Part shown: positions 1 through 64,000 of the stretch, in pieces | Numbering within the stretch: the stretch's first letter is position 1 | Layout of the letters: every line of letters starts with the position of its first letter | From: a virus | Strand: one strand, 5' to 3' | Length of the DNA: 64,000 nt | IMG/VR virus record: IMGVR_UViG_3300028394_000066 | Span: 1 to 64,000 of that record | Made by a program: the position numbers and the translations under genes | Notes under the pieces: model-generated | The model's database searches: none | Told to the model about the DNA's origin: nothing | What the model saw: the letters and a program-made list of their open reading frames with translations, nothing else

Positions 1-195
1 CGTTATTCGCGATACGCATTGCCACGCGTAAGTGCCTAAGCGTTACGCGCGTGCGTGAGCGCGTGAGCGAGCGTTCCGTTCCAGCGCGTTCGGGGCTGGC
101 GATACCCCTAGCCTAGCACGCCATAGGCATTACACCCGTTACCGCTAAGGCGAAATGGAATGACCAGGTGAGAAACACGGTTGAGGCCCTACAGA

Positions 196-624
196 CTAGG
201 CAGTAGCCCATTTCTTTTGATTGCAATACGCGTGCGAAGGACGAACATTGTCGAGGTCGTCTTTTCCGCCACGTGACAAGCTGATTACGTGGTCGGGTTG
301 AAAACCAAGCTCCCAACCAGGTTGGCCCACCTTAGAAGGTGCTTCAAGGTTGACTTCTGTTCCACAGATGTGACACTGTGTTCCATAGAGCTCAATGATT
401 TCATCTTTGTGTTGACTCCAGTGAATACCTGTCGTGCGGTTATTGCGGCGACGCCACAATCGGCGGCGAGAGTTAATTTCATCGGCGCGGAGGATACGCT
501 GTTTGCGCCAATGGAGAGAGGATGCCTCACGGCATAAAGTACAGGGTTCCTCTTTCGTTTGTCGCGTGTGCCAGTCGTATCCAGACTTAGTGCCACATTC
601 GGGCTTAGTTCGGTACTGATTCAT
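196..624 (-). CDS. HNH endonuclease with N-terminal Cys/His motif
   Basis: CHICG...PDHVISLSRGGKDDLDNVRPSHAYCNQKK HNH motif; leaderless promoter upstream. Confidence 0.9.
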   Translation of the reverse strand: MNQYRTKPECGTKSGYDWHTRQTKEEPCTLCREASSLHWRKQRILRADEINSRRRLWRRRNNRTTGIHWSQHKDEIIELYGTQCHICGTEVNLEAPSKVGQPGWELGFQPDHVISLSRGGKDDLDNVRPSHAYCNQKKWATA

Positions 625-630
625 GTTTAT

Positions 631-659
631 AATCTAGTCGTAGTAGCCGAAATAGTCAA
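631..659 (-). promoter_or_regulatory. SigA-like promoter for leaderless HNH mRNA
   Basis: minus strand TTGACT-17 bp-TAGATT, 6 nt before ATG at 624. Confidence 0.7.
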
Positions 660-704
660 TAGGGCTATGCATAAAACGCCCCTACTTTCCTGTATATTTG
701 TTAT

Positions 705-953
705 ATGACTGATGACCCTTACGACTGGAATAACCCAGCGAATATTAACATTCCTGAAGAGTCTGCTTTATCTAAAAAAGAGCGAGAAGCCAAAGAGGAC
801 GATTCTGATGAAAATTACTACGCACGCGAAATAGCCAAAAGCGAAGTAATAGATAAAGGCATGCGCTGGTATCAGAATAAGCTCCGAAAAAAGATAGTTG
901 CCCTATCAAGTAAGCAGTTTAACCGAAAAGGCCCAGAGAACCGATTCGATTAG
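705..953 (+). CDS. hypothetical protein (LSSKQF motif)
   Basis: ORF track; TATATT a few nt upstream suggests a leaderless start. Confidence 0.65.
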   Translation: MTDDPYDWNNPANINIPEESALSKKEREAKEDDSDENYYAREIAKSEVIDKGMRWYQNKLRKKIVALSSKQFNRKGPENRFD

Positions 954-1013
954 GTTAAACTAAAAACGCCCCTATAGTTATGTCACAATATATAGAGAAC
1001 AGAAGGAGCCAAC

Positions 1014-1256
1014 ATGGCTAAGAAAGACCCTATGCGTATGACGCAAGCTGCCAAAGAGAACATTGGTTACGGAGCAGCAGCGGCGGCTCTTCCCGTTATG
1101 GCTATGGTTGGTCCTACCCCAGGCCATGCACTTGTTGCTGGTGGTATTGCAGCTGGCATCGGCGCTGGATACGGCGCAATCAAGACTATGCGCGATGCTT
1201 CAAAGGCCCGCAAGCAGGCTAAGCACGATGCTCTAAACCCCAATCAGTTCAAATAG
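1014..1256 (+). CDS. small hydrophobic Gly/Ala-rich protein ending LNPNQFK
   Basis: SD AAGGAG; two hydrophobic segments. Confidence 0.75.
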   Translation: MAKKDPMRMTQAAKENIGYGAAAAALPVMAMVGPTPGHALVAGGIAAGIGAGYGAIKTMRDASKARKQAKHDALNPNQFK

Positions 1257-1278
1257 CAGGGGCGTTTAAAGGATAAAA

Positions 1279-1455
1279 ATGGAGCAAGTACCAGATAGGT
1301 CTAAAGACGAGAACCGTAAGGTAGACCCTAGCGACCCCACTCTCCCAGGCAACAGACAATGCTGGGGTAGCCCCAATGGCCACAAGTGGGTCGGACACAG
1401 TAATCCCACTGGAATAGTTTGCACAAAATGCGGAATCCGCGGAAGAGGTAGATAA
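1279..1455 (+). CDS. 58-aa Zn-binding small protein (MEQVPDRSKDENRKV...C...H...CTKCG)
   Basis: translated by hand; SD AAGGA; TAATG overlap with the next ORF; below ORF-track cutoff. Confidence 0.75.
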   Translation: MEQVPDRSKDENRKVDPSDPTLPGNRQCWGSPNGHKWVGHSNPTGIVCTKCGIRGRGR

Positions 1456-1709
1456 TGAACGAAGTACCGAACAGAGCCAACCACCCAAATCGACAGGTTC
1501 CTTACTCTCCAATTGCTAACATAGAGGACAGATACCACTACGCTAGCCAAGTTGCCAACATCAAACAAGCGGGGTATGACGCCGACAACTACGAAGAAAT
1601 AACGGGCGGTACTCGAGAAGACTCTAATTCTTACGATAAAGTTCAGGGCGCTATTCGTGACGCTATTGCTGTACGCAAAGAAAGAGACAGAGTTAGAAGG
1701 AGCAAGTAA
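1455..1709 (+). CDS. hypothetical protein (MNEVPNRANHPNRQV N-terminus)
   Basis: TAATG coupling on both sides. Confidence 0.8.
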   Translation: MNEVPNRANHPNRQVPYSPIANIEDRYHYASQVANIKQAGYDADNYEEITGGTREDSNSYDKVQGAIRDAIAVRKERDRVRRSK

Positions 1710-1918
1710 TGAAACCAGTTCCTAATCGGGCTGCACACCGAGATGCTATTCTTACTAGCATGGGTGTTCCAGTAACAGAAGCTGGCGAACGCGCTGAAGT
1801 AGCAGAGCGTGCTAAGTGGGCAAAGGCTGGAGTCTACGGACCTGTGTATAACGCTAAGCCCATTACTGACGCTGATTACATTCCCACCAAAGAACCCAAG
1901 AAGAAAGGCAAGAAATAA
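1709..1918 (+). CDS. hypothetical protein (MKPVPNRAAH N-terminus)
   Basis: TAATG coupling on both sides. Confidence 0.8.
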   Translation: MKPVPNRAAHRDAILTSMGVPVTEAGERAEVAERAKWAKAGVYGPVYNAKPITDADYIPTKEPKKKGKK

Positions 1919-2289
1919 TGCCAAGTGGACCCAATGCAGAGAATGCAAAGAACCTTTACCCAAGAGGACCGTTTAACGACATGGCTCCTCTCGTAGACAG
2001 CCTTAAAGGACTGTCCGCCTATGGAGCGCCTACACCAAAACCTCGCCCAGGCGAGATGGCTCTTCGTATCAGTGGAGACATTGGTACCCGTGTAGGACAA
2101 CCCGAAGTTCCTTACAAGAACGCAATGACTCACGAAGACATTGACCGTATGTACAAAGAACACATCGGTACACCCGAACCAGGTAGCCTTATGGAAAGCA
2201 ACCTCAAGGCGCAACACGACGAACTTGACAGGCTGAACGCCCCCAAGTACTCCGACCGTGTTAAGGCACGTCGCAAAGCACGCCCTTAA
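1918..2289 (+). CDS. hypothetical protein
   Basis: TAATG coupling to the upstream ORF. Confidence 0.75.
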   Translation: MPSGPNAENAKNLYPRGPFNDMAPLVDSLKGLSAYGAPTPKPRPGEMALRISGDIGTRVGQPEVPYKNAMTHEDIDRMYKEHIGTPEPGSLMESNLKAQHDELDRLNAPKYSDRVKARRKARP

Positions 2290-2342
2290 TCAAAAAATAA
2301 GGCTGGGCCGTAAAAATAATGGCCCCCCGTCGTTAGGACAGT

Positions 2343-2714
2343 ATGGCAGAGAAACCAATAGACCCTAAGTGGACTAGATGGCACAACTCTGTGAGTAAGT
2401 GTACCTCTTGTGGTGCAGAGCCTCAGGACAGAGTCAAGAACCGCTATTGGCGCAAACAAGTTTCTGACCACGGACATGGGTTTCCTCCAGCTAAGTACAT
2501 AAAGCCAACTGAGGTACTCAGCAAGGCGCAGGACGCAGTTAAAGAGACCCCCAAGGAAAAAGACCCTAACGTTCTATTTGAAGACGAAGACATGGGCATG
2601 GAGCCTCAAGAGCCCAAAGTAGCGGGTGCGGCTAAAAAGCGTCAGTTACGGGAATGGGAACACTTCCACTACCTTCCCGAATCTACGAAGAAGTTTGCTA
2701 CTAGCGAAGACTAG
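2343..2714 (+). CDS. hypothetical protein with CxxC
   Basis: ORF track; co-oriented with neighbours. Confidence 0.7.
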   Translation: MAEKPIDPKWTRWHNSVSKCTSCGAEPQDRVKNRYWRKQVSDHGHGFPPAKYIKPTEVLSKAQDAVKETPKEKDPNVLFEDEDMGMEPQEPKVAGAAKKRQLREWEHFHYLPESTKKFATSED

Positions 2715-2821
2715 ACAGCTGGGGCGTTTTAAGGGTAGCTTGGAATAATTCACTTTTTGTGATACATTAGTTAATTGAACACGCCAATTGGGTGTTCGTA
2801 ACTAACATTCACGTCTAAGGA

Positions 2822-3349
2822 GTGAAAATGAACTACTATCCAAATGACCCCTGGGGAAAGTGGCCCAACCCGCACAAGAACCAGGACTACAAAAAGCAGG
2901 TCCCTTCACCTAAGCCTGTCACTATTGACTCGCTGTTCCCGAACCTTGACCGTTTCACCATTGGTTGGGGAACTCTTCTCGATGACCTTCAGACGGTCAC
3001 CAAGACTCGCACGTCGTACCCTCCGTACGACATCGTTGAGCTTGACGACAACAAGTACGTTGTTAACGTAGCTGTTGCGGGATTCCGTCGCGAAGACATC
3101 ATCATCACGTCTGAGGACTCAACGCTCTCCATCACTGGGTCGTACGGTCTTAAGAAAGAGCAGGATGAGAGTTCTCTTGAGGAGAAGTTCATCCACAACG
3201 GTATTGCGCGCCGTGACTTCAATCTGAACTTCATGCTCGCTGAGCACGTTGAGATTGAGTCCGCAAAGTTGGAGGACGGCGTTTTGTCCGTTCACTTGTT
3301 CAAGAACACGCCTGAAGAGAAGTTGCCTAAGGTAATTGACATTCAGTAG
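2822..3349 (+). CDS. hsp20: small heat-shock protein (Hsp20/IbpA-like)
   Basis: YPPYDI...VAVAGF...HNGIARRDF...AKLEDGVLSV alpha-crystallin motifs. Confidence 0.95.
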   Translation: MKMNYYPNDPWGKWPNPHKNQDYKKQVPSPKPVTIDSLFPNLDRFTIGWGTLLDDLQTVTKTRTSYPPYDIVELDDNKYVVNVAVAGFRREDIIITSEDSTLSITGSYGLKKEQDESSLEEKFIHNGIARRDFNLNFMLAEHVEIESAKLEDGVLSVHLFKNTPEEKLPKVIDIQ

Positions 3350-3370
3350 TAATTCTGTAAACTGAACGTA

Positions 3371-3410
3371 GCTGGGTGGGGGGTTTCCTCCTTTCTTTTC
3401 CCCACCCAGC
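3371..3410 (+). promoter_or_regulatory. GC-rich hairpin with anti-SD loop (CCTCCTTTCT)
   Basis: GCTGGGTGGGG/CCCCACCCAGC 11-bp stem. Confidence 0.7.
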
Positions 3411-3415
3411 GTCTA

Positions 3416-3495
3416 GGGCCAGAAATGGTGTCGATTGGCTGTAAATCCCGCAAGTCGGAGCCGTCAAGACCCCAGTTCGATTCTGGGCTGGTCCA
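3416..3495 (+). ncRNA. tmRNA tRNA-like-domain-only RNA (no tag ORF)
   Basis: acceptor GGGCCAG/CTGGTCC+A with G3:U70; unpaired D-loop AAATGGTGTCGA; TTGGC/GTCAA helix; GAC linker; T-arm CCCAG-TTCGATT-CTGGG. Confidence 0.85.
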
Positions 3496-3503
3496 CAAGT
3501 AAA

Positions 3504-3543
3504 GCCCCCCACACTAACTGTGTGAGGGGCCTACTTATTTTTG
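3504..3543. terminator. hairpin terminator between convergent units
   Basis: GCCCCCCACAC..GTGTGAGGGGC stem followed by a T-rich tract. Confidence 0.65.
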
Positions 3544-4275
3544 TTAGATAGAGATTGCTTTAGCGAATACTACGCGAGAAGCCATCTTTGAAGCGCTAAT
3601 AATAGCGATGGGTGCCGACATTGCTAGCACTAACCCCGCCCACATACGCGGTTCAAGGAAGTCGTAGTCCCAGTAGTTGATGGTGTGGAACCCGTTAGCA
3701 AGAACTGCTACTAGTCCAAACCCTACCATTCCCAGAATCGCACCAAAGGTGCGCTCCTTCTTGCCGTTTTCTTGGATGCGAGACGCCAGAATGAGGTACG
3801 CAACAAGGAAGAGCAAGTACATCAACTCAATGAAGAAGAAGAACAGGCCCCCCATCCAAGGAACGGTTAGTCCAACGAATTCGGCAACTGCAGTGATTCC
3901 GTTGTAAGACACAATTGCGGATGCAATAAATGCAATAGTAATTCCAACAATCCAAATGTAAAGAACAACTTTCTGGTCAATCTGAACTCCTGGTGCTCGA
4001 GCGGCCTCTTGACGCTCATAGCGAGCCTCTTGCTGCTCACGGTTGCGCTCACGAGATGTCTTGCCTCGTCGCGCCCTAGGGGCCTTTACGGGCTCCTCAG
4101 AGGGCTCTACGCCCTTCATCCACTCTAAAACTTCTGGTGTAGTGGGTTCTGCCATGTCTTCCTCTTTCTTTTGTCCGCTGTTGTTTCGTACAACGGAATC
4201 ACTGTCATTTGGCATTGGTGTTTTCTCTTTCCCTATATATCGTAGCCGATTTCGGCTCTCATCAGTGTATGACAT
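3544..4275 (-). CDS. multi-pass membrane protein, DUF2637-like (true start may be downstream)
   Basis: about 4 hydrophobic helices; SAIVSY...LANGFH...API pattern. Confidence 0.7.
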   Translation of the reverse strand: MSYTDESRNRLRYIGKEKTPMPNDSDSVVRNNSGQKKEEDMAEPTTPEVLEWMKGVEPSEEPVKAPRARRGKTSRERNREQQEARYERQEAARAPGVQIDQKVVLYIWIVGITIAFIASAIVSYNGITAVAEFVGLTVPWMGGLFFFFIELMYLLFLVAYLILASRIQENGKKERTFGAILGMVGFGLVAVLANGFHTINYWDYDFLEPRMWAGLVLAMSAPIAIISASKMASRVVFAKAISI

Positions 4276-4376
4276 TCGATACCTTTTTCAAAATAACCCT
4301 TGTTATCAGAAGGGTTCTCTATAGATAATGATACTCTAAATACTTACCCAACACAAACAATTGGAAAGAGGTTACT

Positions 4377-5357
4377 GTGGCAATTCTCGGCACAGGTATT
4401 CAGGACGGACTGCTCCTCAAGCCAGTCAAATATCAATGGGCAATGGACCTTTACAACCAAGCGGTTGCAAACACATGGTTTCCCAACGAAATTCAACTCG
4501 GTGAGGACATTGCCGATTTTAAAAAGATGTCGGATGAAGAGCAGCACGCTATTACATTCCTCATGTCCTTCTTCAACCCTTCGGAACTGATTGTCAACAA
4601 GGCACTGGCGTTTGGCGTCTACCCCTACCTCAACGCCGCCGAGGCACACCTGTACCTCGCCAAACAGATGTGGGAAGAAGCGAATCACTGCATGTCGTTC
4701 GAGTACATCCTCGAGACGTTCCCCGTGGACCGTGAAAAAATCTATGCGCAGCACGTAGAGCACCCCGCAATTGCCAACAAGGAAGCTTTTGAAGTTAAAT
4801 ACATCAAGCGCATGTCCGACGAGCGTCTTGACATCACTACGGTTGAGGGCAAGCAGGACTTCGTCCGCAACCTCATCGCGTACAGCGTCATCATGGAAGG
4901 TATCTGGTTCTACACAGGGTTCATGGTCGCCTTGTCGTTCCGCCAGCGCAACCTGCTCCGAAACTTCGGTTCGCTCGTTGACTGGATTGTTCGTGACGAG
5001 TCGCTCCACCTCAAGTTCGGAATCAACCTCATCCTCACGGTGTTGGAAGAAAACCCAGAGATTGTTACCGACGACTTTGTGGGCGAGGTTAAGATGATGA
5101 TTCTTGACGCTGTGGACATGGAGGTTGAGTACAACAAGGCTATGCTCCCCAACGGTATTCTCGGCCTTAACCATGACTACATCAGCACTTACACTAAGTA
5201 CATTGCTGACCGTCGTCTTGAGGAACTTGGCTTTGCGCCGCACTACAACGTCAGCAATCCCGCAAAGTGGATGGCTACGGCTAACGACACTCTGCAGTTG
5301 GTTAACTTTTTCGAGAGCACAAACACCTCGTATGAGGTCAACGGGGCAACCAAATAA
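4377..5357 (+). CDS. nrdB: ribonucleotide reductase beta subunit, class Ic-type
   Basis: WFPNEI, EEANH, MEGIWFY, RDESLH, NFFE motifs; Phe at radical-Tyr position (HCMSF), Glu first ligand (PSELIV). Confidence 0.95.
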   Translation: MAILGTGIQDGLLLKPVKYQWAMDLYNQAVANTWFPNEIQLGEDIADFKKMSDEEQHAITFLMSFFNPSELIVNKALAFGVYPYLNAAEAHLYLAKQMWEEANHCMSFEYILETFPVDREKIYAQHVEHPAIANKEAFEVKYIKRMSDERLDITTVEGKQDFVRNLIAYSVIMEGIWFYTGFMVALSFRQRNLLRNFGSLVDWIVRDESLHLKFGINLILTVLEENPEIVTDDFVGEVKMMILDAVDMEVEYNKAMLPNGILGLNHDYISTYTKYIADRRLEELGFAPHYNVSNPAKWMATANDTLQLVNFFESTNTSYEVNGATK

Positions 5358-5377
5358 TTAACCTAAACTTAACCCTC

Positions 5378-5407
5378 TTGACATATGAATATTTGTTAAT
5401 GTAGCAT
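5378..5407 (+). promoter_or_regulatory. SigA-like promoter
   Basis: TTGACA-18-TAGCAT. Confidence 0.75.
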
Positions 5408-5442
5408 TGTAGTACTTATCCCCCCATATGAGAGGAATCACC

Positions 5443-5607
5443 ATGTCAGAAATCGATGAGACCGTAGAGGTCGAAATTGACGAAATCGAAGAGGCCGACG
5501 AGACCGTAGAGGTCGAAGAGGTCGAAGAGGTCGAGGAAGCTGAAGAAGCCGAAGAGGCTGAAGAAGTTGACGCAGACGAAGAGGACGCAGCAGAAGACGC
5601 TGAGTAA
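5443..5607 (+). CDS. 54-aa hyper-acidic protein
   Basis: MSEIDETVEVEIDEIEEADE...EDAE; SD GAGG; own promoter and terminator. Confidence 0.85.
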   Translation: MSEIDETVEVEIDEIEEADETVEVEEVEEVEEAEEAEEAEEVDADEEDAAEDAE

Positions 5608-5615
5608 TCTTTAAC

Positions 5616-5651
5616 CAATAGGACTCCCAGAAATGGGGGTCCTATTGTTTT
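5616..5651 (+). terminator. intrinsic terminator
   Basis: CAATAGGACTCCC/GGGGGTCCTATTG stem + TTTT. Confidence 0.8.
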
Positions 5652-5656
5652 ACCTA

Positions 5657-5686
5657 TTGACATCTTTTACTTATTTGGTATAGAGT
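5657..5686 (+). promoter_or_regulatory. SigA-like promoter for tRNA cluster
   Basis: TTGACA-18-TAGAGT. Confidence 0.75.
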
Positions 5687-5697
5687 AGAGCGAGTAG

Positions 5698-5769
5698 TCC
5701 CCGCTAGCTCAATGGCAGAGCACCGCACTGTTAATGCGTAGGTTCGTGGTTCGAGTCCACGGTGGGGAG
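5698..5769 (+). tRNA. tRNA-Asn(GTT)
   Basis: cloverleaf; anticodon loop CTGTTAA; GGTTCGAGTCC T-arm; no encoded CCA. Confidence 0.93.
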
Positions 5770-5804
5770 CGGGCATTTGCCCATAAATAACTAAGGAGAA
5801 GTAC

Positions 5805-6008
5805 ATGAACTGGTTCACCCCAGAACGTCGCTTGGCGACGTACAACACCGTCGCAAGCCTTGTCGGAGTTGCTATCGCACTAAACGTCATTGACCAGACA
5901 ATGGGCAATGACATCCTCAACCTGGTTACTCAGATTGTTAGTTCAGTAGCTACTATCGGAGCTCTTGTAGCTCCGTTGCTTGCACGCCTTCACGTACCAA
6001 AGCAGTAA
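5805..6008 (+). CDS. small two-TM membrane protein, holin-like
   Basis: SD AAGGAG; two hydrophobic helices. Confidence 0.7.
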   Translation: MNWFTPERRLATYNTVASLVGVAIALNVIDQTMGNDILNLVTQIVSSVATIGALVAPLLARLHVPKQ

Positions 6009-6013
6009 GGGAC

Positions 6014-6035
6014 GGGCCCCTTAGGGGGCCCTTTT
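6014..6035 (+). terminator. hairpin/terminator
   Basis: GGGCCCC-TTAG-GGGGCCC-TTTT. Confidence 0.6.
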
Positions 6036-6037
6036 CT

Positions 6038-6110
6038 CCCTCCATAGCTCAGGGGATAGAGCATCGGCCTTCTAATCCGTGTGTCGCTGGTTCGATTCCA
6101 GCTGGGGGGA
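6038..6110 (+). tRNA. tRNA-Arg(TCT)
   Basis: cloverleaf; anticodon loop CTTCTAA; anticodon stem imperfect. Confidence 0.88.
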
Positions 6111-6113
6111 CAT

Positions 6114-6186
6114 GCCTCAATAGCTCATCTGGTAGAGCATCTCACTTGTAATGAGAAGGTGGCGGGTTCAAGTCCTGCTTGAGGCT
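6114..6186 (+). tRNA. tRNA-Thr(TGT)
   Basis: GCCTCAA/TTGAGGC acceptor; TCTCA-CTTGTAA-TGAGA anticodon arm. Confidence 0.95.
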
Positions 6187-6204
6187 CGCCTAGAAAGGAA
6201 ACAA

Positions 6205-6372
6205 ATGGCAACGTATGACTACAAATGCCGAGTGTGTGATGACATAGTTACTGTGTCTCACTCGGTTAATGACAAACCCACTATAATCTGTGGAAAATGC
6301 ACGGCTAAACGCATCAAGGTATTTTCCGCACCTGCGGTAGAGTTTAAGGGCTCTGGGTGGGGAAAGGACTAG
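6205..6372 (+). CDS. FmdB-family zinc ribbon protein
   Basis: MATYDYKCRVC...CGKC...VFSAPAVEFKGSGW; SD GAAAGGA; start corrected from the track. Confidence 0.88.
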   Translation: MATYDYKCRVCDDIVTVSHSVNDKPTIICGKCTAKRIKVFSAPAVEFKGSGWGKD

Positions 6373-6377
6373 ACACC

Positions 6378-6524
6378 CTGCCTACTGGATGGTGCATGAC
6401 TGGATACCACCAAACCTGCCCAGTAGACGTAACTTATTCAATGACAAATACAGTCGAGCGCTGTGTATGTAACTGCCACAAGGAGGAGCAAAATGAAACA
6501 AAAGATAAAAACCCCAAGGATTGA
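6378..6524 (+). CDS. 48-aa Cys/His protein (GWCMTGYHQTC...CVCNCH), CTG or ATG(6396) start
   Basis: translated by hand; SD AAAGGA 9 nt before CTG. Confidence 0.55.
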   Translation: MPTGWCMTGYHQTCPVDVTYSMTNTVERCVCNCHKEEQNETKDKNPKD

Positions 6525-6804
6525 TGATAACTGGGATATCTCTGAAGAACTAAACATAAATGGTCGCAAGGTGTTTCCAGGTACCGAATTGAAAATATCG
6601 GGTGTACGGGGCCGCTTCCGCTTTATTAAGCACGTAAATACAGGTGAAGCGGAGTGGATTGACGTTTGGGGAGGAACCAAGGGCTCTGAGAGCTGGCGCT
6701 CATTCCGCCCAGAACGGGTACAAACTGTGCACTATAAAAACAAAACTGTAGAAAATCTTGCAGTTCAGTACAAAGAAAAACGTAAATTACTTAAAGCTTC
6801 TTAG
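6493..6804 (+). CDS. hypothetical protein
   Basis: SD AGGAGG before ATG 6493; GTELKISGVRGRFRF...WIDVWG. Confidence 0.8.
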   Translation: MKQKIKTPRIDDNWDISEELNINGRKVFPGTELKISGVRGRFRFIKHVNTGEAEWIDVWGGTKGSESWRSFRPERVQTVHYKNKTVENLAVQYKEKRKLLKAS

Positions 6805-6808
6805 TAGG

Positions 6809-6837
6809 TTGATGTCCTACCTCGTATGTGGTAGGCT
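6809..6837 (+). promoter_or_regulatory. SigA-like promoter
   Basis: TTGATG-17-TAGGCT. Confidence 0.55.
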
Positions 6838-6916
6838 TTAACCCATAACTAAATAACTGTCTCCAAGACAATAAACGACCCCAGTACTAACTACCAAGGA
6901 AAGGTAAGGTCGCAAA

Positions 6917-7558
6917 ATGAAATGGATGATTGCAACAATGCTAGTCGGCTCAACAGCAGTCGGCGGAGCAGCAATTGATACTAGTAAGACCATGGGGGTT
7001 GAGCCCCCCGCAGTAACACAGGAAATAGAATCTAACGGCTATTTCCCAGGCGAGGTCATTAGTGACGCCGCTATAAATCCCAGTATGCTTCTTAATGCCT
7101 GGGATACTCTCAGCCCCAAACAACAGGCGGAATGGCAAAATGCCCATGACAAGCTTGTAACCGAGGCTCAAATCGCACATGACAAGGCAGTTCGAGAAGC
7201 TCGAATAGCCAAATTGAATGACGTTCTTGATAAAGTCAAGAGTTACGTAGGAAAGACACCTTATGTCTTTGCTGGAGCATCCCCGAGAGCATGGGACTGT
7301 AGTGGTCTTGTTCTATGGACTTACGCCCAACTCGGCATCGAGCTACCACACAGTGCAACAGCACAGCTTTCCGCAGGGAAGCACGTCAAAGACCCCCGAC
7401 CTGGCGACATTGTCGTTTGGAACGGAGGCTCCCATTCAGGTATCTACATCGGTAATGGTAAGGCGGTTAACGCCTTAAACCCTAACGTCGATACTAATAT
7501 CCTAGGAGTACATTCGCTCGGACTTTCCGTGACGTATGTTCGCGCCTACGACTACTAA
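6917..7558 (+). CDS. secreted NlpC/P60 cell-wall endopeptidase
   Basis: N-terminal hydrophobic signal; PYVFAG...DCSGLV...HSGIYIG. Confidence 0.93.
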   Translation: MKWMIATMLVGSTAVGGAAIDTSKTMGVEPPAVTQEIESNGYFPGEVISDAAINPSMLLNAWDTLSPKQQAEWQNAHDKLVTEAQIAHDKAVREARIAKLNDVLDKVKSYVGKTPYVFAGASPRAWDCSGLVLWTYAQLGIELPHSATAQLSAGKHVKDPRPGDIVVWNGGSHSGIYIGNGKAVNALNPNVDTNILGVHSLGLSVTYVRAYDY

Positions 7559-7569
7559 CCGCAACAGTT

Positions 7570-7598
7570 TAGGGGGCCATCCGCTGGGTGGTCCTCTA
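7570..7598 (+). terminator. hairpin terminator
   Basis: TAGGGGGCCATCC/GGGTGGTCCTCTA. Confidence 0.6.
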
Positions 7599-7627
7599 CA
7601 CTTGTTTTATAGACTTAAGGAGCCAAC

Positions 7628-7795
7628 ATGGGTGCAGACTGCATGAGTGCGTCTCAATACGGACAGTCACGTTCGGGCTCGGCATCTGAAGACCCCCGTT
7701 ACGACGGGGATAGTTCTGACGATGAAAAGTTTGAGGGAGACTACAGCAAGTCGGGAGATAATCCCCATATTGGTGAACGGGGTTGGGGTTCCTAA
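7628..7795 (+). CDS. 55-aa hypothetical protein (MGADCMSASQY...)
   Basis: SD AAGGAG; TAATG coupling to the next ORF; translated by hand. Confidence 0.7.
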   Translation: MGADCMSASQYGQSRSGSASEDPRYDGDSSDDEKFEGDYSKSGDNPHIGERGWGS

Positions 7796-8106
7796 TGCAA
7801 AAGCAGAGGAAACTTACTGACAAGACTCGAGGAATGTTTGCAGGCCCTAGAGGCATGTACGGACAAAACGTAGAAGGTAAATCGGCCCTTACAAGCGGCA
7901 CAACATACGGTGGTCAGGGCCTAGGTTGGTTCTGGCAGGGATACCCAGCAGTTACTGGTGGTCTTACCGAGTACGACCCAAGAGCTCTTCAGCCTGGGTC
8001 CAATCTAAGTGCTGTACAGATGGGTTCAGACGCAGTAGCTTTTGACGCTGGTCTAGGTGATGGAACAGCTACAGGCGCATCAGTTGGTGGAACCGCAGGA
8101 TATTAA
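7795..8106 (+). CDS. hypothetical Gly-rich protein
   Basis: TAATG-coupled start MQKQRK. Confidence 0.7.
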   Translation: MQKQRKLTDKTRGMFAGPRGMYGQNVEGKSALTSGTTYGGQGLGWFWQGYPAVTGGLTEYDPRALQPGSNLSAVQMGSDAVAFDAGLGDGTATGASVGGTAGY

Positions 8107-8159
8107 TCCTGTAAATTTAAAGCAATTAATTTACACTAGAAAAGACTTAAGGAGTCTTA

Positions 8160-8945
8160 ATGAGCGCGCAGTATGCAATCCAGGGAAAACCTGGCAAAGG
8201 TTGGAAAGTTACATCGTACATGGGTTGGCGTATGCACCCCATCTACAAAGAAAAGCGTTTCCACAATGGCACCGACATTTGGTCGAGTAACGAGCCTTGT
8301 GTGATTGAAGCCCCGTATGCGGGCAAAGTTTTGGCTGTTACAAATAACCCTTCAGGATTTGGTAACTGCGTTGTTATTCGTCACAAGATTAACGGCAAAG
8401 ACTACACAACTCTTTACGGTCACATGGCTAACGGTTCGGTAAAGGTAAAAGCTGGTCAGCGAGTAGACGCAGGAACCGCTATTGGCAAAATGGGTTCGAC
8501 GGGTATGTCGACTGGAAAGCACCTTCACTGGGAGCTCCAAAAAGGAAAGACCCACATATGGAGCGCAACAGGTAAAAACTACATTGAGCCCGTAAAGTTC
8601 TTTGAGCACCTCATTGAACTGGAAAAGTCAATTGCAAGTGCTCCCGTTGAGGCCAAGCCAGAAGACCCGATTATTCCGACGGTAACCTACGAAACTGGCA
8701 AACCAGTTGTTGTAGTTGTACCCAAGCCCACCGATACCGAGGCAGCAGTTGTTGTTGCGGCTCGTAAGGTAATCAAGCTTGATTCAACTGGCGTTGACGT
8801 AAAGTATTTGCAGAAAAAACTCGGTATCACTGCTGACGGTGACTTTGGACCAAAAACTAGGGCAGCAGTCGTAGCATTTCAAAAAAAGCACGGACTGACC
8901 GCTGATGGCATCGTTGGTCCAAAAACATGGAAAGCAGTTGGCTAA
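8160..8945 (+). CDS. endolysin: M23 peptidase + peptidoglycan-binding domain
   Basis: HNGTD, YGH, STGKHLHWE; DGDFGPKT...FQ...DGIVGPKTW. Confidence 0.93.
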   Translation: MSAQYAIQGKPGKGWKVTSYMGWRMHPIYKEKRFHNGTDIWSSNEPCVIEAPYAGKVLAVTNNPSGFGNCVVIRHKINGKDYTTLYGHMANGSVKVKAGQRVDAGTAIGKMGSTGMSTGKHLHWELQKGKTHIWSATGKNYIEPVKFFEHLIELEKSIASAPVEAKPEDPIIPTVTYETGKPVVVVVPKPTDTEAAVVVAARKVIKLDSTGVDVKYLQKKLGITADGDFGPKTRAAVVAFQKKHGLTADGIVGPKTWKAVG

Positions 8946-9230
8946 ATGACAATTATGGAACGTGTGAAAGAAGTTCTTGGAGTTTTCTGGGAACTCATCT
9001 GGCGTGGATTCGGCCTCTTTCTCTTTATTCTTGGTTCCGCGGCTGGAGTTGGTTCTCTCGTCACGGGTGACCCCATCACGGGAATCGTAATTGCCTGGGG
9101 AACATTGATGCTCGGAGTAATTGGTGCTATTGGATACGCTATTGCCATTACTGGTAAAGCTTCCAAGTCCACCGTTGCCAAGGGCGTTCAGGACGCAGTC
9201 CAGAAGTTCGAAGAAAAGAACGACCAGTAA
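8946..9230 (+). CDS. two-TM membrane protein, probable holin
   Basis: adjacent to endolysin; hydrophobic helices. Confidence 0.65.
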   Translation: MTIMERVKEVLGVFWELIWRGFGLFLFILGSAAGVGSLVTGDPITGIVIAWGTLMLGVIGAIGYAIAITGKASKSTVAKGVQDAVQKFEEKNDQ

Positions 9231-9231
9231 C

Positions 9232-9420
9232 ATGCAGGCGCGAAAGCCTCTCGTACCTAATAACCGTAAGGTTTCCTTGACTAAGGAGTTTAAAGGTACG
9301 GGGGGCTCTCGCAAAGCTTCCTACGCAAAAGACCAAAGGATTGTTAGTTGGCCCAATACTGGACGACAAAACAGCGAAGGTTTCGGCGGCGGGTATAGAA
9401 TATTAAGGAAAGGCCAATGA
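9232..9420 (+). CDS. small basic hypothetical protein
   Basis: ATG right after the upstream stop; ATGA overlap with the next ORF. Confidence 0.6.
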   Translation: MQARKPLVPNNRKVSLTKEFKGTGGSRKASYAKDQRIVSWPNTGRQNSEGFGGGYRILRKGQ

Positions 9421-9767
9421 CTGTTGACCAAATACAAATGTGGGCTGGGTTTGTTGTAATAGTGGCCGCAGCTATTGCCGTAGTTTGGAAATTAATTTCT
9501 CCCTTGTTTAAAAGGACTAAGCACCTTTTAGACTCTCTTAGTAGATTTACTGTTGACTGGTTTGGAGAAGAAGCTGCGCCAGGTCGAGACGCTGTTCCAG
9601 GAGTAATGGAGCGACTTAACAATATTGACGGTGAATTGAAACATAATGGAGGTTCTACGATGAAGGACGCCATTAAGCGAATTGAGAACAAACTTAAACT
9701 TATTGACTCTAGACTTAAAGAGGGCGATGAAACTTTTGCCCGCATAGAGGGGAAGTTAGAAAAGTAA
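9417..9767 (+). CDS. N-terminal TM + coiled-coil protein (lysis-cassette type)
   Basis: TM helix; HNGGSTMKDAI motif typical of actinophage membrane proteins. Confidence 0.75.
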   Translation: MTVDQIQMWAGFVVIVAAAIAVVWKLISPLFKRTKHLLDSLSRFTVDWFGEEAAPGRDAVPGVMERLNNIDGELKHNGGSTMKDAIKRIENKLKLIDSRLKEGDETFARIEGKLEK

Positions 9768-10258
9768 TGCTTAACACTACTCAATTTAACATGCCCCTAA
9801 GTTCTGGAAAAACAGAACTAGGTAGGCTAGTAAAATCAGCAGATAAATTGCGAGGACAGTTTCAAAAAATAGAGTCTAACAAAGAGGCCTCTTTAAGTGC
9901 TCAGGCGGTTGAAGATAGCAACGCCTCGTGGGCTACCAGCAAAGGTTATACAGAGCAAAAACGTAACGACTTAGGATTTAGTACTTACTCGCAACTTAAA
10001 AAGTGGCATGAGTCCCAAGAAACAAACATTGCTAGAACAACACAGCGCGCTGCTATTCGTAAATCAAACCCCGCTGTAAAGTCTGCTGTTACAAACGCAA
10101 AAAGACGCCAAGCAGCTGCTGCTAAAAGAGCAGCATCGCCCAAACCCGTTACCCCTACTTGGAACCCCTTAAAGAATGTTAGAGCCAAGGCAGCTACACC
10201 TATGGCACCAAAGCCCGTTCCAAAACCAAAGGTTAGCCGTACAAAAGCTGTCAAATAG
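9767..10258 (+). CDS. basic hypothetical protein (MLNTTQF start)
   Basis: TAATG coupling; Lys/Ala/Pro-rich tail. Confidence 0.7.
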   Translation: MLNTTQFNMPLSSGKTELGRLVKSADKLRGQFQKIESNKEASLSAQAVEDSNASWATSKGYTEQKRNDLGFSTYSQLKKWHESQETNIARTTQRAAIRKSNPAVKSAVTNAKRRQAAAAKRAASPKPVTPTWNPLKNVRAKAATPMAPKPVPKPKVSRTKAVK

Positions 10259-10293
10259 GGCATCCTTTTATTAAGAACATATAGGAGTAATAG

Positions 10294-10437
10294 ATGGTCA
10301 AGATGACACCGCCTTGCGCAAATTGCAGGACACAATCGTCGTACTATCACGAGATTTCAAACACGTACTATTGTGCGAAATGTCTTCCTAAGTTCTTACG
10401 AACTGCCAAAGGTTTAAAATTAGTAGTTGAAATTTAA
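10294..10437 (+). CDS. 47-aa Zn-finger protein (CANC...CAKC)
   Basis: SD AGGAG; TAATG coupling; translated by hand. Confidence 0.7.
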   Translation: MVKMTPPCANCRTQSSYYHEISNTYYCAKCLPKFLRTAKGLKLVVEI

Positions 10438-10670
10438 TGCCCATAATTAGAACTTTTGCAAAACAAGGCCACGCAGTCCCTAAAGGGCCACACAGCCCTC
10501 GAGGACCTTTTCCACCAGAACTATTTCAGGCAGCTGAAATAGCACAAGGTGACTCAATACACGGAGATTCACTACACGAAGCTTTGGATGATATCCGAAT
10601 GTTTCGATGCAAGGACTGTCACGACATCCTTTACTTGGATGAACTTGATGACCACGAATGCGAAGAATAA
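10437..10670 (+). CDS. small protein with C-terminal CxxC...HxC
   Basis: FRCKDCH...DHEC. Confidence 0.75.
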   Translation: MPIIRTFAKQGHAVPKGPHSPRGPFPPELFQAAEIAQGDSIHGDSLHEALDDIRMFRCKDCHDILYLDELDDHECEE

Positions 10671-10723
10671 GTTTTCCTCCGTGCACGAGGAAAGAAACAA
10701 ATCACTCTAGAGAAAGATAAATC

Positions 10724-11380
10724 ATGGCAACAAATGAAAACGGAAACCTGCTCGATAGTTCAGGTCAAGTCGCCGTTGACTTCGTGTGGGGAAATTTTCC
10801 TCTCCAGCCGAACGACGACCGTCTTGAGAACGGTGGAGCAAACCTCGACCCCGCCCTTGACAACCACGAAATCGCTTACCAGAACTGGAACGGTTACCCG
10901 ATTTACACGCCCAACACCGCAGGTGCTGAGGGTGCTGGATACGTCATAGTTCCTAGCGTACTCGGTCTGGCTACCGCACTGGCAAGCCGCATCCTTGTGG
11001 ATGACGGATTTGTCGTCACTACTGCGTCTGGCGCAACCAACACCGCTACGCAGCCTACGCGCATCAACGTCACGACAACGACTGCCGCAACGGTCACCAT
11101 TGCTGGCGGAACTGGTACTTGGGCAGTTGGAACCAAGGTCACCATCACGGCTGGTACGGGTATCCCCGCAGCACTGGTTGGTACTTGGACTGTCACAGGC
11201 GGAAGCGGCTCAACCCTCATCATCGCGGGTACTGGCTGGACTGTCGCTGACTCAGGCGCAATCACACCTGGTACACAACTTAAGGGTGCGGCAGCAACCA
11301 TCAAGGCTCAGTCGGTCGCCGCTGGCGCTGACACGATTGCAGTTGGCGCAGCCATCACAATCACTCCTTGGGCTGCTTAA
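10724..11380 (+). CDS. probable virion protein with split PASTA-like domain
   Basis: VPSVLGL...A..L...GF and IKAQSVAAG...GAAITIT flank a Thr/Gly beta insert. Confidence 0.65.
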   Translation: MATNENGNLLDSSGQVAVDFVWGNFPLQPNDDRLENGGANLDPALDNHEIAYQNWNGYPIYTPNTAGAEGAGYVIVPSVLGLATALASRILVDDGFVVTTASGATNTATQPTRINVTTTTAATVTIAGGTGTWAVGTKVTITAGTGIPAALVGTWTVTGGSGSTLIIAGTGWTVADSGAITPGTQLKGAAATIKAQSVAAGADTIAVGAAITITPWAA

Positions 11381-11393
11381 TCCAAGATAGCTA

Positions 11394-12308
11394 ATGGCTA
11401 ATCCCACCCCCGTAGGAAATGGGGGCTCCTCTAACGGAGCCTCTAGCCTGGCACGAGCCAGACTTCTTACGGGGGTGGTTCTTAATGAAATAAACACTTT
11501 TCAAGACCAAGACAAAATTAGACGGTCATTGGAAGCAGCAAACGACGTTTATCACGAGTACGACTACCTTTCGGCTATCTCTAGTCGACGGGTCGCGCCC
11601 GCACAAACTGGTCGTCTGGCACAAGCTAAAGCTATTTTTGAAACCGACTTTGGAAACGATGAGGAAGACAACTCTTTTCTTGAACAAGTTCTCTTAGACT
11701 CTGGTTTGCCAAACTTTTTACCAAAAGAAGGCCTTGTTGCGTCACAGTTTTACAATCCAACTGATTACCAAGTTTTGGATATTGCGCAACGCGCGGCTGC
11801 ACTGTCCGACATCCCTACCTCTTCTTCTAACTACCGAAAACCACGAACAGTTGGAGCTGGTTGGGACCCCGATACAAACGTTCTGACAGTAGTGTTTCGT
11901 GACGGAACTTTCTGGAATTATTACGACGTAGCCCCTAGTGAGTGGGCTAAGTTCCACTTTGCGTTTAGTAAGGGGCCACTACTTGTCGGAAAAGATGAGG
12001 CCGCGGTTCGCGGTATTGCTATGGGGTCAATCGCTGCTCACACAAACGGACCCGCCGATGTTTCTATGCTTGGGGAGTACGCAAGAGAGCAGCTGTATAG
12101 AATTGCTAGAACAGCGCAAATCCTAAACCGAGAAGGTTTTAGAAGAACAAAAAACGTTACTACTGGAGAGAAGTACAGAACTAGAGGAACTCCTGGCGCT
12201 CAAGGCGGAGGTAACAGGGCAGCAAGGGCAACTAGAGCTAGCCGTACCGCCCTGGGGTCGTCTGCAAATCCAGCAAAAAATTTAGGTAAAAATACAACTA
12301 AGAAATAG
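11394..12308 (+). CDS. KTSC-domain protein
   Basis: GWDPDTNVLTVVFRDGTFWNYYDV...W..F..A.SKG. Confidence 0.75.
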   Translation: MANPTPVGNGGSSNGASSLARARLLTGVVLNEINTFQDQDKIRRSLEAANDVYHEYDYLSAISSRRVAPAQTGRLAQAKAIFETDFGNDEEDNSFLEQVLLDSGLPNFLPKEGLVASQFYNPTDYQVLDIAQRAAALSDIPTSSSNYRKPRTVGAGWDPDTNVLTVVFRDGTFWNYYDVAPSEWAKFHFAFSKGPLLVGKDEAAVRGIAMGSIAAHTNGPADVSMLGEYAREQLYRIARTAQILNREGFRRTKNVTTGEKYRTRGTPGAQGGGNRAARATRASRTALGSSANPAKNLGKNTTKK

Positions 12309-12313
12309 GAACA

Positions 12314-12634
12314 ATGCCAAAGGTACATAACATTGGAAAAAATAGATTTACACAACTAATAGATTTTCCTGTAAAGTGGGAAGGCAAGGTTGTGGTTCGA
12401 GGATGGTCGCAAGAAACCTCGGAACCATTTAGAACTTCTGAACCACTTATATTCAGACTTCCGTTTCATAAGGCGGTAGTATTTGGAAAGTGGACAGGCA
12501 CACAACCTGATGAAGAATCGGCACTCAATAACGCTATACAAGGACGGGTATTAACAGATGAAGATTTTCAAGAAGGATGGGAACCCCCCGCTTACCAAGC
12601 TGGAGAAGAGGGTAGCGAGTATACCTACTCATGA
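12314..12634 (+). CDS. hypothetical protein
   Basis: ORF track; SD AGGA. Confidence 0.7.
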   Translation: MPKVHNIGKNRFTQLIDFPVKWEGKVVVRGWSQETSEPFRTSEPLIFRLPFHKAVVFGKWTGTQPDEESALNNAIQGRVLTDEDFQEGWEPPAYQAGEEGSEYTYS

Positions 12635-12785
12635 ACTTATCGGTTGGGCCGAGAATGCCCTGTTTGAAATTGGTAAGGGCTTGACAAGAAGCCTGCATGA
12701 CAGGAACCCTGACGTTCTTGCAGAGCTTGAGATGGGTGCAGAGGCGCTCCTTGCTATAACTAAAGAGATTCGGAAACGAGTCTAA
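12558..12785 (+). CDS. hypothetical protein preceding terminase
   Basis: TAATG coupling to terminase. Confidence 0.65.
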   Translation: MKIFKKDGNPPLTKLEKRVASIPTHELIGWAENALFEIGKGLTRSLHDRNPDVLAELEMGAEALLAITKEIRKRV

Positions 12786-14374
12786 TGGAAGAATACGACG
12801 AAGACGAGTTTCAGTTTGAGGAGATTACTCCCGAGTTCTTTGAAAACTTTAATGAAGAAGAAGAGGACGAGGGAGATTCTGAAGAAGACGAGTTATCTCA
12901 AGAGTTTGTAGGAAGACTCGTCGATAAGATGATGACTTTCATGGATGTCCTTGTTGGACACTCTCTCCACCCTTATCAGGCTCCTTTTGCTAGAAGAATT
13001 ATGCAGTCAGTAATTACTGGTGATGGTTCTGAAATTACCGCATTAGCGTCTCGTCAATCAGGAAAGTCGGAGACTATTGCAAACACAGTAGCTACCCTAA
13101 TGATTCTTCTTCCTAAGCTTGCAAAGCTGTACCCAGACCTCCTTAATAAATTTAAAGATGGTATTTGGGTGGGGTTGTTTGCTCCTACAGAGGGACAGGC
13201 TGAAACACTCTTTGGTAGAACAGTAACTCGTCTGACATCTCCTAGAGCAGTAGAGATTCTTGGGGACCCCGAAATTGACGACAGCGCTGCCAGAATTGGT
13301 GGGGTTACCCGAATGATTAGGCTCAAGAACTCGGGTTCTTCGATTACTATGATGACCGCAAACCCTAGAGCAAAGATTGAGTCCAAGACCTTCCACCTCA
13401 TTGTTATTGACGAGTGTCAGGAAGCCGACGACTTTGTCGTTAACAAGTCTATTTCTCCTATGATGGCGTATTACGCTGGAACTATGGTTAAGACAGGAAC
13501 TCCTACTAGCAAAAAGAACGACTTTTATAAGTCTATTCAGCTCAACAAACGAATTCAAACTGGTAGGGGTAAGAAACAAAACCATTTCCAGTGGGACTGG
13601 CGGGATGTCTCCAAGGTAAACTCAGATTACGCAAAGTTTATTAAAAAAGAAATGCTTCGTATTGGAGAGGATTCTGATGAGTTTCAGATGTCGTATAACT
13701 GCAAATGGCTTCTTGAGCGAGGAATGTTCGTCACGTCTAACACCCTGGATGAACTTGGTGACACATCTCAAGAACTCGTCAAAGTCTGGCATAAAACCCC
13801 TGTTGTGGTCGGAATCGACCCTGCTAGAAAAATGGACTCCACTGTCGTCACAGTGGTCTGGGTTGACTGGGACAGACCTGATGAGTTCGGCTATTTTGAC
13901 CACAGAGTTCTTAACTGGCTTGAACTCCAAGGAGACGACTGGGAAGAACAATACTTCCAGATTGTCAACTTTCTTTCAAACTATGACGTTCTGGCAATAG
14001 GTGTAGACGCAAATGGTGTGGGTGACGCAGTAGCACAACGTTTGAAGCTATTGATTGGTAGGGCCGAGGTAGTTCCTCTTACATCTTCTCCTACAGAGCA
14101 ATCAAAACGGTTTAAGCATCTTCAAGCTCTTATTCAACGTCAAGCTCTCTCTTTCCCTTCTCACGCAAAGACTCGACGCCTTCGTGTCTACAAGCGGTTC
14201 TACCAACAGATGACTGACGCCGAGGTCCAATATAAAGGAGCAAACTTTATGGTTGCTGCTCCAAATGAAACTTATGCCCACGATGATTTTGTAGACTCCT
14301 TAGCAATTGCTTGTTCTTTAACTCAAGAACTTGTAATGCCTGAGATAGAAGTAAGCAACTCGTCTTTTTTCTAA
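12785..14374 (+). CDS. terL: terminase large subunit
   Basis: SRQSGKS Walker A, IVIDECQ Walker B, TGTP, GIDPA, HDDFVDS nuclease motifs. Confidence 0.93.
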   Translation: MEEYDEDEFQFEEITPEFFENFNEEEEDEGDSEEDELSQEFVGRLVDKMMTFMDVLVGHSLHPYQAPFARRIMQSVITGDGSEITALASRQSGKSETIANTVATLMILLPKLAKLYPDLLNKFKDGIWVGLFAPTEGQAETLFGRTVTRLTSPRAVEILGDPEIDDSAARIGGVTRMIRLKNSGSSITMMTANPRAKIESKTFHLIVIDECQEADDFVVNKSISPMMAYYAGTMVKTGTPTSKKNDFYKSIQLNKRIQTGRGKKQNHFQWDWRDVSKVNSDYAKFIKKEMLRIGEDSDEFQMSYNCKWLLERGMFVTSNTLDELGDTSQELVKVWHKTPVVVGIDPARKMDSTVVTVVWVDWDRPDEFGYFDHRVLNWLELQGDDWEEQYFQIVNFLSNYDVLAIGVDANGVGDAVAQRLKLLIGRAEVVPLTSSPTEQSKRFKHLQALIQRQALSFPSHAKTRRLRVYKRFYQQMTDAEVQYKGANFMVAAPNETYAHDDFVDSLAIACSLTQELVMPEIEVSNSSFF

Positions 14375-14468
14375 AAGTTAACTTTTACCGTGTGAATACT
14401 AACAAAATACGTCACACTTTTAAGAGGAATCACTCGAGTTTCCATTCCCCATTTATTAAGGAGTACCC

Positions 14469-14864
14469 ATGGGTATTGCACCTGCACCCCAGTTCCCCGA
14501 ACGGGCGCCTCACATGTACGAAATGAAGGTTGCTGAAAATGACGAGCGTCGCGGACCCCTCCGCTTTGAAGAGGGTGTTGCTACTGACACCGACGTTCCC
14601 AATGAATTTCAGAAGGGAATCATGAGCGGTTTTGCTGCTGCTCCTGGTCGCCCCAACCGTAACGCACCTGTTTGGCAGAAGTCCGCTGCTGAGACGCTCT
14701 CCGAGCGCGCTCACGTCGGTTCCGCCTCCTGGACTGAAGCACCTACGTTCCTCGGTGAGTTTGCTCACGGCTCGTTCTCGAACAACGCCGAGCAGATTGT
14801 CGAAACAAAGGTTGTTTCGGGTGGACGCACAATGCGTTTGAACCCGACTGTCGTAAACGATTAA
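14469..14864 (+). CDS. hypothetical head-region protein
   Basis: SD AAGGAG; between terminase and portal. Confidence 0.8.
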   Translation: MGIAPAPQFPERAPHMYEMKVAENDERRGPLRFEEGVATDTDVPNEFQKGIMSGFAAAPGRPNRNAPVWQKSAAETLSERAHVGSASWTEAPTFLGEFAHGSFSNNAEQIVETKVVSGGRTMRLNPTVVND

Positions 14865-14870
14865 TTACGT

Positions 14871-14918
14871 TTAGCAACCTATCCTTATCCTCTTTAGTAG
14901 GGTAAGGGTAGGTTCTAA
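14871..14918 (+). terminator. long hairpin
   Basis: AACCTATCCTTATCCT/AGGGTAAGGGTAGGTT. Confidence 0.55.
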
Positions 14919-14934
14919 CGGTTAAGGAGACGCG

Positions 14935-15234
14935 GTGGAAAAGCCCACTAACGAAAAGCTTTACGCCATGGTTGTATTCCAGGCTAAAGCTAAGTACCGC
15001 ATCTACCCCTCTCCTGGAGCATCTCACTGGGTTCACAGAAGATATCTTGAGCTTGGCGGAACTTTTGAAGACTCAACTGAACAGACTCGTAAAGAAAAAA
15101 TATTTAAGAGGATGGCGGAAGCAAGAATGCTGGAACGTAGAGGTCATAAAGACCATAGCGCTAAAAAGGATGAAGAGCTTCACAAGAAGCGTACTGGGTA
15201 TGACAAAGACGACAAGGAACGCGGAGATAAGTAA
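14935..15234 (+). CDS. hypothetical protein
   Basis: SD AAGGAG, GTG start; TAATG coupling to portal. Confidence 0.75.
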   Translation: MEKPTNEKLYAMVVFQAKAKYRIYPSPGASHWVHRRYLELGGTFEDSTEQTRKEKIFKRMAEARMLERRGHKDHSAKKDEELHKKRTGYDKDDKERGDK

Positions 15235-16955
15235 TGTCATTTACTGATTTCTCTCCCCCCAGCTATAGGGCCGCTTCTTCCGACCTAACAATCAGCATTT
15301 CGCCCCTTGGGCTTGTAGAGCTGGCTGATGAAGAGTTTGAGGTTCACGGTCCTCGCCTAAACCGTTACTCGCTAAACTGGGCCATGTACCTTGGTCACCA
15401 CTGGGGTTACCGACGTGAGCAAGGCGAAATGCAAATTGCGATTAATTACTACCGCGCCTTCATTGATTACCTCGCTAGGTTTACTTTTGGTAATGGAGTG
15501 CATTTCCGCGCTCCTAGATACACGGAGGGCATTGTTCCCGACCGTCTTGCTAGAGTATGGGAAGTAGACAATGACAAACAAAGAGTTCTCTACGAAATGG
15601 CACAGCTTGGTGGAATCACTGGCGACTGCTTCGTCAAAGTGGCTTATGAAGAGCCCTGGGAGGATTCGATTGGCCGAGCACATCCAGGCCGCGTCCGTAT
15701 TCTTCCCCTAAACTCGGCTTTTTGTTTTCCCGAGTTTCACCCTCACGACCGTACCCGTCTGCTTCGTTTTAAACAAAAGTACCGTTTCTGGGGTACTAGC
15801 CTTGAGGGAACCCGTCAGGTATTTACTTACACGGAAATCCTTACGGACGACATTATTGAGGAGTACATTAACGATGAGCTTATTGACTCGCGGCCTAATC
15901 CGCTTGGGCTTGTTCCTGTTGTTCATATTCCTAACGTTCCTATTTCTGGTAGCCCGTGGGGTCTTTCCGACGCACACGACATTATCACAATTAACCGTTC
16001 GTACAACGAAATTGCAACGGACATTGCAGACATCATCAACTACCACGCAGCTCCCGTCACAGTAATAGTCGGAGCTAAAGCTTCAAACCTTGAAAAAGGT
16101 GCAAAGAAGGTATGGGGTGGACTCCCCAAGGACGCCCAGGTATTCAACCTTGAAGGTGGTGGCGCTGGAATTCAGGGCGCACTGCAATACCTAGAGACTT
16201 TAAAGCGCTCTATGCATGAACTCATGAACATTCCCGAGACAGCCCTTGGACAATCGCAGCCTGTATCGAACACCTCAGGTGTTGCACTTCAGGTGCAGTA
16301 CCAGCCACTCATGAACCGTTGGGCGCAGAAGTCCGCACAGTACGGCTCTGGCATTGAAACCATCAACGAGTTGGTTCTTCTTAACCTGGCTATTAAAGAA
16401 CCCGAAATGTTCCAGTGGAACCCCAATGTTGACGGTCCTCTTGAAGAAGGTCAGGCAGAGATGCTGGATGTTAATGACCCAATGACTTTTATTACTTACA
16501 CGCACTTTCCTCCGCCCCTCCCCCTTGACAAAATTGTTCTTCTTAACGAACTTTCTCAAAAGATTTCTATGGGACTGGAGTCTAAGGCTGGTGCTCTCCG
16601 TGCTCTTGGAGAAGAATTCCCTCTTGAGAAGCTGAACGAAATCCGTAAGGAAAGCCAAGATGACGCTATGTCTGAGGGCGCGCTTAACCTGGTTAAGGTT
16701 CAGGTACAAAAGCAGATTATGGATATGACTGGCTTTATGGCTGGACCTGATGGAACAGCTACTCCTATTGACCCGATGATGATGGGTGACGGAGACGTAA
16801 TGGGCGACGGACAGCTAGGCCCCCAGGGCTCTGACCCCGAAGCAGGCGACGTTGAGCAAGATAATTTGATGGCTGAATCGAACATTCGTAACACTTTGGT
16901 AGAGGAAGCGTTCGGAGATAATCCTCCGCCAATGCGACCAGTTGACAAAGATTAA
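15234..16955 (+). CDS. portal protein (SPP1 gp6-like)
   Basis: size and position; NPLGLVPVVHIPN...WGLSD, SGVAL motifs. Confidence 0.88.
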   Translation: MSFTDFSPPSYRAASSDLTISISPLGLVELADEEFEVHGPRLNRYSLNWAMYLGHHWGYRREQGEMQIAINYYRAFIDYLARFTFGNGVHFRAPRYTEGIVPDRLARVWEVDNDKQRVLYEMAQLGGITGDCFVKVAYEEPWEDSIGRAHPGRVRILPLNSAFCFPEFHPHDRTRLLRFKQKYRFWGTSLEGTRQVFTYTEILTDDIIEEYINDELIDSRPNPLGLVPVVHIPNVPISGSPWGLSDAHDIITINRSYNEIATDIADIINYHAAPVTVIVGAKASNLEKGAKKVWGGLPKDAQVFNLEGGGAGIQGALQYLETLKRSMHELMNIPETALGQSQPVSNTSGVALQVQYQPLMNRWAQKSAQYGSGIETINELVLLNLAIKEPEMFQWNPNVDGPLEEGQAEMLDVNDPMTFITYTHFPPPLPLDKIVLLNELSQKISMGLESKAGALRALGEEFPLEKLNEIRKESQDDAMSEGALNLVKVQVQKQIMDMTGFMAGPDGTATPIDPMMMGDGDVMGDGQLGPQGSDPEAGDVEQDNLMAESNIRNTLVEEAFGDNPPPMRPVDKD

Positions 16956-17086
16956 AGCTTAAATCCATAGAATAATGGAGTTAAGAAACAAATACTGTAC
17001 ATTTTGTACTTTACTTGTTTTGAATACAGTTAAGGTCATGTGGCATTAATTCGGAAAACGACCCATAGAATGAAAAGAGAATCATA

Positions 17087-17860
17087 ATGGAAGATAACCA
17101 AGAGGTTGCAGAGACAACCGAAGACGCATCCATGGCAGCGTTTAGTGACGCCGCTGAGGAAGTAACTTCTCAGCCCACCCCCCAGTTCAGTGCAGAAGAT
17201 ATTTCGAAGGCACGAGCTCAGGAAAAGGCGAAGCTCTACCCACAGGTAGAAAAGCTTCAGGAGGAGCTCTCCGTTCTTAAGAAGGAACGAGAGGAACGCG
17301 CAGCACTTGAGGCTGAGCGTGCAGCAAAGCGACAGGAAAGAGAATCTGTTCGTCTTGCCGAAAAGAAAGCACTTGAAGAAGAAGAAATGGGCTTCAAGGA
17401 ACTTCTTAAGGCAAAGGAGCAGGAGTTTCAGTCGCAGCTTGAAGCTGAGCGCACAGAGCGTGAGAAGGCATTTGCCCTTCTTGACCGCGAACGTGAGTTC
17501 CAGGAACTTCAGCAGTACCGTCAGGCTCGTATTGAGCAAGAGCGGGACAATATTATCCCTGAACTAATTGACCTTATTTCGGGAAACACGCAAGATGAAA
17601 TTGAATTGAGCGTTGCAAACCTTAAAGAACGCAGCTCTCGCATTTTCGAATCCGTTGCCCAAGTGGGTCAACAGGCTAGAAAAGATATGGTAGGAACGCG
17701 AACGACGCTTCCTGCCTCTGGACCCCTCGACAATGATTCGGAACAACGTTCGTTTACACCTGAGGCCATCGCACAGATGTCTGCATCAGAGTACGCGAAG
17801 AATCGCGCCAAGCTTCTTGGCAGTGCTGGAACTAACCGTGGACAAGGGTTGTTCGGGTAA
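17087..17860 (+). CDS. capsid scaffolding protein
   Basis: coiled-coil; C-terminal IAQMSASEYAKNR; directly before capsid. Confidence 0.82.
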   Translation: MEDNQEVAETTEDASMAAFSDAAEEVTSQPTPQFSAEDISKARAQEKAKLYPQVEKLQEELSVLKKEREERAALEAERAAKRQERESVRLAEKKALEEEEMGFKELLKAKEQEFQSQLEAERTEREKAFALLDREREFQELQQYRQARIEQERDNIIPELIDLISGNTQDEIELSVANLKERSSRIFESVAQVGQQARKDMVGTRTTLPASGPLDNDSEQRSFTPEAIAQMSASEYAKNRAKLLGSAGTNRGQGLFG

Positions 17861-17893
17861 TCCCAACCATTAACCTCTATTAAGGAGACCACC

Positions 17894-19027
17894 ATGGCTT
17901 CAGCCATTACAGGTTCGTCGCAGCTCGCTTCTGCACCTACCGCTTATTCAGGGTCTAATAGCTCGCTCTCGCAGGCTATTCAGACTATCTGGTCGAAGGA
18001 AATCCTCTTCCAGGCAATGCCCATCCTCCGCTTTGAGCAGTTCGCTGTTAAGAAGACTGAGCTTGGAGTTTCGCCTGGTTTGCGCGTTAACTTCCTCCGT
18101 TACAAGAACTTCGCAGTGGACCCCTCGCCGCTGACCGAAGGTGTCCGTATGACCACCAACGCATTGACCGCAGAGCAGATTGCTATCACGGTTGCCGAGC
18201 ACGGCTACGCCGTTGCTGTTTCGGAGCTTCTCCTCAACAGCTCGTTCGACGACATCATGGCTTCGGCTTCGCGTCTTCTTGGTCGCCACATGGCGCAGTA
18301 CCTCGACCTTCAGGCTCGTAACACGCTGTCGGCTGCTACTTCGGCTTCGTTCGGTTACGACCGCACAGGCATCACAGGTGGCGCTTTCACGAACTACGAC
18401 GAAGGTTCCGTTGGTACCAGCATCGGTGCGCTTGACGGAAACCACAAGCTGACCACGGGTGCCATCAAGGACTCGGCCCTTGTTCTTGCTTCAAAGAACA
18501 TTCCGAGAATTGGTGAGACTTACGTACAGTTCATCCACCCGAAGCAGTCGCGTGACCTTCGTTCGAACCCCGAGTTCATCGAAGTTACGAAGTACGCTGC
18601 TCCTGGTAACTTCATGCTCGGTGAAATTGGTCGTCTCTACGACGTCGTCTTCATCGAAACGACTCAGGTAAACAAGCTTGCTGCATCGCAGGCTGGCTAC
18701 ACCACTTCGACCAACGTCGGCGCTCCTGCTACACAGGTAACCGTTCCCGTCAAGGCGAACACGGCTCCTGGTTCGGGTGGAAACCCCATTTCGGCTGACT
18801 ACACTGCTGAAAAGGGTTACCTCACCTCGGCAACAGGCAACACTGCTGACGTTTACGAGTCCATCATGATTGGTGACAACGCATTCGGTCACGCAATCTC
18901 GCTCCCCGTTGAGCTCCGTGACGGTGGCGTCCTCGACTTCGGTCGTGAGCACGCTCTCGCATGGTACTCCATCTGGGGCCTCGGTATCATCACCGACCAG
19001 GCTATCAACAAGGTTTACACCAACTAA
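17894..19027 (+). CDS. major capsid protein (N4-gp56-like)
   Basis: LTEGV, EHGYAV, FIHPKQSRDL, GEIGRLYDVVFIET; strong codon bias. Confidence 0.92.
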   Translation: MASAITGSSQLASAPTAYSGSNSSLSQAIQTIWSKEILFQAMPILRFEQFAVKKTELGVSPGLRVNFLRYKNFAVDPSPLTEGVRMTTNALTAEQIAITVAEHGYAVAVSELLLNSSFDDIMASASRLLGRHMAQYLDLQARNTLSAATSASFGYDRTGITGGAFTNYDEGSVGTSIGALDGNHKLTTGAIKDSALVLASKNIPRIGETYVQFIHPKQSRDLRSNPEFIEVTKYAAPGNFMLGEIGRLYDVVFIETTQVNKLAASQAGYTTSTNVGAPATQVTVPVKANTAPGSGGNPISADYTAEKGYLTSATGNTADVYESIMIGDNAFGHAISLPVELRDGGVLDFGREHALAWYSIWGLGIITDQAINKVYTN

Positions 19028-19044
19028 TAGCCAAACCTCGTGGA

Positions 19045-19068
19045 GGGGGGCCCCGCAAGGGGCTCCCC
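19045..19068 (+). terminator. hairpin after capsid gene
   Basis: GGGGGGCCCC-GCAA-GGGGCTCCCC. Confidence 0.65.
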
Positions 19069-19104
19069 AACACAAACAAAATAACCTAACAGGAAGAAAA
19101 CATC

Positions 19105-19485
19105 GTGCCAACTAAACCAACCAGTCCTCAGGACGCAACAGGTAGAGCAGCTGAAGAAGCTGCCAAGCGTAACGCTAAGGAACTTGCAGACCGCAAAGAC
19201 GAGATGTCTCTCGCACGTGCCGTCGAGGAAGAGCTCTTAGAAACAGGCGTATTTGACGCCAAAACATCTGACAAGCCCGTTCTTATTGATGAGATTGAGG
19301 AAGTCGGAATTTCCGTTAATAACGAGAAGATTGTTATTCGCACAATCTCCGATATTGATGACATGACTTACGGAGTAGTAAACGGGGCACCGCAGAGCTA
19401 CACGTTTAAATCTGGGGTGAAGTACTTGGTCCCTAAAGACCTCGCTCTTTACCTCCAGGGTCTCGGTTATCTTTGGATTGCCTAA
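19105..19485 (+). CDS. hypothetical head-associated protein
   Basis: GTG start with SD AGGA. Confidence 0.75.
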   Translation: MPTKPTSPQDATGRAAEEAAKRNAKELADRKDEMSLARAVEEELLETGVFDAKTSDKPVLIDEIEEVGISVNNEKIVIRTISDIDDMTYGVVNGAPQSYTFKSGVKYLVPKDLALYLQGLGYLWIA

Positions 19486-19499
19486 CCCTTAACTAAACT

Positions 19500-19546
19500 G
19501 TCCGCCCTGCTGGTACCGCCCTCCTCGCCAGCAGGGTGGACTTTTT
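19500..19546 (+). terminator. intrinsic terminator with CCCTCCTC loop
   Basis: 15-bp stem + TTTTT. Confidence 0.8.
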
Positions 19547-19604
19547 GCTATGTATTTCATTCCTTTATGAGACAATATAGATACAGATAATCTTCGGAGG
19601 ATTT

Positions 19605-21095
19605 ATGGCTACCCTTTCCAGCCTTACGGATAGAGTTCGCGTTGAGCTAGGCGACCTCGGTAAATCCTTTGTGACTCAGTTTGTTGCTGATGGAACAACC
19701 AATAGATTTAAGCTCCACTATTCTCCTTTAGACGGTACTGGAGTAATGGTGTTTAAGGACGGCGTTGATGTCTCTAACGCTTGTTCCGTAGAGGAATCTA
19801 CTGGAGTCCTTGTTACCGACACACTTCCCGCGGATGGGGCAGAGTTTACTGTTAGCGGAAATTATTACCGCTACTTTACGCAAACTGAAATGAATACGCT
19901 CATTAATGACGCGCTTGTTCAGCACACCGCTCACGCACGGGATTCAATTGGAAGACAGATTACTCTTGATAATCTTCCCGTTATTGAAGAGTACCCTGTA
20001 GCCATCTACGCGGTCACCTTAGCGCTTTACACGCTTGCTACCGACTCCGCCTTTGATATTGACATTCAGGCCCCTGACGGGGTGACTATACCCCGCGCAG
20101 AGCGCTTCCGTCAGCTCATGGACATGGTAAACACCCGCCGTGAGCAATACCGCGAGCTGTGTACCCTTCTTGGTGTGGGTATGTACAAGATTGACGTGTT
20201 CTCTCTTCGTAGAATTTCTTTGGCTACTGGACGATACATCCCCGTTTACAAGCCTCAAGAGGTCGATGACCGCTCGTTCCCCGAACGCGTGGACCTTCCT
20301 ATTCCTGTTTACGGAGACTACGAGACTCCTTGGCCTACACAATCATCCGAGCTTACTGCGTACCAGGGTCGCGAATACTACTCAGAGATTCCCTTTACTG
20401 CTAGCCTTTACCTTTCTGCTACAGTCACTAACGTTACTGGTTCGGGAACTGCGGTCACCTACACTGCTGCAAACAACTACGCTGTTGGTCAAGCAGTAAC
20501 AATCACTGGTGTAACGCCTACTGCTTACAACTTGACAAACGCGGTTATAACTTCGGCAACAGCCACTACATTCACAGTTTCCAGTGCTGTTACTGGAACC
20601 TATGTTTCAGGTGGAATTGTCGACAAGAGTGCAGCCGTTACCCTGGCTACAGGTACTGGAGCCACGATTACTTACACCGCAAATAACAAGTTTGCTGTTG
20701 GCGACCGAGTGACTGTTTACGGGGTTTCTCCATCCGAGTACAACCTTACTGGTGCGTATGTTACAGCAGCAACGTCTACTACCTTCAAGGTTGAAGGTGC
20801 AGCCAAAGCAGCGTTTGTTTCTGGTGGAACAGCGCTTCGTATTGGAAACGGCGTTATTGCTAGAGCCCTGCCGCAGCGTGGTGCCCCTCTGGCAGCGCAG
20901 AACTTTACTCTTACGGTAACAGATAACTACAACGGAACCTACGTTGCTAAGATTAGCCTTACCTCCAGCCAAACACTTATTATGGCAAACCGAACTTACT
21001 GGCAGATTGCTACTGTTGACCCTATAACAGACGTAAAGACAGAAGTTCTTGGAGGAAATTTTTTCACTGTTCGTAGAAGCCAGGCTATGGTCTAA
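19605..21095 (+). CDS. head-tail adaptor/neck protein with two beta-rich accessory repeats
   Basis: position; repeats [27 protein letters not shown] / [27 protein letters not shown]. Confidence 0.65.
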
Positions 21096-24000
21096 TGCCG
21101 ATTAACCCAGATGCACCTATTTATCCCGAAGCGGATACAAGCCTGCTGCAAAATGGAGCAGAGCCGATTACTACTGTACCTGCGCCTCCATATAGCAGCC
21201 CAGATTACCAAGTTCCTAATGACCAGGTTCAGCCTGAAGTAGACATTGCTCTTCTTCCTGGAGTTCCCAATCAAAGAGGTCCCGCAGGTCCCACTGGTTC
21301 TACAGGACCAACTGGACCAATTGGGGCAGCCAGTACGGTAACTGGACCAACTGGTCCCACAGGAGCGACAGGGCTAACAGGCGCTACGGGTGCTACTGGT
21401 GCTACTGGTGCTACTGGGTTGCAGGGTGTGCAGGGCGTAACTGGTCCTACAGGCGCACAAGGAATTCAAGGTTCTCAAGGTATTCAAGGAAATATAGGAC
21501 CGACAGGTGCTCAGGGACCGACAGGTGCCGCGTCTACTGTCACGGGACCGACAGGTCCTACTGGTGCCGCGTCAACAGTTACTGGTCCAACTGGACCTAC
21601 TGGACTTGTTGGTGCAACTGGTCCGACAGGCGCGACGGGAGCAACTGGGGCAGCGTCGCAGGTTACGGGTCCAACTGGTGCGACAGGTGCCGCTTCAACG
21701 GTTACAGGTCCGACTGGACCTACAGGTGCTCAGGGTATTCAAGGACCGACAGGTTCTACAGGTATTACTGGTCCGACTGGTCCGACTGGTGCCGCTTCGA
21801 CTGTGACAGGTCCGACAGGTGCAACTGGCGCAACAGGAGCAGCGAGCACTATCACTGGTCCAACGGGTTCCACGGGTTTAACTGGGCCTACTGGACCCAC
21901 TGGTTCTCAGGGTGTGACTGGACCTACAGGTCCTACAGGCGCACAAGGTATCCAAGGACCCACTGGCACTCAAGGACCTACTGGTGCTCAAGGAACACAG
22001 GGCATTCAAGGTGTCACAGGTCCTACTGGACCTACAGGTGCTATCGGTGCGACTGGACCAACAGGTGCTTTAGGACCGACTGGTGTCAATGGTGACAGTT
22101 TTCAATTCCGAGGTGCTTACGGTGGCGCAGGGATTATTTACAACCTCAACGATGTAGTCGCATACAACGGCTCTTCGTACATTTGTCTAAACAACAACAC
22201 CAGTGGCTATCAACCAGACTCACTAATATCTTGGGATATTTTTGTAGAAAAAGGGGCAACTGGTCCTACTGGCGCTACTGGTGGAACAGGCGCTCAAGGA
22301 GTCACGGGACCCACTGGTCCCACTGGCGCAACAGGGGCGCAAGGACCCACTGGTTCGACAGGACCAACAGGCGCAGCAAGCACTGTCACAGGTCCCACGG
22401 GTCCAACTGGTGCAACAGGAAATGCTTCAACAGTTACAGGACCGACTGGCCCAACAGGACCTACTGGCGCAACAGGCGCAGCGAGTACAGTTACTGGTCC
22501 AACTGGTCCAACTGGTGCTCAAGGTGACGCTTCTACAGTCACTGGTCCCACTGGACCAACAGGTGCTACGGGAGCAAACAGCACTGTCACAGGTCCAACT
22601 GGACCAACAGGTCCGACTGGAGCCACAGGCGCAGCGAGCACTGTAACTGGTCCAACAGGTCCGACTGGAAATACTGGCGCTACTGGTCCAACAGGAGCAA
22701 ACTTCACGGGCTATGACTATGAAATTCACGTTAGTCAAGTAGATGGAAATGATACTACTGGTAATGGTGATTTGCTTACTCCAGTTGCTTCTATTACTAA
22801 GGCATTGACTTTAGTAGATTCACAGCGTAAAACCATTATTGTTCACCCAGGAACGTACACTGAAAGTCCATCGATAACTACCCAATACACAACCTTGACT
22901 GGCCCAGGGCTTCTTGGCGGAAACATTGTAATCTCTGGAACGGTAAGCACAAGTACTGGCTGTACTATCTCAGGCATAAAGATGACAAACCTTACTGTCA
23001 CTACGCCCACTGGTACAGGAAACGTAAACATCCTCAACTGTGAAGTTTCTGGAACTTTTACAAAGAGCAGTAATGCTGACTACACCGTTCTTCGTTTGTG
23101 TGATTTTAATGCCGCAAGTATTACTGGGGCTGGATTACTGGCTATCTTTGGTGGCAATCCAAACTTTATAACCGTCAACAATGCCAGTGCAAATGTAATT
23201 GTTAAGAGTGCCGTTACCGTCTCTCCAGTCCTAACTGCTGGAACACTGAGCCTTGTAGATTCTGTAGTCGGTGCTGCTGTGACCAATGCCGTGACATCTG
23301 CTGCTTCAAGCGTCATTACCTTAGCAAACTGCCAATTACTGACCTCAGCACTAAACAATGTCGCACCAGTTGTTTTAAGCGGCTTCTACTCAATCCTCAA
23401 CTGTGTATACGATAAGCCAAACTCAACCTTAGTTGCTTCGTCTGGTACTGGTGGCACAACAAACGCCGTTGATTACTTCCAATACATCAACGCAGATAAG
23501 TTCATCACTCAAGGTGGAACTTCATCTCAGTTTGTGAAGGGTGACGGCTCTCTTGACTCCACGGGACCTGTTTCGCCAACAGGTCCAACTGGACCAACTG
23601 GCGCAACAGGTCCCACAGGAGCCACTGGCGCTGCTAGTACGGTGACGGGTCCGACTGGACCAACTGGTGCGGCGTCAACTGTAACTGGTCCAACGGGTGC
23701 GACTGGCGCAGCGAGCACGGTTACTGGACCCACAGGTCCCACAGGAGCCACTGGCGCAGCCTCGACTGTCACAGGTCCGACAGGTGCCACTGGCGCAACT
23801 GGCGCAACAGGTCCAACAGGACCAACTGGCGCAACTGGACCAACAGGGGCGGCGTCTACAGTTACGGGTCCGACGGGTGCTCAGGGCGATAAGGGTGGAC
23901 TCAAATACTACTTTAACTCAGACATTTCGTGGGAGAATGACGTAAATTCAGGAAATATCAGATTTTTTGCCGATACCGCAGCAACAACTAATAGTATTGA

Positions 24001-25243
24001 CGTCTCTCTGACTACATATGACGGAGCAACAGTAACAACATACCTTTCGACGTGGGCAGACTCCACTAGTACTGTCAAGGGTCAACTCATCGTAAAAAGC
24101 AACACAAATGGTGACAACACCTACGCTATTTTTAACATTACAGGGATAAGTCTTGTTGCTGGTGCGGGATATCGACTCGGAGTTACATATGTCTCGGGAA
24201 CAGTCCCATCTAATGCTGAACTGGTTGTTGTAGAGTTTATTCGTACAGGAGATAAGGGAAACACGGGTCCTACTGGGGCAACTGGGGCAACTGGACCAAC
24301 AGGTCCCACGGGTGCGACTGGAGCAGCGTCCACAGTTACAGGTCCAACTGGACCCTCTGGAACCCTCACTCTTCAGCAAACTATTACTGCAACTGGACCT
24401 CAATCTCCTACTTTGACTGGTGCTCCTGCCCTCGTCTTTGCTGTAGTTATCGGAGCAGGTGGCGGTGGTGGTAACGGAAACAACGTCAACTACCAAGTAG
24501 GTGGCGGTGGAGGTGCTGGAGCCGTAGTCTGCGGTTGGGTCCCTAAACAATCAACGTGCTTTATTGGTACTGGTGGCTCTGGCGCAACTGGCGCGACTGC
24601 GGCTACTACTGGTGGCTCGTCTTACTACGCAGGTCTTTTTGCTCAAGGTGGTCTTCTTGGCGGTTCTGCTGGTGGAGGTGGTACGTCCAGTAACGGTGCT
24701 GGTGCGGGCGGTTCGGGAACGACCACAACCGCTGGGTCAACAACTGGTGCTGCTGGTTCCTCGCTGGGGTACTCAGTCGGGGGTGCTGGTGGTTCGGCAA
24801 CTACTGCAACTTCTACAGGAACTGGGAGCGCTGGTAGCGTCGGTGTCTCTGGAGGTGGAGGTGGAGGTCGAGTAGTCATCACTACCGCAGCAAGTTCTCC
24901 GACAGGTGGCGCTGGTGGAGCAGGACAAGTCGGCGGGGGTGGCGGGTCGGCGGCGTCTAGCGTCACATCTGCTACAGGACAGGCTACTGGCGGTGCTGGC
25001 GGAGAAGGTGCTTATGGTGCTGGAACAGCAGCGACAGCAACTACTGGAACTGCAACAGGAAAACAGTCTGGCGGGGCAGGTGGAACTGGCTATCTCGGTG
25101 CTGGGACAACAGGTACTGCTGGAACTGGCACCACCGCTCGTACAGGAGGCGCTGGAGGCTCTGGTGGGGGCGGTGGTGGAGCCGCGACTTCTGGAGGAAC
25201 TGGAGGCGCTGGCGGTAACGGTGCTGTACTGATTTACTGGTAG
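21095..25243 (+). CDS. collagen-like fibre protein with Gly-rich C-terminal domain
   Basis: long G-P-T/G-A-T tracts interrupted by globular inserts. Confidence 0.9.
21278..24362 (+). repeat. collagen Gly-X-Thr coding repeats (4 tracts)
   Basis: 9-nt degenerate ggtccaact/ggtgcgaca units and a recurring ASTVTGPT unit. Confidence 0.9.
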
Positions 25244-25252
25244 GAGTGAACT

Positions 25253-26158
25253 ATGCCTAACCTTTCTCATATTGTTCCAAAGGGCATGTCCCTTCGCCAA
25301 ACTATCTCCACTGCTGGAACGCAGTCCGTCACTCTAACTGGTGCGCCATATATTGTGTTTGCCGTTGTCGTGGGCGGGGGTGCTTCAGCGTCGCTTGGAT
25401 ACGTGACTGGTACACAAGCAACAGGGGGAGGCGGTGGTGGAGCAGTCGTTTGGGGGTTGGTTCCCGCAAGAAACACTGCAATTATTGGTGCGGGGGGTAG
25501 TGGCGGGTCGAGTGGCGTAACATCCCGCTACTCTACGCTCTTTGCTCAAGGCGGTGGAAACTATCCAGGTTCTGGAGGTCAGGGTACGCCTACTTACGCT
25601 GGAAGCGCAGGTGGAGGTTCTCCTGGTAACGGGTCGGCGCTATTTCAATCAGTTGGAGGGTCTGGTGGTGGCCCCAACATCTACGATACCGACAATGAGA
25701 TATATACCTCGGTGGCTGACAATGGAGAAAATGGTACTTCTGGGGGTGGGGGTGGCGGCTCTGCCCCAGTAGATTACACGAGTACGGGCGGAAACGGAGG
25801 GAGCGGTTTAGTCGGTGGAGGCGGTGGCGGTGCTACTGTCTCCCTCCCGTATACCTTCCTTACTGGGGGAACTGGGGGAAACAGTGGCTCATACACGGGA
25901 GGTGCTCCGTATACTCGCACTGCTACGGGTCACGCTGCAGGAGGTGGGGGTGCTGGTCTTCTCGGAAACGGACAAGATGCGTACCTAGCGTTTGACCCTA
26001 GTCAAGGCGCCTCTGGCGGATACGCTCCGTATGGCGGAAACGGAGGCGTCGGTGGCGGTGGCGGTGGGGGTACTGGTGGAGGCTATCAAGATTCTATAGG
26101 AAACTCCCTTTATTACGGCGGTTCAGGCGGCGTCGGTTGTGTACTTATTTATTGGTAA
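25253..26158 (+). CDS. glycine-rich fibre-tip/adhesin-like protein
   Basis: paralog of the C-terminus of the upstream gene; both end VLIYW. Confidence 0.8.
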   Translation: MPNLSHIVPKGMSLRQTISTAGTQSVTLTGAPYIVFAVVVGGGASASLGYVTGTQATGGGGGGAVVWGLVPARNTAIIGAGGSGGSSGVTSRYSTLFAQGGGNYPGSGGQGTPTYAGSAGGGSPGNGSALFQSVGGSGGGPNIYDTDNEIYTSVADNGENGTSGGGGGGSAPVDYTSTGGNGGSGLVGGGGGGATVSLPYTFLTGGTGGNSGSYTGGAPYTRTATGHAAGGGGAGLLGNGQDAYLAFDPSQGASGGYAPYGGNGGVGGGGGGGTGGGYQDSIGNSLYYGGSGGVGCVLIYW

Positions 26159-26169
26159 GGAGGAAATAA

Positions 26170-26343
26170 ATGAACGAATTTAACGCAATATGCCGAACAA
26201 CGGGATGTCCTAACTTCATTGTGCCGTCTCGCATATCGTCAGAAGGGCTAACGCCAATCAATGTAACATGTGGCTCATGTGGACAACAGATTACAGAGTT
26301 TGTGCTAATCAACGCTGAAGCATTGGTACAGCCAGACAACTAA
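26170..26343 (+). CDS. 57-aa Zn-binding protein (CRTTGCPN...CGSCGQQI)
   Basis: SD AAGGAGG; translated by hand. Confidence 0.8.
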   Translation: MNEFNAICRTTGCPNFIVPSRISSEGLTPINVTCGSCGQQITEFVLINAEALVQPDN

Positions 26344-26367
26344 CAATAAATCGGGAAGAATACGTAT

Positions 26368-27411
26368 ATGAAGATTGCGGCATACACGATTGCGCTAAAC
26401 GAAGAACAATTCGTAGAACGCTGGTATGAATCAGCCAAAGATGCTGATTACCTCCTTATTGCCGATACAGGCTCAACAGACAAAACTGTTAAACTAGCAA
26501 AGAAACTAGGTATAAATGTCATTTCTATTGCTATTAGTCCTTGGCGTTTTGACGATGCTCGTAACGCCGCTCTTTCTTCTATTCCTTTGGACGTTGATTA
26601 TTGCATTGCACTGGACATGGACGAAGTTCTCATCGAAGGATGGCGTGACAAGCTTGAGGGACTGGCTGAATCAGGTGTAACTAGGCCACGGTATAAGTAC
26701 ACCTGGTCCTGGAAAGAAGACGGAACTCCTGGCCTTCAGTATGGCGGCGATAAGATTCACGCTCGCAAGGGATACCGCTGGAAACACCCCGTTCACGAAG
26801 TAATTACTTCGGACCGAATCACCGAAGTTCAACAGTGGGTAGAGTTAGAGGTTCACCACTACCCAGATAATACCAAGTCTCGTGGGCAATACTTTCCGTT
26901 ACTGGAGTTGTCTGTAAAGGAAGACCCTATGGATGACCGTAATGCGTACTATCTTGCTCGTGAGTACTTTTTCTATAATCGCCTAGAGGAAGCGGCAAAA
27001 GAGTTTCGTCGACATTTGTCTCTGGAAAAAGCCGTTTGGAAACCCGAACGAGCAGCGTCTATGCGTTATTTGGCTAAGTGTGAGCCAGAAAATACAATGC
27101 TGTGGCTGCATGCCGCGGTATCAGAAGACCCAGGTCGAAGAGAGGCTTTAGTAGAGCTTGCCCTACACGGATACAAGTTTGAGGACTGGCAACTGTGTAA
27201 AGCTAGGGCGGAAGAGGCGCTGGCTATAACTGAAAAGCCCCTTGATTATCTTTGCGAAGAATTTGCGTGGGGATGGATTCCTTACGACCTTGCAGCACTG
27301 GCCTCATATAAACTTGGTTTTATGAAAGACGCAAAAATTTATGGGGAAGAAGCTGCACGGTTAAACCCCACGGATGAACGGCTAAAGGATAACCTGAAAT
27401 TCTATTTGTAA
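26368..27411 (+). CDS. family 2 glycosyltransferase with TPR-like C-terminus
   Basis: IALNEE, DTGSTD, FDDARN, LDMDE, HPVHE. Confidence 0.92.
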   Translation: MKIAAYTIALNEEQFVERWYESAKDADYLLIADTGSTDKTVKLAKKLGINVISIAISPWRFDDARNAALSSIPLDVDYCIALDMDEVLIEGWRDKLEGLAESGVTRPRYKYTWSWKEDGTPGLQYGGDKIHARKGYRWKHPVHEVITSDRITEVQQWVELEVHHYPDNTKSRGQYFPLLELSVKEDPMDDRNAYYLAREYFFYNRLEEAAKEFRRHLSLEKAVWKPERAASMRYLAKCEPENTMLWLHAAVSEDPGRREALVELALHGYKFEDWQLCKARAEEALAITEKPLDYLCEEFAWGWIPYDLAALASYKLGFMKDAKIYGEEAARLNPTDERLKDNLKFYL

Positions 27412-27448
27412 TAGAGGAAAATAGTATTAACAAGCTTAAGGAATTCAA

Positions 27449-27940
27449 ATGACTAAAATCCAAGTTAGACGTGGAACGCAAGCAGGCGGCGCTAATTCAT
27501 GGTCCAACGGAACAGTGTTATCTTCGGGTGAAATAGGTTTTGAGACAGATACTGGAAAGTTTAAAATTGGAGATGGAGCTACTGTCTGGAGTTCACTGCA
27601 GTATTTTGTTCCTGGAGCGTCCTTCAACACGTCTAGTAGTCTTACCCTTGGCACAAATATAACGGCCACGACGGGCACTAGCCCTTGGAATGGTTCATCA
27701 GGAATTACTATTGACCTTCCTTCCAGTCTTACTGGAGTTAACTCTTCTACTGCAACAGCTTTGGCTACTTCTAGAAACATTAATGGTGGGGCCTTTAACG
27801 GAAGCGCAAACGTAATTGTTGGCGGAGCGGTCTATGGGCAGGCAGCAACCGCTACTGCAGATTTTCGTAACATCTACGTTTCTGCTACAGCATCCCCCCC
27901 TACCGCCCCTGTTAATGGGGACGTTTGGATTAGTTTTTAA
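27449..27940 (+). CDS. fibre protein with Mtd-N/hyaluronidase-N-like domain
   Basis: IQVRRGT...VLSSGEIGFETDTGKFKIGDG...W..LQY. Confidence 0.8.
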   Translation: MTKIQVRRGTQAGGANSWSNGTVLSSGEIGFETDTGKFKIGDGATVWSSLQYFVPGASFNTSSSLTLGTNITATTGTSPWNGSSGITIDLPSSLTGVNSSTATALATSRNINGGAFNGSANVIVGGAVYGQAATATADFRNIYVSATASPPTAPVNGDVWISF

Positions 27941-29064
27941 TGGCTGGAAAAAGTGGAACTTTTGCCCTTGACATCACCAGCAGTGGTGGTATAACGGGGC
28001 GTATTTCCTGGGTAGAAACTACCGACTCTGTAGCTAATACTTCTTCTGTTAGAGCGCAATTCCAGGTGTCTAAATCTTCAAGCAATATTTACATTACTAC
28101 ATATGGAACGTTTAACGGGTACATTAGTATTGACGGCTCCAAGGAAACCTGGAGTGGGTACGTAACTATTAAACCAGGAGCAAGCAACCAGACTCTTTTT
28201 ACAAAAACTATAAAGGTCTACCATTCTTCGGATGGGTCTGCGGATAACATTGAATTTAAAGCTGATGGACAAATTCCTGGGACAAGCTACTCGGACTCTC
28301 TAACTACAAAGTCTATTGACTTAACTCAATTTGACAGAGCTCCCAGCCAACCATCAGGAGCTCCTACTTTTACTAGAGTTTCTCCTGGAACTACTATTGG
28401 AATAACATCAGGAACAGCTACTTCCTCGGCAATAATTAGTAGCTATGAATACCAACAAAGTACAACTACAAGTTTTACTGGAGCTACTGCGGTATCTATG
28501 GGCGATAGCTTAACCGCAACTATTACAGTAGCTGATGGAGGCCAAACCTACTACTACCAAACTAGAGCCGTTAGCGCTAACGGAAACGGTGCCTGGTCAT
28601 CCACGGGAACCAGCTTGGGAATCATTGGAAATGTTTCCGCCTATGCTGTTCCTACTCAAGCTTTTTTAACAATTCCATACGTAGGACAAGTGACATTTTC
28701 TACTTCAGGTGTCTTTGCTGTTGCAGCACCATCTGGTTCTCCAGGGGGTACTTCTGGTCTTCCTCCTGGGTTAACTTTGAATACCAGCACAGGGGCAATT
28801 ACGGGAACCCCAACTACAATAGGAAACTACTTTTTCAGAGTTTCTTTAAATGGAACTGCTTACGCCCCCTCAGCTACAACTAACTACAATATTACTGTAA
28901 GTAATGCTGGCCCCAAGGTTGTAACAGGAACTTCTCCTCTAGCTACTACTAGGTCTTCTTTAAAGGTTCGCAATGCTAACACATGGGTAAACGCCTACAT
29001 GCGAATTTATGATTCAACCTATAATAACCCAGATGACGGAAGTCACTGGAGACAGATTACCTAA
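27940..29064 (+). CDS. virion protein with Fn3/Ig-like domains
   Basis: YYYQTRAVSANGNGAWS; GLPPGLTLNTSTGAITGTPT. Confidence 0.75.
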   Translation: MAGKSGTFALDITSSGGITGRISWVETTDSVANTSSVRAQFQVSKSSSNIYITTYGTFNGYISIDGSKETWSGYVTIKPGASNQTLFTKTIKVYHSSDGSADNIEFKADGQIPGTSYSDSLTTKSIDLTQFDRAPSQPSGAPTFTRVSPGTTIGITSGTATSSAIISSYEYQQSTTTSFTGATAVSMGDSLTATITVADGGQTYYYQTRAVSANGNGAWSSTGTSLGIIGNVSAYAVPTQAFLTIPYVGQVTFSTSGVFAVAAPSGSPGGTSGLPPGLTLNTSTGAITGTPTTIGNYFFRVSLNGTAYAPSATTNYNITVSNAGPKVVTGTSPLATTRSSLKVRNANTWVNAYMRIYDSTYNNPDDGSHWRQIT

Positions 29065-29072
29065 GGAGACCC

Positions 29073-29675
29073 ATGAGAGGCACTAAGCTTCAGGGCAGAT
29101 TCAACATGGATTACGAAAGTAAGTCCATGTATGAAGGCATTGCCGAAGACCTCGGTGGGACCGTGGGTGTTGAGGTCGACTGGTTCCGTTGGAGAGAAGA
29201 CTACTTCCAAGCTAACTATACGGACATTGTTGATGACATTTACGATGTTAGCTCCTCTGTTCCTACAAAGGGTAAGCGCTGGATGCTTCCGTTCAAGATG
29301 CCTGTTGTTATGGCCCAGTTTATTCGTGGAACTAACGTCATGAACGAACGTGGTTTCTACGTTGCCGATACTCTGCGTCTGGTTATGAACGTCGGAGATG
29401 TGCAGCGCATGATTCCAGAAGTACTTACAGACCCTAACCAGCAAATTAAAGATAGAATTATGTATCGTGGTCAAGTATTTGTTCCTACACGAGTTTTGCC
29501 TCGCGGTTCATTTGGATACCGTTGGGCCGTAGTAACAATTGACTGCAACCAGGTCAACCCTGAGGAACTGGTCAACGACCCACAGTTCCAGCCCCAAGCT
29601 TCTCCGTCTGTTTCGGAGAATAGAACGTACGGCTACGGAGCTGCTGGCTTCGGAGCAGACCTTTACGGAGAGTAA
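29073..29675 (+). CDS. probable head-closure/neck protein
   Basis: SD AAGGAG; position. Confidence 0.55.
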   Translation: MRGTKLQGRFNMDYESKSMYEGIAEDLGGTVGVEVDWFRWREDYFQANYTDIVDDIYDVSSSVPTKGKRWMLPFKMPVVMAQFIRGTNVMNERGFYVADTLRLVMNVGDVQRMIPEVLTDPNQQIKDRIMYRGQVFVPTRVLPRGSFGYRWAVVTIDCNQVNPEELVNDPQFQPQASPSVSENRTYGYGAAGFGADLYGE

Positions 29676-29677
29676 AA

Positions 29678-29893
29678 ATGCCACTTGTTAAACCAACTAT
29701 TAACGCAATGAGCTGGGGGGCTACCCTCAACACAGCTTTAGACTACCTAGACACAAAGGTAGGCCCTTGGGTTGCAGTTCCTGCTACCGCCACTTCTACG
29801 GGAGTTGCGGGACAAGTGGCGTACGCCTCAGGGTTCTTGTATGTATGTGTTGCCACTAACACCTGGAGACGAACCGCTCTGAGTAGCTGGTAG
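29678..29893 (+). CDS. small virion-type protein
   Basis: WGATLN..LDYLD; PATATSTGVAGQVAY...LYVCVATNTWRR. Confidence 0.7.
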   Translation: MPLVKPTINAMSWGATLNTALDYLDTKVGPWVAVPATATSTGVAGQVAYASGFLYVCVATNTWRRTALSSW

Positions 29894-29895
29894 TT

Positions 29896-30027
29896 ATGCC
29901 TTTTAAATCAAAAGCGCAACAAAAAATGATGTGGGCAACTAATCCCAAGTTAGCCGCTAAATTTCAATCAGAAACACATGGTAAACTACCTGACAAGGTA
30001 AAGAAGAAAAAGGGAAAGAAGAAATAA
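29896..30027 (+). CDS. 43-aa basic protein (MPFKSKAQQKMMWA...)
   Basis: translated by hand; TAATG coupling. Confidence 0.75.
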   Translation: MPFKSKAQQKMMWATNPKLAAKFQSETHGKLPDKVKKKKGKKK

Positions 30028-30314
30028 TGGCAGAGAAGAAGAAAGACCCCAGACTTGCTAGAGCTGGAGTGTCTGGATATAACCAGCCCAAAGCAACCCC
30101 TGGAGCAAAGAAGTCTCATGTGGTGGTTGCCAAAGAAGGCGACCAAATTAAACTGATTCGTTTTGGTCAGCAGGGTGTTAAAGGTTCTCCTAAGAAGGAA
30201 GGCGAGTCCAAAGCTTACGCTGCTCGTCGTAAGGCTTTCCAGGACCGTCACGCTAAGAATATTGCTAGAGGCAAGATGTCTGCTGCTTACTGGGCCAACA
30301 AGGTGAAGTGGTAG
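30027..30314 (+). CDS. small basic protein
   Basis: IRFGQQG...RRKAFQDRH...SAAYWANKVKW. Confidence 0.8.
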   Translation: MAEKKKDPRLARAGVSGYNQPKATPGAKKSHVVVAKEGDQIKLIRFGQQGVKGSPKKEGESKAYAARRKAFQDRHAKNIARGKMSAAYWANKVKW

Positions 30315-30547
30315 TGGCTAAAGTTACAGCTGGAGGATTGAAGCACAAGGTCACTAAAAAGAAAGTTGACCGAGGTGCAGGTGATAAGGGCGACATTATT
30401 GTTCAGCAGACCGCTAAGAATGGTAAAGCTCAAAGAATGAACCTAACTAAACTTGCTGGCTCAAAGACAGTCAAGCAGGGAGTTAAAGAAACACGGGCGT
30501 ACCACAAGAAGCACCCAGAGATTGGTAAAGAAGGTCGCAGGAAATAA
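30308..30547 (+). CDS. small basic protein
   Basis: coupled array member. Confidence 0.7.
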   Translation: MVVAKVTAGGLKHKVTKKKVDRGAGDKGDIIVQQTAKNGKAQRMNLTKLAGSKTVKQGVKETRAYHKKHPEIGKEGRRK

Positions 30548-30750
30548 TGGCTACTAAGAAACCTGCTGCTAAACCCAAGACAAAGTCGCGGGTTAATGAG
30601 GCTGGAAACTACACAAAACCAGCCCTTCGTGAGAGCCTCTTTAAGAAAATTAAAGCAGGAACTAAGGGCGGAGACCCTGGGGAGTGGTCTGCCCGTAAAG
30701 CCCAGCTCCTTGCTTCCGAGTACAAGAAGGCTGGCGGAGGTTACAAGTAA
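30547..30750 (+). CDS. small basic protein (DUF5872-like, N part)
   Basis: NYTKPALR...GEWSARKAQLLASEYKKAGGGY. Confidence 0.75.
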   Translation: MATKKPAAKPKTKSRVNEAGNYTKPALRESLFKKIKAGTKGGDPGEWSARKAQLLASEYKKAGGGYK

Positions 30751-30992
30751 TGCCTAAGGCAGCTCCCCAGAAATCCCTGGACAAGTGGACCAAAGAGAAA
30801 TGGACTACCTCAGACGGTAAGCCGTCTAATGGTAAAAAGCGGTATCTTCCCAAGAAGGCTTGGGCAGACCTTACTCCAGCAGAAAAGAAGGCCACGAACG
30901 CCGCTAAGGCAAAGGGTGATGGCGGTAAGCCAGGAAAACAATTTGTTGCTCAACCTAAAAAGGTTGCTAAGAAGACTGCGAGACACCGATAA
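30750..30992 (+). CDS. small basic protein (DUF5872-like, C part)
   Basis: QKSLDKWTKEKW...RYLPKKAW...GKQFV. Confidence 0.75.
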   Translation: MPKAAPQKSLDKWTKEKWTTSDGKPSNGKKRYLPKKAWADLTPAEKKATNAAKAKGDGGKPGKQFVAQPKKVAKKTARHR

Positions 30993-31255
30993 TGGCTGGA
31001 AAATCACAAAGACCTGTAGTTAAACAAATTCAGAAGAAGTCGGCAGAGGCCGCTAAAAAGCGCCTTACTGACCCACTAAACTCTGGAAAACCAGGGCAGC
31101 AGGCTGGGGCAAAACTTAGAACTTCAGGAGTCAAACTTAACGGAACCTTGGGAACGGATAACACTATCCCAAAGATTCGTAAAAGAATTAACCAATCTTT
31201 AGTTTCTAAAGGAAAAAAGCCTATTGCTACATACAGAGGTAAAAATAATGGCTGA
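30992..31255 (+). CDS. small basic protein
   Basis: TAATG coupling. Confidence 0.7.
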   Translation: MAGKSQRPVVKQIQKKSAEAAKKRLTDPLNSGKPGQQAGAKLRTSGVKLNGTLGTDNTIPKIRKRINQSLVSKGKKPIATYRGKNNG

Positions 31256-31544
31256 TATTAAAATTGGAACTAGAAAGAAATTTGGACCCTACAAGGGTTC
31301 TGCCCAAAATGGTGGGCGAGAAATCTACGTTTGGAAAGTCAAAACCGCCGCTGGGTGGAAGACTGAGACCAAGAACAAGGCTCGTGAAGATTACGAGAAG
31401 AGTTCTGGGAGGAAACTTCCCAAGAGCGTGGATGTAGACCACAAAAATAACAAACACTCTGATGACCGTAAAAGCAACTTGCGCCCCATGAAGCACGGAG
31501 CAAATACGGCTAAGGAGAACAAACGGAGAGCAGGTAAGAAGTAA
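31248..31544 (+). CDS. HNH endonuclease-like protein
   Basis: DVDHKNNKHSDDRKSNLRPM...N. Confidence 0.8.
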   Translation: MADIKIGTRKKFGPYKGSAQNGGREIYVWKVKTAAGWKTETKNKAREDYEKSSGRKLPKSVDVDHKNNKHSDDRKSNLRPMKHGANTAKENKRRAGKK

Positions 31545-31705
31545 TGGTAGTTAAGAAACCCTGTACTTGTGGGACCTGTCCTGCTTGTAAAACAAAAAAG
31601 AATCCCAATATGGAGCGCACTCAAAAGATTAGCGACCGACGCAAGAACTCTATCGGTAAAATGAAGAGTTCGGCTAACCTAGTTAAAAAGGCTGGTAAAA
31701 AATAA
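31544..31705 (+). CDS. 53-aa basic protein with CTCGTCPAC
   Basis: translated by hand; TAATG coupling on both sides. Confidence 0.75.
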   Translation: MVVKKPCTCGTCPACKTKKNPNMERTQKISDRRKNSIGKMKSSANLVKKAGKK

Positions 31706-31746
31706 TGTGTAACGGAAATTGCACCTGTGGTAAGGAAAAGAAATAA
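31705..31746 (+). CDS. 13-aa micropeptide MCNGNCTCGKEKK
   Basis: exact TAATG coupling at both ends. Confidence 0.6.
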   Translation: MCNGNCTCGKEKK

Positions 31747-31919
31747 TGGCTGAAAAGAAAATGACTCCTAAGCAGATGAAGCTTGCTGCTATGTCGGGAG
31801 ATAAAAAGAAGATTACTAGGGGCGACGTTATTACTGCCGCTAAGATGAAGGGTTCTTCTGCTAAGTGTTCCACTGGAAAATGCGGCAAGTGTGCCTCATG
31901 TAATCGAAAGAAGAAATAA
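31746..31919 (+). CDS. 57-aa basic protein with CSTGKCGKCASC
   Basis: translated by hand; TAATG coupling. Confidence 0.75.
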   Translation: MAEKKMTPKQMKLAAMSGDKKKITRGDVITAAKMKGSSAKCSTGKCGKCASCNRKKK

Positions 31920-32176
31920 TGGCAATGTGTAAATGTGGTAAGTGTGGTGCTTGTAAAAAGCGCATGGCAGCAAAGTCTGCTCCCGCAAAGAAGTACATTG
32001 GTTCTGCTGCTGACAAGAAGCAAGATGCCAAAACAACTAAGGGCATGAGCCCAGCTCAAAAAGCTATCTTCGGAAAAGCTGACGCCAAGATGGACAAGAA
32101 CAAGAGCATGACTAAAGCGCAGGATACTAAGAAAGACAACGCGCTCGCTCGACGTATTAAGTCTGGCAAGAAGTAA
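31919..32176 (+). CDS. small basic protein with CKCGKCGAC
   Basis: ORF track; TAATG coupling. Confidence 0.75.
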   Translation: MAMCKCGKCGACKKRMAAKSAPAKKYIGSAADKKQDAKTTKGMSPAQKAIFGKADAKMDKNKSMTKAQDTKKDNALARRIKSGKK

Positions 32177-32235
32177 TCCAACACAAACATTCGGGACCCT
32201 TGCTAGGCAGGAGTCCCTTTGTTATTATGGGGAGT

Positions 32236-32604
32236 ATGTCTGAGACTCAACGACACAAGCTAACAGAAATTGATGCGGAAAACCGACTTGCATTCTGTTT
32301 GAAGTGTGACACTATGGTAAAAATTCGACCTACGTATGCTCCTGAGGGTAGGCAGCAATGGCGCTGTAAAAAGGGCTATAACCATGCTTGGGCCAAGAGT
32401 CAGCGTCCATACACGCTGTATAAAAAAGAAGTATGTGAAGAATGTGGGTTCTTTGCAAAACACCCCTCTCAACTACATGTTGACCATATAGATGGGGATA
32501 GGAAAAACAACAACGAGGAAAACCTTAAAACTCTCTGTGCTAACTGCCATGCGTATAAAACAGCTATGAATGCGGACTGGATTCCCAAGAAGTTTAGCCA
32601 GTGA
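32236..32604 (+). CDS. HNH endonuclease
   Basis: CEECG...LHVDHIDGDRKNNNEENLKTLCANCH. Confidence 0.9.
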   Translation: MSETQRHKLTEIDAENRLAFCLKCDTMVKIRPTYAPEGRQQWRCKKGYNHAWAKSQRPYTLYKKEVCEECGFFAKHPSQLHVDHIDGDRKNNNEENLKTLCANCHAYKTAMNADWIPKKFSQ

Positions 32605-32697
32605 CAAGCCTGATTAATGCCTATTCTTAAAGGGTAGGAACTCATGCGGGTTTCTGCCTACATTTATGTAGCCCTGCGCCTGTAATAAGGATTTGCG

Positions 32698-32904
32698 ATG
32701 TCTTCTCAAGATTTCACGCCCTGGTGGAAGAAAGTTAATAACTATCTTTCATTCGAGGAGCGCCAAGAGTTTTTGAGGGGAGCTAGTGGGTATAAGCCCA
32801 ATCTGCCCCTTGATGTACTAGTTGGTATGCTCAGCTCAGGCTATGTAAATAACAAATTCGAGAAGCCGCAATCCCATACAGGAAAGCAGAATGGCGAAAA
32901 CTAG
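32698..32904 (+). CDS. hypothetical protein
   Basis: SD AAGGA. Confidence 0.65.
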   Translation: MSSQDFTPWWKKVNNYLSFEERQEFLRGASGYKPNLPLDVLVGMLSSGYVNNKFEKPQSHTGKQNGEN

Positions 32905-33235
32905 ACTCTTTTTGACCAACTCGCTTAATAAGGCGATTGATAAGGTCACCGCTCAGATGACTCCTGCAGTCAGACTAGCGGCTATTAACGCGGGTTGGGA
33001 CAGAGCCGCCGCCAACGAAATTATTGTTTTGCATAAACCCAACACCATTAAAGGCACCGCTAAGGTAGATAAGTTTACAGCTTCTCTTGATGAAAACGCC
33101 GCCATTGAAGAGTACGGTACTCAAGAAAATTCTCCCAGAGGAACTGTTCGTAAATTCATGCATAACAACAGGCCTTGGGAAAAAACTGTGGCTAAAGTTT
33201 GGGAGAAAGAAACTTTTAAGGGAGGCCGTAAATGA
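32891..33235 (+). CDS. probable neck/tail completion protein
   Basis: EYGTQENSPR motif; position. Confidence 0.55.
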   Translation: MAKTRLFLTNSLNKAIDKVTAQMTPAVRLAAINAGWDRAAANEIIVLHKPNTIKGTAKVDKFTASLDENAAIEEYGTQENSPRGTVRKFMHNNRPWEKTVAKVWEKETFKGGRK

Positions 33236-33912
33236 CGTTCCTTCTTTCTGAAGACAAAGCTCTAAGAGAAAAACTTCAAGGCCTTGTTGTACACGACCAA
33301 GTTGCCGATGGCTCTTCTAAGCCTCGCCAAGTTGGAGTTTGGTTTGGGCAGCCTGACCAGGAAATTCGCTCACAGTCTTACCCGTATATCACTATTGATA
33401 TGGTTGATATTCAGCGCGATTCTATGAGAGAAATGCGTGGAATTACCGATGCGGAGTACTTAAAGCCCGCAGACTTTAGCACTAGTGGAGCAACCGAGTT
33501 TCTTGTTGACCTTCCTATCCCCGTCAATATTGACTACCAAATTACAACGTATTCTCGCCACCCTCGTCATGACCGACAGATTCTGTCGCAGCTCATGATT
33601 AGTAGGCTCCAAAGATTTGGCTATCTAGAAATCGTAGAGAAAGATGTGACAGTCGACAACGTCGAAACTATCACGTCTACTTTCCGACGTATGGATGTCA
33701 TTAACGTTGCAAAGCGCGACGTAACCGAGCAGGCAAAGCGCCTGTTCGTCAACGCAATCACTGTACGTGTTTCTTCGGAAATGGTACAGACTGCATTCCG
33801 AGCAATCTACAAGGTCCTTGAAGTACACGTCGATATGCCTACAGCTGGGCGAGAGCTCATCTGGGACGGTATTGGCGAGTTTGTACTAGTTCCACCAATC
33901 GTAACCCCCTGA
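33232..33912 (+). CDS. probable tail terminator
   Basis: YPYITI...PIPVNIDYQITTYSR; directly before sheath. Confidence 0.65.
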   Translation: MTFLLSEDKALREKLQGLVVHDQVADGSSKPRQVGVWFGQPDQEIRSQSYPYITIDMVDIQRDSMREMRGITDAEYLKPADFSTSGATEFLVDLPIPVNIDYQITTYSRHPRHDRQILSQLMISRLQRFGYLEIVEKDVTVDNVETITSTFRRMDVINVAKRDVTEQAKRLFVNAITVRVSSEMVQTAFRAIYKVLEVHVDMPTAGRELIWDGIGEFVLVPPIVTP

Positions 33913-33941
33913 AATAATCAACCTCTAGTTAGGAGACACCA

Positions 33942-36206
33942 ATGGCGAATTACAATCGTCCTGGAGTTTATATCAATGAACTCCCTCTGACTGCAGCCCC
34001 CATTACTGGTACAGCTGCAGCCAACGCTGCTGGTGCCGTTCTCGCCGCATTCTCGCAAGGTCCCGACACAGTAACACTTGTTACTTCGTGGTACGACTTT
34101 GTAAAGACATTCGGTGGTTACAGCGCCACATACCCCGCAACATTCTCGGTTGGCTCATTCTTTAAGAATGGTGGAACTGAGCTCTATGTTAAGCGGATTC
34201 TTCCCACTGCCGCTAGGAAAGTCGCAAAAGTCAACATTCTCTCAAGCGCGCAAGCCTTCTCGGAACTAACAATTTCCAAAGGTTCAAAAGTTGGAACTAC
34301 GGCAAAAATTAAGACAACTGCGGTCCACGGCCTTGAGCAAGGGGACACGGTTACTGTCACAGGTTTGACCGCTATCACCCAGAAGTCAATTTTATTGGCT
34401 GCAAAAACTGGAACCACGGCTACCGTTACAACCTCAGCTGTTCACGGCCTTGTGACTGGAGATGTTGTTACAGTTAGCGGACTTACTTCTAGTGGAACTG
34501 ACTGGACAGTTTTTAACGCTGCTTCAGTTACCGTTACAGTTACTGCTACTAACAAGTTTACCTATACTGTTGTTTCTAGCGGAACAATTGCTGAAGCTAC
34601 TCCTACGGGTACAGGCCTCGTTGTTGGTGCTGGAGTTACTGGCGGAATTGACTGGACTGTTTTCAACAAGGCTGGCGCAGTCGTCACTGTAGTAGACTCA
34701 ACTACTGAGTTTTCTTACGAGGTAACTACTCCAGGAACAGTGGCGGAAGCTACTCCCCGCGGTACAGGTAAGGTAAACGGAACTAGTGGAGTTCCCGTTA
34801 TGACTATTGCTGCAAAGAACCGTGGACTTGATGGAAACGGAATTCGTGTTGAGTTCTCGGCTTCACGTGCGGTTCGTCAATCTGGATACTACGACATCAC
34901 GGTTTACCGCGAAGCTGGCGTCCCCGATACTGTTACTAACGGTGTCGTTGTTGCTAACTCTGGTGATGATACTGTTGTTGAACAGTTTAGCGGAGTAGTT
35001 ATTGACGACCCAAACTCTGGTGACTACATCACAACTGTTCTTGATTTCAACTCTAGCTATATCAGGGTTCTTGAAGGAGCCGTAACAGAATACGATTCAA
35101 ATGGCGCTGCTATTAACCCCGTGGTTACCTACACAATAAATGCGGCTGTAGAGCCTCTTTTGAACACCATCTTCCCTCTTTCTGGTGCACCTTCTCCCGA
35201 AACTGCTCTTACGTATCTTGATTACACGGGCAACTCCGTGTATGACCCTTATGACGTAAGCCCTGGAACATTTGATGTAGATGATTGTGAACTTTTCAAA
35301 GAGTTTGAAATCATTGAGCAGCCGCTTGTGTTTTTCCTTCCCGATGTAATTTCCAAAATTGCTGGAACTCCTAATACAGAAGTTCTTGGGTGGGACCAAG
35401 CACAGTACGTGTACAGTGCCCTTATTGAGTGGGTTGAAGCACCTTCCACTGCTGGACGTAACTTTGTTATTGTTGAAACGTCAGGCGGTATTTCAGTCGA
35501 TGCCGCCTTGAATGAGGCGGGCTCGTACCCTGAAAGCAGCCGCGCGGCGGTGTACTACCCTCACGTGTTCATTAAGGACCCGATTGGTCGTTCTGGCGCA
35601 TCAGTTCGTAAAATTGGTCCTTCAGGCGCAGTCGCAGGCCTGTACCTTTACTCCGACCGCCAGAATGGGCCTTTTAAGGCTCCTGCTGGAATTGGAACCA
35701 AGGTTGTAGACGCAATTGCTCTTGAGCGTGCGTTTAGCTCCGCAGACTTAGACAACCTTAACACGGGTGTTGACTCGGGAGGCGATACTGCAGGCAACAA
35801 TGTCATTAACGCTATCCGTAATATTCCTGGTGCAGGAGTAGTCGTTATGGGTGGTCGTACACTGAAACAAGATGGAACGGCAAATCGCTACATCTCAATG
35901 CGCCGTTCGTTGACGCACATTGAAACCCGCCTCAAGGACATTGCTCAGTTTGCAGTGTTTGAGAACAACACAGAAACTCTGTGGGCTCGTTTAATTACTG
36001 TTCTGGGAGTATTCCTTAACGAATACCGTAACCAGGGCGGCCTTCGAGGCACCACGGTTGACGAGTCGTTCTACATCAAGTGTGATGGCGAAAACAACAC
36101 CGCTGCTTCGATTCAAGCTGGGGAGGTCCACATCGAAGTTGGTGTGGCTCTTGAGTACCCTGCTGAGTTCGTTGTAATCAACCTCAGTCAGAAGACTGCA
36201 GAATAA
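33942..36206 (+). CDS. contractile tail sheath protein
   Basis: RPGVYINE; YYP; FKAPAG; INAIR; GGRTL; RYISMRR; VFENN; PAEFVVI. Confidence 0.96.
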   Translation: MANYNRPGVYINELPLTAAPITGTAAANAAGAVLAAFSQGPDTVTLVTSWYDFVKTFGGYSATYPATFSVGSFFKNGGTELYVKRILPTAARKVAKVNILSSAQAFSELTISKGSKVGTTAKIKTTAVHGLEQGDTVTVTGLTAITQKSILLAAKTGTTATVTTSAVHGLVTGDVVTVSGLTSSGTDWTVFNAASVTVTVTATNKFTYTVVSSGTIAEATPTGTGLVVGAGVTGGIDWTVFNKAGAVVTVVDSTTEFSYEVTTPGTVAEATPRGTGKVNGTSGVPVMTIAAKNRGLDGNGIRVEFSASRAVRQSGYYDITVYREAGVPDTVTNGVVVANSGDDTVVEQFSGVVIDDPNSGDYITTVLDFNSSYIRVLEGAVTEYDSNGAAINPVVTYTINAAVEPLLNTIFPLSGAPSPETALTYLDYTGNSVYDPYDVSPGTFDVDDCELFKEFEIIEQPLVFFLPDVISKIAGTPNTEVLGWDQAQYVYSALIEWVEAPSTAGRNFVIVETSGGISVDAALNEAGSYPESSRAAVYYPHVFIKDPIGRSGASVRKIGPSGAVAGLYLYSDRQNGPFKAPAGIGTKVVDAIALERAFSSADLDNLNTGVDSGGDTAGNNVINAIRNIPGAGVVVMGGRTLKQDGTANRYISMRRSLTHIETRLKDIAQFAVFENNTETLWARLITVLGVFLNEYRNQGGLRGTTVDESFYIKCDGENNTAASIQAGEVHIEVGVALEYPAEFVVINLSQKTAE

Positions 36207-36223
36207 CCGAAGGAGAATAGTAA

Positions 36224-36853
36224 ATGGCTGGCCCAACTATTATCAATAACCGTTCGTCTCTTGAGACGGACCCGATTCGTAACTTTAGATTTTTGGTTAC
36301 GTTTAAGCCCCTTACAGGCGGACAGCCTGGCGGAGGCAACTGGTTGAAGAACACAAAGGTCACAATTGGATTCACCTCGGTTTCGGGTCTGTCGGTTAAC
36401 ACTGACAGCATCCCCTACCGTGAAGGTGGTTACAACACGACCGTGCACCAGATTCCTGGTCAAACGACGTTCTCTCCAATCACCCTTCAGCGAGGTGTCG
36501 TTCTCGGCACCCCGCAGCACTGGGACTGGATGCGGAAGCTCTTTGCAACGGTTCAGAACGGGAGTACTTCCACTACTGGAGAAAACTTCCGCGCTGACGT
36601 TGAGATTGAGGTCCTCACTCATCCCATTGCTGGTTCGGGTGGAAGCGCAGAGTTGACCGTCGGTAACTACAAAGACCACGTTTCTGCTCGCTTCCAGGTC
36701 TACAATGCATGGCCGACTTCGGTTGCGTACTCAGACCTTAACGCCGCGGACAACGCACTTCTCGTAGAGCAGCTTACGCTGGTTCACGAAGGGTTTGATA
36801 TGAAGTGGGGAACTGACCTCAGTAGTACTGGTTCTGCAGGTAAGTTCCAGTAA
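36224..36853 (+). CDS. tail tube protein (T4 gp19-like)
   Basis: DPIRNFRF, GFTSVSGL, YREGG, ITLQRGV, NAWP, LVHEG. Confidence 0.95.
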   Translation: MAGPTIINNRSSLETDPIRNFRFLVTFKPLTGGQPGGGNWLKNTKVTIGFTSVSGLSVNTDSIPYREGGYNTTVHQIPGQTTFSPITLQRGVVLGTPQHWDWMRKLFATVQNGSTSTTGENFRADVEIEVLTHPIAGSGGSAELTVGNYKDHVSARFQVYNAWPTSVAYSDLNAADNALLVEQLTLVHEGFDMKWGTDLSSTGSAGKFQ

Positions 36854-36876
36854 TAAACAAACTATAGGAGAATAAA

Positions 36877-37689
36877 ATGGATAGCGTAAAGAGTGCTACT
36901 GCTAACGAAGTCAACAATAATCTTATTGAAGAGGCGTTGGGTAGCTCTGAAGTACAAGAAGATACAAAGTTTAAGGTCAAGGCTCCTTCGGATACTTTGG
37001 TGACTCTCCCCGCTGGGTTTATTAACTCAGACGGGGAGGTCATCAATACCGCGGAAGTTCGTGAGCTTAACGGGTATGACGAGGAAGCCATCTCTAAGAC
37101 GGGAACACCTGGTAAAGCCCTCACAACCATCATTAATCGTGCAACTGTAAGTATTGGCGAGCTAGATGCGACTGAAGATATTTTGGACAGACTGCTCTCG
37201 GGTGACCGCGACATGCTTCTTCTGGGAATCTTTAAAGCAACTTTTGGTAACGTTGCAGAGATTCCTGGCTTTTGCGGTACTTGTAATGACTTTAAAACTG
37301 CTGAGGTAGACCTCAACAAAGATGTAAAAGTAAAGGCGCTCCTTGACCCTGTTGAAGACCGAACCTTTACTGTTAATGGTAAGACTAGAGACTACCTTGT
37401 TACACTGCCTAATGGTAGAGCGCAACGAGAAATCTCTTCTGGCGAAGATAAAACGGGACCCGAACTAACAACTATTTTGCTAAATAATACGGTCTTGGAA
37501 ATTGGGGGACAGCCTGTGCTTGGAAAAACTCAACTGCAGGGGCTTTCTGTGCCTGACAGGCGAGCTATCTCAGAGGCTATTTCCGACCGTCTCCCTGGAC
37601 CGCAGTTTGACGATATGGTGCTTGACTGCCCAGATTGTAATGGAGAGGTTGTGGTTCCGTTTAGTCTCGGAGCTTTGTTTCGATTCTAG
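36877..37689 (+). CDS. tail/baseplate assembly chaperone with Zn motifs
   Basis: VRELNGYDEE, GDRDMLLL, CGTC, CPDC; between tube and tape measure. Confidence 0.75.
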   Translation: MDSVKSATANEVNNNLIEEALGSSEVQEDTKFKVKAPSDTLVTLPAGFINSDGEVINTAEVRELNGYDEEAISKTGTPGKALTTIINRATVSIGELDATEDILDRLLSGDRDMLLLGIFKATFGNVAEIPGFCGTCNDFKTAEVDLNKDVKVKALLDPVEDRTFTVNGKTRDYLVTLPNGRAQREISSGEDKTGPELTTILLNNTVLEIGGQPVLGKTQLQGLSVPDRRAISEAISDRLPGPQFDDMVLDCPDCNGEVVVPFSLGALFRF

Positions 37690-37843
37690 AGGAAACCGCT
37701 ACTCTGGTTTTTTTACAGAAGTGCTTGAATTAACCACCGCCTACCCAGGCTGGACTCTAACTGAGATAAAAGAGCTTTCCGTAAGGGAACGCAAAAATTG
37801 GCTAGAAGCTGCTGTAGCTTCTAAAAAGTTAGTTAGGAATTAG
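37679..37843 (+). CDS. chaperone C-terminal extension (possible +1 frameshift product)
   Basis: YPGWTLTEIKELSVRERKNWLE in the +1 frame; no SD-coupled start. Confidence 0.55.
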   Translation, partial: FDSRGNRYSGFFTEVLELTTAYPGWTLTEIKELSVRERKNWLEAAVASKKLVRN

Positions 37844-37846
37844 TAG

Positions 37847-40243
37847 ATGCCCGAAATTGACGGCTTTGATAGTTTAGTTACTAAGCTAAACCAGGCTAAG
37901 ACCTCGTCAAAAGAGCTCGAAAAGACCTGGGAAAAGATTAACACCCACGCCAAGGATGCCGTAAAGAATCTTGGCAAGATGGGGGTGGGCTCTGGGGGAG
38001 GAGCTTTTGGTGGTAGCGGCAGTGGCGGTACGGGCGGAGGCATGCCCAGCCAAGGGGACATGGATTCAAAGAGCCTTAAAAATGCTAAGGCTCCGAAGAC
38101 AGACATCACCAGTGGTGCAAACTTTTCAATTGGTGACGTTGCCACATATATGGGTGAGATGTCGGGGGCGTTTAACACGTTCCTTCCTGACGTAAAGTCA
38201 ACCATGAATCGCGCCACTGGCTACTACAATGCTGGTGTATACGGTGGAAGTTCGATGTCTCGAACAAAACTCCAAAAGGCTACTTTTGGAACCCTTAGCC
38301 AAATGCAGGGCCTTTCTTCTAAGGGCTCTGATGCTAACGTGGCACAGTTCCTTGGCCAAAGAGGCATGACTGCAAGTTCGGGAGTTAATAGCACTTATCA
38401 GCAAACTTTGCGAACGGTTGGTAACGCCGCTCGTTATATGAACATTTCCAACGAAGACGCAGCAGCTTCTGTTGAGGGGTTAACTAACGCCAGCGGTGCC
38501 GCTAGCATGCTTAAAAACTTTGGTATTTACACTGCTGATTTAGGCACAGGTAAAGAAAAGACTCAGGGACAAATCTTTGAGGAACTTGCCCAAAGGCTTA
38601 CGGCTGGGCGAGGACAAGCTAACGTAGAGCAAACTCAATCGTCTATTCGACGCGGAGCTCTTGGTGTTACTATTGACTCGTTCTTCAAGGGTGACCAACA
38701 GGGCGGCCAAATGTTCAAGCAGTACATGATTGAACGTGCCCGTGGAAAGAACATGGACTTTTCTGCTACTGGTGATACTGCTAGTAAAATTGGAATTAGT
38801 TCTAATATTAATCCTCTAAATGCGCAGATGGCTTTGGCTGCTTCAGATACTGGGGCAATGCAGGCTTCTGAAGAACAGTTTATAAAAGGAATTAACTCCG
38901 CAACAGGTGCGCTTATGATTCTTAACCAGGCAGCTGGTTTCTTAGGAAGCACTATTGGTTCCGTTGCATCCCTTATGCAAACCCTTTTGGGAGCGGGTAC
39001 TGTTCAAGGAGCACTTCAGGGAGCAACAAGTACTGTAGGTATGGTTGGAAAAGCTGCTGCGGACGCTACAAGCAAATTTGCTCAGTCTAATCCTATTGCT
39101 GCGGGTGTAGCTGGTGTTGCAATTGCCGCGGCTGGGGCGGGTGCACTTGCTCTCGGAATGAACGCTTTTGGTGGAAAAATTCCTGGAGCGCCTACTTCTA
39201 CTGGTGGTACTGGTGGTACTGGTGGTGGGGGTGGTACTGGAGGCGGGTCTTCTTACTACGGTTCTCCTACAAGCACAGACTACACTTACGGCAGTACCAA
39301 CACTGGAGCAACTAGCGGAAGGCCTGGAGCTCCTGGAGCCCCAGGAGCGGGGGTTACTGGTTCTGGAAATGCGGGCCGTCCAGGCAAACTTTTTGATATT
39401 AGCATTGTTGCTCAAGGGCACAATGTAACTGCCGCATTTGGTAGTAACGCAGGTGTTCACTCTGGACGGGGCCATAGAGGAACGGACTACGCGTACGCCG
39501 AGGGGACACCCGTTAAAGCTATTGCTGACGGAAAAGTAATTGTTGTTAGGAGTGGGGCAAAAAATACGTACGATGAAGGGCCTCGAAGCCTAGGTAACTA
39601 CGTGGGAGTACTAAGCACGTCTTCAAAGGGCGTTCAGTACACGGTATTTTATGGACACTTGTCTAAACCTAAAGTGGCCCTTAATTCATCTGTTGTGCGG
39701 GGTCAGACAATTGGTCTATCGGGAAACACAGGGTTTTCTACGGGCCCTCACCTTCACCTTGAAGTTGTTAAAGGAAAAGTAACAGTTCCTGGTACTGGTA
39801 CTGCAATTAGCCTTAGTGGTGCTGCAAAAGTTACTGGAACCACCTCGCTTTCCAATGGCTCAACCACCACTGTTCCTGCTAATCAATCGGGTCAAAAAGA
39901 CGTTAACGCACTTTTAGGTTCTGCGGGCAATAGCTCGGCACTTCTCAGTGGTTTTTACTCTGGAGATAAGAGCGCTATTTTGGCTTCTGTTGGGGCAATG
40001 GCAAGCTCTGTGGGAATTAACAATTTTCAAAAACAATTAAACGACGCTAATGGCTCTTACTTATCTGGACCTGGAACTCCTGGGGGAAACCCATCCAATC
40101 CTGGCGGTGGAGGAGGGGGAGGAAATGTGAACATTACTGTTCAAGTTCCAGATGTGACCGCTGCGGATGCTGTAAAATTTGCTCAGCTGGTAAAGCAGTA
40201 CTTAGACAATGACTCACTGATTTCTAACACAGGAAGTTTCTAA
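37847..40243 (+). CDS. tape measure protein with C-terminal M23 peptidase
   Basis: helical Ala/Gly-rich N half; HRGTD, YGHL, STGPHLHLE. Confidence 0.85.
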   Translation: MPEIDGFDSLVTKLNQAKTSSKELEKTWEKINTHAKDAVKNLGKMGVGSGGGAFGGSGSGGTGGGMPSQGDMDSKSLKNAKAPKTDITSGANFSIGDVATYMGEMSGAFNTFLPDVKSTMNRATGYYNAGVYGGSSMSRTKLQKATFGTLSQMQGLSSKGSDANVAQFLGQRGMTASSGVNSTYQQTLRTVGNAARYMNISNEDAAASVEGLTNASGAASMLKNFGIYTADLGTGKEKTQGQIFEELAQRLTAGRGQANVEQTQSSIRRGALGVTIDSFFKGDQQGGQMFKQYMIERARGKNMDFSATGDTASKIGISSNINPLNAQMALAASDTGAMQASEEQFIKGINSATGALMILNQAAGFLGSTIGSVASLMQTLLGAGTVQGALQGATSTVGMVGKAAADATSKFAQSNPIAAGVAGVAIAAAGAGALALGMNAFGGKIPGAPTSTGGTGGTGGGGGTGGGSSYYGSPTSTDYTYGSTNTGATSGRPGAPGAPGAGVTGSGNAGRPGKLFDISIVAQGHNVTAAFGSNAGVHSGRGHRGTDYAYAEGTPVKAIADGKVIVVRSGAKNTYDEGPRSLGNYVGVLSTSSKGVQYTVFYGHLSKPKVALNSSVVRGQTIGLSGNTGFSTGPHLHLEVVKGKVTVPGTGTAISLSGAAKVTGTTSLSNGSTTTVPANQSGQKDVNALLGSAGNSSALLSGFYSGDKSAILASVGAMASSVGINNFQKQLNDANGSYLSGPGTPGGNPSNPGGGGGGGNVNITVQVPDVTAADAVKFAQLVKQYLDNDSLISNTGSF

Positions 40244-41388
40244 TGGCTCTTAGAAGAAAAATTAAATCGGCTAGAGAAAAAGCTCGAGCAAATAGGCTTT
40301 TGTTTGAAGAGGCCCAGGTAAATCTTCAAAAAATTGATACTAATTCTTTTGATGAAAAAATTGTGGCATTAAGCGTGGAGCTTGCTGCTCTTGACGCGCT
40401 TATTTCTAGTAGGCAAAAAGTTTACGACACTAGCAGTACTAAAGCTAATAAAAAACTTTTAAATGAGGTAATTGCGCTAAGAGCCCCTATTGTAGAAGAA
40501 CTTGTTAAAGCTCAAAAACAAAGTGTAGATTCTAAAAAAACTAATGAATCAACTTCGTCTAATGAAGCAACTGATGGTGTTGAAGAGATTGGTACTGGAG
40601 TTGTTGCTTCAAACCAAAGAACAACTGCCCTGGAGTACAACGCCAGTGGAGTTAAGGAGCTTCTTTTTAGTGAGAGAACTGCTTTTTCAAAAAGGCTTAT
40701 GTCATCTCCAAATGAGCCTCGTCAAATTCGTGCTGCAAATGATTTGTGGAAAACTGCCCAAGCCAGTAAAGGGATGATTGTAACTTCAGAACAAGTTTTA
40801 AAATCGTGGAATACTGGTTCAACTAAAATTCCTGGTGGAGTAAAGAACTACGGCTTTCAATTTCAATACAATCCTGGAACTGTTGGAATGTCGTATTTTA
40901 CGTCCCCCAATGTTGACGTTACCCTCATGACTTCTGGTCAGGAAATGTTTAACCTGGCGGGAACTTCTGGGTCTCAAGGCGCTGTTAGTTTTCAAATTAT
41001 TATAAATAGAATTTTTGACATGCAGTACTACACTCGTAAGGGATTTATTGATAAAAAGTACAATCCCAGAAAGCTTTACTCAAAACCTCCTGCAGGCCCA
41101 ACAGAAGAACAGCTCATTTACAACAAGGGCACTATGTACGACGTAGAGTACTTTTTGAGGACTCTCATGGGAACAACCATGAAAAGCTACCTTCGTGGAG
41201 AGGATACGGCAGATATGGGCTGGTTGCCAGCAATCCCAGTAGAGCTTCACCTTGGTAACAAACTTCGATATCTTGGAACAATTAATACCATACAGTTAAA
41301 CCACATTATATTTAACGAACGAATGGTTCCGCTGTTTACTACAGTAGATGTTCAGTTCACTCGCCTTCCCGACTATCCCTCAAAGTAG
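40243..41388 (+). CDS. baseplate/tube initiator protein
   Basis: FQFQYNPGTV motif; position. Confidence 0.65.
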   Translation: MALRRKIKSAREKARANRLLFEEAQVNLQKIDTNSFDEKIVALSVELAALDALISSRQKVYDTSSTKANKKLLNEVIALRAPIVEELVKAQKQSVDSKKTNESTSSNEATDGVEEIGTGVVASNQRTTALEYNASGVKELLFSERTAFSKRLMSSPNEPRQIRAANDLWKTAQASKGMIVTSEQVLKSWNTGSTKIPGGVKNYGFQFQYNPGTVGMSYFTSPNVDVTLMTSGQEMFNLAGTSGSQGAVSFQIIINRIFDMQYYTRKGFIDKKYNPRKLYSKPPAGPTEEQLIYNKGTMYDVEYFLRTLMGTTMKSYLRGEDTADMGWLPAIPVELHLGNKLRYLGTINTIQLNHIIFNERMVPLFTTVDVQFTRLPDYPSK

Positions 41389-41395
41389 GAAAAAA

Positions 41396-41671
41396 ATGAT
41401 TTTTGCAGACAGTAGATACTCAAACGGTAACGTTACTAAAGTTCAAGACCCAAGAACGGAAACGTACCGACTTGCGGTGTACCGTAAATTCCCAGCTTCA
41501 AAGGCGACGTTTTATTATTACACTTGGGTAGAGAATGACAGAATTGACAAAGTAGCTACGGACCTTTTGGGCAGCCCTACATTTTGGTGGAAGATTATGG
41601 ATTTTAATCCAGAGTACACCAACCCGTTTAGTATTCCTGTAGGAGCCGACATTAGGATTCCAAGTGTCTAA
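41396..41671 (+). CDS. LysM-like baseplate wedge protein (gp53/gpX-like)
   Basis: DRIDKVA..LLGSPTFWWKIMDFNP...IPVGADIRIP. Confidence 0.85.
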   Translation: MIFADSRYSNGNVTKVQDPRTETYRLAVYRKFPASKATFYYYTWVENDRIDKVATDLLGSPTFWWKIMDFNPEYTNPFSIPVGADIRIPSV

Positions 41672-42962
41672 CCTTGTAACAAATAAATACAGGAGAGGAA
41701 CATCTACCTCAACATCCTTTCCCACTTTACCGTCTCTTACGGTTCAACCAAGGCGCGTTGACCTTATTCAAAAAATGTACAATCATGACATTTTACTGCT
41801 AGAGTTTCCTGCCGAGAGCACACTGTGGTTTGAAACTCTTAAAACAGGTGTTCCTGTTCAGTTTAGCTTTAGGCAAGATACTTTAAGTAAAAACTGGATT
41901 GGCTATGTTTCTTCGGTCTCTAAAGTTAACGCTCCTCAAAGAACCAATATTATGCAGATTATGTGTGTTGGAACTTCTTTTGTTTTGAAAGAGCGCGCCA
42001 CAAGAATTTTTAAAAACCACACAATTCCTGAAGTTATTCAAATTATTGCTGAAGAATTTGGTTTTAATGTAATTCTTGATAACCACCCGCAAAAGTTTTC
42101 TCAGTTAAATATGACGGCAGTATCCTACTGGGAGTGGATGGTTGAGCAAGCAAAAAGAATTGGTTATGGGCTTGTCATTGACGGTATGGACTTTTATTTT
42201 AAACCGTTAGATAAACTAATTGATTTAGGGTTCTCTAATGCAGCAGTTTTATCTTTAGGAAATGCTGGGCCTTCGTTTAATACTCAACTATTGGACAGAA
42301 CTTTGGATGAGTTTAAGGTTATCTATGGAGATAGCGTAGAAGATACCACTAATTTTAGGGCAACCAAGAATGTTGGAGGTGTGAGTCCCTTCAGCAAGGA
42401 AGTGCTGCTGTCAAATTCAACACCCACCGATACTGGAACTCCTCTTCGAACTGACGTTAGTCCCACCCTTTTTCAAGAGTATAGAACTGACCGAGTTGTT
42501 AACAGCAAAAGTGACGCCGATGAAGCCGCTAAAGGAGCAGCACAATTAGCTAGATTTAGTATTCCTGCTACAGCCAAAGCTCAAGGTGACCCACGAATTC
42601 ACCCTTTTGGCAGTGTTTATATTGCTGGAACAGGGGCCATAACAGACGGTTTTTGGGTAGTTCGCGAGTCCCACCATATGTTTCACAAAATTGGGGAGTA
42701 CCAACTGCAATTAAAAGTTGCTACTGACGGTATTGGGGACGCTGTTGTTTCTACCCCATTTAGAACTAGAAAAGATTTAACTGCGGTTATCCCAACAGGG
42801 GGTACCCTTGGCACGATAAACTTAAATGAAGCACTTGCTAATGGAACAGGGCTGTTTAACTTTGAGTTGAGTTCCGTTAAAAGAGTAAACAGCGATAGCG
42901 TAAGTTTTGAAAGTAATCAAGGGTTTACAAGAACCCCAACTGTTTGGAGAAAGGCTGGTTAA
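41664..42962 (+). CDS. baseplate hub protein (gp27/gpD-like)
   Basis: position; GDPRIHP...V.I.G...DGFWVV. Confidence 0.75.
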   Translation: MSNLVTNKYRRGTSTSTSFPTLPSLTVQPRRVDLIQKMYNHDILLLEFPAESTLWFETLKTGVPVQFSFRQDTLSKNWIGYVSSVSKVNAPQRTNIMQIMCVGTSFVLKERATRIFKNHTIPEVIQIIAEEFGFNVILDNHPQKFSQLNMTAVSYWEWMVEQAKRIGYGLVIDGMDFYFKPLDKLIDLGFSNAAVLSLGNAGPSFNTQLLDRTLDEFKVIYGDSVEDTTNFRATKNVGGVSPFSKEVLLSNSTPTDTGTPLRTDVSPTLFQEYRTDRVVNSKSDADEAAKGAAQLARFSIPATAKAQGDPRIHPFGSVYIAGTGAITDGFWVVRESHHMFHKIGEYQLQLKVATDGIGDAVVSTPFRTRKDLTAVIPTGGTLGTINLNEALANGTGLFNFELSSVKRVNSDSVSFESNQGFTRTPTVWRKAG

Positions 42963-42963
42963 T

Positions 42964-43365
42964 ATGTCCGAGATTTCATTAGCTCTTCCGTTTAGCCTCG
43001 ACTCCTCAGGTAATATCCGAGTTACTTCTGACCAGGCTACAATTTGGTCCAATAGAGTTAGAAGTGCTGTTGGAACTGCTCTTGGAGAAAGAGTTATGCG
43101 CCCAAATTACGGAACGGAAGTTCCTAGACTGTTATTTGATACAGTTAGTGCAATGGAGGAAGGAATTTCCCTGGAAGTTGGAAAAGTATTTTCAGCGTCA
43201 CTTCCCCTCTTAACTTTAAATTCTGTTGTTTCTTTACACAACGAATTTACGAATACACTTACGGCAGAAATTAACTATTCCCTGCCAAATAAGAAAGATG
43301 CGACTACTGTTGTAGGTAATATTACAGTTTCACTTACCAACCCGCCATACGAGGAGCTTACATGA
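42964..43365 (+). CDS. gp25-like baseplate wedge/sheath initiator
   Basis: TALGERVMRPNYGT..LLFD. Confidence 0.9.
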   Translation: MSEISLALPFSLDSSGNIRVTSDQATIWSNRVRSAVGTALGERVMRPNYGTEVPRLLFDTVSAMEEGISLEVGKVFSASLPLLTLNSVVSLHNEFTNTLTAEINYSLPNKKDATTVVGNITVSLTNPPYEELT

Positions 43366-46300
43366 CTTCCCCCGCTAATAAGACGCCACTATCCGTAGAC
43401 TACACGGGTAGAGACTACTACGCTCTAAGAGAAGAGCTTATTGCTCGAGTAAAAGAGCGCACCGCACAACAGTGGCAAGGAACTGACGAAAATGACTTTG
43501 GTCTTGCTTTAGTTGAGTCTTTTGCGTACATGGGTGACTTGCTTAACTACTACATTGACCGTGTAGCTAACGAGTCGTATATTCTTACCGCCACTCAGCG
43601 AGAATCTCTTATAAATATTGCAAATATGTACGGATACAGGCCCGCAAATTACGTTAGCTCTCTTGTAGACCTAACTATGTTAAACAGTGACGGGTACATT
43701 GGACAAATTGGCGCAGCAACAATCGAAGATGGAACGGTCGGTGCGGCAACGGGCCACTTTGCAAAAATTATTGTTCCTTCAGACCACCCGTTTAGTGCGG
43801 GAGACTATCTTGTGGTTAAAGATGTTCCTTCAGAGTATGCGGTTACTGAGGGCGACACTACTGTAACGTATAACCCCTCAGTTCTTAACGGAACTTTTCC
43901 AATTTCGTATGTTGGGTACAACGGTATTGGTTCTAATGTCCTTTGGTATCGACCAAGCGAAACTATTACGAATATTGTTCCCGATGGGACCACGTTTACT
44001 CTTACACTTTCTGGACTGGGAACTATGACTATCGATGAGTTGGTATCTCCTACTCAAAGTGTTTACATTAGTGGAGTTACTTCCGATGGAAATGGTTATA
44101 ACGGAAATTGGGTTATTTCCGATGTTCCTGCAACAAGCACTGCCGCAGCTCCTCAAATTAAAATTGATGCTGCCGAAAATACAGCAGTAATTAGAAACGC
44201 GGTAGTTCAGAGCTCTAACTTTGTTTACTCTTCGTGGAATAACCTTGTAGCAGGACAAAAAGTAGCTATTACAGGAGTAAAAAGCTCTGCTAATACTGGC
44301 GGTACTGCCAATACTGGCTATAACTTTTCTACTGCTACAATTACGGCAGTTAAGAATCAGTTTGCGTCAATCTTTGGTTTAACTTCTAACGGCACCAATG
44401 TAGTCTTTGATTCTAGCGTTTTGTTTGCAGTAAACGACATTGTTAGCGTCTATGGGATTACCAGTGTTGGAAACACTACTGGAGCGGCTGGAGCTGGGTT
44501 TAACTTTGCGGACAAAGCTGTTTCTGCGGTTGGCTCTGTAGACACGGCTATTTCTTCAGTTACTCCTGACTCTGGTACAGGTGAGATTGCTTACACCACG
44601 GCCTCTGCGCACACATTCCAGGTAGGTGATTATGTAACTATTAGTGGAGTTAGCCCTAATGTTTACAATATTTCAAGTGCCAGAATTACGGCTGTGCCAT
44701 TATCTACAAAATTTATTGTTGAAGGGTACTGGACCGATGCGTTTAACGCTGGAGCGTCTAGTTTGGCGAAAGCAACTACCTATACCTTTACTATTGCTAG
44801 CTCAGAAAACAGCAATGTAATAAGCAGCTCAGCAGCAGCTATTTGCCGACAATTTACTGTCTCTGGAGGAGGTAGGACTCCTGGTACTTTTGCTACTTCT
44901 GTAACTCCATTGATGACTCCCCTTATTGGGGGAGTTGAAACTCTGTCTGCATCTAGCGAAGTAGTCTACTCAGACATTCCTCCTATTATTTTTACTGGAG
45001 CTACGCTGGAATCTTCTGCAAAAGTGATTAATATAGGTGATGTTACGGTACCTCAAGGAACGCAGTTAACTACGCAGGTAGCTTTTGATGGTGGTACCAA
45101 AGACCTTATATTTTCAACACAGTCGGATGTAACCGTTCCTTTTAAAGGAACTGCAACTGTTACGGCTATTCATGGAGAAGATATTTCTTTAAGAACTGAA
45201 AATGCGCCAAATACCGCAGGCATTGCTTACGACATTGCTGGTGAACTCTTGGGGTACTCCACTGGTAAGGCAAATCAATCCTTTGCTATTTCTGAAGTTC
45301 AAGTTGCTCTTCGCTCTATTCGCATATTTGTTGATACTGGACTTGAGTGGGAGGAATGGGCTCAAGTAGAGCACGTTCAAGATTACGCCCCTTACTCTAA
45401 AGTCTTTCAAGTAGACGTTTCTGCATCAGGAATAGTTTCGGTATCATTTGGCGATGGGGTGTCTGGGTTGATTCCTAACACTGAAGGCGGAATTAAAGCC
45501 ACGTATATTGCTGGTGGAGGGTTGATTGGAAATGTTGGAGCAGATACTATTAAAACATTTGGGGCAATTCCTGCAAACACCACCGAAATTGAAGAAAATA
45601 TTCGGACATATGTAACTGTTACAAATGAACTTAACGCAACAGGCGGGGCAGACCCCGAAACGGATAACTCAATTAGGTACAACGCTCCAAGAGCACTGCG
45701 TTCTTTGAGCCGTGCTGTTACTCTTGAAGATTTTGCAAATCTTGCTCTTTCCGTTGATGGGGTTGCCAAGGCTAAAGCAATTGCTTCATCAAGAAGTTCT
45801 GTAACTGTTTACGTTTCTCCAGTGTCTGGAGATAACAGCGGAGAGCAAGTTCCAGGATACTACGGTGATATAACTGATTATTCTCAAGAAACTGAACAGA
45901 TGGTTTACACTCGTGGATTAGTTACAGAATACCTTGCTGAAAAAGTGCAGATTGGAACAGCAGTAACAATACTTCCTGCAACTTACACGGGGGTCAATGC
46001 TGCAATTTCTTACAGCAGAATGCCCCAGTATTCCCAATCTTCTGTTGAGATTGCTATAAAAAAGGCTCTATTAAACGATTTTTCTTACAACAATGTGGAT
46101 ATGGAAGATGTTATTACCCCCGAAGAACTAGAGTTTAGACTTCGTCAAGTAGACGGGGTGTCTAACGTTACTGTGACGGCGCTTTTCCGTGAAGGTGGGG
46201 CTGGAAGAAACAGTCTGGTAGGTTTCTCTGACGAAATCTTTGTATTCACTGAATCTAAAATTACACTCACGGAATTGGCAACTAATGCAGCTATTACTAG

Positions 46301-46604
46301 CGCTACATTTGCTCCCAAGACCGACGCAAACGCAAGTACAGGTTCTGCAACTATTCTTCCTGCGTTTAGTTCAACGATTTATTCTTACAATGTCTCTTTG
46401 CCTGCCACAACAACTAGAGTTACTGTAGGTTCTGGTCTTTCGGATGCTGACGGGTCCATGACAATTAACGATAAGGCGGGAACCTCTAGTACTGTTCAAC
46501 TTGTTTCGGATGCTGTACAAACAGTTAACACCGTTATCATCACTGCAACTGCTGAGGACGGTGTAACGGTTAAGTCTTACAAGTTCAAGGTAACCATCGC
46601 GTAA
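43362..46604 (+). CDS. baseplate J/gp6-like wedge protein with inserted beta domains
   Basis: DYTGRDY, FGDGVSGLIP, GGADPET, RAVTLEDF. Confidence 0.92.
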   Translation: MTSPANKTPLSVDYTGRDYYALREELIARVKERTAQQWQGTDENDFGLALVESFAYMGDLLNYYIDRVANESYILTATQRESLINIANMYGYRPANYVSSLVDLTMLNSDGYIGQIGAATIEDGTVGAATGHFAKIIVPSDHPFSAGDYLVVKDVPSEYAVTEGDTTVTYNPSVLNGTFPISYVGYNGIGSNVLWYRPSETITNIVPDGTTFTLTLSGLGTMTIDELVSPTQSVYISGVTSDGNGYNGNWVISDVPATSTAAAPQIKIDAAENTAVIRNAVVQSSNFVYSSWNNLVAGQKVAITGVKSSANTGGTANTGYNFSTATITAVKNQFASIFGLTSNGTNVVFDSSVLFAVNDIVSVYGITSVGNTTGAAGAGFNFADKAVSAVGSVDTAISSVTPDSGTGEIAYTTASAHTFQVGDYVTISGVSPNVYNISSARITAVPLSTKFIVEGYWTDAFNAGASSLAKATTYTFTIASSENSNVISSSAAAICRQFTVSGGGRTPGTFATSVTPLMTPLIGGVETLSASSEVVYSDIPPIIFTGATLESSAKVINIGDVTVPQGTQLTTQVAFDGGTKDLIFSTQSDVTVPFKGTATVTAIHGEDISLRTENAPNTAGIAYDIAGELLGYSTGKANQSFAISEVQVALRSIRIFVDTGLEWEEWAQVEHVQDYAPYSKVFQVDVSASGIVSVSFGDGVSGLIPNTEGGIKATYIAGGGLIGNVGADTIKTFGAIPANTTEIEENIRTYVTVTNELNATGGADPETDNSIRYNAPRALRSLSRAVTLEDFANLALSVDGVAKAKAIASSRSSVTVYVSPVSGDNSGEQVPGYYGDITDYSQETEQMVYTRGLVTEYLAEKVQIGTAVTILPATYTGVNAAISYSRMPQYSQSSVEIAIKKALLNDFSYNNVDMEDVITPEELEFRLRQVDGVSNVTVTALFREGGAGRNSLVGFSDEIFVFTESKITLTELATNAAITSATFAPKTDANASTGSATILPAFSSTIYSYNVSLPATTTRVTVGSGLSDADGSMTINDKAGTSSTVQLVSDAVQTVNTVIITATAEDGVTVKSYKFKVTIA

Positions 46605-46606
46605 AC

Positions 46607-47500
46607 ATGATAAAGGACTCCTACGGAAATACCCGATTCTTTGGGACTTATCGGGGAATTGTTGTTGACAATAAAGACCCGTTAATACGCAATAGACTCC
46701 AACTAAAAGTTCCACAAATATTTGGTAATATTTCTACTGAATGGGCTTGGCCTGTAGTTCCTTCGGGGGCTTTATTTGCTACTCCCGCAATTGGTGACGG
46801 TGTTTGGGTTCAGTTTGAGGGTGGGGATGCTTCTTTTCCAATTTGGGTGGGAACATTTGAGGGTGTCGGCGCTGCCCCAACGGGGGGGCTCGTCGGTCCG
46901 ACTGGTCCTACAGGGCCTGCTGGAACTAGCGGAACAAACGGAACAAACGGAGACACTGGTCCGCAGGGTCCCGCTGGAATTGCAAGCGCTACGTCACCAA
47001 TTACAGTAACTGGTCCCACTGGAGCTCAAACTATTGGAATTAATCAATCTGCAATTGCTATTGCTGCGTCACAGGTAACTTCTGGACTTTCTGGAACGTA
47101 TGCTCCGTTGGCTTCACCCGCATTAACGGGCACACCAACAGCCCCGACTGTGGCACTGACAAACGACTCAACTCAAATTGCTACAACAGCATTTGTAAAG
47201 AATGTTATTCCGTACGCAATTGCCGCAGGAACGGCAACTATGGACGGGGATGGAACATCTAGTCTTACGGTAACTATTACTTTCCCTGCACTTGAGTTTA
47301 CTCAACCGCCTATTGTTACGGTTGGTTCGGGTAACGGGCTTCTGAACGCCTCAGTTCAAAGCATCACTACATCGGGTGCAACAGTAATTCTGGCCCATAT
47401 AAACGCCAGTAACTGGAGTGCTATTTACTATCTGCAGTGGATAGCCATTCAAATGACATCTAGTTCGGCAAGCGGGGGGCTGGGGTATAACAGTGTCTGA
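46607..47500 (+). CDS. baseplate spike (gp5 OB-fold/gpV) fused to short collagen and fibre domain
   Basis: YRGIVVDNKDP...RLQLKVP...WAWP...PAIGDGVWVQFEGGDASFPIWVG. Confidence 0.88.
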   Translation: MIKDSYGNTRFFGTYRGIVVDNKDPLIRNRLQLKVPQIFGNISTEWAWPVVPSGALFATPAIGDGVWVQFEGGDASFPIWVGTFEGVGAAPTGGLVGPTGPTGPAGTSGTNGTNGDTGPQGPAGIASATSPITVTGPTGAQTIGINQSAIAIAASQVTSGLSGTYAPLASPALTGTPTAPTVALTNDSTQIATTAFVKNVIPYAIAAGTATMDGDGTSSLTVTITFPALEFTQPPIVTVGSGNGLLNASVQSITTSGATVILAHINASNWSAIYYLQWIAIQMTSSSASGGLGYNSV

Positions 47501-47666
47501 GCTAATTTTTATTAATTATGTGGTTACTTGTCACACTAATACTTGTAGTAACTCGGAAGTGCCCATTAATATTACTGCGCCTAGTATTAACCCGCGCTTT
47601 ATGTGTGGGGTGTGTTCACAAGAGATAGCGGATGTTCAACCTGTAAACCCTGAAGTAACCCCGTAA
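47493..47666 (+). CDS. 57-aa Zn-binding protein (CHTNTCSN...CGVCSQEI)
   Basis: translated by hand; paralog of 26170-26343. Confidence 0.7.
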   Translation: MSELIFINYVVTCHTNTCSNSEVPINITAPSINPRFMCGVCSQEIADVQPVNPEVTP

Positions 47667-47702
47667 ATACGAGATAATAGATAAAGAGACTTAGGAGTTA
47701 AT

Positions 47703-48017
47703 ATGGCAGCGACTTACCCAGGAGGAATTGCCTCCTTTACAAGAAAAATTGACAATGTCGATACCGTCATTGCCTCTGACGTAAATGTTATTTACGACGA
47801 AGTTGAAGAGATTGAACGCCAATTAAGTGGTGTTAATAACCCGTCTTATGGTGGGGCGCTTGCTACGAGTTCCGTTTGGGGTTCTGGAAATATGATTACA
47901 AACCGAACTGACTGGTATCAGTTTGGTGGTCTTGCTGGTCGCATTCAAAACATTGAGCACGGTGTGTACAAAGCGGTAACAGCTATTGATGGAGGAACCG
48001 CGGCTTCTAATGCCTAA
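47703..48017 (+). CDS. hypothetical virion protein
   Basis: SD AGGAG. Confidence 0.75.
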   Translation: MAATYPGGIASFTRKIDNVDTVIASDVNVIYDEVEEIERQLSGVNNPSYGGALATSSVWGSGNMITNRTDWYQFGGLAGRIQNIEHGVYKAVTAIDGGTAASNA

Positions 48018-50265
48018 GTATAGCCAGTCCGTTTATAACACTGCCCTTTATGGAATCAAGGCAGTGCTGCCATTTAGCGCAGAACCAATGACTGCAATTG
48101 CGCTGTTGTACAGTGCTGTTACTTTGGAGTTTGCGTCTCCTTCTGGCAGTTACATTGAATTTAGAATTGTTAGAAGCCAAGAAGGTTACCCGCAATCTCA
48201 AGAAGACGGGGCTGTTATTTATCAGTCTCAGGGGATTCCTGGACAAACTAGAATCTTTGATGGAAAATACTCAGACAAAGGCTCCGTAACCTCGTACGCC
48301 AATCTTCCCACTACGGCGTCTGTTAACGACCAGTACACGGTTAAATCTTTGGGGGCTGTTACTGGCACTTCTTATGTTTGGAATGGATACGAGTGGCGCA
48401 ATTTGTCACCCCTTGTGTCTGGTAAGTTTGTTTATTACCGTGCGTGGATTCGAGCGTCGGCCACGTCTAGCTGGGTTAGGGCGGGTACTACGTTTACTTT
48501 AATTCCACAAATTGACTCGTTGTCTGTAGGGCGCGACACCGTGTACACAGCCAGCACTACTCCTACACAAGATAAACTTGTTTACGCTCTTAACGGCGGA
48601 GAGTCGTTGCTCTCAACTACACACGAACGATTTATGGCGACAATTCCGTCAGTGTTTGTTTCCGCAACTAACGGCTCGTTTGACCTCCCTAATGACGTGT
48701 ACGACCCTTCCGTCGATAAAAGTGGTATCCGAGAGAACTCTCTCATCTCCACATTTCTTTCAGCTTTTTCGTACACAATTGATGAGTTTATAACTTGGGC
48801 AAGAGGCGTCTACCCCGACAATCAAAATCACCGAGCTGGTGAGGCCGCCCTTATTTTTAAGACCCATGAGTTGGGCATGAAACCCGACTACGAGGGTGTG
48901 ACCACTACGCAAAAAAAGCTTCTCAGTAATGCGGTTGAAATTTACCGAAGTAAAGGAACTAAGGGGGGCCTAGGTCTTTTTGTTAAAAGTGTTACGGGGT
49001 ATGCCGCAGAAGTTTCGGAAACAAGAAATCTCCTTTTGTCTCACGAAGATAGCACTTTTGATATCCCTGGTTGGACTTCTGGGTCTGTGGGCAACTGGTT
49101 TTCTCTTTCTGGCACGCCCACTCTTACCGTAAGCAATTCCCAGGCGACCGCTGCGGGTGTCACTGATTCTTTAGATGCCAACTTTTCTTTAAAAGTAACG
49201 ACTGGGGGCACGGGTAAGTATATTTCCCTGGGAACAACGAGCCCAATTACAAACGGAATTCCAGTAACTGCGCTGAGTTATTACTCTCTTTCTTTTTATG
49301 CTCAAAACTCTGCTAGTTCAAACGTTACTGCGGAAATTAGATGGTACGACCGAGCGGGTGTTCTTCTTTCCACAACGGCTGGTACCGCTACTGCAACCGC
49401 AGCAACGTTCACAAGAATAAGTCTTATAAATAAGCAAGCCCCAACTGGCGCTGTTTACGCGGCCATTGCGATTAAGTTTGCAACTAGCGCGGACTACTAC
49501 ATTGATATGGTTCAGTTTGAAAAATCTGCAACTGTAACTGCGTATCAAGAGCCCCGTGGGGCGGTTGTTACTCTAAGTCCCACAAAGACAAACTTGATTG
49601 TTAATCCTTCTTTTGAGGTTAACGCAACTGGTTGGTCTGGAACAAACGCAACACTTGCTGGCTTTCTTACTACTGTTGCAGCTCACTGCGGAGAGAAGCA
49701 CGGGTCTATTACCGCGTCATCAACGGCTGTGGTAACTTGTCAAACAACAGACTACATTACGGTAACTGCTGGAAAAAAGTACAGCGCATCCGCATACTTA
49801 AAGGACAAAGATTCTTCTAAATCTTACGTTGCTGGAATTATTTTTTACAACAGCTCAAGTGCAGCCATCGGCAGCGGAGAGTTTGTCGGTTCGGCAACTC
49901 CTCTTTCTACTTCTGCTTGGACTAGAGTTTTTGTAAGTGGTCTTGCTCCCGCTACTGCAGTAAAAGCTAAGGTGTACATAAAGTCCACAACAGCGGTTAC
50001 CTCTACAAAAGCCGTGTATATTGACGCCGTGCAATTTGAGCAGAGTGAAACTCCAACCGACTACTTTGATGGCTCTTTAGAAGTAAGTGGAGCTAATTGG
50101 GCTGGTACCGCAAATAATTCCGTATCTTATTACTACCTTGCCTTATCAAATAGAGTCAGTAGACTTCAAGAAGAGATTACAGAATACATTGGTTTGAATA
50201 CTCCTTATTACATAAAATTTTCTGGAAATCCAGCTATTACAGGCTCGCTTTCTGGCATAGCGTAG
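48010..50265 (+). CDS. baseplate/tail protein (P2 gpI-like) with carbohydrate-binding-module-like repeats
   Basis: IYRSKGTKGG; NLIVNPSFE; YIDAVQFE; YFDG. Confidence 0.78.
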   Translation: MPKYSQSVYNTALYGIKAVLPFSAEPMTAIALLYSAVTLEFASPSGSYIEFRIVRSQEGYPQSQEDGAVIYQSQGIPGQTRIFDGKYSDKGSVTSYANLPTTASVNDQYTVKSLGAVTGTSYVWNGYEWRNLSPLVSGKFVYYRAWIRASATSSWVRAGTTFTLIPQIDSLSVGRDTVYTASTTPTQDKLVYALNGGESLLSTTHERFMATIPSVFVSATNGSFDLPNDVYDPSVDKSGIRENSLISTFLSAFSYTIDEFITWARGVYPDNQNHRAGEAALIFKTHELGMKPDYEGVTTTQKKLLSNAVEIYRSKGTKGGLGLFVKSVTGYAAEVSETRNLLLSHEDSTFDIPGWTSGSVGNWFSLSGTPTLTVSNSQATAAGVTDSLDANFSLKVTTGGTGKYISLGTTSPITNGIPVTALSYYSLSFYAQNSASSNVTAEIRWYDRAGVLLSTTAGTATATAATFTRISLINKQAPTGAVYAAIAIKFATSADYYIDMVQFEKSATVTAYQEPRGAVVTLSPTKTNLIVNPSFEVNATGWSGTNATLAGFLTTVAAHCGEKHGSITASSTAVVTCQTTDYITVTAGKKYSASAYLKDKDSSKSYVAGIIFYNSSSAAIGSGEFVGSATPLSTSAWTRVFVSGLAPATAVKAKVYIKSTTAVTSTKAVYIDAVQFEQSETPTDYFDGSLEVSGANWAGTANNSVSYYYLALSNRVSRLQEEITEYIGLNTPYYIKFSGNPAITGSLSGIA

Positions 50266-50279
50266 TGTAGGCTGTCCGT

Positions 50280-50537
50280 ATGGACACATTAATTTGGATT
50301 ATTATTTCGGGAATGGCAGTGGCCTTCTCAACAGAACTACTTATTCGTATTCTTCAATGGTGGGTTGAACCTCGAAACGTTCGCGTGTGGGGAACAGTGC
50401 CCCTCTCTCTTGGTGCATGCTATTTAGTTGGCATCCCCTTCCCAAGTATCGTCGTAGCCACATTGGCGGTCGGGTTTTTTTCGACCACCCTATTGCTAAT
50501 TATCGACCGTGCCTCTATAGTTAGTATTCGTCGTTAA
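50280..50537 (+). CDS. small membrane protein
   Basis: hydrophobic helices; TAGGCT just upstream (leaderless). Confidence 0.7.
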   Translation: MDTLIWIIISGMAVAFSTELLIRILQWWVEPRNVRVWGTVPLSLGACYLVGIPFPSIVVATLAVGFFSTTLLLIIDRASIVSIRR

Positions 50538-50559
50538 ATTAACTTAGAGAGGGCATCGC

Positions 50560-51441
50560 TTGGAGGGCTTGTTAGCACGTGAGGTGACTCTGCTTTCTGT
50601 TTTGTCAGAGAATGTAGACCGCTGGGGTGATATCAAATTGACTATGGTCGAGTTGGTCGGAATGACTGGTTCGAGCCGTACGACTCTGTGGCGTGCCCTC
50701 ACAAAGCTGAACGAGATGGGTCTTGTCCAGACGACTCGAACAAAACGTAATCTTGGTAAGTTGTACAAGAACCGTTACCGACTTGGTGAAACATCAACAG
50801 CTGGCCAAGGTGGCTATGATGACATATCTACTACAGGTACAGTAACTACAGAAGTAAAGAATACTTCGTATTCTTTGGGGGCCGAGGGCCCCGCGAAAGG
50901 AAAAACAATGGTGAACAAATGGAGTGACGATGACGAGGGCATTGCGGGCTTTGGTTTGCTTGAAGAAAAAACCGTCGAGCCAGTAAATGTAAAGAGGAAT
51001 GACCCGAAGACCCGCTATCTGCGGCCTCAGAATGAGTGGACGGCATGGGATGTAGCCTCGGAATTTGCGGTGCGAGCGTATGACGTTGTGCGTGGAACAC
51101 CTGGGATTGTGAATACGAAAGCGTTGGCGGGGGCTTTGCGAGCCAATCGGACTAAGTTTGGAATTACCGCCGAGCAAGAGGTGACTCTGCTGGATAAGTT
51201 CTTTGCGGACACTCGGAACCATGTGAAGATGCGGAAATTCCCCAAGGGCACTCACGGTATGTACTTGAACTTCATCACCAGCAACATATCGGACGTCTCC
51301 AACTTGGTGACTGTTGAGGACGCTCTTGCGTTGGTCGAATCTTTGGAGTATGTTATTGCTTCTGATGGTCGTAAGTTTGACAACTCAATGCCAGGCCGTT
51401 CGGCTTTGGCTCGTTACGAAGAAAAATTGAAGGGGGCATAA
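50560..51441 (+). CDS. winged-HTH protein, probable replication initiator
   Basis: LVGMTGSSRTTLWRALTKLNEMGLV; upstream of DnaC-like gene. Confidence 0.7.
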   Translation: MEGLLAREVTLLSVLSENVDRWGDIKLTMVELVGMTGSSRTTLWRALTKLNEMGLVQTTRTKRNLGKLYKNRYRLGETSTAGQGGYDDISTTGTVTTEVKNTSYSLGAEGPAKGKTMVNKWSDDDEGIAGFGLLEEKTVEPVNVKRNDPKTRYLRPQNEWTAWDVASEFAVRAYDVVRGTPGIVNTKALAGALRANRTKFGITAEQEVTLLDKFFADTRNHVKMRKFPKGTHGMYLNFITSNISDVSNLVTVEDALALVESLEYVIASDGRKFDNSMPGRSALARYEEKLKGA

Positions 51442-51620
51442 TGCTTTACGAATTAGGATTTACGGAAAATATGCGCGACAAGATTAACGATGAGCAAGTT
51501 CGCAAGGAAGAGCGCGAGCGTATTATCAAAGCGATTGAAGATGCACCACCAGCAATGGACTTCTTTGGCCCATACATCGCCAAGGATAAACTGATTGCTC
51601 TTATTAAGGGAGAAAACTAA
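51441..51620 (+). CDS. 59-aa protein (ERERII...LIALIKGEN)
   Basis: translated by hand; TAATG coupling on both sides. Confidence 0.75.
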   Translation: MLYELGFTENMRDKINDEQVRKEERERIIKAIEDAPPAMDFFGPYIAKDKLIALIKGEN

Positions 51621-51814
51621 TGGACTCTTGGAAAGAAGAAATGGAAAAAGAGTTTCAAGTAATACAAGGGCTTGTTGTAGAAGCTGGAGCACAGGGAGCC
51701 AAGCGTGAGAGGGAGCGCATTCTCGCGATACTTGCACGCCTACACGACTCTGAGTACGAAGAAATAATGACACACGATGACTTAATAGAACTTATCCAGG
51801 AAGAAAACTCATGA
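51620..51814 (+). CDS. 64-aa paralog (ERERIL...LIELIQEEN)
   Basis: ORF track; coupled. Confidence 0.75.
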   Translation: MDSWKEEMEKEFQVIQGLVVEAGAQGAKRERERILAILARLHDSEYEEIMTHDDLIELIQEENS

Positions 51815-52533
51815 CGTATGACATTGCGGAACTATCTCCAATGAAGCGACACTGGCTTCTTCGCGGCTCTAACATTCCACGAAGGTTCCTTGGAATTGAA
51901 CCCGAAGATTTGATTAAGCGCACAGGCGGATTCCCGTACGAGATTACGGACTGGCTTGAGCAGGTATTAGAGGGAAAGATTATCAAAGAAATTGGCGGGC
52001 TCTCAGTAACGGGAACTGGCCTCTTGTTTGATGGTTCCCCTGGACTGGGCAAGACTACGCATGCGGTTACGGCATTGATGGAATTTGTACGCCATCTCCC
52101 AGAAGAGTCCGACAAGGCACGTGAGATTCTTGCAATAACAGCGGAAGATTACGGCCTTTATTCTCGTCCCGTTTACTACATGACTTTTCCCGAGTTCTTG
52201 TCACGCAAGAAAGCCATGTTTGATGCCGACCCCGACACAAAGAAAGAGATGTTTCATGAGATGGAGGGCTTTCATGGTCGTGCCAAAGAGGACCACCTAA
52301 ACGTCCGTCTTCTTGTCTTAGATGACTTGGGAAAAGAGTACGGTTCAAAGTATGATGACACATCATTTGACGAAATTTTGCGCGCAAGGTATGATAAAGC
52401 TCTACCTACTATTATTACAACAAACGTAGAGCGCGAAAAGTGGTCTGCCCAGTATGGTGAAGCTATGGGGAGTTTCGCCCACGAAGCCTTCACTCGAGTG
52501 CGTATCCTGGGAGAGGACAAGCGTAAAAAATGA
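51811..52533 (+). CDS. DnaC/IstB-like ATPase (helicase loader)
   Basis: GSPGLGKT; LLVLDDLGKE; PTIITTN. Confidence 0.9.
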   Translation: MTYDIAELSPMKRHWLLRGSNIPRRFLGIEPEDLIKRTGGFPYEITDWLEQVLEGKIIKEIGGLSVTGTGLLFDGSPGLGKTTHAVTALMEFVRHLPEESDKAREILAITAEDYGLYSRPVYYMTFPEFLSRKKAMFDADPDTKKEMFHEMEGFHGRAKEDHLNVRLLVLDDLGKEYGSKYDDTSFDEILRARYDKALPTIITTNVEREKWSAQYGEAMGSFAHEAFTRVRILGEDKRKK

Positions 52534-52838
52534 AAGAAGTCAATATGCACATTTCGTGGAGAACAGTTCAAATGTTCTTGGATGATGCTGGTGTTTTTGA
52601 GGTTGAAATTGACCAAGACAATAAGTCTAAAATTCGTTGTAGCTGCCCAGCGTTTTTTAAGTCCGCTAAATGCAAACACGTTAAGTATGTCCGTGACCAG
52701 ATGTCTACTAATCAAGGGCACTACTCTATTCAGATTCCCCTTGACATTGACGAAACTGAAGCAATCGCGGCAATTGACGACCCCGACCAGTTTCGTAGTT
52801 TTGTAATCAAGTATGGTAAGGTCGAAGTAATTGATTAA
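52530..52838 (+). CDS. SWIM zinc-finger protein
   Basis: CSCPAF...CKHV. Confidence 0.85.
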   Translation: MKEVNMHISWRTVQMFLDDAGVFEVEIDQDNKSKIRCSCPAFFKSAKCKHVKYVRDQMSTNQGHYSIQIPLDIDETEAIAAIDDPDQFRSFVIKYGKVEVID

Positions 52839-53244
52839 AGGCGATATCTCAAATGAAACCCCGCCCCGCATCATAGTTTTGATGGATGTAGTGGCCGAGG
52901 TTACTTTTGAGGAATCGCGCAAAGGTCTTCGCAAGATTATAATTCCAAAGGTCAAGTGGAAGAATGAAAACCTCAACCACCTTTGGAACATTAGCTACAA
53001 GTTTGGTTTAGCCATTGAATTAGCAGGCATTGCAGACGAGGGCTGGACAGAAGACTTACTTTACAATATGATGAACAAGCTTGACAATCGTGGGGGTAAT
53101 CCGTTTAACTACTCCTGGGTGTATGATGACTTTCAAGAACTGATTGATGAACTTCCATACAAAGCAAACTTTAAAGGCATCATTGCCAACCCTGGGACCG
53201 TAGCTCGTTTTGGTTCATGGGGCATAGAGATTCAAAACATCTAA
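52831..53244 (+). CDS. hypothetical protein
   Basis: ORF track; overlaps upstream gene end. Confidence 0.7.
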   Translation: MIKGDISNETPPRIIVLMDVVAEVTFEESRKGLRKIIIPKVKWKNENLNHLWNISYKFGLAIELAGIADEGWTEDLLYNMMNKLDNRGGNPFNYSWVYDDFQELIDELPYKANFKGIIANPGTVARFGSWGIEIQNI

Positions 53245-53262
53245 CAAACGCTGGAGGGCAAA

Positions 53263-54522
53263 ATGGCGGCAGACAACGAATACCGCTTACTGAGTAAGGT
53301 CATTCTTGACCGCAACATTATTCCCGTAATTGAAAACGGGATTAAAGACGACTGGTTTGTAGACGACGACTTACGTCGTGTGTACAAGTTTGTGCGTGAG
53401 CACTACGCTTCATACCGCGAAGTCCCCACAGCGATAGCAGTTAACGATAATTTTCCTAATTTCAAGACACTCAAGGTTGAGGATACTCTCGAGTACTTGA
53501 TTGACAAGATGGTAGAGTTTCGTCGCCGTACCTTGACTCGCAACGGTGTTGCTGACGTAGTGGAATCGCTGAACAACAACGACCACGAAGCCGCGCTACT
53601 TGAAATGAGCAAGGCAATAAGCCTTGTTAATGAACAGGGCATAATTGGTACCACACACATTGACCTCACTAAGAATCCCGACCAGTTCTGGGAAGACTAC
53701 GAGAACGTACAGAACCACAAACTTCTTGGGGTTGCCACAGGATTTGAAAAGATTGATGAGGCAACCGCAGGTCTCCAGGGCGGACAGTTAATTACTATTA
53801 TTGCTCCACCTAAGACGGGTAAGTCCCAGATTGCTTTGCGAATGGCCACCAACGTCCACGAAATTGGACTTGTTCCTATGTTCCAGTCTTTTGAAATGAA
53901 CAACCATGAGCAGGCCATGCGACACAACGCTATGCGTGCGCAACTCTCTAGCAAGCGCCTCCGCATGGGAACCCTTGAGACTGCAGAAGAAGACCGTATG
54001 CTTAAGATGCTTGACCACATGAAGACCGCAAAGCCGTTTCATCTTGTAGACGCGGTTAACGGTCTTACGGTAGACGCACTTGTAGCAAAAGCGGAACAGC
54101 TTAACCCCGACATTATCTTTGTTGACGGTGTTTATCTTATGCTTGATTCCGTTACTGGAGAGGCTAACACGCCACAGGCCCTTACAAACATCACTCGCGC
54201 ACTTAAACGTGTTGCGCAAAAGCTTGACATACCAGTAGTAATCACAACCCAAACTCTTCTGTGGAAGATGAAGGGCGGTAAGGTATCCGCAGACTCGATT
54301 GGCTATTCCTCCTCTTTCTTCCAAGACTCAGACGTAATCCTTGGACTCGACCCAATTGATGGGGACGAACGTCACCGTAACCTGCGCGTTGTTCAGTCGC
54401 GTAACAGCGGTCCTGAAAATAACTCTATTACCTGGAACTGGGATACTGGATGTTTTCACGACGAGATTAAAGAAAACTCGTGCAAATACTGCACGCCGTT
54501 TGCAGGAAGCATGAAGATATGA
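53263..54522 (+). CDS. dnaB: DnaB-like replicative helicase
   Basis: GVATGF..ID...GLQGGQL, APPKTGKS, SFEM, FVDGVYL, QDSD. Confidence 0.92.
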   Translation: MAADNEYRLLSKVILDRNIIPVIENGIKDDWFVDDDLRRVYKFVREHYASYREVPTAIAVNDNFPNFKTLKVEDTLEYLIDKMVEFRRRTLTRNGVADVVESLNNNDHEAALLEMSKAISLVNEQGIIGTTHIDLTKNPDQFWEDYENVQNHKLLGVATGFEKIDEATAGLQGGQLITIIAPPKTGKSQIALRMATNVHEIGLVPMFQSFEMNNHEQAMRHNAMRAQLSSKRLRMGTLETAEEDRMLKMLDHMKTAKPFHLVDAVNGLTVDALVAKAEQLNPDIIFVDGVYLMLDSVTGEANTPQALTNITRALKRVAQKLDIPVVITTQTLLWKMKGGKVSADSIGYSSSFFQDSDVILGLDPIDGDERHRNLRVVQSRNSGPENNSITWNWDTGCFHDEIKENSCKYCTPFAGSMKI

Positions 54523-55496
54523 TGCTAGATGTTCCTTTGGCGCTAGAGGCGCTAGGGATGGAGTATGACGAGCGTGGGCACGAGGCAAACGCCCTCTGCC
54601 CTGCACACCTCGCCCGTACTGGCAAGAACGACAACTCTCCTTCGTGGTGGATAAACCTCGAAACAGGGCAACACATCTGTTTCTCCTGTGGGTACAAAGG
54701 CAACCTGGCACAACTTGTCTGCGATGTAAACGAGTTCTACCTCAAGACCTGGGACAACAAGTACGCGTACGATTACGACACGGCGCGGACCTGGTTGGCC
54801 GAGGTGTCCGCAATTCCCGTGGAGCGTTTGCTAGAGATGATGAAGGCTCTACCTAACCGCATCGAGCCTATTCCCAAGCCTTTAGAAATGTCAGAAGCCC
54901 GCCTTGCCGTATTTGAGTCGCCCCCCGCAGAGGCGTTAGCTTCACGGAACATTACTGCTGAGGCTGCGGATAAGTACGGCGTATTGTGGGATACTAAAAA
55001 AGCTACATGGATTCTTCCTCTGCGTGAACCTCACTTTAACCGCTTGATTGGTTGGCAAGAAAAAGGTACACTTAATCGCACGTTCTTTAATCGCCCCGCT
55101 GGACTTCAGCGGGCTAAAACACTGTTTGGAGCTGATGTACAAAATGGAGATATTGCTGTTCTTGTTGAGTCTCCTCTTGATTGTTTGCGCGTTTATAGCG
55201 CTGGACAAGTTGGAGCGATGGCTAGTTGTGGTACAACTATCTCAGAAGACCAAGTCCGCCTCTTACGTCGGTCCGACCGAATCGTCTGCGCCTTCGACAA
55301 CCCAAAATTAGACTCTGCTGGTAAAAAGGCATCCGCAGAGATGGTAAGACTGGGCCGTAAATACGGACTAAACTTGTTCTTTTTCAACTATGGTGATACT
55401 GGGAAGAAAGACCCAGGAGACCTCACCAATGAAGAGATTGTGTGGGGAATTCAAAACGCACAATCCGCAGTACTTGGTGAAATGGCTTATGTTTAA
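54519..55496 (+). CDS. DNA primase (Zn finger + TOPRIM)
   Basis: CPAH...CFSCG; VESPLD; FDN; DPGD. Confidence 0.9.
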   Translation: MMLDVPLALEALGMEYDERGHEANALCPAHLARTGKNDNSPSWWINLETGQHICFSCGYKGNLAQLVCDVNEFYLKTWDNKYAYDYDTARTWLAEVSAIPVERLLEMMKALPNRIEPIPKPLEMSEARLAVFESPPAEALASRNITAEAADKYGVLWDTKKATWILPLREPHFNRLIGWQEKGTLNRTFFNRPAGLQRAKTLFGADVQNGDIAVLVESPLDCLRVYSAGQVGAMASCGTTISEDQVRLLRRSDRIVCAFDNPKLDSAGKKASAEMVRLGRKYGLNLFFFNYGDTGKKDPGDLTNEEIVWGIQNAQSAVLGEMAYV

Positions 55497-57060
55497 TGGA
55501 ACTCTGAAACCGTATCAGGTTGAGGCTGTCGATAAGATGGTCGAAAAGAAAAAGATTCTTGTAGCTTATGAGATGGGTCTGGGTAAAACTCCTATGACCA
55601 TTGCCGCAATTGAGCGGCTTAGAAGTAGCGGTGAGATAACAAAGCCTGTACTAGTCCTATGCCTGGCTTCTTTGAAGTATCAGTGGCAAAAAGAGATTAC
55701 AAAATTCAGCGACTCGGACTCAACTGTTATTGACGGAACTCCATCAGTTCGAGCAAAGCAGTACGTAGATGCTCCAAGGCACGAGTACATCATTATGAAC
55801 TACGAACAAGTTCTTAGAGACTGGGAGACAGTTAAGCTGATTGAGTTTAGTGCCGTAATATGCGACGAAGCAACGGCCATCAAAGGATTCAGAGCAAAAA
55901 GAGCTAAGAAGGTAAAGGAGCTCTCAAAGAATATCCCGATTAGATTTGCTCTTACAGGAACTCCCATAGAAAACGGACGTCCAGAAGAAATCTTTTCAAT
56001 CATGCAGTTTGTGGATAACAAAGTTCTAGGTAGATTTGACATCTTTGACAAGACGTTTATTGTCCGCAATCATTTCGGCGGGGTTCAGCGGTACCGCAAT
56101 CTTCCTACATTAAACAAGACTTTAATGGAGAGCACAGTTCGTAAGGCCCAAAAAGACGAGGACGTTAGCCCGTATCTTCCCGACGCAATTTATCGCGAGC
56201 CAATTGTAGTTAAATTAGATAAAGGAAGCCAGCTCGTGTACAACACAATGGCAGAGCACCTAGTGGCCTTCCTAAACGAAGCAAAAGAGATGTTTGGAAC
56301 ATCCTTTAGCGTCGCCGCGCACTACGGACAGTCCTACCAGCCCGATGACCCCGCAACACAGATGCGCGGAGAAATTATGTCTCGTATTTCTGCAATGAGA
56401 ATGCTGTGCTCAAGCCCCAACGTAGTTAAGGCAAGTTACAACAGATACGAGGATAGCCGAGGCACCGAAGGTAGCGCGTATATTCACGCCCTAGATGACC
56501 TCCTTAACGGAATCAGCAAAACACCTAAGATGGACGTTGCCATCTCGTATCTATCAGAACACCTAGACATTGACGAGAGCTACAAGGCCGTTGTGTTTGC
56601 GTCTTATTTGGATTCCGTGTCGGAGCTTGTTGATAGACTTAATGAGAAGGGATACGGAGCTGTTTCCTACACTGGAGAAATGAACGCAGTTAAGAAAGAA
56701 GCCGCAAAGGTTAAATTTCAAACCATGCCTAACGTCAGAGTGTTGGTAAGCAGTGACGCTGGAGGATACGGGGTAGATTTACCTCAAGCAAATCTTTTAG
56801 TAAACTATGACCAGCCCTGGAGTTCGGGAATGTTAGTCCAAAGAAACGGGCGAATCAACCGAACATCCAGCGAGTGGACAACTATTACAATTCAAGATAT
56901 ACTTATTAAAGACTCAATCGAAGAGCGCCAGTTCGAAGTATTGAGACAAAAGAAAGATGTAGCATTAGCAATCCTTGACGGAGAGAATATAAACTCCAAA
57001 GGGGGAGTTGACTTAACAGTCGGAAGTCTGTTAGATTTTATTACAACCAAATTAATCTAG
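55489..57060 (+). CDS. SNF2-family helicase
   Basis: LKPYQ, MGLGKT, CDEA, LTGTPIEN, QRNGRINR. Confidence 0.92.
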   Translation: MFNGTLKPYQVEAVDKMVEKKKILVAYEMGLGKTPMTIAAIERLRSSGEITKPVLVLCLASLKYQWQKEITKFSDSDSTVIDGTPSVRAKQYVDAPRHEYIIMNYEQVLRDWETVKLIEFSAVICDEATAIKGFRAKRAKKVKELSKNIPIRFALTGTPIENGRPEEIFSIMQFVDNKVLGRFDIFDKTFIVRNHFGGVQRYRNLPTLNKTLMESTVRKAQKDEDVSPYLPDAIYREPIVVKLDKGSQLVYNTMAEHLVAFLNEAKEMFGTSFSVAAHYGQSYQPDDPATQMRGEIMSRISAMRMLCSSPNVVKASYNRYEDSRGTEGSAYIHALDDLLNGISKTPKMDVAISYLSEHLDIDESYKAVVFASYLDSVSELVDRLNEKGYGAVSYTGEMNAVKKEAAKVKFQTMPNVRVLVSSDAGGYGVDLPQANLLVNYDQPWSSGMLVQRNGRINRTSSEWTTITIQDILIKDSIEERQFEVLRQKKDVALAILDGENINSKGGVDLTVGSLLDFITTKLI

Positions 57061-57069
57061 GAGGGCATT

Positions 57070-57513
57070 GTGGCACGAGTATTTGAAGAAGAAGGCACCC
57101 GCTTCACCGACCCTGAGTCGCTTGAAGCACAAGTCCGTGAATACGGGAAGATTAAAACTTCCATGGAGATTCTCGAGACCCGTTCAAAAGAACTTCGCAC
57201 CAAGTTGTTTGAGTACCTCGACACTGAGGGCGAGGAAGACGACAAGGGCAACGTTCAGCTTGAGCTCCCTGCGTCTATTGACGGAATCACTCGTCTAGAA
57301 AAGCAGCGACGAGTAACCCGTAAGCTTGACGAAATGACCGCAGAAACAATCATTGACCAGACAGGTCTTGCAGAAGAGGTCTACGAAATGAAGCGCGTAA
57401 TCAACGAGGACGCACTCATGGCCGCTTACTACGAAGGTAAGATTACCGAAGAGCAGCTTGACGAGATGTTCCCAACTAGTATCATTTGGGCACTACGTAC
57501 CATCAAGAAGTAG
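57070..57513 (+). CDS. hypothetical coiled-coil protein
   Basis: SD GGAGG, GTG start. Confidence 0.75.
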   Translation: MARVFEEEGTRFTDPESLEAQVREYGKIKTSMEILETRSKELRTKLFEYLDTEGEEDDKGNVQLELPASIDGITRLEKQRRVTRKLDEMTAETIIDQTGLAEEVYEMKRVINEDALMAAYYEGKITEEQLDEMFPTSIIWALRTIKK

Positions 57514-57519
57514 GTTTGA

Positions 57520-57993
57520 ATGGTAGGGATGCGCGGTGACGACGAGATTCTCAAAGCCTTTGAGGGTCTCGACCGCGCGCCTGGTTCAAAACAAAAACGA
57601 CGAGAAACCACTGCAGTAGCAGACAAGCGTCGCAAGAAAATCCTGGGGCAGTCTAACGGCTGGGATGAAAATCCCATAGTTAAAACGCTCAAGGGGGTAG
57701 AGACCGAGGTGTTTACTATCGGAGCCTTTGCGGAGGCTCTAGAAAAACAAATCGTAACTATCCGCTTATGGGAGAAGAAGGGATACATCCCAATTGCTCC
57801 CTACCGTTTGCGCTCAAAGAGCTTAAATGGTAAAAAGGTAAATGGTAATCGTGTGTATACACGAGCACTGATTGAAATCACAATTGAAGAATTCGCAAAT
57901 CGTGGGCTTCTAGGTACTGCCCGCGTGGAGTGGAAACAGCATACAGACTTGACAGAGGTACTTGTGCACCGCTGGAAAGATGCGCTAAACTAA
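57520..57993 (+). CDS. MerR-like HTH DNA-binding protein
   Basis: FTIGAFAEAL...TIRLWEKKGYIP...R.YT. Confidence 0.8.
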   Translation: MVGMRGDDEILKAFEGLDRAPGSKQKRRETTAVADKRRKKILGQSNGWDENPIVKTLKGVETEVFTIGAFAEALEKQIVTIRLWEKKGYIPIAPYRLRSKSLNGKKVNGNRVYTRALIEITIEEFANRGLLGTARVEWKQHTDLTEVLVHRWKDALN

Positions 57994-58061
57994 ATACGTG
58001 GTCGAAAGACCCACTGCCAACAAAGTAGCCGCAAGGCTCATAACCGAAAGATAAAAAGCCC

Positions 58062-58709
58062 ATGATTGAAAACCCATCCGTCGAAGCAGAACACTACCTT
58101 GCTGAAGACACCGTCGAATCCGACCCGAAGCACGGTACCACTGTGCAGGCAGGTTGGGGAGCCGCAAAGGACGTTCTGAAGAGCTCGTCTAACTCGGACT
58201 ACCCCACCGACTTCCGCTTCTCTGACCAAGCTCAGCTCGTCCGCTTTATGGAAGACGAGCCGTTTGCTGTTTACGAGTCGCACTGGATTGAGCGCGAAGG
58301 TAAGAAGTCCTTCGTTTGCCTTGGCGATGAATGCCCTTTGTGCACCATTGCTGGCGACAAGCCCCGTCCAAAGTTCGCATTTAACATCATCTCGCTTTCT
58401 GATGGTGAGCCCAATGTTCAGATTATGACCGCACCGCCTTCGTTTGCGCGTCAGCTTCAAGCAGCCAACGAGGACCCTCGTCGCGGCCCGCTTACGAAGT
58501 ACTACTGGGCAATCTCTCGCACAGGTACAGGTAACAAGACGCTGTTCACGCTTGACCGCGTTCGTGGTACCGACCTTGCGGAAGAGTGGGAGTTGGACGC
58601 CAACTCGGTTGACGAGTTTGCAATGACAGCTGTGTCGTACGACACTTCTGCAGTGTACGTGAGCCCTCGCGACGAGCTGTTGAAAATCGCACGCACGCTG
58701 GTTTCCTAA
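58062..58709 (+). CDS. single-stranded DNA-binding protein (gp32-like)
   Basis: HW...FVCLGDECPLC; ISRTGTGNKT.F; before PolA. Confidence 0.72.
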   Translation: MIENPSVEAEHYLAEDTVESDPKHGTTVQAGWGAAKDVLKSSSNSDYPTDFRFSDQAQLVRFMEDEPFAVYESHWIEREGKKSFVCLGDECPLCTIAGDKPRPKFAFNIISLSDGEPNVQIMTAPPSFARQLQAANEDPRRGPLTKYYWAISRTGTGNKTLFTLDRVRGTDLAEEWELDANSVDEFAMTAVSYDTSAVYVSPRDELLKIARTLVS

Positions 58710-58720
58710 CCACTCACCCC

Positions 58721-58772
58721 TGCGGGGGACCAGGCTTTGTTTATCCTTTCGTGTTACGCCTGGTCTCCCGCA
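58721..58772 (+). promoter_or_regulatory. 15-bp hairpin with ATCCTTTC loop
   Basis: TGCGGGGGACCAGGC/GCCTGGTCTCCCGCA. Confidence 0.65.
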
Positions 58773-58793
58773 CATTACTTTTAGAGGGCTTAT

Positions 58794-60797
58794 ATGAACG
58801 TCATTACTACTAAAGAACAACTCGACGAGTTTGTTCAGTATTACGCCAAGGTTGAAGCATTCGCCTGGGACGTAGAGACCATCGGGGATAACCGTCTGTA
58901 CCCCGTTATCAACGACGTTTGTTGGATTTCTTTTGCGACCGATGGCCGTGTAGATGTTATTCCCATGGGCCACCCTAACGGTGAGCTTGAAGGCCACGAC
59001 AAGCCTTTACTTCTTCCTGGACAACGACGACTCGCGGAAGGAAAACCCATCCTTGACTCGCACTACTCTAAAGACCAGCGTAAATGGACTGCTAAGTTTG
59101 GTGAAGCACCAGAGCAACTTACCCCTCGCCAAATCTTTGACGCTATTGAGCCGCTTATGTTTGGTCCCGCCTTAAAGATTGCGCACAACGCCAAGTTTGA
59201 CTTAAAGTCAGTCGCAAAATACTACAAGGGGAGTGTTCCCGCAAAACCCCATTTTGATACCCTGATGGCTGCTTTTATCATCAACAACATGAACAAGTTT
59301 GACCTTGGACTTGCTGCTTGCGTAAAACGCGAATTAGGCATAGTGGTGGAGAAGGGTGTGGGAGAAAACGTCGCTCTACACGCGTTCTCAGAGGTAGCAA
59401 AGTATTCAGGTATAGACGCTGAGGTTACTTGGAAACTTTATCAAGCCCTTGCCCCTAAGATTACTGGCAACCTACAAAAGGTTTGGCGTCTTGAAACTGA
59501 CGTGCTAGCTGCTCTCTGTGACATGGAATTAACTGGTGCTTACTTAGACCAAGCAGCCCTCAAGACACTCGCAGAAGAGGTGGAAAAGGGCAAGATTGAT
59601 GCCGAGGCCAAGTGCTACAAAGAAGCAGGAAAAGCCTTCTCTATCAACTCAGTTCCCGCCAAGCAGATGCTTTTGTTTGGGTCTGAGAACGGCCAGAAGC
59701 CCCGTCTGCCAGCCCCAAACCCTAAGTTTAAGACTGTGCTCACCCCTAAAGGACAAGCGGCTCACAAGGCTCGTGAGGCCCTTACACACATTCACTATTC
59801 TGTTTCAGCAGAAGCCCTCGAGTTTCATCGTGGCAAAGATGCTTTGGTTGACGCACTCCTTGAGTACCAAGACCTCAATAAACTTATGACTACCTACGTA
59901 ACTCCGTATACAGGTGGGGACGTTAAGCGCGTCACCAATGGTAAAGAAAAAATTACTAAGCGTAAGAGCCTCCTTATCAATGGACGAGTACACACTAACT
60001 TCAAAGCCCACGGTGCCGAGACGGGACGGTTCTCGTCATCCGAACCAAACCTTCAAAACATTCCTTCATCAGGAGAATACGGAAAACTAGTACGCAATCT
60101 TTTTGTAGCTCCTCCTGGGTATAAGCTGGTTGTTGCAGACTACTCTCAGATAGAGCCAAGAATTATTGCATCTTTCTCAAAAGACCCAGTTATGCTGGAG
60201 AACTACATGACTGGAGGAGATATCTATACTACAATTGGTGATACGATGGGCGTCGACCGTCAGGCTGGAAAAGTCTTGGTCCTCGCAATCTCATACGGGG
60301 TAGGTCCCGACAAGATTGCAGCGTCTGTTGGGTGTACTGTAAAGGAAGCTAAAGACCTCCTTAACCGCTTTGAAGCAAAGTTTGCTTCCATTGCGCAGTA
60401 CAAAGCCAAGGTAATTCGTATGGCAAAGCAGGCGGGGCCCATCCCGTTTGTTGAAACAATGTTTGGACGCCGCCGCTACATTCCCGACCTTAAATCCTCA
60501 GAGTTTGGATTGCTGGGTAGGGCCGAACGTCAGGCGTTTAACACAATGATTCAGGGGTCAGCTGCTGACCTCATGAAACTGGCTTTAGTTCGTGCACACT
60601 CGTGTTTTGTAAATGAGCCAGATATAAACTTAATTCTCACAGTACATGATGAACTTGTGACAATTTCGCCAGAGAATAAAGCTACTGAAGTTGCCGAGGC
60701 AATTCGTGAATCTATGGAGGGTATACAGTTGTCTAATATTACTGTTCCGCTAATTGCAGACGTTAAAATTGTAGACAAGTGGGGTGAAGCAAAGTAA
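58794..60797 (+). CDS. polA: family A DNA polymerase (3'-5' exonuclease + polymerase)
   Basis: DVET, HNAKFD, TGRFSSSEPNLQNIP, DYSQIEPR, IQGSAAD, VHDEL. Confidence 0.96.
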   Translation: MNVITTKEQLDEFVQYYAKVEAFAWDVETIGDNRLYPVINDVCWISFATDGRVDVIPMGHPNGELEGHDKPLLLPGQRRLAEGKPILDSHYSKDQRKWTAKFGEAPEQLTPRQIFDAIEPLMFGPALKIAHNAKFDLKSVAKYYKGSVPAKPHFDTLMAAFIINNMNKFDLGLAACVKRELGIVVEKGVGENVALHAFSEVAKYSGIDAEVTWKLYQALAPKITGNLQKVWRLETDVLAALCDMELTGAYLDQAALKTLAEEVEKGKIDAEAKCYKEAGKAFSINSVPAKQMLLFGSENGQKPRLPAPNPKFKTVLTPKGQAAHKAREALTHIHYSVSAEALEFHRGKDALVDALLEYQDLNKLMTTYVTPYTGGDVKRVTNGKEKITKRKSLLINGRVHTNFKAHGAETGRFSSSEPNLQNIPSSGEYGKLVRNLFVAPPGYKLVVADYSQIEPRIIASFSKDPVMLENYMTGGDIYTTIGDTMGVDRQAGKVLVLAISYGVGPDKIAASVGCTVKEAKDLLNRFEAKFASIAQYKAKVIRMAKQAGPIPFVETMFGRRRYIPDLKSSEFGLLGRAERQAFNTMIQGSAADLMKLALVRAHSCFVNEPDINLILTVHDELVTISPENKATEVAEAIRESMEGIQLSNITVPLIADVKIVDKWGEAK

Positions 60798-61204
60798 TGT
60801 TTTTTAAAAAGAAAAAGAAGACCCTTACTTTACGCGACATCAACAACCGCATTCGCGGGTTTATCTTGGATTCACAAATTCAGAATGCTCATGAACTAAG
60901 CGTAATTTTGGGATGTTCCAATATTAGCAGTGAAGTTCAAGAGCGTGAAGAAGAGGAGAGCGACAAACGCATCGAAAAAATTTCATATTTAGTTCCACTA
61001 CTATACGCTCACGTTCACCTTTTGGCAGAAGGAGCAGTGGAATACCAGAAGAGCACTCTACCTGAAGAATTTAAAGATTTTCCAGATGAGATTTGGATGG
61101 AAAGCCGTAGGATGATGGAACAAGTCGCCATATCAACACTCGTGGGGTCTGTGTCACAACTTATTGACATGGGGCTCATTGATATTCCAAGAAAGCACAA
61201 GTAA
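60797..61204 (+). CDS. hypothetical protein
   Basis: TAATG coupling. Confidence 0.75.
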   Translation: MFFKKKKKTLTLRDINNRIRGFILDSQIQNAHELSVILGCSNISSEVQEREEEESDKRIEKISYLVPLLYAHVHLLAEGAVEYQKSTLPEEFKDFPDEIWMESRRMMEQVAISTLVGSVSQLIDMGLIDIPRKHK

Positions 61205-61208
61205 ACTA

Positions 61209-61298
61209 ATGAATGAATACACAACAACCGACGCTGTAGACGGTTACGCCTGCCCCATCGACCCGATGGAAGCACTTCAGTGCGAGAGCTGCCAGTAA
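61209..61298 (+). CDS. 29-aa peptide resembling RNR alpha C-terminal redox tail
   Basis: MNEYTTTDAVDGYACPIDPMEALQCESCQ*; fills the gap between two genes. Confidence 0.75.
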   Translation: MNEYTTTDAVDGYACPIDPMEALQCESCQ

Positions 61299-61313
61299 TA
61301 CTATAGGAGTAAA

Positions 61314-61691
61314 ATGAGTAACGCGGATTGGTGGGCCCAAAAACTGGGCAATACACAACCAGTACAGCAGGGGCGACCCGTTCCTAATATTCCTATGCCG
61401 CCGTCTCAACAACCTATGACGCCGATGCCCACGTTTCAGCAGCAACCGTCTGCTGGGCGTGCGCAAAGCGCATCTCAAGTCTTATCCTGTCCTGAATGCG
61501 GTTCAGGAAACTATATGTCTGTAGCAGGAACAGCGCCCCGTTGTTTTGATTGCGGGTACCCCATCGAGCAGTCGGGCTCCCGATACGGTAATTTATCTAC
61601 CGCTCGAGTTGAAGGAGCAGCCCAATCCGCTCGCGGCAATGACACAAAAAGTAATTGGAATCCCCAAGGAATTATCGGAACTATAAATTAA
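61314..61691 (+). CDS. zinc-ribbon protein
   Basis: CPECGSGNY...RCFDCGYP; SD AGGAG. Confidence 0.8.
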   Translation: MSNADWWAQKLGNTQPVQQGRPVPNIPMPPSQQPMTPMPTFQQQPSAGRAQSASQVLSCPECGSGNYMSVAGTAPRCFDCGYPIEQSGSRYGNLSTARVEGAAQSARGNDTKSNWNPQGIIGTIN

Positions 61692-61720
61692 CCTACCCAA
61701 CTAAAACAAGGACTACTAAA

Positions 61721-62764
61721 TTGATAAACCCAGATGCATTAAAAGTTATGGCCCAAATTAACAAACGCTTTGGAGGCGATACTGTTGTTATTGGCGGAGA
61801 TATTCGTAACGACCTTATTCCTCGTGTTACTACTGGCTCTACTACTTTTGATTACGTTCTTGGTGGGGGTTTTCCTGCTAATCAGTGGAATGAACTCATC
61901 GGAGAACCTAGCCACGGCAAAACGGCTATCGCGCTCAAAGTCATCGCAGCAAACCAGGCGCTAAATCCAGACTTTACTACCGTATGGATTGCGGCAGAGC
62001 AGTGGGTTCCCGACTACGCAGCAATGTGTGGTGTCGATGCCAGCCGTGTAATCGTAGTTGAAACTAACATAATGGAAGAGGCGTACGACGCCGCCATTGC
62101 TTTTGCAGAATCAAAAGCGGTAGACGCTATTGTTATTGACTCATTGCCCGCTCTTGTTCCTGGGCCTGAAAATGAAAAAAACATGGACGAAATGACCGTT
62201 GGTCGTGGAGCTCTCTTGACTAACAAGTTTTTCCGTAAAGCTGGCGCTGCTATGAAACGCTCACTTACCGAAGAAGAGCGCCCCATCATGGGGCTCATCA
62301 TTAACCAGTGGCGCATGAAGATTGGGGTCATGCATGGAGACCCCCGCACTACTCCTGGTGGAGTAGGAAAAGACTACGCGTACTTTACCCGCTCAGAAGT
62401 TCGTCGTGACGAATGGATTGAAACTGGTTCTGGAGATAACAAAGTTCGTGTAGGACAGCGTATCAAAATTCGTGTCACCAAGAACAAGACTGCCCCGCCA
62501 CAACAGATTGCGTACGTGGATTTCTACTTTAAAGACCACTCAATCTACGAGGCAGGAGACTACGACACGGCTAAGGAAGTTGCCGCCATGTCTATTGTTA
62601 AACAAATTGTTGACCGACGAGGTGGTTGGGTCTACTACGGTGAGCGTAAGTGGCAGGGCCTAGAGGCCCTTGTGAACTCTATCCGTGAAGAGGTAGACTT
62701 ATTTGAAGAGCTACGAGATAAGGTTCTCGAAGACTCACCCCAGATTCCTATTGTAACGGAGTAA
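61721..62764 (+). CDS. recA: RecA/UvsX-like recombinase
   Basis: GEPSHGKT; IVIDS; INQWR; TPGG; KNK. Confidence 0.93.
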   Translation: MINPDALKVMAQINKRFGGDTVVIGGDIRNDLIPRVTTGSTTFDYVLGGGFPANQWNELIGEPSHGKTAIALKVIAANQALNPDFTTVWIAAEQWVPDYAAMCGVDASRVIVVETNIMEEAYDAAIAFAESKAVDAIVIDSLPALVPGPENEKNMDEMTVGRGALLTNKFFRKAGAAMKRSLTEEERPIMGLIINQWRMKIGVMHGDPRTTPGGVGKDYAYFTRSEVRRDEWIETGSGDNKVRVGQRIKIRVTKNKTAPPQQIAYVDFYFKDHSIYEAGDYDTAKEVAAMSIVKQIVDRRGGWVYYGERKWQGLEALVNSIREEVDLFEELRDKVLEDSPQIPIVTE

Positions 62765-62767
62765 TAC

Positions 62768-63088
62768 GTGAAAAGCGAAGGTCAGAAGCAGTCCCAGAAA
62801 CACGAGAAACGTCTCGCAAAAGCTGTAGGAGGGCAAACCACAGCCGCTTCTGGGGCCTTCTGGTCTCGCAAAGGCGATGTACGAAGCCCCACGCTTCTTA
62901 TAGAACACAAGTGGACTGGAAAGAAAACCAAAACTATTAGCTCAACAGAGCTTAAGAAAATTACCAACGAAGCAATAATGGACGGAAGACTCCCAGTGTT
63001 TGGGATTCACCTAGACGGGGAAGATTATGTAGTCCTTCTCGAGACAGATTTCCTCGAACTTTGGGACAAATTACATGCTGCGAACTGA
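62768..63088 (+). CDS. Holliday junction resolvase-like PD-(D/E)xK nuclease
   Basis: HEKRLA...SGA...KGDV...LIEHK. Confidence 0.8.
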   Translation: MKSEGQKQSQKHEKRLAKAVGGQTTAASGAFWSRKGDVRSPTLLIEHKWTGKKTKTISSTELKKITNEAIMDGRLPVFGIHLDGEDYVVLLETDFLELWDKLHAAN

Positions 63089-63404
63089 CTACGAGCACTG
63101 GACCGACCAAGCTCGGTGCTCTGGGATTGAAAACCCTGACATATTCTTTCCCCCCCGTGACAAAGACCTTTATAAAAAAATAGCAACAGAGGCGAAAGCC
63201 ATGTGCTCAGGAGTCAAAGGTTCAAGTCCTTGCCCAGTTAGAACCCAATGCTTGTGGACCGCAATCGAGGACGACGAGCAACATGGAATCTGGGGAGGCT
63301 TAAGCCACCGTGAACGAAACGCCGTAGTACGTAAGTGGAGTCGAAACTTCAAAAGTAAGATGACACTAAAGGAATACATATTCCAACTAAACAAGGAGAA
63401 CTAA
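63075..63404 (+). CDS. whiB: WhiB-family transcription factor
   Basis: W..QARC...FFP...C...CPVRTQC...HGIWGGLS..ER. Confidence 0.93.
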   Translation: MLRTDYEHWTDQARCSGIENPDIFFPPRDKDLYKKIATEAKAMCSGVKGSSPCPVRTQCLWTAIEDDEQHGIWGGLSHRERNAVVRKWSRNFKSKMTLKEYIFQLNKEN

Positions 63405-64000
63405 ATGGTAGTAATGAAATCGGACTTGAAAAAGTTCCTTGATGCAAAAGCAAAGCCTAGTCGTCTTCTTGGGGATATTGAACGACACCTCCAGAAGCGT
63501 CCCGTAGGAGACCGCTCAACTACTGTGCTTCACCCCTCGGAGATTATCAAGAAAGATTTCTGCCGACGAGGTTCGTACTTCCTGTTGAGTGGCCACACCA
63601 AGATTGCCGAGAAGCCTGCTCTTCGCCTACAGTCTATATTTGACGAGGGACACGCAATCCACGCCAAGTGGCAACGCTGGTTCCAAGAGATGGGCGTTCT
63701 TCACGGCAAGTTTTACTGTTCAGTTTGTGAGCACAGCACCTGGGGCACCTCTCCCGAGGCCTGTGAGAGCTGTGGGGCGCCTTGGACTAAGTTGACCTAT
63801 GACGAGGTCACCCTTCACGATGACGCCCTGCGTATCAAGGGACACACCGACGGATGGATTAAAGGTATTGGTGACGATACTCTGATTGAAATCAAGTCAG
63901 TGGGTCCAGGCACAATTCGTTCAGAATCTCCTGGCCTGTTTATGGATGCCGATGGAGATTTCATGAAAGCGTGGAGCAACGTACGACGACCTTTCTCGAC
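63405..64000 (+). CDS. Cas4-like PD-(D/E)xK exonuclease (runs off window end)
   Basis: translated by hand: LHPSE..C; FDEGHAIH; GHTDG; IEIKS; SD AAGGAG. Confidence 0.8.
   Translation, partial: MVVMKSDLKKFLDAKAKPSRLLGDIERHLQKRPVGDRSTTVLHPSEIIKKDFCRRGSYFLLSGHTKIAEKPALRLQSIFDEGHAIHAKWQRWFQEMGVLHGKFYCSVCEHSTWGTSPEACESCGAPWTKLTYDEVTLHDDALRIKGHTDGWIKGIGDDTLIEIKSVGPGTIRSESPGLFMDADGDFMKAWSNVRRPFS

Follow-up and report, generated by a model that had tools for sequence, protein, structure and literature searches.

The DNA analysed here (the window, a stretch of 64,000 nt from a viral record in IMG/VR) contains an 80-nt element at 3416-3495 on the plus strand. Its sequence and its relatives support this element as a functional gene for an 80-nt tmRNA that consists of the tRNA-like domain only (TLD-only), of the DS6A type. 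The RNA, referred to below as mini-tmRNA, probably acts as an alanyl-chargeable partner of the host SmpB that competes with the host tmRNA, blunting trans-translation and tagging. Bacteria rescue stalled ribosomes and tag proteins mainly through the tmRNA-SmpB system. If this reading is true, a phage RNA able to hijack or block that system would be a compact natural probe of it. The gene and its parts are as follows.

3416-3495, plus strand: mini-tmRNA (TLD-only tmRNA) gene, 80 nt, from sequence, leave-one-out covariance model, covariation and DS6A-like architecture
3416-3422/3488-3494, plus strand: acceptor stem, 7 bp, GGGCCAG/CTGGTCC
3418/3492, plus strand: G3:U70 of the acceptor stem
3423-3434, plus strand: D-loop, unpaired, AAAUGGUGUCGA
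3435-3441/3461-3467, plus strand: helix 2, UUGGC/GUCAA core
3442-3447, plus strand: A-rich internal loop
3448-3458, plus strand: inner hairpin
3468-3470, plus strand: GAC linker
3471-3487, plus strand: T arm, CCCAG-UUCGAUU-CUGGG, perfect
3495, plus strand: discriminator A (A73)

The acceptor stem, G3:U70 pair, discriminator A, unpaired D-loop, helix, GAC linker and T arm that an earlier note on this DNA had listed are all present at these positions on the plus strand. The same note placed a C-GCAA-G tetraloop in the centre of the element. Covariation gives a different structure, an inner CCG/CGG stem with a 5-nt loop, CAAGU (alignment columns 33-35/41-43). This 3-bp hairpin lies within the 23 nt that separate the strands of helix 2, as counted from its UUGGC/GUCAA core. 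By comparison with relatives, helix 2 spans seven positions. One of these is a U.C mismatch in the window copy, which counts against the main reading. The D-stem, anticodon arm, pseudoknots, resume codon and tag ORF are all absent from 3416-3495. The 3' CCA is not encoded, and the same is true of the three tRNA genes of this phage. G3:U70 and A73 are the alanine identity elements for AlaRS.

Standard annotation, including ARAGORN, the Rfam cut-offs and the GenBank records, overlooks mini-tmRNA genes. On the window genome, ARAGORN reports three tRNAs only, misses the element at 3416-3495 and calls no tmRNA. Rfam at gathering thresholds likewise lists these three tRNAs and not the mini-tmRNA. 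When 321 nt are searched with Rfam to E 10, the best related match is tmRNA_permuted (RF04321), which scores 14.7 bits against a cut-off of 47 and covers the 3' half only. The tRNA (RF00005), RF00023 and mitochondrial tmRNA (RF02544) models have no match to the mini-tmRNA in this 321-nt search, even at E 10. RF00023 scores some 82-nt relatives at 42-54 bits, though it is blind to the window copy. Neither the region nor the element has a blastn match in 50,697 phage records, and an exact 28-mer search and an Hsp20-based locus search in IMG/VR find nothing.

The covariance model R2 was built from 13 other phage sequences, with the window and DS6A both left out. In the 79-kb genome, this model places the mini-tmRNA at exactly 3416-3495 (91.0 bits, E about 4e-25, full length). 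It is the sole significant match in that genome, and the three true tRNAs fall short of E 1. On the mini-tmRNA models, no true tRNA exceeds about 23-26 bits, whereas family members reach at least 38 bits. The comparison with Rfam tmRNA and tRNA models that the earlier note had proposed therefore yields no better fit to a tRNA, since ARAGORN and Rfam are null and the family covariance model gives 91.0 bits.

The same models recover the element of Mycobacterium phage DS6A at full length (JN698994 28478-28557), with 63.7 bits for R1 and 62.7 bits for R2. The GenBank record is unannotated at this position. The DS6A inner motif, AAA-CCG...CGG, is the same as that of the window. This motif and the full-length matches therefore place the window element as a DS6A-type member. 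Its TLD-only identity, proposed in the earlier note, is upheld by the covariation described below, by the leave-one-out model that finds both the window and DS6A, and by the lack of a second piece. DS6A is known to carry a 'TLD only' tmRNA (tmRNA Website tmID 11587; Hudson, Lau and Williams 2014, PMC4131195; PMC11915505). The 2025 tmRNA database holds only 9 'standard, no CDS' sequences, among which DS6A is named (PMC11915505). Bacillus phage G, which the earlier note named as a TLD-only precedent, is listed simply as having ssrA, and the phage precedent is DS6A. No account of a widespread phage family of TLD-only tmRNAs came up in full-text literature searches. Two cultured Streptomyces phages, BRock (KX925554.1 97143-97220, minus strand) and LuckySocke (OR725497.1 17977-18054, plus strand), contain unannotated 78-nt mini-tmRNAs that score 47-53 bits. 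Both copies lie between the tRNA-Val and tRNA-Ser genes of tRNA clusters.

A degenerate scan of IMG/VR, in which only TGG..TCGA, a gap of 15-45 nt, GAC, the T-loop and a 3' TCCA were fixed, finds at least 119 loci. In phages, TLD-only RNAs are thus not rare, contrary to the earlier note. Among the matches listed, 117 are closed by a perfect 7/7 acceptor stem that the pattern did not demand, and element lengths are 62-92 nt, mostly 79-80. Across the 14 sequences nearest the window, 99.7% of cells are paired and compensatory changes occur in 14 of the 22 pairs. The sole unpaired cell is the U.C of the window copy in helix 2. The wider alignment contains 99 model-aligned matches, made up of 97 mini-tmRNAs and two weak ones at tRNA level. 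Here 97.4% of cells are paired and 20 of the 22 pairs show compensatory changes, far above shuffled and slid controls. Both alignments support the fold, and this answers the call of the earlier note for covariation across related phages. The minimum-energy fold from RNAfold, which pairs the D-loop with the inner hairpin, is rejected because that helix is only 62.8% paired in relatives; it shows almost no compensatory change.

In a second scan, the pattern was limited to the D-loop, AGAC and the T-loop, and the acceptor end was left free. Its complete listing has 59 loci and 45 unique sequences, or 44 after removal of one chance match. With the acceptor end unconstrained, G3:U70 is found in 42 of the 44 unique sequences and A:U in the remaining two. 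The discriminator A73 is present in all 44 and the 7/7 acceptor stem in 42. Because these features are kept without any constraint from the search, the alanine identity set is under selection. Among the unpaired positions of the wider family that were likewise unconstrained, two adenines on the 5' side of the internal loop stand out (96% and 91% A). The adenine next after the inner hairpin (89% A) stands out as well, and the CC/GG pairs of the hairpin are conserved too.

Conservation of the RNA exceeds that of its surroundings. Where the neighbouring Hsp20 proteins of two phages have only 40-52% identity, the mini-tmRNA is still about 75-82% identical. Together with the tRNA genes, it is nearly the sole DNA that can still be aligned between these phages. 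When the subfamily pattern is compared with about 185,000 bacterial and archaeal species genomes, there are 16 matches, of which 14 are by chance and two are real. Both real copies are on MAG contigs of about 4 kb and so give no clue to the host. With only two real copies in so many genomes, the RNA is phage-borne and is not a prophage or attachment-site fragment. The element is also rejected as an attP or integration site, since it has both TLD halves, the phage has no integrase and no sequenced bacterial chromosome contains the subfamily.

The window lies within a 79,213-bp IMG/VR record that is estimated to be 82% complete. The encoded proteins include a T4-type large terminase, portal, capsid protein, tail sheath, baseplate J, family A DNA polymerase and SNF2 helicase, so the virus is a contractile-tailed phage. 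It is probably a freshwater phage, and relatives of the genes that flank the mini-tmRNA are present in freshwater and lake runs. By large terminase, the nearest cultured phages are the Streptomyces phages BRock, LuckySocke and kin (52% aa identity), followed by Bacillus phage BCD7. An actinobacterial host is therefore offered as a weak guess from terminase similarity. The DNA of a 1382-aa ORF (window 21095-25243) matches a repetitive part of another phage contig (G003, 31.4-33.5 kb) many times over, in repeated and overlapping alignments, which suggests that the ORF may encode an internally repetitive structural or fibre protein.

The neighbourhood of the mini-tmRNA contains the following features.

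2822-3349, plus strand: hsp20 (small heat-shock protein), Pfam HSP20, E 3.9e-15, directly upstream of the mini-tmRNA
3336-3363, plus strand: putative sigma-70-like promoter, TTGACA 3336-3341, 16 nt spacer, TAAACT 3358-3363, 10/12 consensus matches
3371-3410, plus strand: GC-rich leader hairpin, 13 pairs, no U-tract, RNAfold -25.9 kcal/mol, ends 5 nt before G1
3497-3536, plus strand: terminator-like hairpin followed by a T-run, TTTTT 3538-3542, from sequence and RNAfold
5698-6187: three tRNA genes, Asn-GTT, Arg-TCT and Thr-TGT, none with encoded CCA

The hsp20 gene upstream of the element and the terminator after it, both of which appear in the earlier note, are found at these positions. A simple terminator scan did not report 3497-3536 because the stem has internal mismatches. 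The hairpin and T-run at 3497-3542 could terminate the transcripts of both the mini-tmRNA and the convergent minus-strand gene at 3544-4275. The first and second tRNA genes are separated by a 67-aa ORF (5805-6008) and a terminator-like hairpin. In the tRNA cluster of a related phage contig (L027:5836-5909), ARAGORN reports a tRNA with a four-base anticodon (gacg), which could be a frameshift-suppressor-like tRNA or an artefact.

A homologue of hsp20 (40-52% aa identity) ends 54-108 nt upstream of the mini-tmRNA, or 242 nt in one locus, in 17 of the 57 subfamily loci. Promoter-like sequences of the form TTGACA/TTGAAA, 16-17 nt and TAnACT are present in 16 of 17 distinct hsp20-linked relatives. 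In these relatives, the corresponding position has a GC-rich hairpin whose sequence varies and whose end lies 0-5 nt ahead of G1. The inferred role of this hairpin is that of a leader, a processing element or a 3' cap for the hsp20 mRNA. The -35 TTGACA (within 3336-3349) is written in the I-D-I codons of the IXI motif at the Hsp20 C-terminus and is kept in relatives. A single stretch of DNA thus seems to serve both the IXI motif and the putative promoter. In contigs of one lake metatranscriptome (X7), a relative of hsp20 is covered and 3352-3539 is uncovered, a gap that carries no weight for or against the small RNA.

Other members of the family have other neighbours. Same-strand tRNA genes lie within 400 nt of the mini-tmRNA in 20 of the 57 subfamily loci, and some are only 1-3 nt away; this closeness fits tRNA-like processing of the mini-tmRNA. 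In another large carrier group, the mini-tmRNA is flanked by the genes for the prohead protease (Peptidase_S78) and the major capsid protein. About 24 loci (L040-L158, for example L056 and L044) have it on the coding strand inside a late structural operon. The hsp20-linked, tRNA-linked and capsid-operon settings differ, so no protein partner is conserved across the family.

SmpB is absent from the window phage (79-kb record) and from 36 other carriers, 14 of which are at least 90% complete. No full-length tmRNA is found in the window phage or in these 36 carriers, where the RF00023 matches are 82-nt mini forms. The scan of the whole genome for a second tmRNA piece or smpB, which the earlier note had recommended, thus finds neither in the 79-kb record. 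The window phage has no CCA-adding enzyme and no tyrosine or serine integrase. Peptidyl-tRNA hydrolase (Pth) is found in none of the 37 carriers. An RF-1/ArfB-like domain occurs in one of the 37, which is not the window phage. In that carrier (L243), a 135-aa ArfB-like ORF with an RF-1/GGQ domain (G059:C1:58423-58608, 51.7 bits) lies about 4.6 kb from the mini-tmRNA.

A search of 32 phage records with a close NrdB finds no mini-tmRNA, and the weak RF00023 matches in these records are ordinary tRNAs. This null result (0/32) counts against the main reading. One contig with a close nrdB (L003, IMGVR_UViG_3300032328_000544) contains a one-piece tmRNA at 4432-4787, with 125.6 bits on RF00023 and the tag AKTRSAFALAA. 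Its nrdB is 85.6% identical in nucleotides (95% aa) to that of the window, and little else is common to both phages. A recent deletion from a full tmRNA to the mini form by way of this phage is not demonstrated, as the two share little beyond nrdB.

The proposed competition with the host tmRNA builds on the tmRNA-type fold, its conservation and covariation, the retained alanine identity, the missing tag-coding part and the lack of a phage smpB. Host RNA polymerase would transcribe from the sigma-70-like promoter at 3336-3363 and through the leader hairpin. Host RNase P would then cut at G1, and after 3' trimming and CCA addition by host enzymes, the AlaRS of the host would charge the RNA with alanine by way of G3:U70 and A73. 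Bound by host SmpB and delivered by EF-Tu, it would compete with host tmRNA at stalled ribosomes. The mini-tmRNA lacks a resume codon and a tag ORF and so cannot add an ssrA degron. The predicted net effect is less host trans-translation and tagging in infection. The host would then be unable to tag and destroy incomplete proteins, or to complete rescue. According to Mao et al. 2009, cited through PMC4131195 and PMC11915505, tmRNA in E. coli is strongly inhibited by a TLD-only RNA resembling that of DS6A, whether or not this RNA can be charged, perhaps by titration of SmpB. The inhibition, as given in those citations, is independent of charging, yet the alanine identity is strongly conserved here, so SmpB titration alone may not fully explain the role of the RNA. 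Both SmpB titration and tag-less rescue have been discussed for DS6A and for organellar CDS-less tmRNAs (PMC4131195, PMC11915505).

Productive tag-less rescue is a possible but clearly less likely function. The alanyl-mini-tmRNA and SmpB would take over the nascent chain on non-stop ribosomes, and host factors would free the ribosome with no degron added. Ribosomes might in this way be kept available in infection, for example during host mRNA degradation. The alanine identity that persists without a search constraint (42 and 44 of 44 for G3:U70 and A73) fits this role. A TLD-only RNA also accepts peptide in vitro (PMC3895274), and CDS-less tmRNAs are retained with SmpB in mitochondria and some plastids (PMC11915505). 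However, the carriers encode no release route, given the counts for Pth and the ArfB-like domain, and only 47 of 97 members have a stop triplet in the internal loop. The DS6A-like RNA, as those citations describe it, inhibited tmRNA function in E. coli and did not replace it. It is improbable that the RNA has no role at the ribosome and serves instead to sequester, as a decoy or sponge, some other factor that binds tRNA or tmRNA, for example RNase R, EF-Tu, AlaRS or a defence nuclease that cleaves tRNAs. In many relatives the mini-tmRNA does lie amid phage tRNA genes, and tRNA or tmRNA fragments are reported in an anti-CRISPR complex and binding RNase R (PMC11662646). The conserved features, however, are specific to tmRNA (D-loop GG..UCGA, GAC linker and helix 2) and are not those of tRNAs in general, and no adjoining protein partner is conserved across lineages.

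Two further alternatives concern what the element is. Its derivation as a functionless remnant of a full phage tmRNA after a central deletion is very improbable. The full 356-nt tmRNA about 1.2 kb upstream of nrdB on contig L003 and the helix-2 mismatch of the window copy are consistent with such an origin, but the L003 phage is only distantly related overall. A remnant would also be at odds with an 80-nt architecture in at least 117 loci with compensatory changes, with an RNA that remains about 80% identical where the neighbouring Hsp20 is only 40-52% identical, and with a conserved promoter and leader hairpin. Least credible of all is that the element is either a decoding tRNA of unusual form, such as a D-armless tRNA-Ala, or the acceptor-bearing part of a permuted tmRNA in two pieces. 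In favour of this are the T arm, the acceptor stem, the alanine identity and the weak, partial tmRNA_permuted match described above. A decoding tRNA is contradicted by the lack of a 5-bp anticodon stem or 7-nt loop, as the inner hairpin is closed by 3 pairs around a loop of 4-5 nt, and by the absence of any tRNA model match at E 10 or ARAGORN call. In contrast to the two-piece forms (RF04321, RF01849-51), the acceptor strands are contiguous and in standard order within 80 nt, and the 79 kb yield no coding piece.

Competition with the host tmRNA through SmpB remains the preferred reading. A more elaborate proposal, which must be regarded as doubtful, is that hsp20 and the mini-tmRNA work as a conserved pair of genes for 'proteostasis takeover' in a lineage of freshwater myophages with genomes of about 90-95 kb. 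The mini-tmRNA would be transcribed early from a host-type promoter in the last hsp20 codons, be alanylated and enter stalled ribosomes, where translation would end without a degron, and Hsp20 would hold the untagged, truncated products. In a bolder variant, the conserved A-rich loop, which reads UAA here at 3442-3444, would be a zero-length tag that ends in a stop codon. A stop codon is present in 47 of 97 members, compared with 24 expected by shuffling, and the conserved core is N-A-A-R, not a stop; a stop codon is therefore not required.

The TLD-only type of tmRNA was already known from DS6A, which is essentially the sole published phage example, and the window adds a member from a freshwater lineage. 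The same design has been kept under selection in a freshwater phage lineage unrelated to DS6A. The window also adds a conserved unit of hsp20, promoter, leader hairpin and mini-tmRNA, and unbiased evidence of selection on the alanine identity set. The cultured Streptomyces phage carriers make the function of the mini-tmRNA directly testable.

The window element and that of DS6A are both of the 80-nt class and share the acceptor stem with G3:U70 and A73 and a D-loop GG..UCGA without a D-stem. Helix 2, the A-rich internal loop with the CCG/CGG mini-hairpin, the T arm and the absence of a tag ORF are also common to both. The linker is GAC in the window and CAC in DS6A, and the first pair of helix 2 in the window is U:A. 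The window phage is a probable freshwater phage, myovirus-like and about 90-95 kb in size, whereas DS6A is a 60-kb mycobacteriophage. Unlike that of DS6A, the window copy sits behind hsp20 with a putative promoter of its own. The BRock and LuckySocke elements have a window-like architecture and inner motif but are 78 nt long, have a GGAC linker and no noted hsp20 context, and come from phages of soil Streptomyces hosts.

The tRNA-like domain of the standard one-piece tmRNA (RF00023) is homologous to that of the window, with the G3:U70 acceptor, D-loop, helix 2a, (G)GAC and T arm. Compared with the standard form, the window copy is without pseudoknots, resume codon and tag ORF, which amount to about 275 nt in all. 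CCA is unencoded in both the window copy and the full tmRNA of L003. The organellar CDS-less tmRNAs of jakobid and other mitochondria (RF02544) likewise have a tRNA-like domain without a tag frame and are presumed partners of SmpB. CDS-less plastid tmRNAs of about 65 bp are found in Mallomonadaceae (PMC11915505). Most mitochondrial forms are permuted two-piece genes, whereas the window copy is in one piece. These organelles import a dedicated SmpB; the window phage must rely on that of its host.

Follow-up and report, generated by a model that had tools for sequence, protein, structure and literature searches.

Sequence comparison supports the view that a 29-codon phage gene encodes, as a peptide of its own, a homologue of the redox tail that ends NrdA, the alpha subunit of class I ribonucleotide reductase (RNR), which would act on the alpha subunit of the host; that the peptide shuttles electrons is inferred. 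The hosts of this phage group are likely freshwater Microbacteriaceae, and their operon consists of an nrdA gene without its tail, the peptide gene and nrdB. In class I enzymes, each turnover leaves a disulfide in the active site that is re-reduced by a cysteine pair at the C-terminus of alpha, and this pair is in turn reduced by thioredoxin or glutaredoxin (PMC9669993, PMC5704485). We consider it probable that the peptide works as a diffusible dithiol tail re-reducing the tail-less host NrdA, and that the phage copy, together with an R2c-type NrdB, raises the supply of dNTPs, this function being an inference.

A conserved micro-gene in the replication module

The window analysed here covers the initial 64 kb of an IMG/VR phage contig that is 79 kb long and has an estimated completeness of 82%. 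Its relevant features are collected in Table 1, where the WhiB gene, the family-A polymerase and the RecA/UvsX-like gene together identify an actinophage replication module. The peptide gene lies within this module, between polA and the recA-like gene as the initial annotation had placed it, 56 kb away from nrdB and outside any RNR operon.

Table 1. Features of the window that bear on the peptide gene.
Feature	Position	Strand	Basis
nrdB, class Ic (R2c-type) RNR small subunit	4377..5357	+	PF00268, 1SYY alignment, Microbacteriaceae identity
polA, family-A polymerase	58794..60797		
Upstream 135-aa ORF, function unknown	60797..61204	+	
29-aa peptide gene, free-standing NrdA C-terminal redox-tail homologue	61209..61298	+	ORF, family, host split/fused homologues, purifying selection
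Downstream 125-aa ORF, function unknown	61314..61691	+	CPxCG...CxxCG, zinc-ribbon-like
RecA/UvsX-like gene	61655..62764		
WhiB gene	63075..63404		

The reading frame runs from ATG through 29 codons to TAA, and its product, MNEYTTTDAVDGYACPIDPMEALQCESCQ, is identical to the translation given when the ORF was first described. The invariant residues are Tyr13, Pro16, Asp18-Pro19-Met20, Cys25, Cys28 and Gln29. The ATG is located 4 nt past the TAA of the upstream 135-aa ORF, a distance so short that coupling through translation reinitiation is likely. At the other end, the TAA lies 15 nt ahead of the 125-aa ORF, to which the TAGGAG Shine-Dalgarno sequence belongs. This downstream ORF, conserved ahead of recA and with a Pro/Gln-rich N-terminal part, matched no family.

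The junction between the two flanking ORFs is variable. Among 80 loci recovered through RecA, a tblastn search for the peptide was positive in two (L049 and L059), and a third relative, L120 from the complete genome G007, was recovered with the motif pattern described below; in all three the peptide gene occupies the junction that it has in the window. The 135-aa and 125-aa ORFs meet in an ATGA overlap in roughly half of 75 relatives, and other relatives present unrelated inserts of up to 826 nt (junction at window positions 61204..61314; loci L002-L081). Given this variability and the abutting ORFs of the relatives, the peptide gene is an insertion at this site. A different Cys-rich small ORF is included in the insert of L064. 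We also considered that the gene might be the remnant of a deleted phage nrdA, and rejected this origin because the flanking ORFs abut in about half of the relatives and the start of the peptide is conserved.

A strain variant seen in public runs displays 6 base changes within the peptide ORF, of which five are synonymous, including a double change from CTT to TTG that keeps the leucine; the single replacement falls in the variable N-terminal half. Contigs of a lake metatranscriptome extend over the two flanks and some of the ORF, leaving 32 nt uncovered between contigs, and transcription remains unproven since the origin of a contig from an RNA library is no proof of it.

Database searches with the peptide returned no Pfam match (E<=0.01) and none in NCBIfam, PHROGs or the PDB, and PDB sequence searches with the peptide and with its profile gave nothing even at E<=10. 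Neither Pfam nor NCBIfam nor PHROG holds a model for it, and megablast of the locus against GenBank phages found no match. With the 44-aa TTG-extended frame as query, a word-indexed protein search returned a single match of similar length, a 29-aa metagenome peptide, and no match among longer proteins.

Relatives were recovered when viral contigs were searched with a degenerate DNA pattern (DPM[ED]AxQCESCQ-stop). It was present in 28 contigs, always closing an ORF of 24-33 codons and never a long one. These ORFs have an ATG, GTG or TTG of their own, and many an AGGAG-type Shine-Dalgarno sequence; terminator hairpins lie downstream of some. When 1.84 billion representatives were searched with a profile built from 27 phage peptides, 399 clusters matched at E<=0.001; of these 399, the best 150 are all 25-151 aa long and the match is C-terminal in nearly all of them. 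The resulting family is large, its members mostly 21-36 aa in length, with the invariant pattern Y..P.DPM....C..CQ-COOH. Cys25, Cys28 and Gln29 of the QCESCQ-COOH end do not vary across the 27 phage and 36 host sequences compared, which gives the peptide the near-terminal CxxC expected of an alpha tail. This is the only conserved cysteine pair, the first cysteine (in 'ACP') being variable. The frame in the window is confirmed as a genuine conserved phage micro-gene, and a chance ORF is excluded.

The tail is separated from NrdA in host operons

Eighty bacterial loci were fetched through NrdB alone, and thus provide an unbiased test for the peptide. In 79 of them the motif is found between nrdA and nrdB, just upstream of nrdB, and the lone exception includes merely 204 nt of upstream sequence. 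The host consensus reads ...Y-x-V-P-[VITM]-D-P-M-D-x-L-[QH]-C-[ED]-S-C-Q, followed by the stop codon. In 76 of the 80 loci, from Microbacteriaceae and Saccharibacteria, it is encoded by a separate small ORF with its own ATG and a Shine-Dalgarno sequence inside the last codons of nrdA; its predicted product measures 21-36 aa in Microbacteriaceae; that of Saccharibacteria is longer, at about 57 aa.

In four actinobacterial genomes NrdA itself ends, in frame, with this motif: L210 (Parenemella) and L185, both from the NrdB-retrieved loci, and L227 and L228, two Actinomycetota genomes from a phylum-wide sample. These fused proteins end in ...DG[TS]ACP[VI]DPQERLQCESCQ and a stop codon, and the initial annotation, which had read the phage ORF as a free-standing class I alpha CxxC tail, is borne out by this homology. 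Only four matches were obtained with the last 60 residues of the L210 NrdA as query, so that the spread of the fused form is unmapped; the fused NrdA of Arachnia carries an NCBI name. In a further locus, L198 (MAG MFD02832.bin.2.33), NrdA enters the peptide via an alternative frame of the GFG region, which suggests a frameshift introduced in assembly more than a genuine fusion.

If the tail has become a separate product, the cognate alpha should otherwise lack C-terminal cysteines. Accordingly, in 71 split NrdAs the 40-83 residues that follow KTxYY are entirely free of cysteine, and the proteins close with the Gly/Ala-rich sequence ...R[RK]GFGFGG... at the C-terminus. They keep the catalytic cysteines (C225 and C454) as well as the NLCTE and KTTYY motifs. 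Three genomes were checked for further PF02867 proteins (Aurantimicrobium, MWH-Ta3 and one of Saccharibacteria), and none has any besides this tail-less NrdA. The peptide, on the other hand, is not covalently continuous with an alpha body, either in the phages or in 76 of the 80 host loci. An alpha without its terminal CxxC, and a peptide co-occurring with such an nrdA, had both been put forward as checks; the latter is seen in 76 loci, where the peptide ORF stands beside the Cys-less 3' end of nrdA. The earlier suggestion of a split RNR holds with one correction: a separate tail gene does exist, but the split sits in the host operon and not in the phage. Homology to the fused tails, position in the operon and the Cys-less NrdA together identify the peptide as the split-off redox tail of a class Ic NrdA.

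In a midpoint-rooted NrdA tree the fused clade is placed next to Microbacteriaceae, with Saccharibacteria apart. The tree allows one or two split events and cannot decide between them, and the split of Saccharibacteria may be independent or may have been acquired from their actinobacterial hosts. The peptide profile matched 3 of the 401 Actinomycetota genomes of the phylum sample; the system is lineage-restricted, without any claim of absence elsewhere.

Aurantimicrobium minutum MWH-Bo1 has three copies of the peptide gene (L226, L229 and L230): one in the nrdA-nrdB operon, a second following an endolysin/holin pair that is prophage-like, and a third on the chromosome next to MaoC/MurB-like genes.

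Host peptides of 25-30 aa (L155, L214, L182 and L186) are named 'ribonucleotide-diphosphate reductase subunit beta' in RefSeq/GenBank, which is a misnomer. In one case, a Clavibacter entry, the name given is 'Ribonucleotide reductase, alpha 2 subunit', and at least one annotator must therefore have noticed the split.

NrdB and the missing alpha subunit in phages

The NrdB of the window is a full-length PF00268 protein (1.7e-73) whose best PDB match is 1SYY, the R2c of Chlamydia trachomatis (E 5.9e-73). The alignment pairs 'ffnpSElivn' with 'ffstaEslvg' and 'eanHcmsF' with 'eavHthtF', so that a glutamate replaces the first aspartate metal ligand and a phenylalanine the radical tyrosine; with this class Ic signature, the R2c-type beta subunit claimed at this position holds. 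The protein is 78-88% identical to the NrdB of Saccharibacteria and of Microbacteriaceae (Aurantimicrobium, MWH-Ta3, Pontimonas, Microcella, Rhodoglobus, Leifsonia and Clavibacter), and the gene is host-derived. Its alpha-binding C-terminal tail, FFESTNTSYEVNGATK, is nearly identical to the Microbacteriaceae host tail, FFESTNTSYESNGATA, and the phage NrdB should therefore assemble with the host NrdA.

No alpha subunit had been noticed in the window, and its absence extends to the whole 79-kb contig, from which alphas of class I/II (PF02867) and of class III (PF13597) are both absent. As the contig is only 82% complete, an alpha in this phage is not strictly excluded; the complete relative G007 has none. 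The contig also contains no thioredoxin or glutaredoxin.

Across phages the peptide is always a free-standing ORF, and a class I alpha was found in none of about 35 phage records searched. Twenty-one of 32 phage nrdB loci include a peptide ORF within 6 kb on either side, and several of these have the peptide stop codon overlapping the start of nrdB. In the complete genomes of five phages (G007, G015, G017, phiPsal1 and Pan2) the peptide occurs without alpha. Four of them are also without nrdB, including G015 (29.5 kb) and G017 (61 kb), which have neither RNR subunit; the exception is G007 (93 kb, with terminal repeats), where nrdB is accompanied by a peptide gene at the junction seen in the window. 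In small phages the peptide gene comes after an M23 endolysin/holin cassette and before the terminase gene.

Two of these phages are in culture. Pontimonas phage phiPsal1, temperate and without RNR genes, encodes an unannotated 30-aa homologue, MSDPFDAIDRVDGIDVPIDPMDLLQCTSCQ, directly after the holin gene (L231:2495-2587; MG835450.1 about 18371..18463), and offers a tractable phage-host pair. Its peptide shares the DPMDLLQC variant with the Pontimonas hosts. Pseudanabaena phage Pan2, which has no RNR gene either, encodes a 26-aa homologue, MDDFDTIDGFACPNDPADLVSCESCQ, that overlaps CDS Pan2_27 in another frame (L232:2489-2569; ON968453.1); the peptide is odd in a phage recorded on a cyanobacterium.

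Some relatives of the window phage carry a class II NrdJ in place of nrdB. Loci L082, L083 and L144 (genomes G005, G003 and G006) encode a monomeric NrdJ-like protein of 680-710 aa with the tail ...CTTDACE..., and G006 has both this gene and the peptide with nrdB. The coexistence of both modules in G006, and the replacement of nrdB by NrdJ in relatives, indicate that RNR modules are swapped within this phage group. An origin of the peptide from the class II NrdJ of related phages was rejected, the NrdJ tail (CTTDAC...ENS) being unrelated.

In phages the peptide gene accompanies nrdB, in some cases with translational coupling, and is never found with nrdA. This leaves room for a peptide that serves NrdB rather than NrdA, as a metal-handling or cofactor-activation factor of the Mn/Fe R2c protein whose cysteine pair would bind or reduce metal, and a terminal CxxC is indeed capable of metal binding. 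We regard this role as unlikely: many peptide-bearing phages have no nrdB, the motif forms the NrdA C-terminus where the two are fused, it stands exactly where class I alpha tails bear their CxxC, and the split NrdAs have lost all of their C-terminal cysteines.

Phage and host peptides differ in sequence, for instance ACP against VP and E-A-L against D-D/E-L. Peptide mimics of RNR tails, such as beta C-terminal peptides, are known as inhibitors. Both points would suit a phage copy acting as a decoy, one that competes for NrdA or soaks up thioredoxin and so shuts down or re-routes host nucleotide metabolism. We find this very hard to reconcile with a peptide that retains the redox CxxC and every invariant residue, that is co-encoded and coupled with a functional-looking nrdB, and that has a prophage copy and an extra chromosomal copy in Aurantimicrobium; moreover, the need of a phage is for more dNTPs, not fewer.

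Frame and selection of the peptide ORF

In Microbacteriaceae the stop of nrdA and the peptide ATG usually share bases, in an ATGA or a TAATG, and the frequent -1 frame of the peptide relative to nrdA follows from the ATGA stop/start overlap. Some host loci have the peptide in the 0 or +1 frame, with intervening stops and spacers of 2-20 nt. In Saccharibacteria (L159, L167, L179 and others) a spacer of 130-260 nt follows nrdA, and the peptide of about 57 aa has a helical-looking N-terminal extension, ...AAPLDPADLTMCEGCQ.

Over the last 17 codons, pN/pS is 0.1-0.4 in four syntenic phages and 0.24 in the host loci found via nrdB alone. Among 52 distinct host DNA versions, pS reaches 0.58 and pN 0.14, and most of the host-invariant residues (Y, V, P, D, P, M, C, C and Q) are encoded by several (2-4) synonymous codons. 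These values show purifying selection on the peptide ORF.

That the host tail is joined to NrdA by programmed frameshifting or readthrough, leaving the phage ORFs as non-functional leftovers, is to be discounted almost entirely: the -1 frame of most Microbacteriaceae loci, often open far upstream, would permit it, but is accounted for by the ATGA overlap, and the other frames with their stops and short spacers, the long Saccharibacteria spacers, and phage copies that have no upstream nrdA, use their own Shine-Dalgarno sequence and start, and evolve under purifying selection all contradict it.

Proposed mechanism

Under the preferred reading, a diffusible tail for the host NrdA, the Y-x-[VC]-P-x-D-P-M segment would most likely dock the peptide on NrdA, allowing its C-terminal dithiol to reduce the active-site disulfide formed in each turnover; the oxidized peptide might in turn be re-reduced by thioredoxin or a related redoxin. 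Unlike a tethered tail, a free peptide has no benefit of local concentration, so the model has to assume a docking site. Complex prediction for the Microcella NrdA (824 aa, 42-row alignment) with its own 36-aa peptide scored 0.12 and 0.24, below the mark of 0.32, and is counted neither for nor against binding. Translation of the peptide, its binding to NrdA and the transfer of electrons are all inferred, without biochemical or proteomic evidence.

The stop/start overlap of the host genes should keep peptide and NrdA levels in step. In infected cells, the phage peptide and NrdB would raise the levels of both the shuttle and the radical subunit, leading to a faster turnover of the host NrdA and to more dNTPs. 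With a diffusible shuttle the rate of re-reduction is set by its concentration, and a phage can thus lift RNR throughput by overproducing the peptide.

Relation to known systems

The peptide resembles the tail of class I alpha (NrdA/R1) in its near-terminal CxxC, its acidic and apparently disordered sequence, the direct homology of the 'ACP[VI]DPQERLQCESCQ' end, and the location of the host gene in the nrdA-nrdB operon. It differs in being a separate product of 21-36 aa in the hosts, and a stand-alone one in phages without alpha.

Among described systems the nearest is NrdJa+NrdJb, a split class II enzyme of the Pseudomonas aeruginosa type, in which the Cys-bearing C-terminal part is separately encoded (PMC5704485, PMC9669993). 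There too, the re-reduction cysteines belong to a separate gene beside that of the catalytic subunit. NrdJb, however, belongs to a B12-dependent class II system and is a folded, Cys-rich zinc-finger domain a few hundred residues long (PMC5704485, PMC9669993), the homologous domain tested comprising residues 715-947 (PMC5704485), whereas the peptide has a mass of 3 kDa, belongs to a class Ic enzyme and bears no sequence relation to it. With 29 aa and two conserved cysteines it cannot provide the four-Cys zinc finger plus redox pair of an NrdJb-type protein.

Aeromonas phage Aeh1 encodes both halves of an NrdA body that a mobile endonuclease gene has divided (PMC3045599). Both cases involve a phage-associated class I alpha made of more than one polypeptide, but in the present system only the tail is split off and the body is encoded by the host. 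NrdH and the Grx domain on the Facklamia NrdB, an RNR-fused reductant (PMC6187632), are likewise small CxxC components genetically tied to RNR that feed electrons to alpha. These are thioredoxin folds of at least 75 aa that reduce the alpha tail, whereas the peptide is the tail itself; at 29 aa it is too short for the fold of about 75 aa, and it matched no redoxin family. In the open-access full-text literature we found no description of a class I alpha with a micro-protein tail, nor of a phage-borne tail peptide.

Discussion

The route that the class I alpha tail takes to the active site is still poorly resolved, since the tail is disordered in structures. A natural free tail peptide would permit titration, mutation, cross-linking and trapping on NrdA. 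It also means that an essential enzyme can delegate a step of its catalytic cycle to a micro-protein, and one that standard annotation misses or misnames, as with the RefSeq 'subunit beta' entries, the unannotated phiPsal1 gene and the wrong frame called in Pan2.

On the phage side, the finding describes an auxiliary metabolic gene of about 90 nt, a small accessory (moron-like) element spreading among unrelated phages of freshwater Actinobacteria. Its acquisition suggests that the re-reduction step, and not only subunit supply, limits dNTP synthesis during infection. We lean towards the wider proposal that a class Ic RNR lineage, that of Microbacteriaceae and Saccharibacteria, runs on a diffusible dithiol peptide of about 3 kDa, which phages exploit through a gene of about 90 nt that is often their sole RNR-related gene. 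If this is true, the peptide gene would be among the smallest auxiliary metabolic genes known, tuning the dNTP synthesis of the host in trans.
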